From: a virus | Taxonomy: Duplodnaviria > Heunggongvirae > Uroviricota > Caudoviricetes | Virus record (IMG/VR): IMGVR_UViG_2925903241_000005 | Location: 1 to 46,437 of that record | Direction: 5' to 3' (one strand) | Length of the DNA: 46,437 bases | Shown here: positions 1 through 46,437 of the stretch, in pieces | Layout of the letters: every line of letters begins with the position of its first letter | Position numbering within the stretch: position 1 is the first letter of the stretch | The notes under the pieces: model-generated | Told to the model about the DNA's origin: nothing | Seen by the model: the letters and a program-made list of their open reading frames with translations, nothing else | The model's database searches: none | Program-made: the position numbers and the translations under genes

Positions 1-207
1 ATGCCAAACGGCGCTGTGGACGCGTTAAAGGAAGAATTAACTCGACGCATCAGTAAGCGTTATGACGATGTAGAGGTGATCGTAAAAGCCACCAGCAACG
101 ATGGCCTTTCTGTTACACGCACTGCCGATAAAGATTCAGCTAAAACTTTTGTTCAGGAGACTCTGAAAGATACCTGGGAATCTGCTGACGAGTGGTTTGT
201 TCACTAA
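1..207 (+). CDS. dinI: DinI-family protein, C-terminal part (5' end outside window)
   Basis: Translation ends ...[16 protein letters not shown], matching the conserved C-terminus of DinI-like SOS proteins; ORF runs off the window start. Confidence 0.6.
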
Positions 208-275
208 TTAACACGTAAAATCGGTAACGGCTTGAAATCATTAAATACTCGCCCTATCGAAAGCTCACCAGCCAG

Positions 276-309
276 CCGCAACACGTTCTTACATATGACG
301 TGTCTGCGG
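276..309. repeat. imperfect palindromic element, copy 1 (CCGCAACACGT-N11-ACGTGTCTGCGG)
   Basis: Inverted repeat read directly; a second copy with about 31 of 37 matching positions is at 2743..2776. Confidence 0.5.
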
Positions 310-323
310 TTTCAACTCCACCA

Positions 324-357
324 GCCCACCAATCATGATTGGGCTTTTTCGTTTTTC
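324..357 (+). terminator. putative rho-independent terminator downstream of dinI-like gene
   Basis: GC-containing hairpin (gcccaccaatcat/gattgggc) followed by a T-run (ctttttcgttttt). Confidence 0.4.
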
Positions 358-486
358 TTCACCTGCAAGCAAACCGTTGTATCATGGCGGAATGAAGATG
401 AGCTAGGAATAATCTTATGAATCAGCTCAATATTCATATAAAAACATTTCGAACTTTGGTGTACAAAACTACATAGGGATAACTTT

Positions 487-1689
487 ATGTCTCTTCGTTT
501 CAGACAAACCTTTACTTTATTTCCTGGCGTTCGACTCAACATTGGCAAGCGTGGAATAAGTGCAAGCATTGGCATGCCTGGCGCAACTGTCAATGTTGGT
601 AAAAAAGGGGTTAGAGCAACTGTCGGATTACCGGGCACAGGCTTATCTTATACTACACCTACCTTGCCCTATGATGATGGATACTCAGTTACCAATCCAT
701 TAAATCCAGCCCCTACAGAACCTCATTTGGGGTCTGGGTCATCTCCAGAAAACACACCATCGAACGCTAAAATATATATGCCTGTAGCTGGCATGAATGA
801 AATATCCAGCGCTTCGGTAGAAGTCCTTACAAGTACCTCCCTTTTACCTTTACGAGATTTGATTGCTAAAGCACGAGAACAAAGAGCAGAGATAAAAGCA
901 GATCTTCAAGAGGCTCTTGCCGAAGAATCAAAACAAAAAAGCGAGCTGGCTCGACGCAAATCAAGTCTATTCCGTTGGTTTTACAAACGACGCATCGCAG
1001 AACTTGAGACACTACTCCCCCTAACCCAAGCTGAGATATCTCGCCTAGTTTCATGGGAAGACAGCACAAAAATAGCCATAACATTCGAGAGCAGTGATGC
1101 TTCACAGCGCGCATATGCAGCGATGGTCCATGCATTTGATATGTTAAAATCGAGTGTCAAAAAATGGGATATTACTGCAGATAAAGCTACAGACCAGTTT
1201 GCTGAAAGAACATTAGCAACCCGGTCTGTTAATCGTCACCCAGTTACCTTTGATTTTAGTTCAACGGATCTCATTCAATTTACAGGGCGTGCGATGAGGT
1301 TTGAAAATGCAAATGGAGACGATATTTTGCTTTATCCTGGAGTTGCAGTCATACCACGAGCCGATGGAGCATTCGCTCTGATTGATTTACGCGAATTACA
1401 AATTAGTTCAGAATATCTAAGATTCCATGAGGAAGAAGGTGTTCCCAGTGACTCACGCATAGATGGTTATACATGGGCGAAAACGAATAAGAATGGCTCA
1501 CCAGACCGTCGTTTTAAAGACAACTACCAAATCCCTATTTGCATTTATGGAAATATTACTTTCCATTCTCAAACAGGGGTAACTGAAGAATATATGGTAT
1601 CAAATGCAGATGCCGCGCACGCCTTTGCTGAGGCAGTAAAACGCTATCAGATTTCACTCACAGAAACAGAAGCGTTGGTACAAGCCTAA
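487..1689 (+). CDS. DUF4236-domain protein (N-terminal NIGKRGIS-type motif) with uncharacterised C-terminal domain
   Basis: 400-aa ORF; N-terminus FPGVRLNIGKRGISASIGMPG...VGLPGTGLSY resembles the DUF4236 signature from memory; sits outside the tail-fibre end of the prophage. Confidence 0.45.
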   Translation: MSLRFRQTFTLFPGVRLNIGKRGISASIGMPGATVNVGKKGVRATVGLPGTGLSYTTPTLPYDDGYSVTNPLNPAPTEPHLGSGSSPENTPSNAKIYMPVAGMNEISSASVEVLTSTSLLPLRDLIAKAREQRAEIKADLQEALAEESKQKSELARRKSSLFRWFYKRRIAELETLLPLTQAEISRLVSWEDSTKIAITFESSDASQRAYAAMVHAFDMLKSSVKKWDITADKATDQFAERTLATRSVNRHPVTFDFSSTDLIQFTGRAMRFENANGDDILLYPGVAVIPRADGAFALIDLRELQISSEYLRFHEEEGVPSDSRIDGYTWAKTNKNGSPDRRFKDNYQIPICIYGNITFHSQTGVTEEYMVSNADAAHAFAEAVKRYQISLTETEALVQA

Positions 1690-1885
1690 TTTATCGCCGA
1701 TATGGGGACGAATCGTAGGTTAAAACCCCTCGAACAAAAAAACCTTAAGAACCAGACTATTATGGCTGGTTCTTATACGGAGGATTTGTTATTGTACAAC
1801 TCTTCTATCTGGTATATTTACGGATAGAACTGTTCGGGCTACTCAATCCTTTTTAAGTACAAATGAACAGATAGAAATAGTTATA

Positions 1886-2688
1886 TTGCAAGGAGCTATC
1901 ATGCACACTGAGTATATATGGCGATATCTTGACATAGAGAAATTCTCTATGTTACTCGAACAAAATGCTTTATTTTTTTGCTCAGCAAAAAATTTTGAAG
2001 ATCCGTTCGAAGGTGAATTTGCTTGGGGACATACTGGCTATAAAAAATTCATTGAGACACAGGAAAAACTATGCGCTACTCATGGTGCCGGCATGGACTT
2101 AGAGCCTTTCATGGCATTCAATTTAAAGACACCTAAGGAAATAAGCGAGAGGACATATATAAGTTGCTGGCATTGTAACGAACATGAATCTGAAGCTATG
2201 TGGAAGCTGTATTGTAAAAACCCCGCTAAAGGCGTTGTCATAAAATCAAAGAAAAAAACCTCCAAAGCCAACTTGAAAATAATAATCTAAACAAACTACA
2301 ATTAAAACACGTAAAATACGTCAAAAATTTCTGGATAAAACAATACAATCCAGAATCAGATGTATTCTTTAACAAGAGACCATCTTTCGAACACGAAAAA
2401 GAGTTTAGAGCTATTTTTCAAGAGAATACCTTTAACACTCCACCTGTAAAGGGAAAACTAGTCCCTGTATCTCTTAATAATCTGTTGGAAGAAATAAGGA
2501 TTTCACCTTTCGCAGATAAGGATTTCAAAAATGAAGTTTTACAAATTTCAAAAAAATATGGACTAGATCTAAAAGTCAAAAACTCTGAAATTGAAATGCA
2601 TCCCATCATGCATGTTGAGGAAGAAATAATTGCAGAAGGCCCCAATTGGTATCAGTCAAAAATCAGGTTGGCAATACGTGATGCTTAA
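1886..2688 (+). pseudogene. DUF2971-family gene interrupted by a frameshift in an A7 tract (near 2252..2258)
   Basis: Frame of 1886..2290 carries DUF2971-like motifs (FFCSAKNFEDPFEGEF; CWHCNEHESEAMWKLYCKNPAKGVV). Reading frame -1 is open from about 2230 to 2688 and continues a sensible protein (..LQSQLENNNLNKLQLKHVKYVKNFWIKQYNPE..). The two frames meet at 'aaagaaaaaaacc'. Confidence 0.55.
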
Positions 2689-2742
2689 TCTTATATTGAA
2701 GTTTTTTATGTCTCCTGCTGAAACTAGCTAAAATTTACCAAG

Positions 2743-2776
2743 CCGCAGCACGTTATTGCATACAACGTGTATGCGG
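2743..2776. repeat. imperfect palindromic element, copy 2 (CCGCAGCACGT-N11-ACGTGTATGCGG)
   Basis: Same element as 276..309; lies just downstream of the tail-fibre stop and may also act as its terminator hairpin. Confidence 0.5.
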
Positions 2777-2974
2777 CGTATCTCAAAACGATTACTCCAT
2801 AACAGGGACAGCAGGCCACTCAATATCCGGTGCTACTGATGTATCAACACGGTTCAGCAACACCCGATACTTCTTCCAGGCTTCCAGCAACAAGGTTTCT
2901 TCCTCCGTTGCGATTTCCAGCTCAACAACAGTCTGAACGTACCGGGAACAGCCTCCTTCAGAGCTTGAAGGATA

Positions 2975-5900
2975 TCAATGTTCGCTTCCTGTTAACTGCC
3001 GGACAAGTGCAACCAGTTCGCTTACCTGATTTTCCAGAGTGCTGATCCGGGTGCCTGCTGTTGCCAGATTTTGACGTAGCGTTGTGTTTTCCTCTTCCAG
3101 CGCGGTAACGCGATCATCTGTTTCACGGGCGACCTGAACAAGTAAACCCGTCACGGCGGCGTAGTCAACATTAAGATAGCGCGTTTCTTCGCGTAGCTTG
3201 TTGCCGTCAACGGTCGGACCTTGCAACTCTTCACCATAATGAGTAAACGATCCCACAGCTTCTGGTATCGCCTCCATTACTTCCTGTGCAATAACGCCAG
3301 CATAAGGCAGGCCGTTTTCCTTGAGCGTGTAGGTGTAACCGTTCATTTTGCGGATTGCTTTCGTCGCGTCGCTGATAACGCGAATATCGTCTTTAAGGTC
3401 GCGGTCTGATGACTGATTCAGCGTTGTGCAATTAATAGCGCCATTTACATCAAACAACTGGCCTGCTGGTGTTCTTTGCGCATAAAACAGATACGCAGCA
3501 GACGTTGCAACCTCAAAAACGTTTTGTCGATCACTTGACCCCCAGACCGCGATGCTAACTGGCAGTTCTGAATTACCTGAATTAAGTAAAGCAAAACGAT
3601 TGCCAGTCCCTGTTTGTTTTCTAATTACTAAATCGGCAGTTGAGTTAACCTCATCTTTGTTGATGGTTAGCGCCTGCGCTGTAGCACCGTTAACAGTGCC
3701 ACTTAGTAGTTGAACCGCTCCATCATCGCCATTTAACAGCACTTGAGCGCTGCTTCTGTGGTTTTTCAGGAACAACTTTTTGCCTGTGCTTTCTGATGTG
3801 CCTACCGACCACGCCGAATTGGTTCCAGTGCTATCAACACCACGAACGGTACAATTCATGCTGCCATAATCTGACGTACTTCCAAGCACATCAATCCGCC
3901 CGCCACCTAATTTTGATGGAGTCGTCGAGGTTAACGACCTGACGGTTACATCCTGATTCCATCCTGAAACAACTACCTGACTCCACTCCGTCCAGTTTCC
4001 ATTGACAACAAAGCGAACGTATATGCGTTTTGTGTCGCTGCCAATCAGCGTTTGCATGATCGCATAATCTGAACCCGTAGTTTTACGAGTAGATTCTACA
4101 CGTAGCAAAAAGTTACCGCTTACGCCGTCAGGCTTATTGGTAATATATGCACCACCTGCAACAGTTTTGCATTGATAGTATTTAACAGATCCAGCCACTG
4201 TATTAGCAATGATCAAGTCGTTTAAATCAATAGTCTTGTTGTCAATGGTTTCCGGCTCGATAGATCCCGCCATACCTGCGTTAAATGTGGCAAAGTCAGA
4301 AAAGGTTGTTTTACCGCCTACCGTCACCCCGCTATCGAGTTTTGCTTGTGTGATTACTTTGCTGTTTTTTGTGTGGTCAGAATAACTACCAAAATACAAA
4401 TCACCGTCACCAGCTATACCCAGGTATTTTTGATCAACATCATCAACCTTAAACCCAATGGACAAGTTTTTAATTGTGTTGTTGCTCGTTAAAACCAAAG
4501 GCGTATGCTGAGATCCTTTGATGCTTACCGTAGTGTTATCGGAACTGGTGCTTGTGTTTGCAAATTCTGCGGTGGCTGCGCTGATTTTGTAAGTTATTTT
4601 TAGATTGCGGGCCTCAACCCTCCCGTCGTGGCGAACAATAAAATCACCACTTGATTCACCTTTTGTGTTTTTCGCCCTGATGTGGATTTCGCCAAGTGAT
4701 TCGTTGTTTTCAGGCGACCAAACAACGCCGCGCTCGCTTCCGTCGTTGTTCATGAACCACAGATGAGCGGTTCCTTTTGCTGATTTTAGCCTGATAGATG
4801 GCGTTTCTTTCAATATATCAAGATCACCAGACATAACATCGCCGGATTTTTTCACCTGCGCATCGTTAGTTACGTTGCCAAGTCCAACATCCGATTTCGA
4901 CGGCTTGTTTGCCGAGCCGTATAGCTCATTGATGCTAAAAGTCCCGTTGTTAAGCCGGGCATCGTTGCCGGCATAGATCTTAATCTTCGCGGTTGAGTAG
5001 TCGATATTGATCGCTGACCACGTATCGCCGCACCGCGAGAATATACCAGAACCGTGGCTATAAATGGTCGCCGTGCTTCCGGTCGGCTTATCACCGCGCC
5101 AGAAATGACCACCTTTGTCACGCAGAGCTTTTAAGATCTCTACATCGCTCATCTTGCCGTTTGTTGATATCCCGCTACCGCCAAGACCGAAAGCGCCTGT
5201 AAGCATAGCATTAGAAAGACCCAAATCTGCTTTAGTCGGCTTGTTTAACTGGTCGTAAATCCTTACAACGGGGCTTTCAACATATCCAGAAGGCGCGGCG
5301 GTTTGCTTAACAAATCCGTCTGGAATGTATAATTCCGGGCGTGCCGTCTGCGCCAGCACCGCAACCTTTGCGCCGTTGATAAATGCGCGCTGGAAGGCCC
5401 AAACCTCAATAAAGCCGTCACCTTTAACCAGGCCGTAACGCATCTGGTTGTTATCGGTCAGCCCGGTTGACCCTAAGCGGCGTATACTCAGATGACGAGA
5501 AACATTATCCGCACTAAGCAAAGAAGGCAGACCGCGCGCCGAGATCTCGATAAAGTCAATGTTTCCGTAAGGGGAGCCGTAGTTACCGGCATTAGTAACC
5601 ATTAGCGTTACATGGCAATTGCCGCTTCCGGGATCGGAAAGTTTCGCGATCTTTATGTAAAAAGACTCATTACCAGTAACAACGGGCCAATCGTATTGCG
5701 TCATCGGGCTGACGAGTCCCCCGACCTTGTCGAGATATTCTTTCGCCTTGTTCTCTGACGCTTTAGCGTTGGTTTCGCTGACCTTTGCTGCTGCCTCACT
5801 ATTTTTCGCGTTGGTTTCTGATTTTTTGGCTGCTGTCGCGGAGTTTGCCGATGCAGTTTGTGAGTCTGCTGCCGCCTGTGCGCTGTTATCCGCATTCGTC

Positions 5901-6739
5901 TCAGACGTTTTTGCGGCCTTCGCGGAATTTCCTGCTGCCGTTGCCGAGGAAGCTGCACTGCCGGCGCTCGAGGCAGCGCTCGTTTCTGATGATTTTGCCG
6001 CCACTTTTGAAGCCGACGCATCCCGGGCTGAGGTGGCAGCTTCTGACGCTTTCGTGGTCGCGGTGGATGCAGATGTGGCCGCAGATTTTTGTGATGCTGC
6101 GGCATTCATTTCCGACGTTTTCGCTGCACCGGCACTGGTGGCTGCCGCGCTTTTTGAAGACTCTGCGGCGGCAGCACTTTTTGATGCTTCAGTGGCCTTT
6201 GTTGATGCCGTTCCTGCGCTGGAAGACGCTGACTGAGCCGACGACGCGGCCTGTCCGGCTGACGTGCTGGCTGCACGTGCTGAGCCTGCAGCATCAGTCG
6301 CACGGGTTGCCGCCTCACGGGCTGATGTGCTGGCATCGCTGGCTGACTTCTTCGCGGCTGCCGTGTTCTGTGCCACCGCGGACGCGTTACGCGCCACCTC
6401 TTCCACCATCAGTTCAAAACGGCGCAGTGCCTCAGGACGGGCATCATCCTCCGTCATGGCACCGAGAAAATCATTCAGCGTACCGGGTCGGGAATCTTCA
6501 TACACGGTGATGGTCCCGGCATGTGACGGCGGGAATCCTTCCACCAACAGAATAACGCTGTACTGACCGTACTCAACGTCCATGCTGTAACGCCCGGCTT
6601 CATCCGGATTTTCTGAGGCCAGCGTGTTCACCACCACCGTGGTACTGTTACGTTTTGCTTTCAGCTGGATTGTGCAGTTCTGTACCGGTTTTCCTGTGCC
6701 GTCTTTCAGTACACCTGAAATCTTTACTGCCATATTCAC
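2975..6739 (-). CDS. stf: side tail fibre protein: lambda Stf-like N-terminus, long Ala/Ser/Thr-rich repeat region, C-terminal S74 intramolecular-chaperone domain
   Basis: N-terminus MAVKISGVLKDGTGKPVQNCTIQLKA... matches lambda Stf; C-terminus ...DGNKLREETRYLNVDYAAVTGLLVQVARE..TALEEENTTLRQ resembles the endosialidase-chaperone domain; 1254 aa versus about 774 aa for lambda Stf. Confidence 0.85.
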   Translation of the reverse strand: MNMAVKISGVLKDGTGKPVQNCTIQLKAKRNSTTVVVNTLASENPDEAGRYSMDVEYGQYSVILLVEGFPPSHAGTITVYEDSRPGTLNDFLGAMTEDDARPEALRRFELMVEEVARNASAVAQNTAAAKKSASDASTSAREAATRATDAAGSARAASTSAGQAASSAQSASSSAGTASTKATEASKSAAAAESSKSAAATSAGAAKTSEMNAAASQKSAATSASTATTKASEAATSARDASASKVAAKSSETSAASSAGSAASSATAAGNSAKAAKTSETNADNSAQAAADSQTASANSATAAKKSETNAKNSEAAAKVSETNAKASENKAKEYLDKVGGLVSPMTQYDWPVVTGNESFYIKIAKLSDPGSGNCHVTLMVTNAGNYGSPYGNIDFIEISARGLPSLLSADNVSRHLSIRRLGSTGLTDNNQMRYGLVKGDGFIEVWAFQRAFINGAKVAVLAQTARPELYIPDGFVKQTAAPSGYVESPVVRIYDQLNKPTKADLGLSNAMLTGAFGLGGSGISTNGKMSDVEILKALRDKGGHFWRGDKPTGSTATIYSHGSGIFSRCGDTWSAINIDYSTAKIKIYAGNDARLNNGTFSINELYGSANKPSKSDVGLGNVTNDAQVKKSGDVMSGDLDILKETPSIRLKSAKGTAHLWFMNNDGSERGVVWSPENNESLGEIHIRAKNTKGESSGDFIVRHDGRVEARNLKITYKISAATAEFANTSTSSDNTTVSIKGSQHTPLVLTSNNTIKNLSIGFKVDDVDQKYLGIAGDGDLYFGSYSDHTKNSKVITQAKLDSGVTVGGKTTFSDFATFNAGMAGSIEPETIDNKTIDLNDLIIANTVAGSVKYYQCKTVAGGAYITNKPDGVSGNFLLRVESTRKTTGSDYAIMQTLIGSDTKRIYVRFVVNGNWTEWSQVVVSGWNQDVTVRSLTSTTPSKLGGGRIDVLGSTSDYGSMNCTVRGVDSTGTNSAWSVGTSESTGKKLFLKNHRSSAQVLLNGDDGAVQLLSGTVNGATAQALTINKDEVNSTADLVIRKQTGTGNRFALLNSGNSELPVSIAVWGSSDRQNVFEVATSAAYLFYAQRTPAGQLFDVNGAINCTTLNQSSDRDLKDDIRVISDATKAIRKMNGYTYTLKENGLPYAGVIAQEVMEAIPEAVGSFTHYGEELQGPTVDGNKLREETRYLNVDYAAVTGLLVQVARETDDRVTALEEENTTLRQNLATAGTRISTLENQVSELVALVRQLTGSEH

Positions 6740-6744
6740 CCCAC

Positions 6745-6770
6745 AAAAAAGCCCGCCTGAACCGGCGGGC
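6745..6770 (-). terminator. rho-independent terminator between lom and stf
   Basis: Minus-strand hairpin GCCCGCC-N6-GGCGGGC followed by TTTTTT. Confidence 0.5.
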
Positions 6771-6797
6771 TGTCATAACACTGTGTTACCTGGCTAA

Positions 6798-7397
6798 TCA
6801 GAATTTATAACCGACACCCACGATGAAACCGTCAGTGCGCCAGTCACCACTGCCGGAGCCTTCATAAGCAATATCAATGGCCACGGATTCGGTCGGGTTA
6901 AACTGCACGCCAGCCCCCCACGCCAGAGACGTGTTGCTGTGGCGACCGTCATCACTTCCGGTCAGCACATCGTGCTTTTTCCCCTTGTTGTCAGTTACGC
7001 GGAGATAATCCCCGGAGAAAGTCGACACACGGCTGTAAGCCACACCCGCCATCGCATACGCGCTGAACCATTCATTCACGCGCACAGACGGCCCCGCCAT
7101 TACGCTGAACCAGCGGTTACGAACGGAATCTTCATGCCAGCGGGTATCGCTGTAACGGGTCAGCTGGCGATTCTTGTCTCCTGCATAGCTGAATGACGTC
7201 ACCAGCCCCAGCGTATCCGTAAACTCATAACGGTATTTCACGTTAATCCCGTTCAGATCATCACTGCCGGGGACGTTCGTCGAGGCATGAAGATACCCCG
7301 CGCTCAGCGTGGACTGATGTTCAGACGCCCATGCAGGCGCACCGGATACGGCCAGACAAATGGCTGCGGACAAAATTGCTGCACAAACTTTACGCAT
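6798..7397 (-). CDS. lom: outer membrane protein Lom (Ail/Lom family)
   Basis: Signal peptide plus Ail/Lom beta-barrel sequence ending ...GVGYKF; position after J as in lambda. Confidence 0.85.
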   Translation of the reverse strand: MRKVCAAILSAAICLAVSGAPAWASEHQSTLSAGYLHASTNVPGSDDLNGINVKYRYEFTDTLGLVTSFSYAGDKNRQLTRYSDTRWHEDSVRNRWFSVMAGPSVRVNEWFSAYAMAGVAYSRVSTFSGDYLRVTDNKGKKHDVLTGSDDGRHSNTSLAWGAGVQFNPTESVAIDIAYEGSGSGDWRTDGFIVGVGYKF

Positions 7398-7467
7398 AAT
7401 TACCTCTCGCTTTTCTGCAATAAAAAAGGCGTCATTCCTGACGCCCTTTATTGGGGTTATAAATATT

Positions 7468-10400
7468 TCAACGAATACTGATGCCGGAAGCGGCTTTTTT
7501 GGTCACAATCACCGTACAGTCGGTGATATTGCCTGCCCCCTGATTGCCTTTCTGGAAAATCTTAAACTCCAGAGTGACGCTTCCCCTGCCACTCGGCATA
7601 TCAATAACTGCACTGTAACTACCGGGAATGGCCCCTTTAGTTTCTCTGGATGCGATTAATACGCCGTTTTTGCGAACTTCAAAACCATAACCCGTGTATC
7701 TTGTACCTCCCGGGTTATTACCACTTCCCGGATCGCTATACGCTATTCCGTTAAAGATAATGGGCGGAATAATGATTTGACGGTCAAAGTTATGATCATC
7801 GCTGATGGTGACTGTAACCGTCCCGTTTGGTGTTTCCGTATTACCCCACGTACCAGCCTGTTTCGGGAATGATTTGGATACAGCTTTAACGAAGTCACCT
7901 CTGACCTGAGTCGCCTCCAGCATGCCCTTAATCGTACAGTTTTCATTTACCGTGACATTGTTGAGCGTCCCGGCGTTCGCATTCACACTGCCACTGATAT
8001 CCGCATTTTTAGCGGTCAGCTTTCCGTCCGGTGTCAGGGAAAATGCCGGCGGATTTCCACCGCTGGTAATGGTGGGAGCCGTCAGGCGTTTCAGGAACAC
8101 GTCATTCATGAATATCTGATCACCCTGACCAACAAACATCGGTTTTGTGTTGCCATTTGCAGGATTAATCATCGCAATCCTGTCCGCCGCCAGCAGCACC
8201 TGACTCTGCATGCCGTCAGGGGTGTTCTCAATACCGGCACCGATACCCGCAATATAAAGGCGTCCGTCCTGCATCTGCTGCAGCTTCACTGCCCACATGC
8301 TGTTCAGGTTATTATTTGTATCAACCTGAACCTTCTGTATCTGCTGGATCGCTGCACTCTGGTCTTCCAGTTTCTTATTGACGGTCTGTGTTATTTCATT
8401 GCTGACATCCGTTATGGACGTCCTGATTTCAGTCAGGTCAGGCGCAAGCTGACCGTTATCAATCTGCGTCCACAGCTCCTGAGCCAGATGGGTTTTCCCT
8501 ATCTCGCCTTTGAAAAAATCCAGATAGCCTGATGCATCATCACTCGGCTGACCGACAGCCTCCACGAATGCCGATTTGCCAACGGTGTTCACACTGCGAA
8601 CGTAAAAATAATAATCATGGCCCGGTTTGATATTGATACTGGCGGCTATCCAGTACAGTGCCGTACCAAGATAACGCGCGCTGGTTTCAACCTGCCTGAT
8701 ATCCGCAATCCGTTTTTCCGAGAACCAGAACTCAAACTGTACCGTCGGGTCATAAACCGCAAGATGCGGCGTGGCGGTTATCTGAAAATAGCCCGGCGTC
8801 AGCTCAATCCGCGACGGCGCTGCCGGTGCGGCAATCCGGAACGATACCGACGCCGGATCGCCCTGCTGCCCCCACGCATTTACTGCCCGGACTGTCAGCC
8901 TGTAGTTCCCCAGCGCCAGTTGCGTGAAGCGGTATGTGGTTTCCGTCGTCCGGGCCGTGCTGACCAGCCGCTCACTGCCGTCATCCGCTGCCACGGTCAG
9001 GCGAAGCAGGAAGCTCACGCCCTTCACCACCTTCGGCGTGTCCCAGCGCGCCAGCACCTGGTATTCCCCGCTGTCTGCGGTGACTTCTGCGGTCAGGTGC
9101 TGCACCGCTGGCGGCGTGACACCATTTACCGTGCCGCTCTGGTCGCCGTCAAAGTGCGCCCCGTTATCCACGATGGCCTCTTTTTCCGGTACATGCTGCA
9201 CGGCGGTGATGGCATACGTGCCGTCGTCGTTCTCACGGATACTCACGCAGCGGAACAGGCGCTGGCGCAACGTCGGCAGCTTCAGCCCCCATACGCTGTA
9301 TTCAGCAACGCCGTCAGGAACACGGCTCACTTTCACCTTCACGCCGTCGGTGACGGACTGAACCTCCACGCTGACCGGACTCCCCTGCCCGTCAACCAGG
9401 CTTATCAGCGTGGTGCCGGAAGATGGCAGCGTGATTTCACGGTCGAGCGTCAGCGTCCGGGTCTGGCTGTTTACCGCCAGCACGCGCCCGCCGGTGCGGA
9501 TACCGGCATAGTCATCATCGCAGATTTCAATGACATCGCCCGGTACATGGCGAAGCCCTTCGGCACCCACGCTGAAGTCCACGGTCTGCGTTTCCAGCAG
9601 TTCTGTTTTAATCAGCCACAGCCCGGCGCGGTGTGCCTGCCCCCGGCTGGTACAGCCAAAGGCATCCATCTTCGTGACGTTACGACCGTAACGGGCAATG
9701 GCCTGCGTGTCCTCCACAAGCTCTGTCGCCGTCTCCCAGCCGTTATCCGGGTCAATCCAGTTCACCTCAACGGCATTATGGCGGTCCTTCAGGGCGCTGA
9801 AGCTGTAGCGGAACGGCGCGCCATCATCCGGCATCACCACATTACTGCGGTTATAGGTCCACACCTTATCTGATGGTCGGTCCTGCACGAACGTCAGCGT
9901 CTGCCCGTTCCATACCGGCATACAGCGCATCGCCGAGCAGAAATCACTGAGAACATCCCACGCCTTACGCTGTGTGGTCAGCCAGGCATTACAGGTGATG
10001 CGCGGCTCCGTGCCGCCAAAACCGTCCGGCACCGACTGGTCGCAGTACTGGCCGATGACATACAGCGCCCATTTATCCACATCTGCCGCACCAAGACGTT
10101 TACCCATGCCGTAGCGCGGGTGGGTCAGCATATCCCACAGACACCAGGCCATGTTGTTGCTGTATGCTGGCTTAAACGTTCCGTCCCAGATACCGCTGTA
10201 TTGCCGCGTCTGCGGGTTATAGTTCGACGGCACCTGCAGAATACGCCCGCGAAGATGATAATTACGGCTCACCTGCTGGCTGCCGAACTGCTCCGAATCC
10301 ACCTGTACGCCGACCAGTGCCGTGTTCGGGTAGCACTGTTTCACATCGATGATTTCGGTGTATGACGACCAGAGCGTTTTGTTCTGCAGCTGGTCTGTGG

Positions 10401-10965
10401 TGCTGTCCGGCGTCATCCTGCGCATCCGGATATTAAACGGGCGCGGCGGCAGGTTATCCACCACCACCGAGGCCAGATACTGCGAGGTGGTTTTGCCCTT
10501 AATGGTGATGTCTTTTTCCGTCACCCAGCCACCATTACGCTGTATCTGAACCAGCAGGCGAACTTCCGACGGATTCCGGTCCCCTTTTGAGGTGGTTTCC
10601 ACCAGTGCCTGCACACCGAAGGTAAAGCGCAGACGGTCGATGTTTGCCGACGTGATGGTGCGGGTGATCGGCGTGTCATATTTCACTTCCGTACCCAGCA
10701 CCGTCTCGGAGCCGGAGGATTCAAACCCCTCCGGCGGAGTCTGCTCCTGCTCACCTGCCCGGAACACCACCGTGACACCAGAGATATTGGTATTCCCCTC
10801 AGTGTCCAGCACCGGCGTACTGTTCAGCAGCACGCTTTTTAACCCATCCACCGGACCTTCAACCGGCCCTTCGCTGATGACATCGATCACACTCAGCAAC
10901 TGCGTGGATTTGAGGTTGTCCTTCGCTTCGCGCGGGGTATGCCCCTTACTGCTGCCTTTACCCAT
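7468..10965 (-). CDS. J: tail tip / host specificity protein J
   Basis: 1165-aa ORF starting [24 protein letters not shown], as lambda gpJ; position. Confidence 0.9.
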
Positions 10966-11025
10966 TCCTCATGCTCCATAAACGACAAAACCGCCCGCAG
11001 GCGGTTTCACATAAAACATTTTGCA

Positions 11026-11697
11026 TCAGCGACCAATCACCACAACCTGACCACCATCCCCTTCGTCTGCCGTGCTGATCTCCTGAGAAACCACGCGAGA
11101 CCCCACGCGCATTTCCCCGTACAGAACAGGCAGAACATTGCCCTGGGCAACCATGTTATCCAGTGAGGAGAAATAGGTGTTCTGCTTACCGTTATCCGTT
11201 GTCTGTGTACGGGGAGTTCTGGCTTTCGGTGCCAGCATCTGCGCCACACCACCGAGCACCATACTGGCACCGAGAGAAAACAGGATGCCGGTCATACCAC
11301 CGGTCCCAATGGCTGCCCCCCATGCTGCAAGGGTGGCTCCGGCGGTAAAGAATGATCCGGCAATGGCGGCAGCCCCCAGGACAATCTGGAATACGCCACC
11401 TGACTTGGCCCCGGCGACTCTGGGAACAATATGAATCACAGCGCCATCAGGCAGAGTCTCATGTAACTGCGCCGTTAACCCGGACGTGCTGACGTCCCGC
11501 CCGGCAATCCGTACCTGATACCAGCCGTCGCTCAGTTTCTGACGAAACGCCGGGAGCTGTGTGGCCAGTGCCCGGATGGCTTCAGCCCCCGTTTTCACAC
11601 GAAGGTCGATGCGGCGACCAAATCGTTGTAAATCCCCGTAAAGGCAGATGCGCGCCATGCCCGGTGACGCCAGAGGGAGTGTGTGCGTCGCTGCCAT
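11026..11697 (-). CDS. I: tail assembly protein I
   Basis: Sequence and position match lambda gpI; overlaps K 3' end as in lambda. Confidence 0.85.
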   Translation of the reverse strand: MAATHTLPLASPGMARICLYGDLQRFGRRIDLRVKTGAEAIRALATQLPAFRQKLSDGWYQVRIAGRDVSTSGLTAQLHETLPDGAVIHIVPRVAGAKSGGVFQIVLGAAAIAGSFFTAGATLAAWGAAIGTGGMTGILFSLGASMVLGGVAQMLAPKARTPRTQTTDNGKQNTYFSSLDNMVAQGNVLPVLYGEMRVGSRVVSQEISTADEGDGGQVVVIGR

Positions 11698-12338
11698 TTG
11701 TCGGTGTACCTCTCTCGTTTGCTCAGTTGTTCAGGAATATGGTGCAGCAGCTCGCCGTCGCCGCAGTAAATTGCGGCGTGATTCGGCACTGATGAACCAA
11801 AACAGCACAGCAGCACATCGCCCGGCTGTGCCGCTGACAACGGCACCTGATACAGCCCCGTCGCCTCCAGATTATCCAGATAGAGATTCTGGCCGTTACG
11901 CCACCAGTCATCCTCACGATAAAAGTCCGGCATCTCAATCCCCGCCAGATGATAAGCATCCCGGAACAGTGTGTAACAGTCCGTCACACCGTGCTCAAAG
12001 CGCCGCCCGGTGAGATGCGGCACACAGCGGAACTTATGAATCGTCCCCCGGCAGACCAGCCACCACGGCAAATCACTCTGCACCTGCAGCCGCCGGTCGG
12101 CCTCACTCAGCCAGGGCAGACCACCGGGGTGGCTGTGGACCAGCGCCACAATCTCACCCTGCATTTCTGCCTGCAGCCAGTCTTCCGGCGACATACGGAA
12201 ATACGCCTCCGGCTCACCGGAGATATTCACGCAGGGAAAATATCTTTCCCCCTCCGGCGTGCTTACCACGAAGCCGCACGACTCCGCTGGCGCACATCGC
12301 CGGGCGTGCGCCAGAATCGCTGATTCTGTCTGTGTCAT
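11595..12338 (-). CDS. K: tail assembly protein K (MPN/JAB + NlpC/P60 domains)
   Basis: MTQTESAILAHARRCAPAESCGF..HSHP (JAB-like) and a C-terminal Cys/His peptidase-like region; lambda K position. Confidence 0.85.
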   Translation of the reverse strand: MTQTESAILAHARRCAPAESCGFVVSTPEGERYFPCVNISGEPEAYFRMSPEDWLQAEMQGEIVALVHSHPGGLPWLSEADRRLQVQSDLPWWLVCRGTIHKFRCVPHLTGRRFEHGVTDCYTLFRDAYHLAGIEMPDFYREDDWWRNGQNLYLDNLEATGLYQVPLSAAQPGDVLLCCFGSSVPNHAAIYCGDGELLHHIPEQLSKRERYTDKWQRRTHSLWRHRAWRASAFTGIYNDLVAASTFV

Positions 12339-12343
12339 GGGAT

Positions 12344-13042
12344 TTACTGCGAAAGTTTGTTAATGGAAAGGAAGCTGCCAAAGTTGCCGACATTATTGCG
12401 AAACTTACAGCCACTCAGGCATTTGCTGCATTTATCCTTCGTGATATCGGACGTCGGCTGGTCATATTCATCCGCGACCGCCGGACCGCTATAACCGCAC
12501 TCATCGCCGCGATAGGTCCAGGTGCAGGTGTTGGCCAGCATGATACGTCCCGGAAAAACAGCGCCATCCGTTTCCGTCGGCGTGGACAGTACAAAGGAGG
12601 CACTCACCGCGCTCAGTTCGCTGCACTGCTCAATGCGCCAGCGGCTGATCACCTCCTGCTCCGGATCGGCGTAACTGTTTCCGTTGACGAAGTTCACCGC
12701 ATCCAGAAAACGGGCGTAAACCTTACGCCGGACCACCGTTCCGCCGACCAGACTCTGCATATCTTCCGCCATCCCGGTGACCATACCGTACAGGTTAGAA
12801 ACCGTCAGCGTGGGGCGCGTACTGGTGCCTTTGCCATTCAGTTCAAAACCGCTCCCCTGAATGGGATACGGCTGATACTGTCGCCCCTGCCAGGTGACCG
12901 GCTCACCTTTTTCGTTCTGCTCATTACAGAAAAAATAACGTTCTCCACCGACCTCTGTCAGGTCGATTTCCCAGAGCACCACGCTGGCCGACTGCTCCGC
13001 ACGGGTGCATTCATTCAGTGTTTCCTGCCGGATATCCTGCAT
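12344..13042 (-). CDS. L: minor tail protein L
   Basis: Sequence MQDIRQETLNECTRAEQSASVVLWEIDLTEV... matches lambda gpL. Confidence 0.9.
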   Translation of the reverse strand: MQDIRQETLNECTRAEQSASVVLWEIDLTEVGGERYFFCNEQNEKGEPVTWQGRQYQPYPIQGSGFELNGKGTSTRPTLTVSNLYGMVTGMAEDMQSLVGGTVVRRKVYARFLDAVNFVNGNSYADPEQEVISRWRIEQCSELSAVSASFVLSTPTETDGAVFPGRIMLANTCTWTYRGDECGYSGPAVADEYDQPTSDITKDKCSKCLSGCKFRNNVGNFGSFLSINKLSQ

Positions 13043-13371
13043 CAGTTCACCACCTGTTCAAACTCTGCGCTGAACTCAACACGCAACATACTGACCCGCG
13101 ACGACCATTTTGCGCAGGTCACCTTTATCTGCCGCCACTCATAAGGCGGCGTCCACAGAAAGGATTTCCAGCCCCCGTGCTCTTCCAGAAACGACTCCAG
13201 TACCGTGGCCTCCTCACGGGGGACAGAAAGCGTCACGCTGTACGTTTTCAGGTTGGCATTCAGCCCGGCAGGCGCTCGCTGAGAATAGCCATCACCAAAG
13301 CGCACCTTTCTTACAGAAGGGACCGAAGCCACATCCATACCGGGTTTCACTTTCCAGCGGAAGGTCTTCAT
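13042..13371 (-). CDS. M: minor tail protein M
   Basis: MKTFRWKVKPGMDVASVPSVRKVRFGDGYSQ... matches lambda gpM. Confidence 0.9.
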   Translation of the reverse strand: MKTFRWKVKPGMDVASVPSVRKVRFGDGYSQRAPAGLNANLKTYSVTLSVPREEATVLESFLEEHGGWKSFLWTPPYEWRQIKVTCAKWSSRVSMLRVEFSAEFEQVVN

Positions 13372-15947
13372 CGTCCACCTCCGGAGAACAGGCCACCATC
13401 GCGCATCTGCCCGGTCACAACATCCATTGCCGCCTTACGGGCTACGTCATAAACAGCCTTCAGCGCCTGTGGCCCTATCTGCCCGTTCGTGCCGTCGTTG
13501 TTAATCACCACATGGTTATTCTGCTCAAACGTCCCGGACGCCTGCGACCGGCTGTCTGCCATGCTGCCCGGTGTACCGACATAACCGCCGGTGGCATAGC
13601 CGCGCATCAGCCGGTAAAGATTCCCCACGCCAATCCGGCTGGTTGCCTCCTTCGTGAAGACAAACTCACCACGGTGAACAATCCCCGCTGGCTCATATTT
13701 GCCGCCGGTTCCCGTAAATCCTCCGGTTGCAAAATGGAATTTCGCCGCAGCGGCCTGAATGGCTGTACCGCCTGACGCGGATGCGCCGCCACCAACAGCC
13801 CCGCCAATGGCGCTGCCGATACTCCCGACAATCCCCACCATTGCCTGCTTAAGCAGAATTTCTGTCATCATGGACAGCACGGAACGGGTGAAGCTGCGCC
13901 AGTTCTGCTCACTGCCGGTCAGCATCGCCGCCATATTCTGTGCAATACCATCAAAGGTCTGCGTGGCTGCACTTTTTACCTGCGACATACTGTCCGTGGC
14001 GCTCTCTTCCCACTCACTCCAGCCGGACTTCAGGCCTGCCATCCAGTTCCCGCGAAGCTGGTCTTCAGCCGCCCAGGTCTTTTTCTGCTCTGACATGACG
14101 TTATTCAGCGCCAGCGGATTATCGCCATACTGTTCCTTCAGGCGCTGTTCCGTGGCTTCCCGTTCTGCCTGCCGGTCAGTCAGCCCCCGGCTTTTCGCAT
14201 CAATGGCGGCCCGTTTTGCCCGTTGCTGCTGTGCGAATTTATCCGCCTGCTGCGCCAGCGCGTTCAGGCGCTCCTGATACGTAACCTTGTCGCCAAGTGC
14301 AGCCAGCTGGCGTTTGTACTCCAGCGTCTCATCTTTATGCGCCAGCAGGGATTTCTCCTGTGCAGACAGCTGGCGACGTTGCGCCGCCTCCTCCAGTACC
14401 GCGAACTGACTCTCCGCCTTCCACAAATCCCGGCGCTGCTGGCTGATTTTCTCATTTGCTCCGGCATGCTTCTCCAGCGTCCGGAGTTCAGCCTGAAGCG
14501 TCAGCAGGGCAGCATGAGCACTGTCTTCCTGACGATCGCCCGCAGACACCTTCACGCCGGACTGTTTCGGCTTTTTCAGCGTCGCTTCATAATCCTTTTT
14601 CGCCGCCGCCATCAGCGTGTTGTAATCCGCCTGCAGGATTTTCCCGTCTTTCAGTGCCTTGTTCAGTTCTTCCTGACGGGCGGTATATTTCTCCAGCGGC
14701 GTCTGCAGCCGTTCGTAAGCCTTCTGCGCCTCTTCGGTATATTTCAGCCGTGATGCCTCAGACTCGGCCCAGTCCTTTGCTGCCATCTCTCTGGCCTTTT
14801 CAAGATCGGCCTGCAACGTGGCGGCTGAAAGCCCAAGTTGCGCATTCGCTCTGTCCTCCCATGCTCCCCGGAGATTGGCAAGAAATGCTGAGGTTTTACC
14901 GCGCCGGTGGCTCCGACTCTGATACCACTGCCATTTTTTGTCCGCCTCATCAAAAGCCTTTTCTGCTTTCTCCAGCATTCCCTGGGCAGTGTCCGGGCGA
15001 CCAATATCCAGCACCGAATCCCACATGGATTTGAATGCCCGTGCTGTCCTGTCTGCCCAGGTCTCCAGCGTGCCCATGTTCTCTTTCAGGCGGCGGGTCT
15101 GGTCATCAAACCCTTTCGTTGCGGCCTCGTTCGCCGCCTGCAATGCCCCGGCTTCATCTCCGGAACGCTGCAACTGAGCAACATACGCAATCTGCTCCGC
15201 CGTCACGTTACGGAACTGACGTGCCATCGCTGTCAGTCCCGACGTCGGGTCTGTGGTCAGCTTCCCGAAGGCTTCAGCGACCTTGTCCACCTCCACGCCG
15301 GATGCAGAGGAGAAACGCGCCACACTCTGGCTGATCGCCTCAAACTGCTCACCACCACGCACACCGGCATTCACCAGCGCCGTCAGTGACTCGCTGGTCT
15401 GGTTAAACGTCAGCCCTGCCGCCTGCCCGGCTCTGGACAGGGCCAGAATACGATCTGCCGTCAGTCCCGCCTGATTGCCGGAAAGGACCAGCGTTTTGTT
15501 GAAATCGGACAGGGTTGAGTTGCCCTGATACCAGGCATACGCCAGCGCACCGGTCGCCACCGCCAGCGAGGTGGCCCCCACCATCGGCAGGGTGATCGCA
15601 CCGGCAAGCCCCCTGAACATGGGGATCATCCCGCCGAAGGAGTCCTTAACCTGACCACCCTGTTGCAGCAGGATCAGCCACGGACTTTGCCCGCCTGCAA
15701 GCTGCGTGGCCACGTCGGTGAACTGTGCAGGCAGCATACGCATGGCGGCTTTATACTGCCCGACGGAAATCCCCGCTTTCTGTGCAGCCAGCGCCTGTCG
15801 GCTCAGCGACTGTTCAACGACTGCCGCTGTTTTTTTCGCATCAGTTTCCGTACCGGAAAAATGACGCCTGACTCTGGCCATCTGCTCGTCAAATCTGGCC
15901 GCATCCAGACTTAAATCAACGACCAGATCGCCTACCGGTTCAGCCAT
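13368..15947 (-). CDS. H: tail tape measure protein H
   Basis: 859-aa coiled-coil-rich ORF matching lambda gpH; antisense ORFs inside it are treated as spurious. Confidence 0.9.
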   Translation of the reverse strand: MAEPVGDLVVDLSLDAARFDEQMARVRRHFSGTETDAKKTAAVVEQSLSRQALAAQKAGISVGQYKAAMRMLPAQFTDVATQLAGGQSPWLILLQQGGQVKDSFGGMIPMFRGLAGAITLPMVGATSLAVATGALAYAWYQGNSTLSDFNKTLVLSGNQAGLTADRILALSRAGQAAGLTFNQTSESLTALVNAGVRGGEQFEAISQSVARFSSASGVEVDKVAEAFGKLTTDPTSGLTAMARQFRNVTAEQIAYVAQLQRSGDEAGALQAANEAATKGFDDQTRRLKENMGTLETWADRTARAFKSMWDSVLDIGRPDTAQGMLEKAEKAFDEADKKWQWYQSRSHRRGKTSAFLANLRGAWEDRANAQLGLSAATLQADLEKAREMAAKDWAESEASRLKYTEEAQKAYERLQTPLEKYTARQEELNKALKDGKILQADYNTLMAAAKKDYEATLKKPKQSGVKVSAGDRQEDSAHAALLTLQAELRTLEKHAGANEKISQQRRDLWKAESQFAVLEEAAQRRQLSAQEKSLLAHKDETLEYKRQLAALGDKVTYQERLNALAQQADKFAQQQRAKRAAIDAKSRGLTDRQAEREATEQRLKEQYGDNPLALNNVMSEQKKTWAAEDQLRGNWMAGLKSGWSEWEESATDSMSQVKSAATQTFDGIAQNMAAMLTGSEQNWRSFTRSVLSMMTEILLKQAMVGIVGSIGSAIGGAVGGGASASGGTAIQAAAAKFHFATGGFTGTGGKYEPAGIVHRGEFVFTKEATSRIGVGNLYRLMRGYATGGYVGTPGSMADSRSQASGTFEQNNHVVINNDGTNGQIGPQALKAVYDVARKAAMDVVTGQMRDGGLFSGGGR

Positions 15948-16374
15948 ACCGGACTCCTCCTGCGATCCCTTCTGATACTGTCATCAGCATTACGTCATCC
16001 TCCGTCATGTCCGCCACATCCGGGGAAGTAGGGATAACTTCATTCCCGTCCGGGCCAAAGCGGACACCTCCGGCAAGCCCTGCCGCTTTCTGCATCAGCA
16101 CATCATCTTCAGGCTCTTCGTCAGCCTCGCGCCGGTTCAGCAGACTGAAATCCAGCGGATGCATATCCGGATCGCTGAAAAACAGGCTGAGCACGGTGTA
16201 CGTCAGCCCGGAAAAGTGCATATCCAGCAGAACATCATGAAAATAATGGGTACTGTAAAAGCGGTGCCAGTCGGCATACTCCGTGGATGACATCCCGGCA
16301 AGCATGGCGCGCCAGTCAGGTCGCCCCATCTCACGCGCCAGTTTCAGGGCAAAACTCAGCTCACCGTCGAACAC
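15940..16374 (-). CDS. T: tail assembly chaperone T segment (expressed as G-T fusion by -1 frameshift)
   Basis: Frame continues from the G slippery site; matches lambda gpT. Confidence 0.8.
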   Translation of the reverse strand: MFDGELSFALKLAREMGRPDWRAMLAGMSSTEYADWHRFYSTHYFHDVLLDMHFSGLTYTVLSLFFSDPDMHPLDFSLLNRREADEEPEDDVLMQKAAGLAGGVRFGPDGNEVIPTSPDVADMTEDDVMLMTVSEGIAGGVRYG

Positions 16375-16778
16375 TTTCCCGCAGAAACAGGCTCTGCAGG
16401 CCCGGCGTCCTCTGCCTGTTCAGGGGCATCATTCACAACAAACTCAGACATACCGGACAGACGCATTACCACATTTTCAGCCTGAGCAATTGCCTCTGTG
16501 GGCCAGGTGGTAAGCACTTCCTGCTCAATTTGTTTAACGGCTTCATTCATGGACGGCATCTTTGTCTTCTGCGGATGGTTATGCCACAGGGACATCGCCA
16601 CCAGAAAAGCACCGGTTCTGACGAGATCTTCCACGCTCACCTGTCGATTGAGACTGGATCCCGCCTGTTCTTCCTGTCGTTTCAGCAGGGCGAGATGCTC
16701 AATTCGCTGCAGGGCTGACAGTTCAGAAAGCGTGACGCTCATACCGTTATATTCAAATGATTCGGTTTTCAGGAACAT
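16356..16778 (-). CDS. G: tail assembly chaperone G
   Basis: MFLKTESFEYNGMSVTLSELSALQRIEHLALLKRQ... matches lambda gpG. Confidence 0.85.
   Translation of the reverse strand: MFLKTESFEYNGMSVTLSELSALQRIEHLALLKRQEEQAGSSLNRQVSVEDLVRTGAFLVAMSLWHNHPQKTKMPSMNEAVKQIEQEVLTTWPTEAIAQAENVVMRLSGMSEFVVNDAPEQAEDAGPAEPVSAGKCSTVS
16374..16380 (-). other. programmed -1 ribosomal frameshift slippery heptamer G GGA AAG (G to G-T)
   Basis: Heptamer read on minus strand (plus-strand ctttccc) a few codons before the G stop; the T frame opens exactly here. Confidence 0.8.
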
Positions 16779-16793
16779 CGCTGACTCTCCGGA

Positions 16794-17564
16794 TTAACTG
16801 TCGGTGACGGTGATTCCTGCAACCACAGCAAGTTCACCATTACCGGATACAACCGGAATGTTGACCTTGCCTGCAGCAACACCTTTCACGGTGATGGTCA
16901 TACCACTGACCGACACGGTGGCTTTTGTTTTATCCGCAGACACCGCACGGAAGCTCTTGTCGGTTGCGCCTTCCGGCTGGAATGCCACGGTCAGCGTGAT
17001 GCTCCGCCCTTTCACCACCGAAGTGCTGGCAGGCGTCACGGTCATGCCGGTTGCCGCTGTTACCGTGCTGCGATCTTCTGCCATCGACGGACGTCCCACG
17101 TTGGTGACTTTCACCGTGCGGGTGATCACTTCCTTCGCCGTCACCGCCTTACCGATACTGCTGACCCAGCCGCGGAACACATCGACCGTGCCGTTCGGGA
17201 AGCGGATTTTATAGGCACGGGTATCCCCTTTATTAAACCACGCCAGCAGCGCCTGCTGCCCCTGCTCTCCGGGCATCCACGCCAGCGTGAAGCTGGTATC
17301 TCCGGCAGATTTCTGCCCCTGCCCGGTCGCAGTCCAGTCCGCATTTTCATCATCGAGATAGCTGTCGTCATAGGACTCAGCGGTCAGTTCGCCGGGCGTC
17401 AGGTCTTTAACTTTTGCCAGACGCGACCAGTCAACGTCTGAAAGCGGATTCGCATAAGGGTCACCGCTCCCGTTATAAACCCACAGGGTGGTCCCGGCCC
17501 CTTTCACCGGTGCCAGAGGATTTGGTGTTGGCATATCGTCCTCACATTTCATAGGTAATGACAT
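16794..17564 (-). CDS. V: major tail protein V (with C-terminal Big_2-like domain)
   Basis: Matches lambda gpV; true start probably the internal Met ([12 protein letters not shown], about 17534). Confidence 0.9.
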
Positions 17565-17937
17565 AAGTCAGATCGGCTGAACTCCACAGGCCCGCATCAT
17601 CGTCGCGCCGGTAGTCATAGCCACTGGCCACCATACTGGTGATCAAATCTGACAGCGCCGGGATATCGCTCATCACCGGATAAATCCGGGACTCCATCCA
17701 CGAATCCAGCTCTGAATCCGGCACCTGAGCAGGCAGGAAAACTTCAATATGCAGCTCCGCCTGCCAGGTATCGCTGTCCAGCTCTTCGCCCGTGTATTCA
17801 GCGCCGGTGAGATAAACGGCAATTGCCGGAAAATCTTCCTCATCAAAAGCAGCGGGGCGACCATCAAAAAGCGTCGCCCCGGTGTCATGCTTCTCCAGTG
17901 CATCCAGTACGGCTGCACGGAGTTCAGTATGTTTCAT
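17542..17937 (-). CDS. U: tail terminator protein U
   Basis: [17 protein letters not shown]... matches lambda gpU. Confidence 0.9.
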
Positions 17938-18512
17938 CGCTTTATTACCATCCTCAGTTGATGCTGCAGCGCATAGCCCAGCTCTTTCGGAAGACGTTCA
18001 CGCCGTATCCGCTCAATATTTTGTTTAAACGCCGTGGTCAGCGGCACCGCCATCGGGATTTTCACCACATCAATGGGGTAACGGTTTTTCCCGGCCACAC
18101 GCTGCATGACATGCCACCGGCCATTTTTCAGTTGCTGAATAAACGCGCCGGGAATACGACGGTTACCCACCACAAGCACGCTGCCGCCACCTTTCAGGGA
18201 TGAACGCTGCCCCTTTTTACGACGCCTGCGGCGCGAAAGGACAACCCGCGCATTACCCAGCCTGATTACGGGCAAATCCCCCCGGTTAACTTTGATTCTG
18301 GCCTGCGGATTTTTGACCGTGGCCCTTTTCAGCCTGGCCCTTTCCTTTACCAGTTTCCGGCGTACCTTTGTCTCACGGGCAACCTGTGACGCCGACTGCG
18401 ATATCGCGGATGACGCAACGCGGTTAATGGCCATTGCGGCGGCACCGGGCACCGCCGTTCTGCTGATACGGCTGAGGTTTTCAACGGCCTGCTCAAGACC
18501 TTTTATGGCCAT
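17934..18512 (-). CDS. Z: tail completion protein Z
   Basis: Matches lambda gpZ; ATGA overlap with U. Confidence 0.9.
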   Translation of the reverse strand: MAIKGLEQAVENLSRISRTAVPGAAAMAINRVASSAISQSASQVARETKVRRKLVKERARLKRATVKNPQARIKVNRGDLPVIRLGNARVVLSRRRRRKKGQRSSLKGGGSVLVVGNRRIPGAFIQQLKNGRWHVMQRVAGKNRYPIDVVKIPMAVPLTTAFKQNIERIRRERLPKELGYALQHQLRMVIKR

Positions 18513-18523
18513 TCATCCCCCTT

Positions 18524-18877
18524 TCAGCGGCGACGGTTAACGGCAGGCGGTACGCCCCGCCCAAGCCAGAGATGACAGCTTCCGCCATCATCCGGCGAAA
18601 TCCGGTCTATCCAGAAGTTTTCCTCACCGATGGTCAGCATGTCGCCGCGCCGCAGCTGCCGCACATCATCAGTCCGGACAAACAGGGACGGGCTGGAGCC
18701 TTCAACGCGCACGCCCTGTCCGGCATAGCTGATATTTTCAGGGTCATCAAAAACACCACGTATCACAGCACCGGACTGCTCACCGGATGTCATGGTGGCT
18801 GACGTTCCCATGTACCCGCGTATCGTTTCATCGGCGCAGGCAATGGCAGCATCGAACAGGTTATCGAAATCAGCCAC
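18524..18877 (-). CDS. FII: head-tail connector protein FII
   Basis: MADFDNLFDAAIACADETIRGYMG... matches lambda gpFII. Confidence 0.9.
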   Translation of the reverse strand: MADFDNLFDAAIACADETIRGYMGTSATMTSGEQSGAVIRGVFDDPENISYAGQGVRVEGSSPSLFVRTDDVRQLRRGDMLTIGEENFWIDRISPDDGGSCHLWLGRGVPPAVNRRR

Positions 18878-18888
18878 AGCGCCTCCCG

Positions 18889-19323
18889 TTATTGCATTCT
18901 GGCCAGGCCGCGCTCTGTCATTTCAGCTGCCACACCGGCAGAGACACGAAACGCCGTTCCCGGCAGCACAAATGCCACAGCCTCATCCCGCGTGGCGTGA
19001 AGTGCATCAGTATGCAGCGTCACCAGTGCCACAACCGTGACCAGATCAGCCGTATCAGTCACGGTATCCGGCTGCGCTGATACAACCTCATTTTCATGCA
19101 CGGTCAGCACATTTTCCGGGCTGACAGACGTGTCCTGACCGGCTGCGTCATCCGTGTCATCAAGCTCCTCTTCCAGCTCTGCCACACGGAGCGCCAGTTC
19201 TTCTTTCGTCCCCGTCAGGCTGACATCACGGTTCAGTTGCTCACCCAGCGAACGGAGACGGGCAATCAGTTCATCTTTCGTCATGGACTCCTCCACAGAG
19301 AGAAAATGGCCCCGAAGGGCCAT
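18889..19323 (-). CDS. FI: DNA packaging protein FI
   Basis: Matches lambda gpFI from MTKDELIARLRSLGEQ; true start probably that internal Met (about 19284). Confidence 0.85.
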   Translation of the reverse strand: MALRGHFLSVEESMTKDELIARLRSLGEQLNRDVSLTGTKEELALRVAELEEELDDTDDAAGQDTSVSPENVLTVHENEVVSAQPDTVTDTADLVTVVALVTLHTDALHATRDEAVAFVLPGTAFRVSAGVAAEMTERGLARMQ

Positions 19324-19325
19324 GA

Positions 19326-20378
19326 TTACGCCAGTTGAACGGACACGAACTCATCAGGATCAGCCAGCAGCATCAGCGGTGCTGACTGAATCATGGTGAA
19401 CTCTCGCGCCGGATCGCCGGATGTCTTCCAGTTTTTCGGATAACGGGGAGACGCATTAATACCCTCACTCAATGCATCCGCATCCTGAATACAGCCATAG
19501 GTGCGCAGACCGCGTGCATGAGTGTTACCCAGCACCATCGTGTTGTCCGGCAGGAAGTTCTTTTTGACGCCGTTTTCCACGTACTGTCCGGAATACACGA
19601 CGATGGCCACATCGCCATACATTCCCTTATAAGACACCGCTTTGCCCAGGTCTTTTACCGCTGTCTCCAGTTCGGAATGAGAGCCGCGACGGGTATCCAG
19701 CTTCTCCCTGACGGCTTTGAAGGAACGGAACAGCGCCCAGCCTTTCGGGTCAAACACGATGATATTCACCACACCGCTGGCGTTCAGCGCGTAGGCTTCG
19801 ATATCGTCGGTCGGGTCATACGTGGACTTGTCGCGCTTGCTCCACCCCGTGCTGCCGGACTGCGTGATGTTATTCGCTTCACTGCGACCCATATCCACCT
19901 CAACCGGATCGAAGGCTTCACCGGTCATGGTGTATTTGCCCTTAAGCACGGCAGAAACTGCCTGCATCTCTTCGACCTGAGCAATGGCCAGCTCTTCGTC
20001 ACGCATGTTCTGCATGATGATGCGACGGCGGCGGTAAGCCGGGTCCGCCAGATTCTGCGGATCTTCATCCGGCAGGCGACGCAGGGTCATCTGCGGATTC
20101 ACTTCATGCTTCGGCTTGACATATCCCGGCGTAAATTCAGAGGTGGAGCCGCCACGGGAACGGATAACCTCACCGGAAACAATCGGCGAAACGTACAGCG
20201 CCATGTTTACCAGTCCCGGAATTTGTGAGAGATAGACTTTCTCCGTAGTGAAGGGATAGCTCTCACGGAAAAAGAGACGCAGAAACAGCGGATCAAACTT
20301 AAATTTCTGCTCATTTGCCGCCAGCAGCTGGGCGGTTGTGTACATCGACATAAAAAAATCCCGTAAAAAAAGCCGCAC
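19326..20378 (-). CDS. E: major capsid protein E
   Basis: Matches lambda gpE from MSMYTTAQLLAANEQKF; true start probably about 20351. Confidence 0.9.
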   Translation of the reverse strand: MRLFLRDFFMSMYTTAQLLAANEQKFKFDPLFLRLFFRESYPFTTEKVYLSQIPGLVNMALYVSPIVSGEVIRSRGGSTSEFTPGYVKPKHEVNPQMTLRRLPDEDPQNLADPAYRRRRIIMQNMRDEELAIAQVEEMQAVSAVLKGKYTMTGEAFDPVEVDMGRSEANNITQSGSTGWSKRDKSTYDPTDDIEAYALNASGVVNIIVFDPKGWALFRSFKAVREKLDTRRGSHSELETAVKDLGKAVSYKGMYGDVAIVVYSGQYVENGVKKNFLPDNTMVLGNTHARGLRTYGCIQDADALSEGINASPRYPKNWKTSGDPAREFTMIQSAPLMLLADPDEFVSVQLA

Positions 20379-20406
20379 AGGCGGCCTTTAGTGATGAAGG
20401 GTCAGG

Positions 20407-20745
20407 TTAAACGATGCTGATTGCCGTTCCGGCAAACGCGGTCCGTTTTTTCGCCTCGTCGCTGGCAGCCTCCGGCCAGAGCACATCCTCATAACGGAAC
20501 GTGCCGGACTTGTAGAACGTCAGCGTGGTGCTGGTCTGGTCAGCAGCAACAGCAAGAATGCCAACGGCAGCACCGTCGGTGGTGCCATCCCACGCAACCA
20601 GCTTACGGGTGGAGGTATCCGGCATCAACGGAGTCATTGCTGGCGTTTTCTTACTCAATCCGCCGGGCGCGGTTGCGGTATGAGCCGGGTCACTGTTGCC
20701 CAGCGGCTGGTAATGGGTAAAGGTTTCTTTGCTCGTCATAAACAT
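20407..20745 (-). CDS. D: head decoration protein D
   Basis: [27 protein letters not shown]... matches lambda gpD. Confidence 0.9.
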
Positions 20746-22048
20746 CCCTTACACTGGTGTGTTCAGCAAATCGTTAACGGCATCAGATGCCGGGTTACCT
20801 GCAGCCAGCGGTGCCGGTGCCCCCTGCATCAGACGATCCAGCGCAGTGTCACTGCGCGCCTGTGCACTCTGTGGTGCTGCGGCCAGAATGCGGCGGGCCG
20901 TTTCCACGGTCATTCCGGGGGTTTCTGCCAGAACGCGCGCCTGTTCTTCGCGTCCGTGAGCCTCCTCACAGTTGAGGATCCCCATAATGCGGCTGTTTTC
21001 TGCCGCAACCGCAGCGGTGATCTGCGCGTTCACGTCCGGCTGCGCCGCGCTGGCGTTTTCGCCCTCCGTCGCTGGCACCACGTCAGTAACGTCAGCCTGC
21101 GAAGCAGTGGCTGAAACAGTTGTTGATTGAGTCTCTTTGGTCATTCGCCCTCCTGAGAGACGGGATTTACGTGCATCCAGTGCATCACGCATGACGGTGA
21201 TCGCATCGGTGCTGTTGACAAGTTCATCAGCCAGTCCGGCATCAATGGCCTCCTGACCGCTGTACACTGCAGCCTCGGTATCCAGCACAGCCTGCACGGA
21301 CAGGCCGGTATATGCCGACACCTTCTGCGCAAACATCCGGCGGGTTGCATCCATCCGGGACTGCAGTGTCTCCCGGACATCATCCGGTAGATGGCTGTAG
21401 GGGTTGCCATCCACCTTATGGCTGCCGCTGTAAATCAGCGTGATTTCCACGCCCTGTTTCTCCAGCGCAGCACCGTAATTACTGTGAGCCATCATGACGC
21501 CGATGGAGCCTGTCCGGGCGGTCTGCGTGACCAGACGCCGGGAGGCGGCACTGGCAAGCAGCTGACCTGCGCTGCAGTTCATGTCATTGGCCAGCGCCCA
21601 TACCGGCTTTATGTCACGCACACGGGCGATGATGTCAGCGCAGTCAAATGCCCCTGCCACCATCCCGCCTGGCGTATCCATATCGAGCAGAATGCCATCC
21701 ACCATCGGGTCGCTGGCAGCCTGTTGCAGACGGGCGATAATGCCGTTGTAACCGGTCATTCCCGAATACGGCTGCAGCGCCCGCGTCCGGCTGACCAGCG
21801 TGCCGGACACCGCCAGCACGGCGATGCCGTTCATGACCTGATAACTGCGGGCTTGTCGTGGTCCGTCATCATCACCGGATAACGCCAGCGCCGCGGGTGC
21901 CTCTCCGGCAGTCAGGCTGTCGCCGGATACTGCATCCGTCAGGCGGCTGATCCCAAGCTGGCCTGCAAGCGCACAAAAGAAAACCCGCGCATAGGCGGGT
22001 TCAAGCATCAGCGGCTCATTAAAGGCCATGCTGGCAATATGCGGGAGA

Positions 22049-25749
<3,701 letters not shown>

Positions 25750-25775
<26 letters not shown>

Positions 25776-35252: not shown

Positions 35253-35713
35253 TCTTCACCCGATGCAGCGCGCTTGCTGCTTTTCCGTAAACACCGCTCA
35301 CGACGCGCAAGAAAATTGTTTCGCTCTTGCTGGGAGTGGCTTTCACGGAATGCCGCCATCCACACCGTTGCAGCACGACGGTATAAGCCCCTGGACTCCA
35401 GTTCTTCCGCCTGGCGGGTCAGGCATAAAATCACCCGGGGATCGTTAGTGCCGACATAGAAATTGCGCACAGATCTGGTTTCTCGAACTGGTTGTGGTTC
35501 CGGTTCCTGCGCTCTCTCAGTCAGGCGCGGAAAATGTCTGCGTGTATCTCCTTCACAACGGTGAGCCACACGCCCACTCTGACGTAACTTGCTTGCAGAC
35601 TGCAGAACGCGCTGCCGTGAGTAACCTGCAAAAGCATCCGTAATGTCTCCGGAAGTACACCCCGGATGGGCTTCAATGAATTTCTGAACGTCATTCAAAA
35701 GACTCATGATCAC
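35219..35713 (-). CDS. hypothetical early-region protein
   Basis: 164-aa ORF translationally coupled to the O-like gene upstream and to Dam downstream; a PerC-like resemblance is only a vague impression. Confidence 0.35.
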   Translation of the reverse strand: MIMSLLNDVQKFIEAHPGCTSGDITDAFAGYSRQRVLQSASKLRQSGRVAHRCEGDTRRHFPRLTERAQEPEPQPVRETRSVRNFYVGTNDPRVILCLTRQAEELESRGLYRRAATVWMAAFRESHSQQERNNFLARRERCLRKSSKRAASGEEWYLSGNYVGA

Positions 35714-36651
35714 CCCCTGAATCCTGCCGGGATCTGGCTGTAGTCCACGTTGTCGTAACTGGATTTGAAGTACGGGTCTTCGCGTTTTTCGGTGTACGTG
35801 CTGACGGACGGCGATAAGCGCAGGGAAAGCTCATCCCATTTTTCCCGCAACTTCGACGGGCTGAGCACGTTACGGCACCAGAACGGATCGCGGCTGACGC
35901 GGCTGTACATCTCGCAGATTTGTTTGTGAGTACGACCATCCTGCACGCACATCAGGCGAATTTCGTTTGCCCAGGCTGTCCAGTTCGGTTCTTTGGGACG
36001 AACCACCTCGCCGTCACATTCGGCAGCCTGCTCGTACAGGGCGATGATTTTTTTCCAGAGCCACTGTGCGCAGGTCAAATCATCCTGCGTTCCCCACTGG
36101 CGCTTTTTAGGGCTGAATACAACCGCATCAGGATGGCGAGTTAAAAACTCTTGTTCAGCCGTCTGCGTGTCCGGTTGCGAAGCGTCCGGACGAGAAGTTT
36201 TTTTATCTGACGGATCATGTTTTGATTTTACTGACGGATCCCCGCCAGATTCTGACGGGTGAAAACCCGCTTTTTTGCCAGATTTCGACGCATCAAATTT
36301 TGACTGGTCAGATTTTGATGCGTCAGATTTTGACGGGTCAGAATCTGACAGTTGAGAAAATGCCGCTGCCTGAAGCTTCGCAACGTTAAGCTGATAAACA
36401 TTCGACGCATTGCGGTTACCCTGGCGACGCGCCTTACGCGTTAACCAGCCTTCTGCTTCCAGCCGTGCGATAGCCGTTCTGACGGTGCTCATCCCCGCGC
36501 CAATCTGGCGGGCAATGGTTTCAATTGATGGCCAGCACACACCTTCGTCATTACTGAAATCAGCCAGGCGGGCCATAATTGCCACGCTGGATAACTTCAT
36601 GCCTGACGCAGCGCAACCATCCCATACATAGCCGGTTAATTTAGTGCTCAT
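35710..36651 (-). CDS. replication initiator (O-like; N-terminal winged HTH, repetitive linker, C-terminal domain)
   Basis: N-terminus ..CWPSIETIARQIGAGMSTVRTAIARLEAEGWLTRK.. HTH; central SKSDASKSDQSKFDASKS repeats encoded by iteron-like DNA repeats; position after cro and CII-like genes. Confidence 0.55.
   Translation of the reverse strand: MSTKLTGYVWDGCAASGMKLSSVAIMARLADFSNDEGVCWPSIETIARQIGAGMSTVRTAIARLEAEGWLTRKARRQGNRNASNVYQLNVAKLQAAAFSQLSDSDPSKSDASKSDQSKFDASKSGKKAGFHPSESGGDPSVKSKHDPSDKKTSRPDASQPDTQTAEQEFLTRHPDAVVFSPKKRQWGTQDDLTCAQWLWKKIIALYEQAAECDGEVVRPKEPNWTAWANEIRLMCVQDGRTHKQICEMYSRVSRDPFWCRNVLSPSKLREKWDELSLRLSPSVSTYTEKREDPYFKSSYDNVDYSQIPAGFRG
36205..36350. repeat. iteron-like tandem repeats inside the initiator gene (candidate ori)
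   Basis: At least eight degenerate copies of about 11-12 bp (GATTTTGACGG / GATTCTGACGG / GATTTCGACG) at 12-18 bp spacing. Confidence 0.45.
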
Positions 36652-36660
36652 GACCGACCT

Positions 36661-36999
36661 CTATTTCCCTGAATTTACGACGAAACTGTTCGAGCGGGCT
36701 GAAGCACTCATGCTCATAGCCTTCGCGGAGGTAGATAACCCGTTGTGTTTCCGGTTCCCAACGAATGACTCTGACGGGCACTCCGTAGTGATCTTTGAAC
36801 CAGCGGTTAACTTGTCGCAAAGGACTGTCTCCTTTTGCCGGTTGAAATCACCCACAGCCCACTCTGCAAAGCTGTGGGTTACAATTTCCCTGTCACCTGG
36901 TACATTCACTGCATAGCAATACTCCACCTTCGCTTTTCCACCCGGTACAGGAAGTGCAATCAGTTGCGAGCGACGGTAGTGTGTTGTTAAACTGTTCAT
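36661..36999 (-). CDS. hypothetical protein (early right operon)
   Basis: 112-aa ORF with ATGA start/stop overlap to the upstream gene; C-terminal half is low complexity, so true length is uncertain. Confidence 0.3.
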
Positions 37000-37667
37000 G
37001 CGTTAGTTTCTCCACAACCAGAAGCAATCGACGCCACGACGCCCGGAGCTGCACACTCGCGGGCGTCATTACTTTCTGAAATGCAAAAAATTTTGTAGAC
37101 AAGTGCTGCATGCTCCTGCAGCTTCGAAATTGAGAGATACAGCTCGTCGTTAATTGCTGTCTTCTCATGCGGTTCCACTACACCGTCTTCGATTGCTGAA
37201 CGAATCTGTTTTGAATAACTGCCGATCTGTTCAATGACTTCCAGCAGACGCTGGTTAATATCGGCGTTGTCCACATCCTCGACGTCAGGAAGAGACACAA
37301 AGACGCCATTTGCAGACTGCGCCACAGCATCAGCAATGAAGTGAGTTCCACCAGCACGTTGCAAAATCATTGCCCATCCCAGCGGGAAAATCTGATCGCC
37401 ATCAGCACGAAGGCGGTTAAATAATGCGTTCTCTGTTACATCCAGCCAGTCAGCTGCTTCAGCGTAACCACCCGGCAACTTTGCGATAGTTTTTCTGACA
37501 GCTTTCACGTACCACTCAGGCTGTTTTTCTACTTTCCAGTGATGCTTACCCACGGTTAGCCTCATCGTTCTGTGGTTTCTGTTAATCGATTTATCCATTA
37601 GATTTTTCATAAAGCTCAGGTTTAAATGGCAACCGTCCGCAAGTTCTATATGCAGCTTCTGCTGCAC
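36996..37667 (-). CDS. CII-like / YdaT-like regulatory protein
   Basis: Position immediately after cro-like gene; start probably an internal Met (about 37598) to avoid a 77-bp overlap with cro. Family call is by synteny and weak recall. Confidence 0.35.
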
Positions 37668-37791
37668 GTCCTTTTGGAATTAACTGGCCCGGACGGTTTC
37701 GCCACTGATAAACGGCTTCAGTTGTTATGCCGAAAAAAGCAGCAACTTTCTCAATACTGCCGAAGTAGCTTTCGATATCGTCAGTTGTCAT
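37591..37791 (-). CDS. cro: Cro-like HTH regulator (YdaS-like)
   Basis: 66 aa, ..[30 protein letters not shown].. HTH; divergent from the repressor gene across an operator region. Confidence 0.6.
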   Translation of the reverse strand: MTTDDIESYFGSIEKVAAFFGITTEAVYQWRNRPGQLIPKGRAAEAAYRTCGRLPFKPELYEKSNG

Positions 37792-37888
37792 ACGCCCTCC
37801 AAACTAAGTTTTATTAGATGCTAATTACAAATCTATCTTTGGTCAATAAAAACTAAGATTACTTAGCAATTCAAGAAATGGTGCTCCT
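37792..37888. promoter_or_regulatory. OR-like operator/promoter region (pR and pRM) with CTAAG-N4-CTTAG palindromes
   Basis: Two 14-bp palindromes (CTAAGTTTTATTAG and CTAAGATTACTTAG) between divergent cro-like and cI-like genes. Confidence 0.45.
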
Positions 37889-38515
37889 ATGGAAACGGTT
37901 GGTCAGCGTATAAAAGCTCTGAGAAGAGTTACCAGAACGTCCCAGAAAGAATTGGGTAAATTTTGTGGAGTAAGCGACGTTGCTGTGGGGTACTGGGAGA
38001 AAGACATCAATACCCCTGGTGGGGAGGCACTTTCGAAATTAGCGAAGTTCTTCAATACGTCAATAGATTACATTCTTTATGGTGCTGAGTTTGAAGGCAA
38101 ACTCGTCACAAACATGCGCAGAGTTCCTGTAATATCGTGGGTTCAGGCTGGGCAGTTTACTGAGTGCAGGGCAGCAGAAGTGTTTAGTGAAGTGGACAAG
38201 TGGGTAGATACATCATTAAAGATTGGTGATAACTCATTTGCATTAGAGGTTAAAGGTGACTCCATGACTAACCCTAATGGCCTCCCAACAATACCAGAAG
38301 GCGCAACAGTGATTGTAGATCCAGATGCAGAACCTCGTCATGGAAAAATAGTCATCGCTCGACTTGATGGAACAAACGAAGCTACAGTAAAAAAATTAGT
38401 CATCGATGGCCCTCAAAAGTTTTTAGTGCCATTAAATCCTCGGTATCCCAACATCCCTATCAATGGTAATTGCCTTATCATTGGTGTAGTCAAAGGAGTT
38501 CAATACGAACTCTAA
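37889..38515 (+). CDS. cI: CI-type prophage repressor (HTH + LexA-like S24 autopeptidase domain)
   Basis: N-terminal HTH (..TSQKELGKFCGVSDVAVGYWEKD..) and C-terminal S24 motifs (..LEVKGDSMTNPNG.. Ser; ..TVKKLV.. Lys). Confidence 0.85.
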   Translation: METVGQRIKALRRVTRTSQKELGKFCGVSDVAVGYWEKDINTPGGEALSKLAKFFNTSIDYILYGAEFEGKLVTNMRRVPVISWVQAGQFTECRAAEVFSEVDKWVDTSLKIGDNSFALEVKGDSMTNPNGLPTIPEGATVIVDPDAEPRHGKIVIARLDGTNEATVKKLVIDGPQKFLVPLNPRYPNIPINGNCLIIGVVKGVQYEL

Positions 38516-38700
38516 GACCTCTCTTCTCTAACTAAGGCACCGAACTAAGAAAAGTTTGGTGTTTTCTCTTGCCATAATAACTAAGTTAAGTTAGATTTTA
38601 TGTCAAAGATAACGAACAGGCAGGACGCCCACGAAGTAGCCGCCGGTGGCGTATGAATGACCGGATGATTCGTTAAATACTATGTGTAAGAGAGCGCAAA
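38516..38700 (+). promoter_or_regulatory. OL/pL-like region with the same operator half-sites
   Basis: AACTAAGGCACCGAACTAAG and CTAAGTTAAGTTAG motifs; candidate -35 TTGCCA and -10 TAGATT with 17-bp spacing. Confidence 0.4.
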
Positions 38701-38902
38701 TGAACCGTTATTTCACATGCTCGTTTTGTGGCGCAAACGAGCTGCAGGCAAAAAAATCATCGCCAAAGGCGGAAAAGATGAAGTTGCTATCTGCTCTGAG
38801 TGCGTAGTCTTGTGTGTCGGAGCATTAATCAATATCAGCACAACTATTCAGTTCACACCAAATGAGAATGCGCCTTTAGATGCGCGGAAATCTGGAGGTT
38901 AA
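38700..38902 (+). pseudogene. ClpX-type C4 zinc-finger-like small protein, interrupted by a frameshift in an A7 tract
   Basis: One frame gives MNRYFTCSFCGANELQAKK; the +1 frame gives ..KKIIAKGGKDEVAICSECVVLC.. Joined they give CSFCG-x21-CSEC, like the ClpX N-terminal zinc finger. The switch is at 'gcaaaaaaatc'. Confidence 0.45.
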
Positions 38903-38910
38903 AGAACAAA

Positions 38911-39186
38911 ATGAAAGTCCAGATTTTAAACAATAGTGGTGAAGTCGTTTGGTCATACGACATAGCCGCTCCTGTAGATCAGAGCGGCGATAGCTGGACC
39001 AATGGGAAACATCAGATTATGGCTGGAGTTGTATTCTCTTTACACCGTGCTTTGGAACAGGCTGAAGTATTTCCATCAGACCCTGAATGGAAATGGCCTT
39101 TTTCTATTTGTCCAAATTCGGAGAGCACATTTCAGAAAATTGGTCAGAAAGTCGCACTCGAAGAGCATCAGCCAACTGTTTTCTGA
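38911..39186 (+). CDS. hypothetical protein (early-left operon)
   Basis: 91-aa ORF with a GGAGG RBS about 8 nt upstream; 3' end converges on a minus-strand ORF. Confidence 0.35.
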   Translation: MKVQILNNSGEVVWSYDIAAPVDQSGDSWTNGKHQIMAGVVFSLHRALEQAEVFPSDPEWKWPFSICPNSESTFQKIGQKVALEEHQPTVF

Positions 39187-39349
39187 TTTTTTCAGGTAAC
39201 TCGTCGGCATCGCAGAAACAACAACGCTCGATCATGTTGAAAGCCGATTCGTAGAACTGTTTCTGCTGAGTGTCGCTGAGACAGGAAAAGAGCGACGTTA
39301 CGATGATTTTATTAATTGCATTATCAAGTTCTTTTTCATCAAAAGTCAT
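39104..39349 (-). CDS. hypothetical protein (antisense to early-left operon)
   Basis: 81-aa ORF with AGGAAA RBS 7 nt upstream; protein-like composition; overlaps 38911..39186 by about 83 bp. Confidence 0.3.
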   Translation of the reverse strand: MTFDEKELDNAINKIIVTSLFSCLSDTQQKQFYESAFNMIERCCFCDADELPEKIRKQLADALRVRLSDQFSEMCSPNLDK

Positions 39350-39596
39350 TTGATTTTCCTTTTATGTATACGGGCTTAAAAGGATACCACCGAGCCTGAA
39401 GTGGTGAAAAGACAGGCACATAACAGCTAAGTATTTTCAACCAGAGAGAATCCTTAGCGTTGTGGTGAATGCGGCTCAGCGCACGCGGGTTAAGGTTGAG
39501 GCTGACAGTCGACCTTCTGTGGATACCCACCCGTCTGGTGTGCAACCTTCGCCAGGCACCGGGAGGCACCCGGCACCACAACTTTATGCTGTGTGT

Positions 39597-39649
39597 AGTC
39601 TTGGCGGTACCAGTTTGTACCCTTGCTTCCGGCTGGTACCGCTCTTTTT
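39597..39649 (+). ncRNA. dicF: DicF-like small RNA
   Basis: TTGGCGGTACCAGTTTGTACC... matches the remembered E. coli DicF 5' region (TTTGGCGGTATCAGTTTTAC) at about 15 of 16 positions; ends in a 10-bp perfect hairpin (GCGGTACCAG/CTGGTACCGC) plus TCTTTTT. Confidence 0.55.
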
Positions 39650-39768
39650 ACAAAACAGAGAAGAGCATCACCGGACGACGGGCTCATAACCCAATCCATC
39701 CGGGCGGCTGCCACCGCAGGTGTTCTTCTCTGTTTTGTGGAGAAACCAACCGACCTTGCAGGGTCGAT

Positions 39769-40149
39769 ATGATGAGGAGCAGCAAAATGGCTAGCGAACG
39801 CAGTACTGATGTGCAGGCATTTATCGGGGAGCTGGACGGCGGCGTATTTGAAACCAAAATCGGCGCAGTTCTCAGTGAAGTCGCTTCCGGTGTGATGAAC
39901 ACGAAAACCAAAGGTAAGGTCTCGCTTAACCTGGAAATCGAACCGTTTGATGAGAACCGTGTGAAAATAAAACATAAACTCTCATATGTTCGCCCGACTA
40001 ACCGCGGGAAAATTTCCGAAGAAGACACCACCGAAACGCCGATGTATGTCAATCGCGGTGGTCGCCTGACTATTCTGCAGGAAGACCAGGGACAATTACT
40101 GACTCTTGCCGGTGAACCTGACGGAAAACTCCGCGCAGCAGGTCATTAA
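39769..40149 (+). CDS. YfdP-like hypothetical protein
   Basis: 126 aa from the internal MMRSSKMASERS; upstream part of the 226-aa track ORF covers the structured RNA region; call rests on remembered YfdP-Q-R-S-T gene order. Confidence 0.4.
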   Translation: MMRSSKMASERSTDVQAFIGELDGGVFETKIGAVLSEVASGVMNTKTKGKVSLNLEIEPFDENRVKIKHKLSYVRPTNRGKISEEDTTETPMYVNRGGRLTILQEDQGQLLTLAGEPDGKLRAAGH

Positions 40150-40213
40150 TATCGTTTTTAATTAACTGATTATTTATCTCATCACTGAATATTTTATATA
40201 GTGAGGACTGATT

Positions 40214-41038
40214 ATGTCTCAGAACTTAGACGCAACCGCAATTAATCAAATCCATGCCCTTATTTCTGCTCAGGGTGTTAATGAAATTATCAGTAAGATT
40301 GGTGCCGATGCTGTGGCATTGCCTGAGAATTTCCGCATTCATGATCTGGAAAAATTTAATTTAAATCGCTTCCGTTTCCGTGGTGCGCTTTCCACTGCCA
40401 GCATCGATGACTTTACCCGTTATTCTAAAGATCTTGCAGATGAAGGCACCCGCTGCTTTATCGATGCTGATAATATGCGTGCCGTCAGTGTGCTTAACTT
40501 GGGTACTATTGATGAACCAGGTCACGCAGATAACACCGCCACTCTCAAACTGAAAAAGACAGCACCGTTCTCTGCCCTGTTGTCTGTTAACGGCGAGCGT
40601 AACTCCCAGAAGTCACTGGCAGAATGGATTGAAGACTGGGCCGACTACCTTGTGGGCTTTGATGCTAATGGTGACGCCATTCAGGCAACCAAAGCTGCTG
40701 CGGCGATCCGTAAAATCACAATTGAAGCGAACCAGACCGCTGATTTTGAAGATAATGACTTCAGCGGCAAACGCTCCCTGATGGAGTCTGTCGAAGCGAA
40801 GACCAAAGACATTATGCCTGTGGCATTTGAATTTAAATGCGTTCCGTTTGAAGGTCTGAAAGAACGTCCGTTTAAATTACGCCTCAGCATTATCACTGGC
40901 GATCGTCCTGTACTGGTTCTGCGCATTATTCAGCTGGAAGCGGTGCAGGAAGAAATGGCTAACGAATTTCGTGATCTGCTTGTTGAGAAATTCAAAGACA
41001 GCAAAGTAGAAACCTTTATTGGTACTTTCACCGCCTGA
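40214..41038 (+). CDS. YfdQ-like protein (DUF2303)
   Basis: 274 aa, same length as YfdQ as recalled; followed by an HD-domain gene as in that block. Confidence 0.45.
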
Positions 41039-41138
41039 TTTCATTACTGCAAATGCCCCTGCGGGGGCATTTATGGAAACGTAATTAACTCAATAATCAC
41101 CGGATGGTGAGGGCTTCCTTTTACCAGAATTCAGCGCG

Positions 41139-41702
41139 GTGCAGTGCATATACGTGGAGAATAAAATGTCATTTATTAAAACTTTTTCCGGGAAGCATTT
41201 TTATTATGACAAGATAAATAAAGACGACATCGATATTAACGATATCGCGGTTTCCCTTTCAAATATCTGTCGCTTTGCCGGTCATCTTTCGCACTTCTAC
41301 AGCGTCGCCCAACATGCGGTTCTTTGCAGCATGCTGGTGCCGCAGGAATTTGCTTTTGAAGCGTTAATGCATGATGCAACAGAAGCGTATTGCCAGGACA
41401 TCCCGGCTCCACTGAAACGCCTTCTTCCTGACTATAAACGGATGGAAGAAAAAATAGACGCCGTAATCCGTGAGAAATACGGGTTACCCCCGGTTATGAG
41501 CACGCCCGTGAAATATGCCGATCTCATCATGCTGGCAACCGAACGCCGCGATCTCGGGCTTGATGATGGCTCTTTCTGGCCTGTACTGGAAGGTATCCCG
41601 GCAACAGAGATGTTCAAAGTGATTCCACTGTCGCCAGGCCATGCCTATGGGATGTTTATGGAACGTTTTAACGAGTTATCGGAGTTACGCAAATGCGCAT
41701 GA
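41139..41702 (+). CDS. HD-domain phosphohydrolase (YfdR-like 5'-deoxynucleotidase)
   Basis: ..SHFYSVAQHAV.. and ..LMHDATEAY.. HD-motif residues; start probably the internal MSFIKTF. Confidence 0.6.
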   Translation: MQCIYVENKMSFIKTFSGKHFYYDKINKDDIDINDIAVSLSNICRFAGHLSHFYSVAQHAVLCSMLVPQEFAFEALMHDATEAYCQDIPAPLKRLLPDYKRMEEKIDAVIREKYGLPPVMSTPVKYADLIMLATERRDLGLDDGSFWPVLEGIPATEMFKVIPLSPGHAYGMFMERFNELSELRKCA

Positions 41703-42055
41703 ATGTTTTCGAAATGGAAGGGTTTCTTCGCGGGAAATGTGTACCGCGAGATCTGAAAGTGAACGAAACAAATGCTGAGTACCTAGTACGTAAATTCGAC
41801 GCGCTTGAAGCTAAATGTGCGGCACTGGAAAACAAAATAATACCAGTGTCAGCTGAACTGCCACCTGCAAATGAAAGTGTTCTGTTATTTGATGCTAACG
41901 GAGAAGGCTGGCTAATTGGCTGGCGTTCTCTCTGGTACACCTGGGGACAAAAAGAAACCGGAGAATGGCAGTGGACATTTCAGGTCGGGGACCTTGAAAA
42001 CGTCAATATCACTCACTGGGCAGTAATGCCGAAAGCACCGGAGAATAAGAAATGA
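41693..42055 (+). CDS. DUF551-like protein (YfdS-like)
   Basis: 120 aa; C-terminal ..GEGWLIGWRS.WYTWGQKETGEWQW..ITHWAVMP.. Trp-rich motif. Confidence 0.4.
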   Translation: MRMNVFEMEGFLRGKCVPRDLKVNETNAEYLVRKFDALEAKCAALENKIIPVSAELPPANESVLLFDANGEGWLIGWRSLWYTWGQKETGEWQWTFQVGDLENVNITHWAVMPKAPENKK

Positions 42056-42267
42056 GCGTGATAAAAACTCATACAGGAATTGTTATTACCCGAAACGGTC
42101 CGCAGGTAAAAAAACTGCACCAGACAAAGCGGATGTGGGTCGTCGGAGAAAACGAGTTTTACCACAAAGAAACCGGACGCCGCCACTTTGCAGAAAATAC
42201 GCGCCGCCGACTGCTCCTGGACAGCATCAGGCCAATTAAACAGGTAGCAACCAGAGAACAAAATTAA
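42052..42267 (+). CDS. hypothetical protein
   Basis: 71-aa ORF with ATGA overlap to the upstream gene. Confidence 0.35.
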   Translation: MSVIKTHTGIVITRNGPQVKKLHQTKRMWVVGENEFYHKETGRRHFAENTRRRLLLDSIRPIKQVATREQN

Positions 42268-42328
42268 TTATCAGGACTGAAATTTGATATTACTGCCCGT
42301 GTGCAGCGGGTTAAGTGGAGAAACAGCC

Positions 42329-42538
42329 ATGGCAAAACTAATGAAAGCGAGCCAATGGGGACGCCGTGAATTCTCTAATGGCTCAATTCCTGACAACCGA
42401 ACGATAAAACGCTGGGTCGAGAACGGTCTGCTCATGGGGCGTATCGTGGACGGTTCTGTTTTTGTCTGCGAAACAGAAAAATGGGGAGTCGACTCAATGG
42501 TTAGTCAAGCTGTTCGCAAGTTAATAAATGAGGGATGA
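42329..42538 (+). CDS. xis: excisionase (Xis-like)
   Basis: About 69 aa from ATG after a GGAG RBS; ..RTIKRWVENGLLMGRIVDGSVFVCE.. resembles excisionase winged-helix; stop overlaps the int start (ATGA). Confidence 0.6.
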   Translation: MAKLMKASQWGRREFSNGSIPDNRTIKRWVENGLLMGRIVDGSVFVCETEKWGVDSMVSQAVRKLINEG

Positions 42539-43719
42539 CCATGGCGGCAAGGCCACGTAAAAAAGAATACAGACATCTTCCTGATTATCTGGTTTTTGAT
42601 AAAGATCGAGGTGTTTATAAATTCACACTTATTACCGGAAAAAAGAAAAATATAGGTAAGGATCGGGCAATAGCCGTTGCAATCGCCAGAGAGTACAACC
42701 TGAGGATGCGATCAGAATTATACCCATCAGTGGATAATCTTATTAGAGAATCTGGCGGGGTCACCGGAGAAGCAAAACCATTTGCTGAACATGTCGATCA
42801 CATAATGGCCAGAATTATCGAAGACGAACGACCTTCCCAGAGTACCTTAGATGACTGGAAAAATGACGCTCTACGCGTAAAAGCGTTTTTCGTAAATGTT
42901 CCGGCATGCGATATCGAACTTGAACACGTTAATGCCTACATCAACAAATATCATGCCAGCGCATCCGCAAATGTGCAGAACAGAAAGGTCAGCTTTCTTA
43001 AAAAGTTGTTCTCTTATGCGGTCGATGAATCACTAATGCAGGATAACCCGGCCATCAGAAAAAAAATGCGTAGGACTGATGAGAAGAAAAGACGGCGCCT
43101 GTCACTCGAACATTTTATAGCTATCAGGCAGGCCGCTGCACCATGGTTAAGAACAGCAATGGACCTAGCATTGCAGACTACACATGCACGACTCGAAGTA
43201 TCGCGAATCCGTTACTCAATTCGCGAACCTAAAGACGGTTTATGTGGATGTGTTTGGTTCGAACAACCACAAAATGGCATATATGGTACACTATACATCC
43301 ATAGGCAAAAAGTACAAAAAAAGGAGGCATCACATGTTGCAATACCAATTGGTGAAGAATTGAAACGGATAATTGACAATAGCCGTGACAATGTGGCCAG
43401 TCCCTTTGTCGTTCATAGAATCCCAGAACGGCATGTTAAACGCAGTAAAGAGGTTTCGCACCCAACTCAAGTTGCACCAGATTATTTGAGTCGGTCATTC
43501 TCTTCCGTGCGAGACAAACTCGGACTATGCAATCATCTAGCAATGGAACAAAGACCTACATTCCATGAAATAAGAGCTTTGGCAGCTCACCTATTTGATA
43601 AACAAGGGATTGATCCGCAGGGACGAATGGCACATAGCGATGCGAAATCTACTAAAATTTATACTAAAAATCATATAGATTGGATTGTTGTCCCTCATGG
43701 AGAAATTAAAACCGGTTAG
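42535..43719 (+). CDS. int: tyrosine integrase (lambda Int family)
   Basis: 394 aa; ..PTFHEIRALAAHLF.. and ..AHSDAKSTKIYTKNH.. catalytic-region motifs; position at the prophage end after xis. Confidence 0.9.
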   Translation: MTMAARPRKKEYRHLPDYLVFDKDRGVYKFTLITGKKKNIGKDRAIAVAIAREYNLRMRSELYPSVDNLIRESGGVTGEAKPFAEHVDHIMARIIEDERPSQSTLDDWKNDALRVKAFFVNVPACDIELEHVNAYINKYHASASANVQNRKVSFLKKLFSYAVDESLMQDNPAIRKKMRRTDEKKRRRLSLEHFIAIRQAAAPWLRTAMDLALQTTHARLEVSRIRYSIREPKDGLCGCVWFEQPQNGIYGTLYIHRQKVQKKEASHVAIPIGEELKRIIDNSRDNVASPFVVHRIPERHVKRSKEVSHPTQVAPDYLSRSFSSVRDKLGLCNHLAMEQRPTFHEIRALAAHLFDKQGIDPQGRMAHSDAKSTKIYTKNHIDWIVVPHGEIKTG

Positions 43720-43856
43720 TTATTAAATTCTCCACTTTATTTTGACTGACAATAACGGTTGCTAAGGCATAGAGTAAAGCTTAATTTAAAAGGCAGTTCT
43801 ATGCCCATTTACCATAACTTCTCCCTTGTCCAGAAAGCAATATTTATTAATAAAAT

Positions 43857-46437: not shown

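Follow-up and report, generated by a model that had tools for sequence, protein, structure and literature searches.

Among the closest described counterparts of the locus analyzed here is the moron of lambdoid phages, a concept of Juhala/Hendrix, cited in PMC4104026, for an extra unit of genes that has a promoter and terminator of its own and is lodged between conserved phage genes. A second precedent comes from phage lambda, for which De Paepe et al. 2014 (PMC3945230) measured exchange experimentally: lambda takes up DNA from Rac and Qin at about 2e-6 by way of homology in stf/tfa, mainly through Red-beta where the homologous stretch is short or has diverged. Our locus resembles a moron in that its cargo is present or absent between the conserved dinI and tfa genes, is read independently of the late operon with a terminator-type hairpin at its end, and uses a slot shared by many unrelated cargos. 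It differs in that all cassettes in this slot end in the same homologous hairpin and thus acquire direct-repeat borders, whereas the classical description does not require shared terminator sequences. With the lambda exchanges it shares the stf/tfa neighbourhood, beside ea47, and the arrangement of short diverged homology patches flanking non-homologous DNA, but the stf/tfa homologies extend over 650-700 bp, as compared with 34-100 bp for the hairpin or its module.

The window, i.e. the whole stretch of 46,437 bp that was analyzed, begins within a DinI-like gene, the 3' part of which occupies 1..207 on the + strand (Pfam DinI, E = 6.9e-20; RefSeq annotation). The PGAP call of this gene is frameshifted, and it adjoins tRNA-Pro at the prophage end according to the RefSeq annotation. 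Alignments define a conserved non-coding module of about 100 nt at 215..312 (+), made up of GTAAAATC...CCAGCCAG and the hairpin. The latter, hereafter copy 1 (CCGCAACACGTTCTTACATATGACGTGTCTGCGG; 276-309, +), starts 68 nt past the dinI stop codon and forms the 3' end of the module. A second hairpin was found by folding at 323..358 (+; AGCCCACCAATCATGATTGGGCT, then TTTTTCGTTTTTC); it carries a T5CGT5 tract and looks like a canonical intrinsic terminator that could back up copy 1. The palindrome at the core of this second hairpin, CCAATCATGATTGG (329-342), recurs at the left junctions of the EcoRII, IpaH-like and L058 cargos, where homology stops at about 343. A sigma-70-like promoter match lies at 358-385; it is a consensus match only, of a kind no commoner in the window than in shuffles.

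Cargo gene 1 (487..1689, +) encodes 400 aa with an N-terminal DUF4236 (Pfam PF14020, E = 7e-21) and gave no match in a PADLOC search. Cargo gene 2 (1901..2688, +) encodes a DUF2971 protein of the PADLOC candidate defence family PDC-S31. In the window this gene is a pseudogene, since the A-run at 2252-2258 has 7 A instead of 8, and is intact (262 aa) in one other locus, L128. The second palindrome, copy 2 (CCGCAGCACGTTATTGCATACAACGTGTATGCGG; 2743-2776, +), sits 54 nt past the DUF2971 stop codon and 15 nt from the stop codon of a tfa (tail-fibre-assembly) remnant on the opposite strand, and its flank is near-identical to the lambda hairpin-tfa junction. This remnant, the 3' part of the gene (2792..2926, -; RefSeq annotation and alignment), appears from the alignments to be a second conserved homology patch; a sub-threshold Rfam match to IS009 covers 2835-3035. 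The side tail fibre gene (2975..6739, -; 1254 aa) runs convergently to the cargo and marks where the late operon ends.

The first-pass annotation had reported two palindromes of 34 bp in the same orientation, about 2.4 kb apart and flanking exactly these two cargo genes, and this description held on all points: the starts are 2467 bp apart and both cargo genes are enclosed. A search of both strands with up to 3 mismatches yielded only these two matches in the window, and none was found in 100 dinucleotide-preserving shuffles, so that none is expected by chance. The copies are identical at 28/34 positions and differ at 6/34. Both fold into stems of 11-12 bp with a single bulge each, with energies of -14.6 (copy 1) and -14.2 kcal/mol (copy 2), corresponding to z values of -4.2 and -3.6 relative to shuffles. 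The repeat exceeds 34 bp, because homology between the copies extends for about 20 nt on the 5' side of the hairpin; repeat copy 2 thus spans 2723..2776 (+) and comprises a stretch homologous to the 3' part of the module together with the hairpin. We rejected a transposon target-site duplication, as the copies are just 82% identical and 34-55 bp long, and a transposase is absent.

Outside the window the element proved to be widespread. Of 5426 complete E. coli genomes, 5358 contain the module, with a median of 2 occurrences each (maximum 9) that lie almost always within prophages; it is also present in 215 phage records, including that of lambda. It follows at least six different upstream contexts. 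Its taxonomic range is Escherichia and Shigella, save three contigs that are probable contaminants, and only one fossil locus carries the module or hairpin outside a prophage context. The initial annotation had suggested a site delimiting a cassette, and had held that many dispersed copies at gene ends would count against its reading; the element is indeed distributed in this way across the whole family, and is not special to the DUF4236/DUF2971 cassette. We conclude that the two palindromes are diverged copies of a terminator-type hairpin of nearly all E. coli lambda-like prophages, lambda included, and that the module acts as the 3'UTR and terminator module of dinI. The literature on dinI/sRNA, moron/terminator, ynfT/ydfK and IS009 yielded no description of it.

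Comparison of relatives with and without cargo, which the same annotation had recommended, bore out its suggestion that the hairpins delimit a cassette: relatives lacking the cargo keep a single hairpin between dinI and the end of the tail-fibre-assembly gene, and homology breaks at the hairpin edges. In mEp460, which represents the empty site, one hairpin followed by TTTTTCTTTTT lies between dinI and the tail fibre, and three further loci without the intervening genes (L114, L017 and L021) likewise carry just one hairpin in that position. A synthetic one-hairpin junction was matched contiguously, with at least 80% coverage, in 800/5426 genomes, and the filled DUF4236/DUF2971 cassette was present in 121. 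None of the 5426 genomes held a near-identical empty allele of the window lineage, the best being about 88% identical. The flanks are mosaic: 124 instances comprised 7 left types and 13 right types in 22 combinations. BLAST breaks between relatives clustered at query positions 309-317 and 2723-2743. Relative to the hairpin, left breakpoints fell at -62, -30, -20 and 0 and right breakpoints at 0, +6, +8-10, +14, +20 and +34, in a set of natural variants whose breakpoint statistics are biased, most loci having been gathered through a search for the hairpin. The hairpin marks the seam at which blocks of accessory genes are exchanged.

A census by blastn-short showed two direct copies in 30/131 loci, and in all 30 both copies were on one strand. 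At least five other cargos are bracketed, namely lambda ea47 (between two direct hairpin copies, HP1 and HP2), the ybcY methyltransferase, EcoRII/Dcm, a GIY-YIG gene and a diguanylate cyclase; the two-copy brackets enclose ybcY, DGC with ybcY, EcoRII-Dcm-GIY-YIG, or GIY-YIG alone. The cassettes hold putative promoters of their own and even convergent genes, and the phages concerned use different integrases and sites (tRNA-Pro, argW/IntS, icd, lambda attB and ydfJ). Slot cargos also include an IpaH-type type III effector.

That the palindromes may be transcription terminators had been proposed from the window alone, and this is the best-supported reading of the hairpin family. In K-12, Term-seq detected 'orphan' 3' ends at MG1655 1632571(+) and 1632574(+) (Adams et al. 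2021, PMC7815308, supplementary file 1), i.e. 6 and 9 nt past the stem of the Qin hairpin. A U-tract follows the hairpin in 9/13 right-flank types; such a tract is present in the empty site of mEp460 and in Qin (TTTTTC). The stem was retained in 27/29 variants. Compensatory changes occur at pair 5, where 3 variants have G-C in place of A-U, and at pair 7, where C-G is replaced by U-A in 2 variants and by A-U in lambda HP2. The twelfth pair, which flanks the stem, is either A-U or G-C, with both bases changed together in 7 cases. These counts were taken from per-sequence folds, MAFFT having misaligned the right arm of the variants without a bulge. RNAalifold found the terminator hairpin as the sole structure within the module. 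The element thus resembles intrinsic terminators in being a GC-rich stem-loop past a stop codon, with compensatory changes and, in Qin, a mapped 3' end; it is unlike them in its long loop (9-11 nt) and in that no U-tract follows several of its copies, among them window copy 2, the DLP12 copy and the two of lambda. A simple terminator scan of the window picked up neither hairpin copy because the loops exceed 8 nt.

In the window, the stem of copy 1 is followed by TTTCAAC, with only three U, and that of copy 2 by CGTATC. Since neither has a canonical U-tract, their own terminator activity, which we infer from the homologues, is only putative. Judging from sequence, the copies devoid of a U-tract probably do not terminate alone. 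The DLP12 copy is of this type: it showed no 3' end in the K-12 Term-seq data, and a region of Rho termination lies about 110-145 nt past it, at 582001(-). By analogy with this homologue, copy 2, having no U-tract, is probably a mere stem stabilising the 3' end of the transcript, with termination farther downstream.

We consider it probable that a conserved terminator hairpin has been reused as a short homology patch for the homologous exchange of moron cassettes. Both palindromes would be diverged copies of one RNA-hairpin terminator module, situated in lambda-like Escherichia prophages at the seam between the accessory genes on the dinI side and the convergent tail-fibre genes. In cargo-free relatives, the dinI transcript would be ended by one hairpin and its U-tract; in the window, it would be ended by copy 1, with its weak U-tract, together with the canonical-type terminator at 323-358, and copy 2 would close the DUF4236/DUF2971 unit. 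The hairpin, its leader of about 60 nt and the tfa 3' end are kept in unrelated contexts, and may therefore act as short homology patches. Recombination between co-resident phages or prophages, carried out by phage Red and host RecA, would bring in moron cassettes. As each cassette would end in its own copy of the hairpin, the cargo would be left between direct repeats, through which it could later be removed again. The recombination pathway is inferred by us from these arrangements. Against this proposal, a homology of 34 bases (some 55 if the leader is counted) is short for RecA to act on. The longer homologies of dinI with the module and of tfa may drive most exchanges, and the hairpin could therefore be a passenger at the seam.

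The first-pass annotation had preferred to see in the shared sequence a common binding or recombination site, and we considered whether the hairpin could serve cassettes as a dedicated site-specific recombination site, of the integron attC or the secondary att type, at which a phage or host recombinase would recognise the folded or duplex palindrome and build an integron-like array at the prophage end. The bracketing of at least six unrelated cargos by direct copies and the many junctions right at hairpin edges are in keeping with this, as are the single bulged base in the right arm of most copies and the L040 hairpin, which looks chimeric between two hairpin types. Yet no recombinase is common to all contexts, the integrases differing and Pin being present in some only, and the breakpoints are spread over roughly -62 to +34 relative to the hairpin, in the biased sample noted above, instead of converging on a fixed crossover. 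The two window copies moreover differ at as many as six positions. The HK633 GenBank entry labels the module 'attP', but HK633 has an IntS-type integrase, and in HK633-type prophages, which adjoin tRNA-Arg (argW), int and the module stay contiguous; we rejected the attP reading, and the label is probably an error. In the more specific version of this idea, the bulged hairpin is an attC-like capture site at which an enzyme acting on the folded palindrome inserts and excises cassettes, lambda ea47 being one of them. As in integrons, direct-orientation imperfect palindromes, frequently with a bulged base, stand at the 3' ends of cassettes. Unlike in integrons, an IntI-type integrase, R/L core motifs and a fixed crossover are all absent; the cassettes, which come with putative promoters, may comprise several genes facing either way, and the hairpin is conserved in sequence, beyond structure. 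A dedicated recombination site is unsupported, with no specific recombinase or other protein indicated; we judge it, and likewise the attC-like version, very unlikely, though the latter, if true, would mean that lambda-like prophages hold an integron-like array of defence and virulence genes beside their tail-fibre genes. In our preferred reading, the shared sequence of the hairpins reflects common descent and reuse as a homology patch. To our knowledge, the hairpin has no apparent sequence similarity to a LexA box, a Pin/gix-type crossover site or Xer/dif.

Another explanation is that the module of about 100 nt is a small regulatory RNA gene, or gives a functional 3'UTR-derived RNA, and lies at cargo borders incidentally. 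The Qin 3' end has no annotated upstream gene on its strand, the 5' edge of the module is sharp at a -10-like TAAAAT hexamer in at least six contexts, and the module is near-universal in E. coli. However, the -35 region is unconserved, neither covariation nor a conserved structure was found on the 5' side of the terminator hairpin, and the adjacent dinI is at least as well conserved as the module; window copy 2, moreover, is without most of the module. In Rfam 15, no family covered the hairpin or module in the window and three loci at gathering or permissive thresholds, the only matches being the sub-threshold one to IS009 on the tfa remnant and a weak one to CssrB (E = 0.1-0.6). The prophage sRNAs described by Tree et al. 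2014 do not include the module; they sit at the PR' moron site, and neither dinI nor the tail fibre is mentioned in the supplements of that study. We therefore regard an RNA gene as unlikely. Far less credible is a generic dispersed extragenic palindrome of the REP/BIME kind, or a chance pair of similar terminators. REP elements are likewise imperfect palindromes of about this size, found at the 3' ends of genes and in several copies per genome, but they number hundreds per genome against about 2 for the hairpin, which is prophage-borne bar one fossil locus, lacks the REP consensus and any RAYT association, is confined to Escherichia and Shigella apart from the probable contaminant contigs, and is co-conserved with the 60-nt leader and the tfa end. 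With zero copies expected by chance, the copy number and the prophage-only context effectively refute this reading.

The element provides a concrete, testable case of short conserved non-coding seams organising phage mosaicism. The hairpin with its leader of about 100 nt is a simple sequence anchor that, together with the tfa 3' end, bounds a cargo hotspot occurring in nearly every E. coli genome, so that anchor-to-anchor searches offer a cheap means of mining prophage-borne defence and virulence genes. It also accounts for the unexplained 'orphan' RNA 3' end in K-12, and it shows that the core genome holds a prophage fossil around ykgJ, the apparently 'bacterial' module match at ykgJ-yagV being itself such a fossil.

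The window matched E. coli AR216.2b (NZ_CP043942) with 100% identity and covered the whole of a lambda-like prophage, whose insertion site is tRNA-Pro, between yejM and yejO. The left end of this prophage begins with dinI (1-207, + strand), after which come hairpin copy 1, at 276-309, and a further hairpin, at 323-358, that has a T-run. The two cargo genes, DUF4236 (487-1689) and DUF2971 (1901-2688), are both on the + strand and precede hairpin copy 2 (2743-2776). Next, on the − strand, lie the 3' remnant of a tail-fibre-assembly (tfa) gene (2792-2926) and the gene for a side tail fibre of 1254 aa (2975-6739). The two 34-base palindromes described in the first-pass annotation are real: they were the sole matches in the window on both strands with up to 3 mismatches, and none appeared in 100 shuffles. 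They also have the same orientation, as had been proposed, and form direct repeats with an identity of 28/34. Folding gave each copy a stem of 11-12 bp that contains a single bulged base. The repeat is somewhat longer than first noted, as the homology between the two copies extends about 20 nt further in the 5' direction. A perfect palindrome, CCAATCATGATTGG, lies at 329-342, 20 nt past hairpin copy 1. It forms part of a terminator stem in the window and occurs in other contexts without a T-run; it is also present at the left junction of the EcoRII/Dcm, IpaH-like and L058 cargos, and homology between these cargos stops directly past it, at about 343.

Conservation extends over a non-coding module of about 100 nt, consisting of GTAAAATCGGTAACGGCTGGAAATCATTCAATACTCGCACTATCGAAAGTTCACCAGCCAA and the hairpin, which alignments placed downstream of dinI or of at least five other contexts. 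A 115-nt query (window 208-322) had matches in 5358 of the 5426 complete E. coli genomes, at a median of 2 places per genome and at 9 places at most. The 100-nt consensus matched 215 phage records, among them lambda, phi80, HK629, mEp460 and numerous Stx phages, and gave weak matches, to the hairpin alone, in a few Salmonella phages. When one genome per species was scanned for the exact pattern, the module was confined to Escherichia and Shigella, save for three likely contaminant contigs. These exact copies, in Caldithrix MAG, Chryseobacterium and Lysobacter assemblies (L135, L143 and L144), most likely represent contamination by E. coli or phage DNA; two of the contigs are just 262 and 401 bp long. 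At its 5' edge, the module has a −10-like TAAAAT hexamer (window 216-221) in at least six differing upstream contexts, and no conserved −35 element was seen there in the window or its homologues. No description of the element was found in Rfam or in the literature searched; it belongs to known kinds, namely moron boundary, intrinsic-terminator hairpin and homology linker.

The sequences joined to this module are mosaic. Among 124 instances of the family, oriented from 130 fetched loci, 7 left and 13 right flank types occurred in 22 combinations, the dinI-type left flank by itself being joined to 12 differing right flanks. The hairpin was followed on its right by the tfa end directly, by ynfT-ydfK-pin (as in Qin), by a set comprising an EcoRII endonuclease, a Dcm methylase and a GIY-YIG protein, by an IpaH-type LRR/NEL effector, by a diguanylate cyclase, by membrane proteins or by a Pin invertase. 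BLAST matches of relatives to the window stopped mostly at 309-317 and restarted mostly at 2723-2743, with a second cluster of edges at 2811-2823, within the tfa remnant. Two hairpin copies were present in 30 of 131 loci, on the same strand in all 30. The cargos bracketed in this way were DUF4236/DUF2971 (2467 bp spacing), the ybcY methyltransferase with a tfa remnant (1049 bp, in two differing left contexts), diguanylate cyclase plus ybcY (2700 bp), EcoRII-Dcm-GIY-YIG (4164 bp; empty counterpart dinI-hairpin-pin in L072 and L101) and GIY-YIG alone (1020 bp). Lambda itself (NC_001416.1) has a window-like layout, ea47 (22686-23918) being bracketed by two direct copies: ea59 and ea31 are followed by the module with its hairpin (24162-24195, complement strand), ea47 and the second hairpin (22582-22615, complement strand). 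The upstream copy, behind ea31, carries the full module of about 100 nt, and the second lies 15 nt from the stop codon of tfa (orf-194), in a flank nearly identical to that of copy 2 in the window. As seen at the DLP12 site 582097-582152 (L004, L131) and in locus L006, the K-12 ybcY methyltransferase pseudogene is one such cassette; it is flanked by two tfa 3' ends and has at its end a hairpin copy lacking a U-tract.

Empty sites were also observed. In phage mEp460, dinI is followed by a single hairpin, then by TTTTTCTTTTT and directly by the tail-fibre end, and in three further loci (L114, L017, L021) module and hairpin are joined to a tfa end of the same type as in the window. A synthetic junction, built from the window sequence with one hairpin in place of two, aligned contiguously with at least 80% coverage in 800 genomes. 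The best matches in this search had about 88% identity, and no near-identical empty allele of the window lineage was found by it. The filled DUF4236/DUF2971 arrangement was present in 121 genomes, and also in a prophage backbone devoid of dinI (FXCREC004, where it adjoins an icd fragment, and L128).

Several observations indicated that the hairpin is of the terminator type. In K-12 Qin (NC_000913.3 1632532-1632565), it is followed by TTTTTC, and two Term-seq 3' ends, 1632571(+) and 1632574(+), listed in two parts of supplementary file 1 (Adams et al. 2021, PMC7815308) and classed as 'orphan', fall 6 and 9 nt past the stem, on its U-tract. The left end of Qin (1632470-1632574) contains no annotated gene upstream on the + strand. 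As these 3' ends are orphans with no annotated gene upstream, we infer that an unannotated transcript of at least about 100 nt ends at the Qin hairpin. The DLP12 hairpin, between tfaD and ybcY, is devoid of a U-tract and had no Term-seq end in the data of Adams et al. (2021); a Rho-termination region has been reported at 582001(−), about 110-145 nt beyond it on the ybcY strand, antisense to tfaD. The stem was kept in 27 of 29 distinct hairpin variants, with compensatory double changes that replaced A-U by G-C at pair 5 in three variants and C-G at pair 7 by U-A in two variants and by A-U in lambda. The pair immediately outside the 34-mer is variously A-U or G-C. RNAalifold predicted no conserved structure elsewhere in the module. 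In the window, copy 1 is followed by just three U, and the hairpin with a T-run at 323-358 is probably the true dinI terminator. Copy 2 has no U-tract and, by analogy with DLP12, is probably not an efficient terminator.

We considered the possibility that the hairpin is a true recombination site, as favoured by the first-pass annotation, which preferred a common protein-binding or recombination site delimiting a cassette over terminators. GenBank indeed labels the module of phage HK633 (JQ086377.1 20680-20760) as 'attP', on grounds of its similarity with the intergenic region of ykgJ and yagV. Yet, no recombinase common to all hairpin contexts was found: Pin is present in some of them only, and the prophages are inserted at tRNA-Pro, tRNA-Arg/IntS, icd, lambda attB or ydfJ. 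Furthermore, the flank types diverge at scattered points, on the left at about −62 (the module 5' edge), −30, −20 and 0, and on the right at 0, +6, +8-10, +14, +20 and +34, the last being just past CCAATCATGATTGG. The HK633 label is itself probably wrong. The integrase of this phage is of the IntS type, its prophages lie at tRNA-Arg (in E2348/69, for example) with int and module still contiguous, and an int-plus-module query from HK633 aligned contiguously over at least 80% of its length in 1857 genomes; moreover, ykgJ-yagV is itself a prophage fossil. We regard a true recombination site as improbable.

The scattered breakpoints and the missing common recombinase, together with the putative promoters and sometimes convergent genes of the cassettes, fit better with recurrent exchange, homologous or illegitimate, in the vicinity of a conserved patch than with a fixed crossover. 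Lambda has been shown experimentally to acquire Rac and Qin DNA through neighbouring stf/tfa homology at about 2e-6, mainly through Red-beta where homology is short or diverged (De Paepe et al. 2014, PMC3945230). The simplest history of the window would be a double crossover between a dinI phage and a donor already carrying hairpin-cargo-hairpin, with one exchange point within the module or hairpin and a second within the hairpin or tfa end. The direct repeats, 34-55 bp in length, would also permit deletion of the cargo. The hairpins do delimit a cassette, as first claimed, but are not dedicated to it: both belong to a family-wide hairpin of the terminator type, which serves as a seam of prophage mosaicism. 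The practical value of the element is as an anchor for cargo mining.

The ykgJ-yagV (ecpE) region of the E. coli core genome (L008 2938-3703, toward yagU) contains a dinI 3' fragment and the module, followed by ykgJ and a tfa remnant, and seems to be a fossilised form of this prophage cargo slot. Compensatory changes are present in its hairpin. The tfa remnant matches Rfam IS009 (RF02111, a candidate sRNA) with 190 bits, and IS009 looks like a remnant of a tfa gene.

As to the cargo itself, the 400-aa protein has an N-terminal DUF4236 as its sole domain and gave no PADLOC match, and the DUF2971 gene belongs to the PADLOC candidate family PDC-S31. The latter is frameshifted in the window by the loss of one A from the run at 2252-2258 (7 A versus 8 A in relatives), intact in L128 (262 aa) and broken in FXCREC004 at two other places by differing 1-nt deletions, which reflects either repeated decay or switching at homopolymer runs. 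At its opposite end, the window holds a second, intact DUF2971/PDC-S31 gene (43857-44813, −; 318 aa), immediately outside the prophage integrase and adjoining a partial second integrase; its divergence from the cargo copy is too great for BLASTP to align the two (E = 0.5).

Follow-up and report, generated by a model that had tools for sequence, protein, structure and literature searches.

The gene at 487-1689 of the window, by which we mean the whole stretch of 46,437 nucleotides analyzed here (IMG/VR record IMGVR_UViG_2925903241_000005), codes for a functional protein that is under strong purifying selection, and is very probably a solitary moron that belongs to a large, uncharacterized family. 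As a whole, our best explanation is that this mobile solitary moron specifies a membrane-proximal binder that serves as a host-modifying factor, an explanation that we hold to be slightly on the likely side. The locus itself is not new, since the gene is already catalogued as “DUF4236 domain-containing protein”; the largest part of the product is a conserved region that has no Pfam model.

Domain Architecture of the DUF4236 Protein

The preliminary description of this DNA had reported a 400-aa ORF at 487-1689 on the forward strand with a DUF4236-type N-terminus, and both the translation and Pfam bear this out: the match is to the full DUF4236 profile, at aa 3-56, with E=7.1e-21 (74.9 bits versus a cut-off of 27). 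The gene and the predicted parts of its product are as follows (sources in parentheses):

487..1689, + strand: CDS of the 400-aa DUF4236 protein (WP_001351450.1), with an ATG start (ORF translation, Pfam, PHROG, RefSeq)
493..654, + strand: DUF4236 domain, aa 3-56, a Gly-rich three-fold beta repeat, strongly cationic (Pfam, charge analysis)
658..774, + strand: Pro-rich, acidic, variable linker, aa 58-96 (alignment, composition)
775..849, + strand: conserved motif YMP.AGMNEISSASVEVLTSTSLLP, aa 97-121, with the family-wide consensus EI.SA....LTS..L ((near-)invariant alignment columns)
850..1065, + strand: antiparallel helical hairpin, aa 122-193
1066..1686, + strand: globular domain, aa 194-400, a PH-like beta sandwich with a long closing C-terminal helix

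The DUF4236 head has a net charge of +8 (eight basic residues, zero acidic residues, pI 12 in the charge analysis), and the mean net charge of this segment in 51 family members is +6.8; a head with such a charge may well bind a polyanion, either an anionic lipid or a nucleic acid. Its beta strands are predicted at low pLDDT, and the conserved motif at aa 97-121 has a pLDDT below 50 in the predicted structure. The Pro-rich linker (aa 58-96) is the sole poorly conserved segment of the protein in the alignment. Beyond the motif there is a helical hairpin of ~70 residues and then the globular domain of 207 aa, for which a PH-like fold is predicted at pLDDT 95, with a weak fold similarity score. 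This domain contains a number of invariant polar residues (WD 227-228, R241, R250, N274, E315, D322, E367, and S372), and also an invariant loop, NK(D/N)GSPDRRF..NYQIP, at 334-350; because the polar residues are invariant across the family, we read them as marking a specific ligand or partner site.

A C-terminal domain of about 200 aa had earlier been left without an assignment. No model in Pfam, NCBIfam, or PADLOC was found for aa 60-400, so that the earlier statement stands, and it can now be refined: the region consists of the helical hairpin and the PH-like domain of a very large family. Residues 97-400 have no Pfam model, though they define a family of ~2,900 clusters across many phyla, and no sequence relative of this family was found in the PDB. 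The full-length protein matches PHROG 17982 (E=3.2e-193, aa 1-400 versus profile positions 1-390 of 390), which is annotated as “unknown function.” Inspection of the window protein by eye revealed no obvious N-terminal signal peptide, and the protein contains neither a transmembrane helix nor a recognizable effector or enzyme domain.

The Putative Single-Gene Module

The window is a lambdoid E. coli prophage whose insertion site adjoins tRNA-Pro and yejM. According to RefSeq, the order in NZ_CP043942 is yejM, tRNA-Pro, a frameshifted dinI, the DUF4236 gene (WP_001351450.1), a short hypothetical ORF, a tail-fiber-assembly remnant, tail fiber, lom, and J. Around the gene, the following features were identified:

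1..207, + strand: dinI-like gene, 3′ part; the window begins inside the gene (Pfam DinI, E=6.9e-20; PHROG 189)
341..486, + strand: conserved 5′ region of the putative single-gene module (the Klebsiella homology starts at 341; upstream alignment)
1702..1742, + strand: degenerate copy of the tRNA-Pro(GGG) 3′ end, a fossil att core and 3′ edge of the module (alignment with proL of the same genome)
1747..1774, + strand: terminator-type hairpin AAGAACCAG / CTGGTTCTT that closes the module (sequence, alignment)
2792..2926, − strand: remnant of a tail-fiber assembly gene (RefSeq annotation)

The dinI-like gene, whose frameshift is a RefSeq annotation, is the last conserved phage gene ahead of the cargo. 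We take window 341-1777 to be a single-gene module. Nucleotide homology to a Klebsiella prophage (88.6%) is found in this interval only, which comprises a 145-nt conserved upstream region, the gene, and ~90 nt downstream. Within the upstream region (341..486) there are a promoter-like sequence, TTCACC-16-TATCAT at 358-385 (9/12 matches, which is not above shuffle expectation), and a weak Shine-Dalgarno sequence, AGGGA; no structured RNA was detected there with Rfam. On the downstream side, the Klebsiella copy of the att core is identical to the 3′ end of proL at every aligned position, and the hairpin corresponding to 1747..1774 is followed by a T-run in Klebsiella. A second tRNA-Pro att core was not found at the integrase end of the window. 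Promoter-like and terminator-like sites are no more numerous in the module than in shuffled sequence, and for this reason we go no further than predicting, from these sites, that the module may be an autonomous transcription unit.

The gene lies outside the tail-fiber genes, on the opposite strand and convergent to them, in agreement with the earlier placement outside the phage structural genes. Its GC content is 43% (GC3 31%); GC is 0.31-0.44 across 300-2700, versus 0.46-0.62 in the tail genes.

The Hairpin-Bounded Cassette and Its DUF2971 Gene

Both the DUF4236 gene and a neighboring DUF2971 gene had been described as lying between two copies of a palindrome. The two copies are indeed present, as terminator-type hairpins that are imperfect and diverged (~29/36 positions alike, counted by hand):

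274..311, no strand assigned: hairpin copy 1, the dinI-side terminator-type stem-loop (RNAfold, -18.6 kcal/mol; its T-run is truncated in the window)
1901..2688, + strand: DUF2971 gene, ADP-ribosyltransferase-like, PDC-S31, frameshifted, a separate module of the cassette (Pfam, PADLOC)
2742..2777, no strand assigned: hairpin copy 2, the tail-fiber-side terminator-type stem-loop (RNAfold, -19.0 kcal/mol; aligned with copy 1 and mEp460)

In phages mEp460 and PhiR63_1, the same hairpin as copy 1, with a T-run after it, sits between dinI and the tail-fiber gene, and the hairpin and T-run of mEp460 have the appearance of a standard intrinsic terminator. Target-site duplication was considered as an origin of the two hairpins and ruled out, because ~7/36 positions differ between them and because the hairpin is the ordinary dinI/tail-fiber terminator in insert-free phages.

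Three E. coli prophages that are integrated elsewhere (near icd, near yegL-ibsA, and at tRNA-Thr/proA) have window 210-2937 at ~98% identity. Their upstream genes are different. Since this segment is common to differently placed prophages, we conclude that a 2.7-kb hairpin-bounded cassette moves between E. coli prophages. The cassette (210-2937, with its right edge at 2937) is made up of two modules, the DUF4236 module and the DUF2971 module.

The neighboring gene is a pseudogene in the window, as had been proposed: the ORFs at 1886-2290 and 2485-2688 together make up a single DUF2971 gene, which, compared with the intact allele of other strains, has a 1-nt deletion near 2251, within an A-run, that disrupts the frame. 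The repaired 262-aa protein matches DUF2971 (E=2.4e-6, Pfam) and PDC-S31 (E=1e-21, PADLOC). The allele is intact (246 aa) in the three other E. coli prophages, and the DUF2971 gene accompanies the DUF4236 gene in all four E. coli prophage contexts examined. No such linkage was found in the loci examined outside E. coli; thus, the two genes are independent modules. We rejected a two-gene system of DUF4236 and DUF2971, since the pairing is limited to E. coli and since the Klebsiella nucleotide homology stops at 1777, between the genes. The DUF2971 family includes Aristaios, a tested antiphage protein (PMC11381338), and its members are predicted to resemble ADP-ribosyltransferases (PMC11381338, PMC12522546). 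This likeness concerns the neighbor gene at 1901-2688, which is frameshifted here, and not the DUF4236 gene. In one E. coli prophage, the cargo just upstream matches PDC-S64 and a defense-type protease.

Occurrence in Other Phages and Genomes

Lambdoid phages carry morons and b-region accessory cargo, for example lom, bor, cor, and effector loci downstream of the tail-fiber genes. The DUF4236 gene resembles lambdoid morons in that it is an extra unit between conserved phage genes with promoter-like and terminator-like sites, has an atypical base composition, and is found in only some of the related phages. For example, mEp460 has dinI, one hairpin, and the tail-fiber gene with nothing inserted between them, and PhiR63_1 has a different cargo at the dinI/tail-fiber junction. 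In the Klebsiella prophage the module is located between ssrA and an S74 tail-fiber gene; in Edwardsiella the gene, in opposite orientation, separates the Q antiterminator from the holins/lysis genes and is next to phage tRNAs; on Stx phage maps, the stx genes have this position. Among the full-length copies in IMG/VR, 27 of 35 lie no more than 4.2 kb from where the viral contig ends, 11 being the terminal gene, and other copies are beside the Q antiterminator. The reading of the gene as a distal moron, made in the preliminary description, is thus upheld by the empty site in mEp460, the low GC, the strand, the varied sites, and the closeness of most IMG/VR copies to contig ends. Unlike lambdoid morons, the DUF4236 gene encodes a product unrelated to any characterized moron product, and it is also common as a lone chromosomal gene far outside phages, as it is in Serratia, Paracoccus, and Phaeobacter.

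Microcystis phage Mea-Yong924-1 encodes a homologue of 32% identity behind its large terminase gene. Since DUF4236 heads are also encoded by phages with large genomes (137-357 kb; Klebsiella, Brevundimonas), the domain is not lysogeny-specific.

Distribution, Neighborhood, and Topology of the Family

With aa 111-400 as the query, exhaustive searching with HMMER retrieved 2,906 representative clusters (at 50% identity) at E<=1e-3, and 1,616 at E<=1e-10. A strict peptide-pattern scan of the species-representative genome set picked out 248 stretches with relatives, which belong to Alpha- and Betaproteobacteria, Acidobacteriota, Verrucomicrobia, Nitrospirota, Chloroflexi, Gemmatimonadota, Myxococcota, Planctomycetota, and Bacteroidota. 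Non-pathogenic bacteria of soil and water are widely represented in the family. Its architecture is constant: the cationic DUF4236 beta-repeat is followed by a flexible linker, the Ser/Thr/Leu motif, the helical hairpin, and the PH-like domain. The domain profile search of the protein collection gave mostly “short” homologues. The two that were checked, L020 and L023, are called as headless because of mis-called starts, since a DUF4236 head is in frame upstream of the called start; in the short homologue L021 (Burkholderia), a frameshift splits the gene. When the DUF4236 head alone was the query, short fragments were the only matches.

To look for partner genes, the flanking ORFs of 80 loci from 80 species were compared all against all. 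No conserved partner gene was found in these 80 loci, and no flanking family is common to more than five of them; the gene-neighborhood analysis that had been suggested earlier thus ends with no neighbor conserved across 80 species. The one five-locus family represents a single Azospirillum-type group (L045-L047, L060, and L061), in which the gene is preceded by one for a 1,673-aa SF1 helicase that carries an MTES_1575 nuclease domain. Having no conserved neighbor, the protein works alone, without a conserved partner gene. The 141 immediate neighbors (from about 80 species) match 104 different Pfam families, mostly housekeeping; they show no enrichment for defense genes, their PADLOC matches being scattered and generic, and by our estimate adjacency to tRNA genes is about at chance level. 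Family-wide, the gene is not a defense-island resident, and a role in defense is suggested only by the context of the E. coli cassette, not family-wide.

Some relatives are longer, and in these the core is followed by a hydrophobic (transmembrane) helix, a Pro/Ala-rich linker, and then SH3_3/SH3_4 or PG_binding_1; SH3_3 is at the end in 32 of the 64 longer relatives, and PG_binding_1 in 3 of the 64. The longer relatives start directly with the DUF4236 repeat and have no obvious signal peptide (inspection by eye). A helix after the core, then an SH3 or peptidoglycan-binding domain, and no obvious signal peptide would together place the core in the cytoplasm and the wall-binding domain outside, so the conserved core is probably cytoplasmic and would work next to the inner membrane. 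By extrapolation from these relatives, the window protein may likewise be close to the membrane, as an anchorless, soluble or peripheral form of the core.

Selection and Conservation

The dN/dS of the gene is 0.07-0.12 in comparison with the Klebsiella, Serratia, and Edwardsiella orthologues. Full-length identity to the homologues in Paracoccus, Phaeobacter, and Sedimentitalea is 67-68%, and synonymous sites are saturated between E. coli and Paracoccus (pS 0.94), which together indicate long-term constraint and not recent transfer. In our own comparison, the conservation between E. coli and Paracoccus is about as expected of housekeeping proteins. Housekeeping-like conservation in a gene that behaves as mobile prophage cargo suggests that the target of the protein is universal in the bacterial cell. 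The distribution in E. coli is patchy: the gene is present in 121 of 5,426 complete genomes (about 2%), is chromosomal in all 121, has at least 99% identity in 120, and is intact in 120 of the 121.

Comparison with Known Proteins and Systems

The domain and structure searches, which the preliminary description had listed as a check, identified DUF4236 and no relative in BFVD (no match at E<=0.001) or the PDB (profile searches with the full-length and domain alignments gave nothing below E=0.15). In PADLOC-DB v2 the DUF4236 protein has no match at E<=1, and it has none in NCBIfam; six distant relatives have no PADLOC match at E<=0.01, and no NCBIfam match. The strong PHROG matches are all to families of unknown function, and the sole named one is a weak match to “tail fiber protein” (E=0.0085, aa 7-94). 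Homology to a characterized phage structural or housekeeping protein, which had been set against the moron reading from the start, was not found in PHROG (17982 being of unknown function), BFVD, or the PDB. In the literature on DUF4236, WP_001351450.1, and PDC-S31, we found no functional study.

The predicted structure has features in common with PHb (PF08000; structure 3b77 from Exiguobacterium, a PH domain with a helical-hairpin arm), namely a PH-like sandwich closed by a C-terminal helix, and a helical hairpin. Unlike PHb, the window protein matches no Pfam family of bacterial PH domains at E<=1, and the fold similarity is weak. Membership in PHb is therefore not supported, and the bacterial PH proteins may instead serve as a useful analogy: they have PH and helical-hairpin elements, form rings, and are linked to envelope stress, and PHb genes are found in the lysogeny modules of some phages, with some PHb proteins being submembrane (PMC2817789).

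Possible Functions of the DUF4236 Protein

In the explanation that we prefer, 341-1777 would be a self-contained, horizontally mobile single-gene module, carried as cargo at the att-proximal end of the prophage. The DUF4236 head of its product would bind a polyanion, and the PH-like domain a highly conserved cellular ligand or protein; the helical hairpin would join the head to the PH-like site, and may mediate oligomerization. In the lysogen, the prophage would express the protein from a promoter of its own, to serve as a host-modifying factor, and the most plausible pay-off would be a lysogen protected against other phages or envelope stress, which is the weakest step. That the protein is a cytoplasmic, membrane-proximal binder, as its domain composition and the anchored relatives suggest, is a tentative proposal, which we find plausible without calling it likely.

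Two more specific functions have to be weighed. The first is that of a prophage-captured envelope or cell-architecture factor, in a family whose members would connect the wall or membrane with a target in the cytoplasm, and whose soluble form would modulate this pathway in lysogens, affecting, say, tolerance to envelope stress or the timing of lysis. In half of the long relatives examined, the core is followed by a transmembrane helix, a Pro-rich linker, and SH3_3/SH3_4 or PG_binding_1, most family members are lone chromosomal genes amid housekeeping genes, the strong conservation suggests a conserved cellular partner, and bacterial PH proteins are tied to the submembrane fraction and envelope stress (PMC2817789); however, the window protein has neither a membrane anchor nor a wall-binding domain, no envelope genes recur beside the family, and the link to PHb is a weak fold similarity only, so we regard this function as possible, if on the unlikely side. 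The cargo site points in another direction, to a single-gene anti-phage protein (abortive infection or superinfection exclusion) with the PH-like domain as sensor and the DUF4236 head acting on membrane or DNA. It is a variable site by the tail-fiber genes, shared with the DUF2971/PDC-S31 gene, whose family has a tested antiphage member (PMC11381338), and other cargo at the site matches PDC-S64 and a defense-type protease; the gene is also patchy in E. coli (in about 2% of genomes), and in Azospirillum it follows the 1,673-aa helicase-nuclease. We nevertheless consider an anti-phage protein of this kind unlikely, and an anti-phage role of any kind doubtful, because the protein has no PADLOC match and no known effector domain, the neighbors in about 80 species are overwhelmingly housekeeping genes with no defense enrichment, and 67-68% identity between alpha- and gammaproteobacteria is, in our judgment, atypical of fast-evolving defense sensors. 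Quite unlikely, in our view, is a reading that draws on both, in which the family would be a new stand-alone protein class tying a cytoplasmic target to the membrane or wall, its soluble form having been recruited by prophages for exclusion or defense; the mechanism would then involve a cationic beta-repeat head under a PH-like sensor, and no nuclease, NADase, or pore-former module.

An accessory role in phage structure or assembly, as a tail-fiber chaperone or virion protein, is very unlikely. The gene adjoins tail-fiber genes in E. coli and Klebsiella, the 32%-identical homologue of Microcystis phage Mea-Yong924-1 is behind a large terminase gene, and there is the weak PHROG match to “tail fiber protein” (E=0.0085, aa 7-94); but the gene is convergent to the tail genes with terminator-type hairpins on both sides, is missing in sibling phages, stands alone on the chromosome in many places that are not prophages, and its product has no structural match in BFVD or the PDB. 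The AT-rich DNA at the prophage end, and neighbors that are frameshifted or truncated (dinI, DUF2971, and tfa), could also be expected of a decaying remnant, or of a secreted virulence effector such as those encoded downstream of the tail-fiber genes in EHEC prophages. Decay is refuted by the selection analysis (dN/dS 0.07-0.12, with the ORF intact in 120/121 genomes), and the effector reading is countered by the lack of an obvious N-terminal signal peptide (by eye) and by the wide occurrence of the family in soil and aquatic non-pathogens; remnant or effector, this last explanation is extremely improbable.

Should the protein prove to be a defense or an envelope factor, a function would be given both to DUF4236 and to the large unmodelled domain. 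A large, conserved C-terminal family without a model, recruited by prophages, makes the gene a reasonable, though not urgent, candidate for experiments, and since the variable cargo site in E. coli also holds candidate defense genes, it is a candidate for a cheap phage-challenge screen.

Variable cargo upstream of the cassette

E. coli prophages integrated at three further sites carry the same cassette with different genes immediately upstream of it. We compared the upstream cargo at L017 (2,699-4,555), L018 (2,364-4,425), and L019 (1,395-4,327), the loci of these prophages; it includes DUF3800, an S1 peptidase (with domain matches to defence-type protease models), a protein similar to the candidate-defence model PDC-S64, and hypothetical proteins. 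Since the genes upstream of the cassette differ, the site distal to the tail-fibre genes is suggested to be a variable cargo hotspot in E. coli prophages.

Damaged genes and possible remnants at the prophage ends

A partial tRNA copy lies behind the DUF4236 gene:

1,702-1,742: degenerate copy of the tRNA-Pro(GGG) 3′ end, immediately 3′ of the DUF4236 stop codon

At the equivalent spot in the Klebsiella prophage (L005: 9,230-9,280), the tRNA-Pro copy is identical to the 3′ end of E. coli proL at all aligned positions. Judged from these sequences, the copy looks like a fossil att core carried along with the module. Separately, proL is also the neighbour of the integration site of the window's own prophage.

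Just outside the prophage integrase (42,535-43,719) is a second DUF2971 gene:

43,857-44,819, reverse strand: intact DUF2971 protein, 318 aa (WP_106493932.1)

Next come an integrase fragment, two hypothetical genes, and then yejO; this stretch may be what is left of an older element at this site.

Several damaged genes (dinI, DUF2971, and tfa, the tail-fibre-assembly remnant) are found at the att-proximal end of the prophage. The dinI-like gene (1-207) is frameshifted according to the RefSeq annotation, and the side tail-fibre region (2,975-6,739) is annotated in RefSeq as split or partial genes, whereas the window has a single 1,254-aa ORF. A stretch that covers part of the tail-fibre-assembly remnant and of the tail-fibre gene's 3′ end matches a putative sRNA family of E. 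coli in Rfam:

2,835-3,035, reverse strand: match to IS009, 91.6 bits (E = 8e-21), below the gathering score of 117

Homologues of the DUF4236 protein

Among isolated phages, a full-length homologue (32% identity) was found only in two Microcystis phages, in which its gene is immediately 3′ of the large terminase gene:

L016, 5,067-6,140: homologue in Microcystis phage Mea-Yong924-1

Distant homologues are often annotated from an internal start codon, so that the in-frame DUF4236 N-terminus is missed (L020: 6,700-7,000; L023: 6,650-7,000), and a frameshift breaks the Burkholderia cepacia gene (L021: 6,583-7,768) in two; therefore, database entries "without DUF4236" are unreliable. The sole recurrent neighbour that we found for the family, limited to one Azospirillum-type group of loci (L045, L046, L047, L060, and L061; about 4,968-9,989), is a helicase-nuclease: the family member begins 12 nt past the gene of a 1,673-aa SF1 helicase (AAA_11/AAA_12), which in these Azospirillum-type genomes is fused with an MTES_1575/DUF559 nuclease domain.

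Follow-up and report, generated by a model that had tools for sequence, protein, structure and literature searches.

A DUF2971 gene of a partly decayed lambdoid prophage in Escherichia coli is interrupted at a homopolymeric adenine run

Introduction

The stretch of DNA analysed here (the window, 46,437 nucleotides) is a lambdoid prophage; its head and tail genes are lambda-like, and its early region is of the yfdN-yfdR type. A preliminary description of the window had placed, beyond the tail fibre, a DUF2971-family gene that was split over two adjacent reading frames at a run of seven adenines (A7). Three explanations had been offered for this split, namely a decayed cargo gene, a sequencing error in the homopolymer, or a slippage switch in the A tract controlling a putative defence or accessory gene, and a paralogous intact copy had been reported at the other prophage end. 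The question raised by this locus is thus whether one gene is truly interrupted here and, if it is, whether the interruption is an artefact, a device or a loss.

Results

One gene is split over two frames at a run of seven adenines

The gene lies beyond the tail fibre, as had been described, and is the outermost gene on the phage side there. In the ORF listing, its upstream part lies in frame 2, from TTG 1886 or ATG 1901 to a TAA stop at 2288-2290, and its downstream part lies in frame 1, which is open from 2230 (after a stop at 2227-2229) to the TAA at 2686-2688. The A7 run at 2252-2258 is the sole long homopolymer within the 2230-2290 overlap and has the context AAG AAA AAA ACC in the upstream frame. 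With eight adenines (A8) at the tract, one uninterrupted ORF of 262 aa was restored, and the comparison of orthologs that had been proposed for such a restoring allele found it present, as a single ORF, in other E. coli genomes. The parts of the gene are as follows.

1901..2290, plus strand: 5' part of the DUF2971 gene, 129 codons plus stop
1973..1979, plus strand: T7 run within the gene, with secondary frameshifts to T8 on haplotype I (65COLEC, PSJ-29) and haplotype II (98218)
2252..2258, plus strand: frameshift site, an A7 homopolymer; A8 gives the 262-aa ORF, and A6 occurs in other strains
2259..2688, plus strand: 3' part of the gene, read in the -1 frame with respect to the start; this frame is open from 2230
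2550..2556, plus strand: second A7 run within the gene; the 229-aa database allele P0095, on another haplotype, leaves the frame at about this point

When the pieces were searched against the Pfam DUF2971 model (PF11185), the 5' half alone gave no match, and the 3' half alone scored 14.6 bits (E 0.089) against a gathering score of 22 bits. The A8-restored 262-aa protein scored 29.2 bits (E 2.4e-6) over residues 100-170, a match that spans the frameshift site. Since the restored protein passes the gathering score and its match crosses the junction, the split is a true interruption of one gene, and this part of the preliminary description was borne out by the reading frames, the domain search and the co-linear homologues alike.

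The 5' ORF had been taken to begin at 1886, and its frame is indeed open there; the likely start, however, is ATG 1901, which has an AGGAG at 1891-1895 and agrees with the homologues, leaving TTG 1886 as an upstream in-frame alternative. RefSeq/PGAP annotation starts instead at ATG 1949, giving 246 aa for the intact gene and 113 aa for the A7 form, and this start cuts off a conserved N-terminal WRY motif (W7, R8 and Y9, counted from ATG 1901). In the 129-aa product of the A7 allele, residues 1-119 are authentic and the last ten (TSKANLKIII) are out of frame. The 3' part codes for the invariant residues Y140, K159, E166, E168, R170 and P203, all of which the A7 allele leaves untranslated. When positions 1600-2900 were scanned for promoters and terminators, sites were no commoner than in shuffled sequence.

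The restored protein is a DarT-like member of the DUF2971 family

The restored protein matched four PADLOC PDC-S31 models, with E values of 9.6e-22, 4.2e-10, 1.8e-7 and 3.5e-6. In a database search, 74 homologues were retrieved from Enterobacter, Pseudomonas, Herbaspirillum, Acinetobacter, Pectobacterium and metagenomes; most have lengths of about 240-330 aa, and they align co-linearly across the frameshift site. In a 46-sequence alignment, D34, E37, C89, W90, W101, Y140, K159, E166, E168, R170 and P203 were invariant, with E166 and E168 lying within the sequence FEHEKEF. DUF2971 has been predicted to be an ADP-ribosyltransferase (ART) family near DarT/AbiGi, in which a tyrosine and an ExE motif are conserved (PMC12522546), and following this work E166-x-E168 is assigned, from the alignment, as the putative catalytic ExE of motif III.

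No PDB chain was matched by phmmer at E values up to 1, so a fold search was used instead. The AlphaFold2 model of P0011, a 98%-identical cluster representative, had a pLDDT of 92.6 and a pTM of 0.84 and showed the ART fold of the DarT-like ADP-ribosyltransferase superfamily. The frameshift falls directly after strand 111-117 of this model. The 129-aa product retains D34, E37, C89, W90 and W101 and ends before Y140, K159, E166, E168, R170 and the residues beyond, from which we infer that it cannot be catalytically active. The intact gene encodes a DarT-like protein with the ADP-ribosyltransferase fold, of DUF2971 / PADLOC PDC-S31, and is a candidate anti-phage toxin.

A search of a phage collection returned only one distant match (an Acinetobacter phage, 27% identity), so the gene is carried by no sequenced phage. 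Orthologues about 80% identical occupy comparable cargo positions, either behind ogr where a P2-like prophage ends (Enterobacter) or beside an integrase. The position of the gene at a prophage end beside an att remnant, together with that of the orthologues at a P2-like prophage end, would support a role in phage resistance.

Eight adenines is the majority state and seven is widespread

The locus was found in 121-122 of 5426 complete E. coli genomes. Among 121 complete genomes with the locus, about 85 had A8, 34 had A7 and two had A6; this census rests on a 410-base haplotype query plus samples of every second row, and the figure of about 85 includes 61 rows assigned by inference from those samples. 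The A8 genes are annotated as "DUF2971 domain-containing protein". Half of the A7 genomes (17/34), complete genomes from independent laboratories, match the window at 100% identity over 1061 bases, and all 17 of these window-type genomes are A7, including six genomes of Ec-050 and the T0/T5/T20 evolved lines. Both A6 genomes also carry T8 at 1973-1979, which was read directly only in 98218; for DETEC-P169, A6 and T8 were assigned because its match pattern was identical to that of 98218.

Contigs were counted in a 15-billion-protein collection of public assemblies from several sources, with the following result.

A7 with 78P (the window's own allele): 355 contigs as 113-aa calls, 138 as 129-aa calls
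A7 with 78L: 347 contigs as 113-aa calls, 316 as 129-aa calls
A8, four haplotypes: 302, 86, 8 and 878 contigs as 246-aa calls; three of them 152, 213 and 1 as 262-aa calls

As the exact A7 allele is present in 34 complete genomes and its product on hundreds of contigs, it is not a sequencing error, and that explanation of the split was dropped. When frameshifted loci were fetched with enough flank, all 14 of 14 lay at proL, with a DinI-like gene that was frameshifted too; A8 alleles were found at proL, at prfC and elsewhere.

The run has probably changed length repeatedly, and carriers of the shortened run hold further lesions

Two haplotypes are set by four SNPs flanking the tract, at 1942, 2320, 2458 and 2701, and the tract lengths are distributed over them as follows.

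Haplotype I: A8 in OHT76-1 and 4114; A7 in many genomes, including the window; A6 in none
Haplotype II: A8 in 15 genomes; A7 in CT282 and in two genomes of ST131, of which one was read directly and the other assigned from its match; A6 in 98218 and DETEC-P169 (inferred)

Because A7 occurs on two haplotypes, each of which is also found with A8, the run has most likely contracted at least two times. The simplest reading of these sequences would be at least two independent A8-to-A7 contractions plus one further contraction to A6; alternatively, a gene-conversion patch of less than 378 bp may account for the pattern.

Other lesions accompany the shortened tract. The T7 run at 1973-1979 had become T8 on both haplotypes, and a G was deleted at 2566 among the A7/A6 carriers. 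The private SNPs of these carriers comprised five nonsynonymous changes and one synonymous change, including W7L, which strikes the near-invariant WRY motif, and L78P, which is found in the window's own lineage. Between the A8 haplotypes there were five nonsynonymous and seven synonymous differences; the contrast lies in the expected direction and is not significant (Fisher p 0.15). Five sequenced A8 loci held no further indels. A8 together with L78P (product P0089) was encoded on one 3.1-kb Logan contig only, as against 138-355 contigs for A7 with L78P, and this contig could be a revertant, an ancestor or an assembly error. In all, we count at least three length changes of the A8 run, and frameshifts also arose at two other runs, including in globally spread clinical lineages; the gene has evidently been lost repeatedly at its homopolymers. 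The idea of a decayed cargo gene is supported by these data: A8 is the intact majority allele, and it is the A7 carriers that gather further lesions.

In orthologues about 80% identical, the corresponding position is taken by an A7 that is in frame (AAG AAA AAA ACA CTC), and more distant homologues lack the Lys run (IKTTxxKL). The run is therefore a lineage feature of an AT-rich gene and not a conserved device.

In a separate observation, the A7 carrier HCM-28C-2 (L021) had an IS1A between its DUF4236 and DUF2971 genes (2263-2960, equivalent to about 1700 of the window).

The gene stands at one end of a proL prophage with other pseudogenes

The prophage is integrated at a tRNA-Pro gene (proL), adjoining yejM, and just beyond the window end, at window-equivalent 46876-46929, the tRNA 3' part recurs as a direct repeat of 54 bp. 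Upstream of the DUF2971 gene two features were identified.

487..1689, plus strand: DUF4236 protein of 400 aa, Pfam E 7e-21 at the N-terminus, with a long uncharacterised C-terminal part
1713..1777, plus strand: degenerate 3' part of a tRNA-Pro with its terminator hairpin, local alignment score 67 (500 shuffles, at most 24)

Judged by its sequence, the element at 1713-1777 looks like an old att junction directly upstream of the DUF2971 gene and after the DUF4236 gene. As this remnant is also present in prfC-site prophages, the segment from DinI to DUF4236 may be flank captured in an earlier integration at proL. Nearly all E. coli carriers have an identical DUF4236 protein (WP_001351450.1), which is a constant neighbour in E. 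coli prophages; in isolate 07-4299 its gene is split into two ORFs. DUF4236 was considered as an obligate partner or antitoxin and rejected: it had no PADLOC match, and it is missing beside the orthologues about 80% identical, so it is not an obligate partner.

Pseudogenes elsewhere in the prophage include a DinI-like gene, two methyltransferase genes (one for an N6-adenine enzyme, broken by an internal stop, and one for a DNA methyltransferase, only partial), a hypothetical gene with a frameshift, and tfa, which is truncated. The DinI-like gene begins upstream of position 1, and window positions 1..207 are its 3' part; it was short of one base of an A run in all proL-site prophages examined, whether these had A7 or A8, and was intact in the prfC-site ones.

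The tail-fibre assembly gene (2792-2926, minus strand) is a C-terminal remnant only. The 1254-aa tail fibre next to it (2975-6739, minus strand), which PGAP splits into two features in an identical genome, has a terminal domain annotated in a near-identical genome as S74 peptidase (intramolecular chaperone), and this S74-type end points to a module swap after which tfa was no longer needed. The fibre and tfa modules of other carriers were quite different.

A second, distant DUF2971 gene lies beyond the integrase

The second gene of the family is listed below.

43857..44819, minus strand: second DUF2971 / PDC-S31 gene, intact, 320 aa, with a C-terminal zinc-ribbon-like CxxC...CxxC

Its product matched Pfam DUF2971 at E 1.8e-9 and five PDC-S31 models (best E 3.5e-22). 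The paralogous copy that had been announced at this position is thus intact and of the same family, though it lies on the minus strand and shares only about 20% identity with the frameshifted gene over 76 aa (BLASTP E 0.021), a value by which recent paralogy of the two genes was ruled out. The 320-aa gene is flanked on one side by the prophage integrase (42535..43719) and on the other by a frameshifted fragment of a second integrase (44913..45262); it lies beyond the integrase and still within the stretch that the tRNA-Pro repeats enclose. Next come two hypothetical genes that overlap each other (144 aa and 255 aa, for which PADLOC gave no match) and the outer att repeat. The segment from 43760 to window-equivalent 46929 may represent an islet of cargo or what is left of a tandem element. 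This integrase-distal segment with the 320-aa gene was present in 51-54 complete genomes, about the sum of the 15 haplotype-II A8 genomes and 36 frameshifted genomes, and it accompanies the prophage in its proL version.

Positions 45962-45993, within the 255-aa ORF (45670..46437, minus strand), are identical to a 32-nt type I-E CRISPR spacer of E. coli NY1601 (NZ_CM135959.1), with a canonical AAG PAM on the minus strand. The spacer is the last before an AT-rich flank, which may be the leader. It follows from this match that another E. coli acquired immunity against the integrase-distal segment.

Discussion

A probable fixed loss of function at a mutational hotspot

Most probably, the window holds a dead allele of a prophage accessory (moron) gene, fixed after a loss of function at a mutational hotspot; the locus is best read as a pseudogene that arose at a hotspot homopolymer, in a lambdoid prophage which is itself partly decayed. 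The intact A8 gene, by analogy with Aristaios, would encode a single-gene abortive-infection toxin that uses NAD+ to modify a nucleic-acid or protein target upon phage infection, and modification of this target would block phage transcription or replication. In the strain of the window, replication slippage would have changed A8 to A7; translation now leaves the frame after Lys119 and stops 10 codons on, yielding the 129-aa fragment. As this fragment is without more than half of the fold and without E166-x-E168, the gene is off. The A7 allele is inherited clonally with the lambdoid prophage at tRNA-Pro (proL), and its decay is continuing.

Alternatives to a dead allele

The least improbable alternative to a dead allele is phase variation, in which an A8/A7 contingency tract toggles a costly abortive-infection toxin through slipped-strand mispairing. 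The gene does contain a hypermutable repeat inside its ORF that underwent several independent length changes, A8, A7 and A6 being found among near-identical genes and A7 on two haplotypes; the single contig with A8 and L78P is a possible revertant, orthologues about 80% identical retain an in-frame A7 there, and toxin-type defence genes would be plausible targets of on/off control. We nevertheless hold phase variation to be unlikely, as ON and OFF alleles were not mixed among close relatives, the OFF state being fixed in whole clones, and as the OFF alleles were not otherwise intact and gather frameshifts and damaging substitutions. The KKK stretch is moreover missing in more distant homologues. 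An A run in KKK(N/T) needs no selection, because the gene is AT-rich (34.5% G+C), E. coli usually encodes Lys by AAA, and the same gene has several further runs of 6-7 bases. Where mismatch repair is intact, as in this host, an eight-base run acts as a hotspot of mutation rather than as a switch of high frequency. If the A8 run were instead a low-frequency reversible ON/OFF switch for a costly DarT-like toxin, it would have gone repeatedly OFF and occasionally back, and would be OFF in successful clones (ST131, ST167-like), where the loss is possibly tolerated through the second intact DUF2971 gene; we consider this form of the idea, if anything, a shade less probable still.

A switch by design, as the preliminary description had envisaged, found no backing in a frameshift stimulator or in the orthologues, hypermutable though the tract is. 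That the A7 allele still gives a full-length protein, by -1 ribosomal frameshifting or by transcriptional slippage, is very improbable, even though a -1 shift within 2252-2258 would join both frames and low-level transcriptional slippage on A7 is conceivable. In E. coli, A-rich runs decoded by tRNA-Lys are known to be slippery. The zero-frame heptamer here is G AAA AAA, however, and not X XXY YYZ; the 82 nt downstream fold at -3.4 kcal/mol (z -0.33 against shuffles), which indicates no stimulatory structure, and a Shine-Dalgarno-like element was absent at the usual distance upstream. The shifted layout is also not conserved, all orthologues and about 70% of the E. coli alleles being in frame, and the downstream frame in A7 carriers is not protected from further frameshifts. 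Still more remote is an error of sequencing or assembly in a genome that truly has A8. Homopolymer length errors are frequent in long-read assemblies, and some assemblies here had extra run-length differences, yet 17 independent complete genomes are identical to the window, A7 recurs across 34, and it is linked to lineage-specific SNPs. Least credible of all, to the point of being negligible, is the notion of two separate small genes that were never one ORF. PGAP does mark the 5' piece, and sometimes a 67-aa 3' piece, as separate hypothetical proteins; the homologues, however, are all single co-linear ORFs of about 240-330 aa, none showing two independently conserved small ORFs, and the Pfam domain crosses the junction and passes its threshold only in the joined protein.

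Consequences for annotation

The finding is an ordinary one; what modest interest it has comes from the repeated loss through homopolymers, of which the locus is a small, clean example for AT-rich toxin-type prophage cargo. For annotation it is of practical use, since RefSeq lists the A7 remnant as a "hypothetical protein" of 113 aa and, for the intact gene, uses a start that drops the WRY motif; in counts of defence genes, the locus should be scored as a pseudogene of a DUF2971 / PDC-S31 DarT-like gene. The A8 allele is a handy E. coli representative for DUF2971 ADP-ribosyltransferases, a value that belongs to the family and not to the frameshift.

Comparison with known systems

Aristaios, a DUF2971 protein of 316 aa from a lactococcal plasmid, has been validated by experiment as a single-gene Abi-like system against phages and interferes with their transcription (PMC11381338, PMC13064643). 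The protein described here is likened to it by the DUF2971 domain, the predicted ADP-ribosyltransferase fold, the similar size and the carriage as a single gene on a mobile element. The host is different, and the element is a prophage here and a plasmid there; unlike Aristaios, the copy in the window is frameshifted and so cannot act. PADLOC PDC-S31 is a computational candidate system on which no paper turned up in the library searched; it is matched by the restored protein with four models and by the 320-aa gene with five, while the window allele itself is a pseudogene.

DarT of DarTG, a single-stranded DNA thymidine/guanosine ADP-ribosyltransferase, shares only 9-14% sequence identity with the protein here, and large helical inserts set the two apart. 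A DarG-like macrodomain antitoxin was absent from all loci examined, the neighbours being DUF4236 upstream and the tail-fibre assembly remnant downstream.

Defence genes that are phase-variable through homopolymer tracts include restriction-modification genes in Haemophilus, Neisseria and Campylobacter, and pglX of Streptomyces with its G tract. The locus resembles these in having, within a defence-type ORF, a mononucleotide run whose length differs among strains and sets the frame. It departs from them in that the run is short (8), that the host is mismatch-repair-proficient E. coli, and that the OFF state is clonally fixed and decaying.

What the first reader, a model, noticed from the sequence alone, without database searches (positions are those of the whole stretch)
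38700..38902. ClpX-zinc-finger-like gene immediately after OL/pL broken at an A7 run
CSFCG and CSEC motifs with ClpX-like spacing fall in two frames joined at 'gcaaaaaaatc'. A phage ClpX-ZBD mimic could interfere with ClpXP adaptor/substrate recognition. The frameshift is +1, opposite to the DUF2971 case, which argues for independent homopolymer indels or errors rather than one slippage mechanism.
Basis: seen in the sequence. Interest (0 to 1): 0.45.

Follow-up and report, generated by a model that had tools for sequence, protein, structure and literature searches.

The report
Frameshifted prophage ClpX-like zinc-finger gene
A small prophage gene encoding a stand-alone copy of the zinc finger of the ClpX unfoldase is broken here by loss of one A from a run of eight; this is an ordinary inherited mutation, and the function of the intact, already catalogued protein has never been tested.

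Summary
ATG 38700 opens MNRYFTCSFCGANELQAKK. After the A7 run (38750-38756) the rest (IIAKGGKDEVAICSECVVLC..., stop 38900-38902) continues in the -1 frame.

Intact orthologues have A8 in one frame and encode a 67-aa protein that NCBI's PGAP pipeline already names "ClpX C4-type zinc finger protein". The window therefore carries a 1-bp deletion. A ribosome would need a -1 shift to bypass it, not +1.

The repaired protein passes Pfam zf-C4_ClpX (41.4 bits against a cutoff of 27). Its model superposes on the ClpX zinc-binding domain (ZBD; TM 0.80-0.84).

The A7 allele is real and inherited:
- 24 of 96 E. coli complete-genome records with this gene carry it.
- These include all 20 genomes holding this same prophage at 99.6-100% identity.
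- It also occurs on four other backgrounds.

It is not a programmed site. Diverged orthologues lack the A-run, no stimulatory element is evident, and no A7 carrier has reverted.

The gene family is under purifying selection (dN/dS about 0.1-0.25). It sits first in the pL operon, behind a conserved structured leader RNA. A role as a ClpX-ZBD decoy is plausible but untested.

Verdict: a known family carrying an ordinary mutation; low interest. The leader RNA is the more interesting by-product.

The parts
38569..38597 (+). Promoter-like site (TTGCCA, 17 nt, TAGATT), the candidate pL, flanked by aactaag-type repeats that look like operators
   Evidence: consensus scan only. The layout cro(-) / cI(+) / this site comes.
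38612..38673 (+). Conserved structured leader RNA with three helices: P1 38612-16/38669-73, P2 38619-21/38627-29, P3 38643-47/38660-64. It belongs to the pL leader, not to the gene.
   Evidence: 96.7% of cells are paired against 21-45% when the 3' partners are slid. Covariation score 0.554 against at most 0.114. No Rfam hit.
38700..38756 (+). 5' part of the zinc-finger gene (frame 0): MNRYFTCSFCGANELQAKK, carrying the first CxxC pair (C7, C10)
   Evidence: The start codon aligns with the start of Salmonella phage 118970_sal3 gp052.
38750..38756 (+). A7 run. It is A8 (GCA AAA AAA ATC) in intact alleles, so this is the site of the 1-bp deletion. In frame 0 it reads A_AAA_AAA.
38805..38807 (+). 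Stop codon (tag) reached in frame 0 after the frameshift. The product is a 35-aa peptide with only one CxxC pair.
   Evidence: ORF 38682-38807.
38756..38902 (+). 3' part of the gene in the -1 frame: IIAKGGKDEVAICSECVVLCVGALIN... with the second CxxC pair, the helix and a variable tail. Stop taa at 38900-38902.
38911..39186 (+). Next gene of the operon (like SfV orf33, phrog_3195, function unknown). Its GGAGG ribosome-binding site lies inside the 3' end of the zinc-finger gene.
37889..38515 (+). cI-type repressor (HTH_3 plus Peptidase_S24), same orientation, upstream of pL

Best explanation
Window 38700-38902 is a mutant allele of a small early gene of a lambdoid (SfV/e14/CPS-53-like) prophage. 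The intact gene encodes a 67-aa stand-alone ClpX-type C4 zinc-binding domain and is the first gene after pL and its structured leader RNA.

In this prophage lineage one A was lost from an A8 run (GCA AAA AAA ATC to GCA AAA AAA TC), most likely by replication slippage. Normal decoding now ends after 35 residues with only one CxxC pair, so the zinc finger cannot form. This is a null or strongly hypomorphic allele.

The deletion is real, heritable and stable. It is not a read error and not a programmed recoding site. At most, a trace of full-length protein could arise from spontaneous -1 ribosomal slippage on A_AAA_AAA or from RNA polymerase adding an A, either of which would recreate exactly the wild-type sequence.

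For the intact protein, the most likely mode of action (inferred, about 0.3) is as a free mimic of the ClpX N-terminal domain. It would compete for ligands that dock on the hydrophobic patch of that domain (SspB, RssB, lambda-O-type degrons), or would mix into ClpX ZBD dimers, thereby altering ClpXP substrate choice early after induction.
For: Shown:
- Two-frame anatomy and the A7 run.
- A8 single-frame orthologues in Salmonella phage 118970_sal3 and in E. coli G4/9, ECCHD184 and RM10466, named 'ClpX C4-type zinc finger protein' by PGAP.
- Among 96 E. coli complete-genome records with the gene: 24 exact A7, 64 exact A8.
- All 20 genomes carrying this prophage segment at 99.6-100% identity over 12.4 kb are A7. 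The nearest relative (T309.Ta3, 97.8%) is A8.
- In the IMG/VR viral contig collection, 4 of 48 contigs with this allele type are A7.
- A7 also occurs in other immunity-region contexts that also hold A8 alleles.
- The exact repaired 67-aa protein is on at least 1000 contigs, against 17 for the 61-aa ORF.
- Diverged orthologues replace the run with GCA AAA AAG CTC, GCG ATA AAG ATC or GCG ATG AAG ATC.
- There is no marked local RNA structure (z = -1.07).
- The zinc-finger core is under purifying selection: dN/dS 0.09-0.25, with synonymous sites near saturation.
- Domain identity: Pfam 41.4 bits against 27; PDB ClpX ZBD E = 2.5e-4; AlphaFold core pLDDT 77-91; Foldseek top seven hits all ClpX ZBD, TM 0.80-0.84, rmsd 1.4-1.7 A.

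Inferred:
- The decoy role. The residue equivalent to ClpX F16 is invariant in the family, and the residue equivalent to I46 is mostly hydrophobic. The F16/I46 patch is the lambda O, SspB and RssB docking site, and the ZBD is required for lambda O degradation (PMC7804408).
Against: - No expression, zinc-binding or interaction data exist for any member of the family.
- Sequencing technology for the A7 assemblies is unknown, and some singleton A7 calls (for example NCTC9038) could be homopolymer errors.
- This prophage's replication initiator is an HTH_36-type protein, not a lambda O homologue, so the most obvious client for a decoy is missing.
- The protein has a 3-residue insert (KGG) in the loop between the two CxxC pairs relative to ClpX, so its binding surface may differ.
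- Hundreds of unrelated small proteins carry this finger (635 hits at E <= 1e-3), so the fold does not by itself imply action on ClpXP.
- Low-level slippage rescue cannot be excluded computationally.
Confidence: 0.8

Rival explanations
1. Sequencing or assembly error: the true sequence is A8, and the gene is intact in the organism the window comes from.
For: Homopolymers of eight are the classic site of long-read indel errors. Some A7 alleles are singletons on haplotypes that otherwise carry A8. NCTC9038 is one of them.
Against: The identical A7 allele is in 24 complete-genome records. These include six separate assemblies of the Ec-050 line and strains from several countries and hosts. All 20 genomes with this prophage lineage are A7 and none is A8. 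Three IMG/VR contigs from other isolates carry the same haplotype with A7.
Confidence: 0.06
2. Programmed recoding: the A7 run is a functional -1 ribosomal frameshift or transcriptional slippage site. It would yield both a 35-aa peptide and the full 67-aa protein in a set ratio.
For: In frame 0 the run reads A_AAA_AAA, a canonical X_XXY_YYZ slippery heptamer. A -1 shift, or one extra A in the mRNA, gives exactly the wild-type protein. A weak 5-bp hairpin (UCGCC-AAA-GGCGG) starts 3 nt after the run.
Against: About three quarters of alleles are A8 in a single frame. Diverged orthologues have no run at all. The hairpin overlaps the conserved IAKGG codons, and the region folds no better than shuffles (z = -1.07). 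No Shine-Dalgarno-like element was seen by eye at the 10-14 nt spacing used by dnaX-type sites (spacing from my own knowledge). The 35-aa frame-0 product is not conserved anywhere.
Confidence: 0.08
3. Phase-variable (contingency) switch: the run toggles between A7 and A8 to turn the gene off and on in lysogen populations.
For: A7 occurs on at least four different upstream backgrounds that also have A8, suggesting recurrent change. A Salmonella relative shows a 3-nt contraction of the same run (P0017, DAKIIAKGG).
Against: Only two lengths were seen in E. coli; no A9 or A6 occurred among 54 loci read. The A7 lineage has diverged by up to 0.4% over 12.4 kb without a single reversion. An 8-nt run is short for a contingency locus (own knowledge).
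Confidence: 0.04
4. The real gene is the 61-aa single-frame ORF 38717-38902, and the upstream CSFCG is coincidental.
For: It is an open ATG-initiated ORF, and gene callers have deposited it (17 contigs).
Against: It has no ribosome-binding site and falls below the Pfam cutoff (21.7 bits against 27). Its first 12 residues are frame-shifted translation of the conserved N-terminus. Every orthologue conserves the upstream CxxC in frame.
Confidence: 0.02

Closest known systems
N-terminal zinc-binding domain (ZBD) of E. coli ClpX (PDB 1OVX, 2DS5-2DS8)
   Same: CxxC...CxxC zinc-ribbon fold followed by a helix. 43% identity over 37 residues, including CSFCG, (K/R)K(L/I)IA and ICxECVxLC. Model rmsd is 1.4-1.7 A. 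The F16 equivalent is conserved.
   Different: No AAA+ module (ClpX equivalog models score 23-26 bits against cutoffs of about 360). There is a 3-residue insert in the inter-knuckle loop. The C-terminal tail is variable and low-confidence. It is encoded by prophages.
PGAP 'ClpX C4-type zinc finger protein' WP_001083098.1 / phrog_5259 / Salmonella phage 118970_sal3 gp052
   Same: This is the same gene. The repaired window product is identical to a protein seen on at least 1000 contigs. It occupies the same position after the pL leader RNA.
   Different: The window allele has A7 instead of A8 and so cannot make the protein by standard decoding. PGAP leaves it unannotated or calls short hypothetical ORFs.
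Mycobacterial ClpC2, a stand-alone partial homologue of the ClpC1 N-terminal domain that acts as a decoy (PMC10030653)
   Same: A free copy of the ligand-docking N-terminal domain of a Clp unfoldase. This is the kind of mechanism proposed here.
   Different: Different domain family and organism. It is a host protein, not a phage protein, and it binds an antibiotic. Nothing has been tested for the phage protein.
Lambda cIII, a pL-operon inhibitor of the host AAA+ protease FtsH (from my own knowledge)
   Same: A small early-left-operon protein that modulates a host AAA+ protease.
   Different: No sequence or fold relation. cIII is a competitive substrate-like inhibitor of FtsH.
-1 programmed frameshift sites of dnaX and IS elements (A_AAA_AAG type; from my own knowledge)
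   Same: An A-rich X_XXY_YYZ heptamer in the correct frame.
   Different: No conserved stimulators. The two-frame arrangement is absent from orthologues.
HK022 putL antiterminator RNA (PMC9378689), for the leader element only
   Same: A roughly 60-70 nt structured RNA transcribed immediately downstream of pL in lambdoid phages with no N-like gene visible in the pL-proximal slot.
   Different: The covariance model of the element does not match HK022 putL or putR, and there is no second copy in the window. The architecture is a closing helix around two hairpins.

Membership tests
zf-C4_ClpX domain (Pfam PF06689) | Profile score above the curated gathering threshold | tested here: met
   The repaired 67-aa product scores 41.4 bits against 27. 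The actual single-frame 61-aa ORF scores only 21.7 bits, below the cutoff.
zf-C4_ClpX domain (Pfam PF06689) | Four Cys ligands in two CxxC knuckles in one polypeptide | tested here: not met
   In the window as it stands, C7 and C10 are in frame 0 and C32 and C35 are in the -1 frame. The feature is met only after adding one A, as in A8 orthologues.
zf-C4_ClpX domain (Pfam PF06689) | ClpX ZBD fold | tested here: met
   The AlphaFold model of P0001 (99% identical to the repaired product) has core pLDDT 77-91. The Foldseek top seven PDB hits are all ClpX ZBD, with TM 0.80-0.84.
zf-C4_ClpX domain (Pfam PF06689) | Zinc binding and dimerisation | not testable with these tools
   Needs purified protein (metal analysis, size-exclusion chromatography or NMR).
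ClpX unfoldase proper | AAA+ ATPase module after the ZBD | tested here: not met
   The protein is 67 aa. NCBIfam ClpX equivalogs score 25.8 and 22.7 bits against cutoffs of 359 and 371.
ClpX-ZBD decoy / anti-adaptor (proposed function) | Binds ZBD-docking ligands (SspB XB tail, RssB, lambda O) or ClpX itself | not testable with these tools
   Only indirect evidence: the F16 equivalent is invariant and the I46 equivalent is mostly hydrophobic (PMC7804408).
Programmed -1 ribosomal frameshift site | Slippery heptamer X_XXY_YYZ in the zero frame | tested here: met
   gc-A AAA AAA-tca, with codons 17-19 at 38748-38756.
Programmed -1 ribosomal frameshift site | Stimulatory element (downstream structure or upstream Shine-Dalgarno-like sequence) | tested here: inconclusive
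   There is only a 5-bp hairpin over the conserved IAKGG codons. The region's folding z-score is -1.07.
Programmed -1 ribosomal frameshift site | Two-frame arrangement and slippery site conserved in orthologues | tested here: not met
   Orthologues are single-frame with A8, or have no run at all.
Homopolymer phase-variation (contingency) locus | Frequent reversible length changes within lineages | tested here: not met
   All 20 genomes of the A7 prophage lineage remain A7 despite up to 0.4% divergence. No A6 or A9 was seen.
HK022-type put antiterminator RNA (leader element 38612-38673) | Homology to put, paired putL/putR copies, and antitermination activity | tested here: not met
   The covariance model gives no match to HK022 put, and there is no second copy in the window. 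Activity is not testable here. Only position and size agree.

The most novel reading that the evidence does not exclude
The intact family (phrog_5259) is a phage-encoded mimic of the ClpX N-terminal domain. Made first from pL, it would soak up adaptors or degrons that dock on the ClpX ZBD, or poison ZBD dimers. That would reprogram ClpXP proteolysis during induction, making it a viral anti-adaptor for ClpXP. The slippery A-run would then let A7 alleles such as this one still leak a low dose of the protein.
Probability: 0.2. Interest if true: 0.6.

Novelty: already known. Interest (0 to 1): 0.25.

Why it matters
As it stands, this mainly matters for annotation. The locus should be called a frameshifted pseudogene of the 'ClpX C4-type zinc finger protein' gene, not left blank or given 41-aa and 61-aa hypothetical ORFs.

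The frameshift offers natural isogenic on/off alleles (A8 and A7) of an uncharacterised, strongly conserved, pL-proximal prophage gene. If the protein does act on ClpXP docking, it would be a new kind of phage control over host proteolysis. The A7 prophages would be ready-made controls for testing that.

The conserved leader RNA just upstream is widespread. About a quarter of complete E. coli genomes match a query dominated by it. It is absent from Rfam, and it deserves a separate look as a candidate antiterminator.

Tried and rejected
- Rfam scan of 37500-40500. Nothing at the gene or the leader; only a sub-threshold STnc100-like match at 39429-39651.
- Literature searches for phage stand-alone ClpX zinc fingers, four queries. 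Nothing relevant found.
- The classic ZBD papers (Thibault 2006, Wojtyra 2003) and King 2011 on put-like RNAs could not be opened. The residue-level comparison therefore rests on PMC7804408 only.
- PADLOC. No hit for the zinc-finger protein or its two neighbours.
- NCBIfam. Only far-sub-threshold ClpX equivalog hits.
- Conserved recoding site. Rejected after reading diverged orthologues.
- Selection for the A-run inferred from its retention between the E. coli and sal3 alleles despite saturated synonymous sites. Rejected. From my own rough codon-usage estimate, GCA-AAA-AAA would be retained by chance about 13% of the time, and other clades lack the run.
- HK022 put homology of the leader RNA. 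Rejected at the sequence and covariance-model level.
- Protection of a lambda-O-type initiator as the specific client. Weakened, because this prophage's initiator is an HTH_36 protein.

Full report
**1. What is in the sequence**

Reading 38300-39300 and listing ORFs shows an ATG at 38700 preceded by aagagag. It opens MNRYFTCSFCGANELQAKK. After a run of seven A (38750-38756), this frame continues SSPKAEKMKLLSALSA and stops at 38805-38807.

The ORF 38717-38902 lies one base back (38717 - 38700 = 17). From 38756 it reads IIAKGGKDEVAICSECVVLCVGALINISTTIQFTPNENAPLDARKSGG, with the stop at 38900-38902.

The direction label is not. The downstream frame is -1 relative to the upstream one. One base has to be added to the DNA, or a ribosome has to slip back by one, to join the halves. 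The joined product is 67 aa, not 68.

**2. Is it a ClpX-type zinc finger?**

- The joined protein hits Pfam zf-C4_ClpX at E = 1.3e-10, 41.4 bits against a cutoff of 27. The 61-aa single-frame ORF scores only 21.7 bits.
- phmmer against PDB sequences returns only ClpX chains; the best is the isolated ZBD, 2DS5, at E = 2.5e-4.
- BLASTP against the E. coli ClpX N-terminus gives 43% identity over 37 residues.
- An AlphaFold model built on a 12-sequence family alignment has mean pLDDT 72.5 (core blocks 77-91, disordered tail).
- The model's top seven Foldseek hits in PDB are all ClpX ZBD, with target-normalised TM 0.80-0.84 and rmsd 1.4-1.7 A.
- There is no AAA+ module, and the ClpX equivalog models score about 25 bits against cutoffs of about 360.

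**3. Orthologues settle the frameshift**

Salmonella phage 118970_sal3 gp052 is a 57-aa single-frame protein, MNNYYTCSFCGANEMDAKKIIAKGG...ICSECVVRC. Its DNA reads GCA AAA AAA ATT, that is A8.

E. coli G4/9, ECCHD184 and RM10466 carry alleles 98-99% identical to the window but with A8. PGAP names the 67-aa product 'ClpX C4-type zinc finger protein' (WP_001083098.1). The window therefore has a 1-bp deletion in an A8 run.

Diverged members of the family found in IMG/VR encode the same core without the run: GCA AAA AAG CTC, GCG ATA AAG ATC and GCG ATG AAG ATC. The homopolymer is thus an accident of codon choice in one subclade, not a conserved recoding signal.

The region around the run folds no better than shuffled sequence (z = -1.07). 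The only nearby hairpin is 5 bp over the conserved IAKGG codons.

**4. Real mutation or error?**

Population counts:
- With 61- and 62-nt probes, 96 E. coli complete-genome records hold this gene. 24 match A7 exactly, 64 match A8 exactly, and 8 differ otherwise.
- A 12.4-kb query (34000-46437) finds 20 genomes at 99.6-100% identity. These include the ST167-type clone (AR216.2b, AR202.2, six Ec-050 assemblies, ST167, 2-331), CCUG 73778, an O25b:H4-ST131 strain and others. Every one of them is on the A7 list.
- The next relative (T309.Ta3, 97.8%) is A8.
- Three IMG/VR contigs from other isolates share the window's exact haplotype and A7.

Other backgrounds:
- A7 also turns up in strain 135, which shares a SNP with A8 strain G4/9.
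- It occurs in UPEC_U013 and RMDEC465 (XRE-type repressor) and in NCTC9038 (XRE repressor plus a BRCT-domain gene, the same context as A8 strain ECCHD184).
- It occurs in one more IMG/VR contig.

The simplest reading is one ancestral deletion inherited by this prophage lineage, plus a few independent hits (or occasional assembly errors) at a mutable run. No A6 or A9 was seen, and the A7 lineage never reverted. That argues against a fast phase switch.

The exact repaired protein is on at least 1000 contigs in the 15-billion-protein collection, against 17 for the 61-aa ORF.

**5. Is the intact gene functional?**

Yes, by evolutionary criteria. Across four subclades the 45-codon core has dN of 0.16-0.27. 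Synonymous sites are near or beyond saturation, giving dN/dS of 0.09-0.25 where it can be computed.

An exhaustive HMMER search shows two tiers:
- a compact clade of roughly a dozen 50%-identity clusters at E < 1e-17, all small proteins with variable tails;
- then a broad swarm of small proteins with one to four such fingers, with true ClpX at about 1e-5.

PHROGs files the protein under phrog_5259, 'unknown function'. PADLOC has nothing.

**6. Context**

The window holds a lambdoid prophage. The gene order is P22-type cro (37591-37791, -), a CP76/CII-like gene, cI with HTH_3 and Peptidase_S24 (37889-38515, +), then a promoter-like site at 38569-38597. This is followed by the zinc-finger gene, an SfV-orf33-like gene (38911-39186), yfdP/Q/R-like genes and the integrase.

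Between promoter and gene lies a 62-nt element (38612-38673), discussed in section 8.

**7. Mechanism**

*Shown.* The allele cannot give a zinc finger by standard decoding.

*Inferred.* Any full-length product would need spontaneous slippage. The run in frame 0 is A_AAA_AAA, and either a -1 ribosomal shift or one extra A in the mRNA restores exactly AKKIIAKGG. The yield is probably low.

*For the intact protein.* The best available hypothesis is a free ClpX-ZBD mimic.
- The ZBD is the docking site for SspB, RssB, trigger factor and lambda O, through a hydrophobic patch including F16 and I46. It is required for lambda O degradation (PMC7804408).
- The F16 equivalent is invariant in the phage family, and the I46 equivalent is usually hydrophobic.
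- A stand-alone N-domain decoy has a precedent in mycobacterial ClpC2 (PMC10030653).
- A pL-operon inhibitor of a host AAA+ protease has one in lambda cIII (own knowledge).

*Against.* Nothing has been tested. The finger has a 3-residue loop insert. This prophage's initiator is not lambda-O-like. The fold is used by many unrelated small proteins. I put the decoy idea at about 0.2-0.3.

**8. The leader RNA (a by-product)**

The invariant core is CACGAAGTAGCCGCC. The element occurs after pL in SfV, ST64B, SfII, SfIV, mEp460, mEp237 and in Yersinia, Pantoea, Pectobacterium, Providencia, Aeromonas and Klebsiella phages. About 1400 of 5426 E. coli genomes match a 326-nt query, mainly through it.

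In 42 distinct variants, three helices are 96.7% paired, against 21-45% for slid controls. Eight of 13 pairs show double changes.

The first gene behind the element varies between phages, so it belongs to the operon leader, not to the zinc-finger gene.

It has no Rfam match. Its covariance model does not match HK022 putL or putR and finds no second copy in the window. The analogy with put RNA therefore rests on position and size only (PMC9378689). King 2011, which may already describe it, could not be read.

**9. Verdict**

- The object is a frameshifted allele of an already catalogued, uncharacterised prophage gene. It is ordinary as a mutation and of modest interest as a gene family.

Noticed in passing
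window 38612-38673 (+): Highly conserved 62-nt structured RNA element, 8-15 nt downstream of the predicted pL start. It has an invariant core, CACGAAGTAGCCGCC, and three helices with strong covariation (96.7% paired against 21-45% in slid controls). It is found after pL in many enterobacterial, Providencia and Aeromonas temperate phages and in about a quarter of complete E. coli genomes. It is not in Rfam and is not homologous to HK022 put by covariance model. It is a candidate leader or antiterminator RNA for phages with no N-like gene at the head of pL.
   Followed up: yes
window 39429-39651 (+): Sub-threshold match to the Rfam sRNA family STnc100 (44.3 bits against a gathering score of 47, E = 1.2e-7), with a DicF-like terminal hairpin. 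PGAP annotates a 'frameshifted hypothetical protein' pseudogene over the same stretch in every related genome looked at, both A7 and A8. The 'pseudogene' may really be an sRNA gene.
   Followed up: partly
window 38911-39186 (+) and 39104-39349 (-): Two convergent ORFs overlap by 83 nt, and each matches its own PHROG family very strongly (phrog_3195 at 1.4e-62; phrog_3311 at 1.2e-55). PGAP annotates one or the other in different genomes. Which is expressed, or whether both are, is unclear.
   Followed up: no
window 43857-44819 (-): The DUF2971 protein just beyond the integrase matches the PADLOC candidate defence family PDC-S31 (best E = 3.5e-22; Pfam DUF2971).
   Followed up: no
P0013 / P0012 / P0017 (Salmonella relatives of L002 1587-1927): In a very common Salmonella allele (P0013, 112 aa, at least 1000 contigs), the zinc-finger gene is fused in frame to the next small gene. 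The fusion appears to come from an indel near the stop codon. P0017 lacks one Lys codon of the same A-run. Small indels are therefore recurrent at this locus.
   Followed up: partly
P0016 (2505 aa; library hit, not in the window): The top hit of the exhaustive profile search is a 2505-aa protein with 37 matched stretches of the ClpX-type finger (E = 7.9e-71). It is a giant tandem array of this domain, of unknown origin.
   Followed up: no

Follow-up and report, generated by a model that had tools for sequence, protein, structure and literature searches.

A DicF-related terminator hairpin follows an STnc100/PasD-type core in the early-left operon of an SfV/e14-like prophage

Introduction

Among prophage sRNAs that halt division of the host cell, DicF is the textbook example. 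Its gene belongs to the early-left operon close to the repressor in a lambdoid prophage (dicBF of K-12 Qin; Rfam RF00039), and the RNA has a terminator hairpin, GGCGG...CCGCC, that encloses a large loop and is followed by a U-tail. A 53-nt form of DicF is produced by termination and a 72-nt form by RNase III, the 5' end being generated by RNase E (PMC5069750). The 5' end of the RNA pairs with xylR and pykA, and the 3' region with ftsZ (PMC5069750). The DicF copies described in the 2016 DicF study were >99% identical. In our literature search the term 'DicF-like' appeared only in the 2016 DicF paper, and no paper describing divergent DicF variants was found.

STnc100 (Rfam RF02076) and the PasD relatives, known from EPEC/EHEC prophages, are reported to be prophage-borne, Hfq-associated sRNAs (bioRxiv 10.64898/2026.05.13.724894; PMC12370729), and STnc100/PasD relatives have been recovered in Hfq-bound form (bioRxiv 10.64898/2026.05.13.724894). 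Their structured core comprises a closing stem, a GGUGAAU motif, a hairpin termed P2, and an invariant CACCGGGAGGCACCCGGCAC hairpin; some 20 nt beyond it comes a terminator. STnc100/PasD and DicF have so far been treated as separate sRNA families.

Here we analysed a 46,437-nt stretch of phage DNA (IMG/VR record IMGVR_UViG_2925903241_000005; hereafter the window), whose host element is an SfV/e14-like lambdoid prophage. A sequence-only reading had placed a DicF-like sRNA of about 50 nt at 39597-39649. DicF and STnc100/PasD are each already known. What is new is a composite RNA in which a DicF-superfamily tail with a different seed is joined to an STnc100-type core, together with the observation that the two families are repeatedly found physically linked, in both orders.

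Results

The terminator hairpin and its operon

The 39597-39649 segment was read directly as AGUCUUGGCGGUACCAGUUUGUACCCUUGCUUCCGGCUGGUACCGCUCUUUUU, and both its sequence and its fold placed the proposed feature at these positions. A DicF-type terminator hairpin occupies 39603-39643 on the + strand, its arms GGCGGUACCAG (39603-39613) and CUGGUACCGCU (39633-39643) forming 11-13 bp around a loop of 15-19 nt (UUUGUACCCUUGCUUCCGG); RNAfold lengthened the stem to 13 bp and left a 15-nt loop. The minimum free energy of 39590-39655 was -24.6 kcal/mol, compared with -13.9 +/- 2.4 for shuffled sequences (z -4.39), and the stability of the hairpin was matched by 0 of 200 shuffles. The hairpin is followed by the U-tract CUUUUUA (39644-39650, + strand, by sequence; C plus U5 at 39644-39649), and this T-run was unvarying across our alignments A1 and A2. 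The earlier description of a strong intrinsic terminator was therefore borne out. A simple terminator scan gave no match at 39603-39643 because it accepts only loops of 3-8 nt. The U-tract would be the point of termination and likely serves as an Hfq-binding 3' tail. Immediately upstream of the hairpin, the linker UUUAUGCUGUGUGUAGUCUU (39583-39602, + strand) was unpaired in the folds and constitutes a candidate seed. It contains the conserved block GCUGUGUGUAGUC, and its AU-rich start (39583-39590) is a plausible RNase E entry site.

The element had also been assigned to an early-left (pL) operon, and this was correct, since a pL-type promoter, operator-like repeats, and a downstream yfdP...int context were all found. 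The promoter scan identified TTGCCA-17-TAGATT at 38569-38597 (+ strand), overlapped by AACTAAG operator-like repeats. These repeats are located at 38529-38596 and again between a cro-like gene (37591-37791, - strand) and the cI-like gene for a LexA/cI-type repressor that it faces (37889-38515, + strand); one of them, D1, at 37802-37819 in the cro/cI intergenic region, matches 38579-38596. Downstream, yfdP (39787-40149, + strand; phrog_204 match, and annotated in RefSeq and SfV on identical DNA) heads the block yfdP-yfdQ-yfdR...xis-int. We presume pL to be the source of transcripts reaching the element about 0.9-1 kb downstream. This origin is only presumed, since an 81-aa gene on the - strand (39104-39349) lies between the two and the promoter scan of the + strand from 38600 to 39460, including the sequence directly upstream of the core domain described below, gave no sigma70-like promoter. 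An N-like antiterminator was sought between pL and the element, and the PHROG matches there were all of unknown function.

Expression of yfdP from pL requires read-through of the terminator. Beyond the hairpin, a domain at 39648-39739 (+ strand) is closed by a perfect 22-bp stem (39648-39669 with 39718-39739), and 39648-39790 folds with a minimum free energy of -56.3 kcal/mol (z -4.8). This stem starts inside the U-tract and can be made only by read-through transcripts. By analogy with DicF, it offers RNase III a candidate site at which an sRNA would be parted from the yfdP mRNA.

A 301-bp region around the element is 97-100% identical in SfV, SfII, SfIV, SKA5, and other phages, and the same region occurs in 2777 of 5426 complete E. 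coli genomes, or about half. None of these records carries an RNA annotation of the region.

Relationship to DicF

Scanning the whole window against Rfam at gathering scores returned no match. In a local E-value scan of 39300-39960 (661 nt) against 4227 families, the DicF model matched 39590-39644 with 19.1 bits (E 0.14), whereas its gathering score is 48 and K-12 DicF itself scores 76.7 bits. The sequence-only reading had named an Infernal score below threshold as evidence against a DicF assignment, and at 19.1 bits the element falls outside the curated family. The likeness that had suggested DicF lies in a 16-nt block, UUGGCGGUACCAGUUU, one base apart from K-12 DicF; the common sequence UUGGCGGUAYCAGUUU can be written as UUGGCGGUA[C/U]CAGUUU. 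The near-identity was real, with a single mismatch in 16 nt, but the block is not the DicF seed as had been supposed. In DicF it covers nt ~14-29, where it makes up the 5' side of the terminator stem, and we rejected it as a seed because it lies outside the experimentally defined pairing regions of DicF. With an Rfam DicF match of this strength, the block by itself is weak evidence of homology.

The one differing base, a C where DicF has T, was present as described, and had been thought capable of changing the target range. It corresponds to column 42 of alignment A2 and pairs with G on the 3' arm (column 68); of the aligned sequences, 6 have C-G at this pair and 5 have U-A. The same C is found in L106, a DicF that is otherwise of the K-12 type. 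Being compensated on the other arm and present in L106, the substitution implies no shift in target range.

Kinship with DicF was established through intermediate sequences. In K-12 Qin, true DicF is followed after 22 nt by a copy of the core domain, just before dicB. The same order, DicF and then core, was seen in 33 sampled phage contigs, in which a DicF slot is located just upstream of the conserved RNA domain and dicB-like genes. The RNA in this slot varies among contigs and forms a graded series: the K-12 type (UUUCUGGUGACGUUUGGCGGUAUCAG...), L074/L016 (CUGCUGUGUGUAGUCUUGGCGGCAUCAG...), L089 (...GUGUAGUCUUUGGCGGUACCAG...), L027/L057/L119, and a chimera, L021/L080, in which a GUGUAGUCUUUGG 5' arm is joined to the K-12 3' half. 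The last four groups bridge K-12 DicF and the window sequence. Several slot variants contain the exact 5' arm of the window element, GCUGUGUGUAGUCUUGGCGG, and the window (AUGCUGUGUGUAGUCUUGGCGG) shares 20 nt without mismatch with the L074-type RNA, in the 5' arm of the latter. The linker UUUAUGCUGUGUGUAGUCUU agrees exactly with this arm in the L074/L016-type RNAs. Along the series the Rfam DicF score declines from 76.7 bits (K-12) through 61.1, 42.8, 38.1, and 29.2 to the 19.1 of the window.

A covariance model, R1, was built from 16 DicF-slot variants with no window-type sequence included. Searched against both strands of the whole window, it matched 39586-39650 over its full length with 43.9 bits (E 2.8e-8), the second-best match in the window reaching 12.7 bits. 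Over 936 kb of core-containing phage contigs, R1 scored the slot RNAs at 58-78 bits and window-type hairpins at 36-44 bits, and gave no match among the many other terminators in these contigs. Chance resemblance to DicF was excluded by the score of R1 and its specificity over the 936 kb. Across 14 family variants the stem is kept, with 99.3% of pair cells paired and 3 compensatory pairs; the compensatory changes include C-G/U-A at the C discussed above and GGCGG/CCGCC versus GGUGG/CCACC.

Because of the chain of intermediates and the R1 match, homology of the window element to DicF, outside the curated family, is well supported. The term DicF-like was thus justified in the sense of evolutionary kinship and not in that of Rfam DicF membership. 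The 3' module at 39583-39650 can be classed, as a divergent representative, within a broader DicF superfamily: the GGCGG...CCGCC hairpin, the large loop, and the U-tract are all present, and the module keeps this scaffold and tail with a 5' arm and loop that differ from those of DicF. The curated DicF family thus covers just a single branch of a larger group of kindred RNAs, whose other members keep the scaffold and swap the pairing segments.

The STnc100/PasD-type core

The same local scan gave a stronger match to STnc100 than to DicF (44.3 versus 19.1 bits). The STnc100 match had an E value of 2.6e-8 and covered 39429-39651 and the full model (1-206 of 206), 2.7 bits short of the gathering score of 47. 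The match extends full length over 39429-39651, and the 53-nt element is the terminator of a larger RNA; it had been described as an sRNA of about 50 nt, and is the 3' end of an STnc100-type RNA rather than a gene standing by itself. At gathering scores both Rfam models miss the composite RNA, which is of consequence for annotation pipelines.

The Rfam match, covariation, and the minimum free energy fold together delimited a structured core at 39459-39582 (+ strand), in which all parts of the STnc100/PasD core architecture are present. The closing stem P1 is formed by GUUGUGGUG (39459-67) and CACCACAAC (39574-82) and is followed by a conserved AAU (39468-70) and hairpin P2 (39471-86). A pseudoknot pairs AAGGUUG (39492-98), in the segment after P2, with CAACCUU (39543-49), in the loop of the penultimate hairpin b (39534-40 with 39550-56), and the invariant hairpin P5, CCGGG-AGGCA-CCCGG (CCGGGAGGCACCCGG), occupies 39559-73; all of these are on the + strand. 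Variable inserts lie between P2 and hairpin b. RNAalifold of 29 representatives sharing <80% identity recovered P1, P2, and P5 with 9 covarying pairs, and P1, P2, and P5 all covary. In P1 the alternatives GCAUGGUG/CACCAUGC, GUUGCGGUG/CACCGCAAC, and GCUGCUGUG/CACAGCAGC were observed, and the stem reaches at least 14 bp in Qin-type copies. For the pseudoknot, the median Watson-Crick run was 6 bp when both segments came from one sequence versus 3 bp when they came from different sequences (p 1e-13).

At least 120 IMG/VR contigs contained the core pattern CACCNGGARGCACCNGGCAC, and among their cores 106 were distinct. Common-type cores recovered by this pattern scored 57-161 bits against Rfam STnc100, above the gathering score, and often occurred in tandem arrays adjoining phage tRNA genes. 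The core domain also has near-invariant nucleotides and often closing stems of RNase III length, and is often located beside phage tRNA genes. Identity of the window RNA with PasB was considered and rejected, as PasB belongs to a structural-gene operon.

Target-pairing segments

The sequence-only reading had pointed to the block of cell division that DicF exerts through ftsZ, and we compared the mapped pairing segments of DicF with the window. The 5' seed of DicF for xylR/pykA, UUUCUGGUGAC, is gone, and AUGCUGUGUGUAGUC stands in its place. The ftsZ-pairing 3' segment UCCGUGACUGCUCUGCC (the DicF9/DicF23 region in PMC5069750) is likewise replaced. In K-12 DicF, nt 33-52 (UCCGUGACUGCUCUGCCGCC) pair with ftsZ from -28 to -7, including the RBS; in the alignment the window counterpart of these nucleotides is unrelated sequence, with no equivalent segment.

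For duplexes of the full-length RNAs with ftsZ -60 to +30, K-12 DicF reached -38.5 kcal/mol, a value attained by 4% of shuffles, versus -29.7 kcal/mol for the window RNA, attained by 92%. With short windows on the ftsZ leader the two RNAs gave -19.2 (K-12 DicF) and -19.6 (window RNA), and in the 20-nt-window test neither differed from shuffles, even for the validated K-12 DicF-ftsZ pair. Duplex energetics were therefore uninformative for the ftsZ question. Pairing with ftsZ is not predicted for the window RNA because the mapped DicF segments are lost, and it is this sequence comparison, rather than the energetics, that leads us to infer that ftsZ is not a target. A search of the window for the complement of the seed returned the element itself as the sole match, and the literature search with the seed sequence returned unrelated papers only. 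The unpaired 5' arm was conserved in L027, L057, L089, and L119 while their loops diverged; this conservation could come from recent common descent rather than selection.

Comparison with related phage loci

The window locus and the K-12 DicF locus share the type of operon, the terminator hairpin with its 16-nt block, and a neighbouring STnc100-type core, and in both a duplex some 20 bp long, of a kind suitable for RNase III, comes next. They differ in the 5' arm, which is UUUCUGGUGAC in DicF and GCUGUGUGUAGUC in the window; the loop and 3' arm, through which the K-12 RNA pairs with ftsZ, are also replaced in the window. The window hairpin is perfectly paired, unlike that of DicF. The order of the modules is reversed, with the window module downstream of the core and DicF upstream, and the next gene is yfdP in the window and dicB in Qin. 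A dicBF-type location, with ydfABC-like genes on the upstream side and the core and dicB immediately downstream, is thus not that of the window element.

Compared with STnc100/PasD, the window core has the same closing stem, GGUGAAU, P2, and invariant hairpin, and its terminator likewise starts about 20 nt after the core. Its P2, however, is of the GCGGCUNAGCGCACGCGG type seen beside DicF rather than the CCCCCUNNGCGGNGGGG type. Many STnc100 copies start, as judged by eye, at +1 of a sigma70-type promoter, whereas none was detected directly upstream of the window core. The window holds a single copy in the early-left region, in contrast to the tandem arrays near Q, tRNA, and stx that are typical of STnc100, and its DicF-type 3' module is unlike any sampled STnc100 terminator.

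The ban operon of phage P1 (NC_005856) is likewise a repressor-controlled early operon that contains RNA sequence related to the DicF locus and a separate core. Its 'dicF-like region' (68791-68892) corresponds to the Qin leader that precedes DicF rather than to DicF, and the terminator at its end is unrelated. The P1 core (about 70077-70200), in which the closing stem covaries to GUUGCGGUG/CACCGCAAC, is located about 1.2 kb further on, before tciA, and lacks a tail of the DicF type. Beyond the window, the two modules were physically linked in K-12 Qin and in the 33 phage contigs, with DicF directly before a core, and the P1 ban operon contains both its 'dicF-like region' and a core.

The put RNAs of the lambdoid phages HK022 and HK639 are structured, about 70-126 nt long, and encoded between an early promoter, which they follow closely, and a terminator. 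A put-like antiterminator was rejected as a homologue of the core: the HK022 immunity region (pL/pR) gave no STnc100 match at E<=10, and the annotated putL-like RNA of HK639 has none of the core's motifs. In Qin, moreover, the core follows the DicF terminator rather than preceding it. The put antiterminators are kept as a possible, remote functional analogy for the core.

Discussion

Our favoured reading, to which we assign a probability of about 60%, is that a composite prophage RNA of about 190 nt (~39459-39650, + strand) ends in these 53 nt, which supply its terminator hairpin and U-tail, and acts as an Hfq-type regulator. Its 5' module is the STnc100/PasD core (39459-39582) and its 3' module the DicF-related segment (39583-39650). 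The element likely functions as a terminator and an Hfq-type sRNA, and its U-tail, AU-rich linker, and 22-bp stem are compatible with handling by Hfq, RNase E, and RNase III respectively. The terminator was observed directly; in the proposed mechanism, pL transcripts would halt at its U-tract. Transcripts that read through would fold the 22-bp stem (39648-39739), which RNase III may cut, as in the formation of 72-nt DicF; in Qin, the 72-nt DicF end falls within the ~20-bp closing stem of the adjacent core. The 3' end would then be set by termination or by RNase III cleavage, as for DicF. Trimming of the 5' end in the AU-rich linker (39583-39590) or at P1, as suggested by RNase E processing of DicF, might yield an RNA of about 60-65 nt. 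This RNA would be bound by Hfq via the hairpin and U-tail and would pair with mRNAs through the GCUGUGUGUAGUC arm and possibly the loop. ftsZ would not be among its predicted targets, given that the ftsZ and xylR/pykA segments of DicF are not conserved. In cis, the hairpin would attenuate transcription into yfdP...int. If expressed and Hfq-bound, the composite RNA would add a widespread prophage regulator, and it links the DicF and STnc100/PasD families.

A broader reading can be offered only tentatively. DicF may be an interchangeable 'seed plus terminator' cassette that lambdoid and P1-like phages join, in either order, to a pseudoknotted STnc100/PasD core of about 125 nt. The core could then be a new functional RNA class, for example a host-factor-binding module or a processing/antitermination module that controls the release and stability of the sRNA as well as downstream genes. 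If this were true, the window RNA would be the first recognised DicF-type cassette with a new seed to form the tail of a core, and a regulator of host targets in about half of E. coli genomes.

Among alternatives to the composite regulator, the one that survives best, which we still consider unlikely, is that the element is purely a cis-acting intrinsic terminator or attenuator before yfdP...int. Its likeness to DicF would then reflect a terminator cassette spread by lambdoid recombination, and the fragment would have no role in trans. Direct demonstration is indeed limited to the terminator features, the stretch in common with K-12 DicF is a stem arm, neither the window search nor the duplex energies gave a target, and the element is placed where a tL-type terminator is expected. 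However, the unpaired arm GCUGUGUGUAGUC is common to window-type and DicF-slot RNAs even as their loops, 3' arms, and positions relative to the core differ, and a terminator alone has no need of such an arm. DicF, moreover, is made from a terminator of this type and is proven to regulate in trans in an Hfq-dependent manner (PMC5069750), and the STnc100/PasD relatives were recovered as Hfq-bound sRNAs (bioRxiv 10.64898/2026.05.13.724894). These points speak against a terminator acting in cis only.

It is quite improbable that the element is a functional DicF orthologue, pairing with the ftsZ ribosome-binding region and blocking division upon prophage induction. Its homology to DicF (43.9 bits with R1), the same type of operon, a large loop as in DicF, and a short-window ftsZ duplex no weaker than that of K-12 DicF (-19.6 versus -19.2) would all be in keeping with such a function. 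Those short-window energies were nevertheless indistinguishable from shuffles for both RNAs, and the full-length duplex separated the window RNA (-29.7; 92% of shuffles) from K-12 DicF (-38.5; 4%). The Rfam DicF score of 19.1 bits against a gathering score of 48, and the replacement of both the UCCGUGACUGCUCUGCC and UUUCUGGUGAC segments, likewise speak against an orthologue.

Finally, a protein-coding region in which the hairpin is incidental can be dismissed: RefSeq (PGAP) calls a frameshifted 'hypothetical protein' pseudogene at 39462-39772 on identical DNA, a 'hypothetical protein' is also annotated there in several phage records, and 39462-39689 is open as a 75-aa ORF, but that ORF has no PHROG family, the annotated frame requires a frameshift, the region matches an RNA family (STnc100) over its full length, and the indels and compensatory pair changes among homologues keep the RNA helices rather than the reading frame.

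Structure and distribution of the STnc100/PasD-type core

The core of the RNA element (39459-39582, plus strand) was compared with its homologues at loci L004, L006 (phage P1), and L008-L127. Across this set the STnc100/PasD core was a multi-helix RNA of ~105-150 nt with a pseudoknot and extensive covariation, in which the GGUGAAU and CACCGGGAGGCACCCGGCAC motifs were near-invariant. Besides P1, phages of E. coli, Salmonella, Cronobacter, Klebsiella, and Actinobacillus carried it. The core was frequently arrayed in tandem next to phage tRNA genes, and at Qin-type loci its closing stem extended to 14-20 bp.

Upstream of the core, a putative H-type pseudoknot may form at 39386-39417, where ACCAC/GUGGU is interleaved with GCCUG/CAGGC and followed by ACAUAACA. 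The same motif began the leaders 5' of the RNAs that occupy the DicF slot, just upstream of the core, in phage contigs L074, L057, L080, and L106. Its stem 2 covaried (GCCUG/CAGGC versus GCCCGG/CCGGGC).

Related loci in other phages

In P1 (NC_005856), positions 68791-68892 are annotated as a 'dicF-like region'. Its homology was to the structured leader 5' of DicF in Qin (GCGCGGCGGUAAG...GGUUGACCAU...) and not to DicF itself; it ended in an unrelated terminator. In another phage contig (L021, 4744-5234), four RNA elements stood in a row: DicF (61 bits), an STnc100-type core, isrK (65.5 bits), and C4 antisense RNA (77.9 bits).

Annotation and flanking features

In RefSeq-annotated DNA identical to this region (L003, 3063-3373, equivalent to window 39462-39772), the RNA element carried a RefSeq/PGAP pseudogene call, a 'hypothetical protein' with a frameshift, and hypothetical proteins covered it in several phage records. 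Such protein and pseudogene calls are likely a systematic mis-annotation affecting thousands of genomes.

Immediately 3' of the terminator, a perfect 22-bp stem around ~48 nt was predicted at 39648-39739 (MFE -56.3 kcal/mol, z -4.8), a likely candidate RNase III site in read-through transcripts upstream of yfdP.

Between pL and the RNA element, an 81-aa phrog_3311 gene (39104-39349, minus strand) lay antisense to the early-left transcript, overlapping by ~80 nt the 3' end of a 91-aa plus-strand ORF (38911-39186). In a ClpX-N-terminal-like C4 zinc-finger ORF (38682-38902; CSFCG...ICSECV..C), the reading frame changed at a run of seven A residues (A7, ~38746-38752). The change could reflect a frameshift or a slippery site, or it could be an error in the sequencing; the ORF's phrog_5259 alignment started only at profile position 23.

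Follow-up and report, generated by a model that had tools for sequence, protein, structure and literature searches.

An unexpected tRNA-fMet-like hairpin in a structured early-operon leader of SfV-like lambdoid prophages

Directly downstream of the terminator of a small RNA (sRNA) in a tailed-phage record (IMG/VR IMGVR_UViG_2925903241_000005; Caudoviricetes) lies a long inverted repeat, and the locus raises the question of what such a structure does between a terminator and the start of the next gene. An earlier note, made from the letters alone, had offered three answers, namely an RNase III processing site, a second sRNA or an antitermination RNA of the put/nut type. The stretch analyzed here, hereafter the window, comprises 46,437 nucleotides and is a lambdoid E. 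coli prophage of the SfV-like kind. A query of 451 nt that covers the sRNA and the repeat (window 39350-39800) is 98.4% identical to Shigella phage SfV, and identities of 98-100% are found to SfV, phage vB_EcoM-720R4 and many chromosomes. The gene order, in which cI is followed by the sRNA, the repeat and yfdP (Table 1), places the repeat in the leader of the early-left operon, past the sRNA terminator; yfdP is the first gene of this operon in the window's phage, and the annotation of SfV orf32 maps onto its start at 39787. We refer to the structure formed by the repeat as the Y element, and to its three helical arms as P1, P2 and P3.

Table 1. Features of the window around the Y element, with the basis of each assignment
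Feature	Position	Strand	Basis and remarks
cI-type repressor gene	37889-38515	+	followed by small ORFs
Probable STnc100/PasD-family sRNA	39429-39651	+	Rfam STnc100 match; folding
sRNA intrinsic terminator	39603-39649	+	stem 39603-39613 / 39633-39643, 19-nt loop, U-tract 39645-39649
Whole Y element	39645-39745	+	three-way junction of P1, P2 and P3 with conserved 3' tail GGAGAA; folds, model R1 118.1 bits
P1 5' arm	39650-39669	+	partner 39719-39738, 20 bp; both-side changes in 6 of 20 pairs
P1 3' arm	39719-39738	+	covariation; found independently by RNAalifold
P2 arm	39671-39703	+	basal stem CCGGA / UCCGG, internal loop, then sequence-conserved apical hairpin
P2 apical hairpin	39679-39692	+	C-GGG-CUCAUAA-CCC; 14-nt exact copy of tRNA-fMet anticodon stem-loop
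P3 arm	39704-39717	+	GCGG-CUGCCA-CCGC; hairpin in most variants
GGAGAA tail	39739-39744	+	conserved; GGAGA able to pair with terminator U-tract
Second small hairpin	39751-39766	+	CGACC-UUGCAG-GGUCG, between Y element and ribosome-binding site
Shine-Dalgarno GAGGAG and yfdP	39774-40149	+	GAGGAG 39774-39779, ATG 39787, stop 40149; ORF list; PHROG 204
Integrase gene	42535-43719	+	further on, past yfdP, yfdQ and yfdR

A repeat search of the window recovers the two arms as 25-nt segments (39650-39674 and 39714-39738) that are 84% complementary, and only three inverted repeats of comparable quality are present in the whole 46 kb. The stem of about 14 bp described in the earlier note is real: the outer 15 nt of the arms, ACAAAACAGAGAAGA and TCTTCTCTGTTTTGT, pair perfectly, and in the plus-strand RNA five further pairs, including a G.U, complete a helix of 20 bp, which is P1. 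Another five pairs, formed between the U-tract of the terminator and the GGAGA at 39739-39743, can extend P1 to 25 bp. The enclosed segment had been described as a loop of about 55 nt with palindromes of its own; it measures 49 nt (39670-39718) and does fold as two sub-hairpins, P2 and P3. The minimum free energy of the plus strand is -51 kcal/mol, as against -24.8 +/- 3.4 for 200 dinucleotide shuffles (z = -7.8), none of which folds as well, and the minus strand folds more weakly (-46.2, z = -5.9). A covariance model of the element (R1), run with filters off on the whole window, yields one match at 118 bits, the next being at 17 bits. The latter, an insignificant score, falls on another strong inverted repeat at 26320-26376, with 25-nt arms that are 84% complementary and a 7-nt loop.

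BLAST searches and two pattern scans of viral contigs assembled a family of 131 copies of the Y element, which comprise 62 distinct sequences of 102-129 nt. A separate scan had its pattern restricted to the 3' arm of P1, with P2 lying outside it. All of the 131 copies belong to lambdoid prophages, and the hosts identified are E. coli/Shigella, Salmonella (ST64B, 118970_sal3) and Citrobacter (phiNP). One further copy, beyond the 131, was reached in Kosakonia sacchari via the sRNA motif. A scan of genome contigs with the 15-mer GTTGTGGTGAATGCG gave matches that were nearly all due to chance, the useful ones coming from E. coli and Kosakonia only, and a YfdQ-based search of viral contigs returned 80 loci that are all about 100% identical and add no new diversity. 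In complete E. coli genomes a 127-nt query finds matches in 2491 of 5426, with up to five copies each, which are annotated as nothing or as 'hypothetical protein'. A search of Rfam 15 with the element (39645-39745) gave no match at gathering thresholds, and at E <= 10 the Y element matched only 'Hairpin ribozyme', on the minus strand and with 14.5 bits.

Folding of the family members indicates that all of them adopt the same Y shape. In an alignment of the 62 sequences (A1), 92.9% of the cells are paired, as opposed to 41-54% when the partners are slid against each other; 10 of the 34 pairs have changes on both sides, and such double changes occupy 108 cells, a number that none of 500 shuffles reaches (36.5 +/- 4.3). 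RNAalifold, unaided, recovers both P1 and the apical hairpin of P2. The comparison with relatives proposed in the earlier note thus finds the element both conserved and covarying. P1 is exactly 20 bp long, with no indels in the 62 distinct sequences and 95.4% of its cells paired, and its pairs are swapped between lineages (for example C-G in 36 and A-U in 20 sequences; G-C in 47 and C-G in 15; A-U in 40 and G-C in 19). It also contains a conserved U.G pair (59 of 62 sequences) and a recurrent central mismatch at alignment columns 17/112 (36 of 62), many family members having one or two mismatches in this helix. The basal stem of P2, which is 7-8 bp long in relatives, covaries as well, its variants including CCGGGUG/CACCCGG, CCGAGUG/CGCUCGG, CCAGG/CCUGG, CCAUGCG/CGCAUGG and CCGACGGG/CCCGUCGG. 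Both the length (about 11-40 nt) and the sequence of P3 are hypervariable, with 77 distinct variants, and three of its four closing pairs show changes on both sides. On the opposite strand the G.U pairs, frequent and conserved as they are, would turn into C.A mismatches, and the functional molecule is therefore the plus-strand RNA. The Y element is a genuine structured RNA with strong support and a wide distribution, and it had remained uncatalogued.

Conservation continues beyond the three helices. The GGAGAA after P1 is almost invariant, and immediately past P1 on its 3' side there is a conserved (A/G)UG. A conserved leader peptide starting at this triplet was considered and rejected: the lengths, sequences and stops of the possible peptides differ, no Shine-Dalgarno sequence precedes the start, and the start lies inside the helix. 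Further downstream, 84 of 92 distinct segments form a stable second hairpin, the stems of which differ between copies around a conserved loop motif, (U/G)GCA(G), with GCAG or GCAA in 75 of the 84. The tip loops of P3 at the family loci fall into the classes (U)UGCA(G/A), YCCUAA/C and CUGCCA, and a CUGC or UUGC in P3 could pair with the GCAG of the second hairpin, though not in all lineages. A pseudoknot between the CAU loop of P2 and the (A/G)UG, and a kissing contact between the loops of P3 and the small hairpin, are likewise possible on paper, the partners being invariant or lost in some lineages.

Examination of the P2 tip, part of what the earlier note had passed over as loop, reveals that it is the best-conserved portion of the element, even in the Kosakonia copy and in those copies that were found without P2 in the search pattern. 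The 14 nt at 39679-39692 (CGGGCUCAUAACCC) are identical at every position to nucleotides 29-42 of the E. coli initiator tRNA-fMet (metZ), a segment that spans three G-C pairs and the 7-nt loop CUCAUAA with the anticodon CAU. The longest substring shared with metZ is thus 14 nt, the maximum in 20,000 shuffles is 12 nt, and the analytic expectation for such a match over about 45 tRNA species is about 1e-3. Initiator tRNAs are distinguished by three consecutive G-C pairs beside a CAU loop, a feature that is recognized in the ribosomal P site. Among 104 sequences of copies found by a pattern outside P2, the tip is GGGCUCAUAACCC in 53, and the others mostly have GGGCUCAUUCCCC, GGGUUCAUAACCC or GGGCCCAUAACCC; CAU is nearly always kept and the variation affects positions 33, 37 and 38, with C at 33 or U at 37 departing from the rules for tRNAs in some lineages. 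The element is not itself a tRNA, a candidate identity that we rejected: ARAGORN calls no tRNA gene in the window, the Rfam tRNA model gives no match at E <= 10, and the acceptor and T arms are lacking. A literature search recovered no paper on an initiator-tRNA mimic in a phage leader.

The sRNA upstream of the Y element aligns over its full length with Rfam STnc100 (RF02076; model positions 1-206) at 44.3 bits and E = 2e-8, the gathering score being 47, and a scan at the gathering threshold calls no STnc100 match for it. Its core is a multi-arm 'cloverleaf' closed by a stem of 39455-39467 with 39574-39586, and between the cloverleaf and the terminator runs a conserved single-stranded U/G-rich stretch, UGCUGUGUGUAGUCUU (about 39586-39601), such that the sRNA joins its cloverleaf core to a DicF-like module of seed plus terminator. 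Homologous cores are present in SfV, mEp460, ST64B, phiES15 and Qin. The terminator, with perfect 10-nt arms (39604-39613 and 39633-39642), had been taken for DicF-like in the earlier note. It is a genuine terminator, and its resemblance to Rfam DicF (RF00039) is weak (19.1 bits, E = 0.12, below the gathering score of 48); it constitutes the 3' module of this probable STnc100-family sRNA. The T-run of the terminator adjoins P1 in 129 of the 131 family copies. In the Cronobacter phage phiES15 (locus L132, 1500-1700) the same sRNA family and terminator are followed by kil without a Y element, and hence the element is dispensable for biogenesis of the sRNA.

The terminator and the Y element also form a unit in the mosaic structure of these phages. 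Many phages, among them mEp460, cdtI and Stx2c phages, share 39601-39800 alone at high identity, others share 39387-39752, and the corresponding breakpoints at about 39601 and about 39752 flank the two features. Terminator and Y element therefore move together between different sRNA cores and different downstream genes. Diverse genes are found first on the 3' side of the element, namely two types of yfdP, yfdR, xisE and representatives of at least three other families, and the distance from P1 to the start codon, counted by hand, is 45-57 nt in most native contexts, whatever the gene. In e14 of the E. coli K-12 lineage (locus L006, 2582-2893) the gene ymfH has been drawn across the cloverleaf sRNA, the terminator and the Y element, and it is probably no protein gene. 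A clone overexpressing 'ymfH' of e14 has been described as a trigger of the retron-Sen2 toxin RcaT (bioRxiv 10.1101/2020.06.22.160242); this might be an RNA effect, and would then be an indirect hint that the locus makes an active RNA.

In light of these features, we tentatively propose that the Y element is a cis-acting leader domain of read-through transcripts, processed by RNase III at P1 and carrying its tRNA-like hairpin as a recognition module, an account that may well be correct without our calling it probable. P1 is a helix in the leader of the early-left operon, read from the cI side towards xis/int, in N-less lambdoid prophages of the SfV, ST64B, e14 and mEp460 type, and in this model the domain would be made only when RNA polymerase passes the intrinsic terminator of the sRNA. 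On such a read-through RNA P1 would form, with 20 bp fixed and about 25 bp reached by absorbing the U-tract of the terminator. RNase III, judging by the geometry of the helix, would then cut P1 and separate the sRNA from the mRNA, and the putative cut would set the stability and the translatability of the message that starts 45-57 nt downstream. The P2 tip, in turn, could be recognized by a factor of the translation apparatus or by a protein that binds the anticodon arm of initiator tRNA.

The geometry typical of RNase III sites, about two turns (20-22 bp) of mostly uninterrupted double-stranded RNA, is present in P1, which in the window's phage comprises 25 consecutive pairs; the E. coli enzyme accommodates about 22 bp of double-stranded RNA (PMC6212723). 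In the Qin prophage, to the extent that a citing paper recounts it, DicF owes its ends partly to termination and partly to RNase III/RNase E, which process the transcript of the dicB operon (Faubladier 1990, cited in PMC6212723). The suggestion of an RNase III site is compatible with the anatomy, a helix of 20-25 bp and invariant length after an sRNA terminator, and cleavage itself is a prediction; mismatches in P1 could lower or redirect it. Processing by RNase III leaves the sequence conservation of the P2 tip, of GGAGAA and of the second-hairpin loop unexplained, and these features point to a specific partner, the leading candidate explanation being that the tip may act as a working mimic of the initiator-tRNA anticodon arm.

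Several readings of this conserved tip and of the leader as a whole have to be weighed against the proposed model. Taken broadly, the idea that the copied anticodon arm of initiator tRNA is functional in the leader, whether by occupying the P site in cis (in an IRES-like or self-repressing manner) or by being read by VapC-type toxins or MetRS, is conceivable and on balance doubtful; were it true, the state of the host initiation machinery would govern how the early-left operon is expressed. In its narrower form, in which the P2 tip would dock in the 30S P site or bind MetRS and thereby repress or prime initiation downstream, we consider it unlikely. The exact 14-nt identity with its three G-C pairs typical of initiators, the retention of CAU throughout the family, the (A/G)UG immediately 3' of P1 and the fairly constant distance to the start codon of whichever gene follows would all suit such a mimic. 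They have to be set against the missing acceptor and T arms and the negative results of ARAGORN and Rfam, against positions 33 and 37, which break the tRNA rules in about one-third of the variants, against one lineage with two G-C pairs only, and against the possibility that the identity stems from a captured tRNA fragment. The tip might instead be a decoy or sensor for nucleases that cut initiator tRNA, such that its cleavage would report activation of a toxin or protect the genuine tRNA. Shigella and Salmonella have VapC toxins that cleave within the anticodon stem-loop of tRNA-fMet, and structures of this kind were cut by every VapC examined (PMC7180214); the element is present in phages of these two hosts and of E. 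coli. A low-copy mRNA leader would nevertheless make a poor decoy for an enzyme, and the element is common in E. coli genomes, counted without regard to their vapBC content, such that we hold this reading to be quite improbable. A third possibility, that the loops with the (U/G)GCA(G) motif in P3 and the second hairpin are contacts for an RNA-binding regulator of the phage, as in nut/boxB or a translational operator, also has little probability. The stems of the second hairpin covary, and the motif is present in 75 of its 84 loops and in about half of the P3 variants; it is, however, missing from many other P3 variants, no partner protein has been identified, and the operon begins with variable genes where lambda has N. 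A boxA-like string, CGCTCTTTTTACAA (39640-39653), which might have supported such a site, reads GTCCTTTTT, GCTATTTTT, GACCTTTTT or GCCCTTTTT in relatives, and we reject its identity as a boxA because it is not conserved; nor does a conserved boxA resembling CGCUCUUA precede a boxB hairpin, as it would in a nut site of the lambda type.

The same observations bear on the antitermination RNA suggested in the earlier note. A processive antiterminator like put, in which the folded RNA would bind polymerase, make it resist the early-left terminators and stand in for N, would agree with a leader position in a lambdoid operon, with conserved sequence in a two-arm structure and with the lack of an N-type gene, none being found in the ORF list or in PHROG scans of 10 ORFs (37.0-41.7 kb), in agreement with what the note had remarked. 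We nonetheless think it improbable: each phage has one copy only, with no counterpart on the cro side, the three-way junction closed by a 20-bp helix is not a pair of adjacent hairpins, the element lies past the only obvious terminator instead of before it, and the best score of model R1 in the whole HK022 genome is 19.9 bits, for a generic hairpin beside IS903 that is matched on both strands. A separate second sRNA fares no better, as no promoter-like site precedes the element and no terminator follows it. What had been observed in the earlier note therefore stands, and its interpretation survives in part, namely in its compatibility with RNase III. The upstream sRNA might alternatively target the leader, pairing with it to cause termination or a block of translation in the manner of the P4 CI and P1 c4 RNAs. 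The immunity loci of P4 and P1 consist of an sRNA followed by leader sequences, a layout that resembles the present one. In SfV, as far as it is described in a citing paper, superinfection immunity reportedly depends on a non-coding RNA (Roberts 2007, cited in PMC3475682). Yet the duplex energy computed with RNAduplex is no better than that of shuffles, no pairing site is shared across five phages with different sRNAs, and mEp460 combines a diverged sRNA core with an identical Y element. A search for contiguous complementarity between sRNA and leader likewise yielded no conserved site; in two phages it picked up 9-bp matches to the small hairpin, which is no more than chance would give, and we regard an immunity target as very improbable. 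Least credible of all, to the point of being nearly negligible, is an element that acts at the level of DNA (a recombination linker at a mosaic boundary, a cruciform or a palindrome bound by protein) or an N-terminal coding extension of the next gene, the latter having been raised in the earlier note. Breakpoints do lie on either side of the terminator and Y element, and ORFs drawn by annotators do cross it (ymfH in e14, 'hypothetical protein' elsewhere). On the other hand, compensatory changes and conserved G.U pairs fit an RNA and neither DNA nor coding sequence; and because the downstream genes vary between copies, the substitutions are compensatory and the length of P3 shifts by steps that are not multiples of three, we reject a coding extension and regard the element as non-coding.

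Comparison with known systems sets the proposed leader domain in context. The leader of lambda N contains an RNase III hairpin and nutL before N. As in the present case, a large hairpin (about 100 nt) separates the early-left promoter region from the ribosome-binding site of the first gene, but the Y element is a three-way junction with a conserved tip, it comes after an sRNA terminator, and neither an N gene nor a conserved boxA was found with it. The thrS operator is an mRNA leader that mimics the anticodon arm of tRNA-Thr and binds ThrRS. It too presents a copy of an anticodon arm upstream of a ribosome-binding site, with the difference that it controls the gene for the cognate synthetase, whereas the Y element carries the initiator-tRNA arm ahead of unrelated phage genes. 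The putL and putR sites of HK022 are structured leader RNAs, independent of protein in that phage, in early operons of a lambdoid phage without N; each of the two copies consists of a pair of adjacent stem-loops (about 70 nt), in contrast to the one closed three-way junction seen here. The leader of metY-rimP-nusA reportedly contains an RNase III hairpin after the tRNA gene, in work ascribed to Regnier and Grunberg-Manago (1989), and a long hairpin directly after metY is visible in the E. coli sequence. The combination of a structured RNA gene, leaky terminators and a long hairpin before an mRNA is alike in the two cases, but there is no homology in sequence or structure, and a real tRNA gene is found there whereas only an anticodon arm, inside the hairpin domain, is found here.

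Among prophage loci, dicF-dicB of Qin is similar in that an operon of the early-left type contains a DicF-type terminator, then a branched domain with a long helix and then the next gene. The order of the modules is reversed: in Qin (locus L128, 2383-2610) DicF and its terminator precede the cloverleaf (GATGTGGTGAATGCGG...GGCACTGCATCAC), which is followed by dicB, whereas the cloverleaf of the window precedes the terminator. The post-terminator domain of Qin is thus STnc100-like, closed by a helix of roughly 17-20 bp according to pairing by hand, and the dicF-dicB spacer is therefore a homologue of the window's sRNA core. The Y element with its tRNA-like tip is unrelated to it, and model R1 has no match in Qin. 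In the isrK-orf45-anrP locus of Gifsy-1, read-through of an sRNA terminator produces an mRNA, and the structure of its leader governs translation (PMC4825925); there a segment of the sRNA pairs with the downstream ORF, whereas the Y element folds on its own, and the searches for pairing with the sRNA found none. The termination-mediated immunity of SfV probably concerns the same region in the same type of phage, as far as the account given in a citing paper goes (Roberts, Allison and Verma 2007). A preprint on the Pas/STnc100 sRNAs does not mention the Y element, and HnrS, considered as related literature, was set aside as an sRNA of the late region.

The above analysis identifies a structured RNA in almost half of the complete E. 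coli genomes, often in several copies, and also in serotype-converting phages of Shigella and in Stx2c phages. Rfam has no entry for it, and annotations either pass over it or place spurious ORFs, such as ymfH, on it. It occupies the control point of the early-left operon, with its genes for recombination, excision and integration, in phages in which no N-like gene was found. If P1 is an RNase III site, a single promoter could serve a trans-acting sRNA as well as an mRNA that is controlled separately, and if the tRNA-fMet-like hairpin works as a mimic, it would represent a new route from a phage message to the initiation machinery or to tRNA-cutting toxins. The family is large and covaries well, and K-12 (through e14) and SfV are convenient carriers of the element.

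The interval between cI and the sRNA has some features of its own. A small gene for a ClpX-type C4 zinc finger (PHROG 5259) is represented at 38682-38902 (+) by two overlapping ORFs; it is intact, with 67 amino acids, in E. coli strain 2A, and is hence apparently frameshifted in the window's prophage. The ORFs at 38911-39186 (+) and 39104-39349 (-), belonging to PHROG 3195 and PHROG 3311, to which no function is assigned, overlap on opposite strands, and at most one of them is likely to be a real gene. Just 5' of the sRNA, the stretch 39381-39426 (+), ACCACCGAGCCTGAAGTGGTGAAAAGACAGGCAC, can form alternative hairpins. Even Klebsiella phages without the remainder of the region retain it at about 95% conservation, and phiES15 and LLS have it too; it may act as a promoter/operator or represent the transcript's 5' end.
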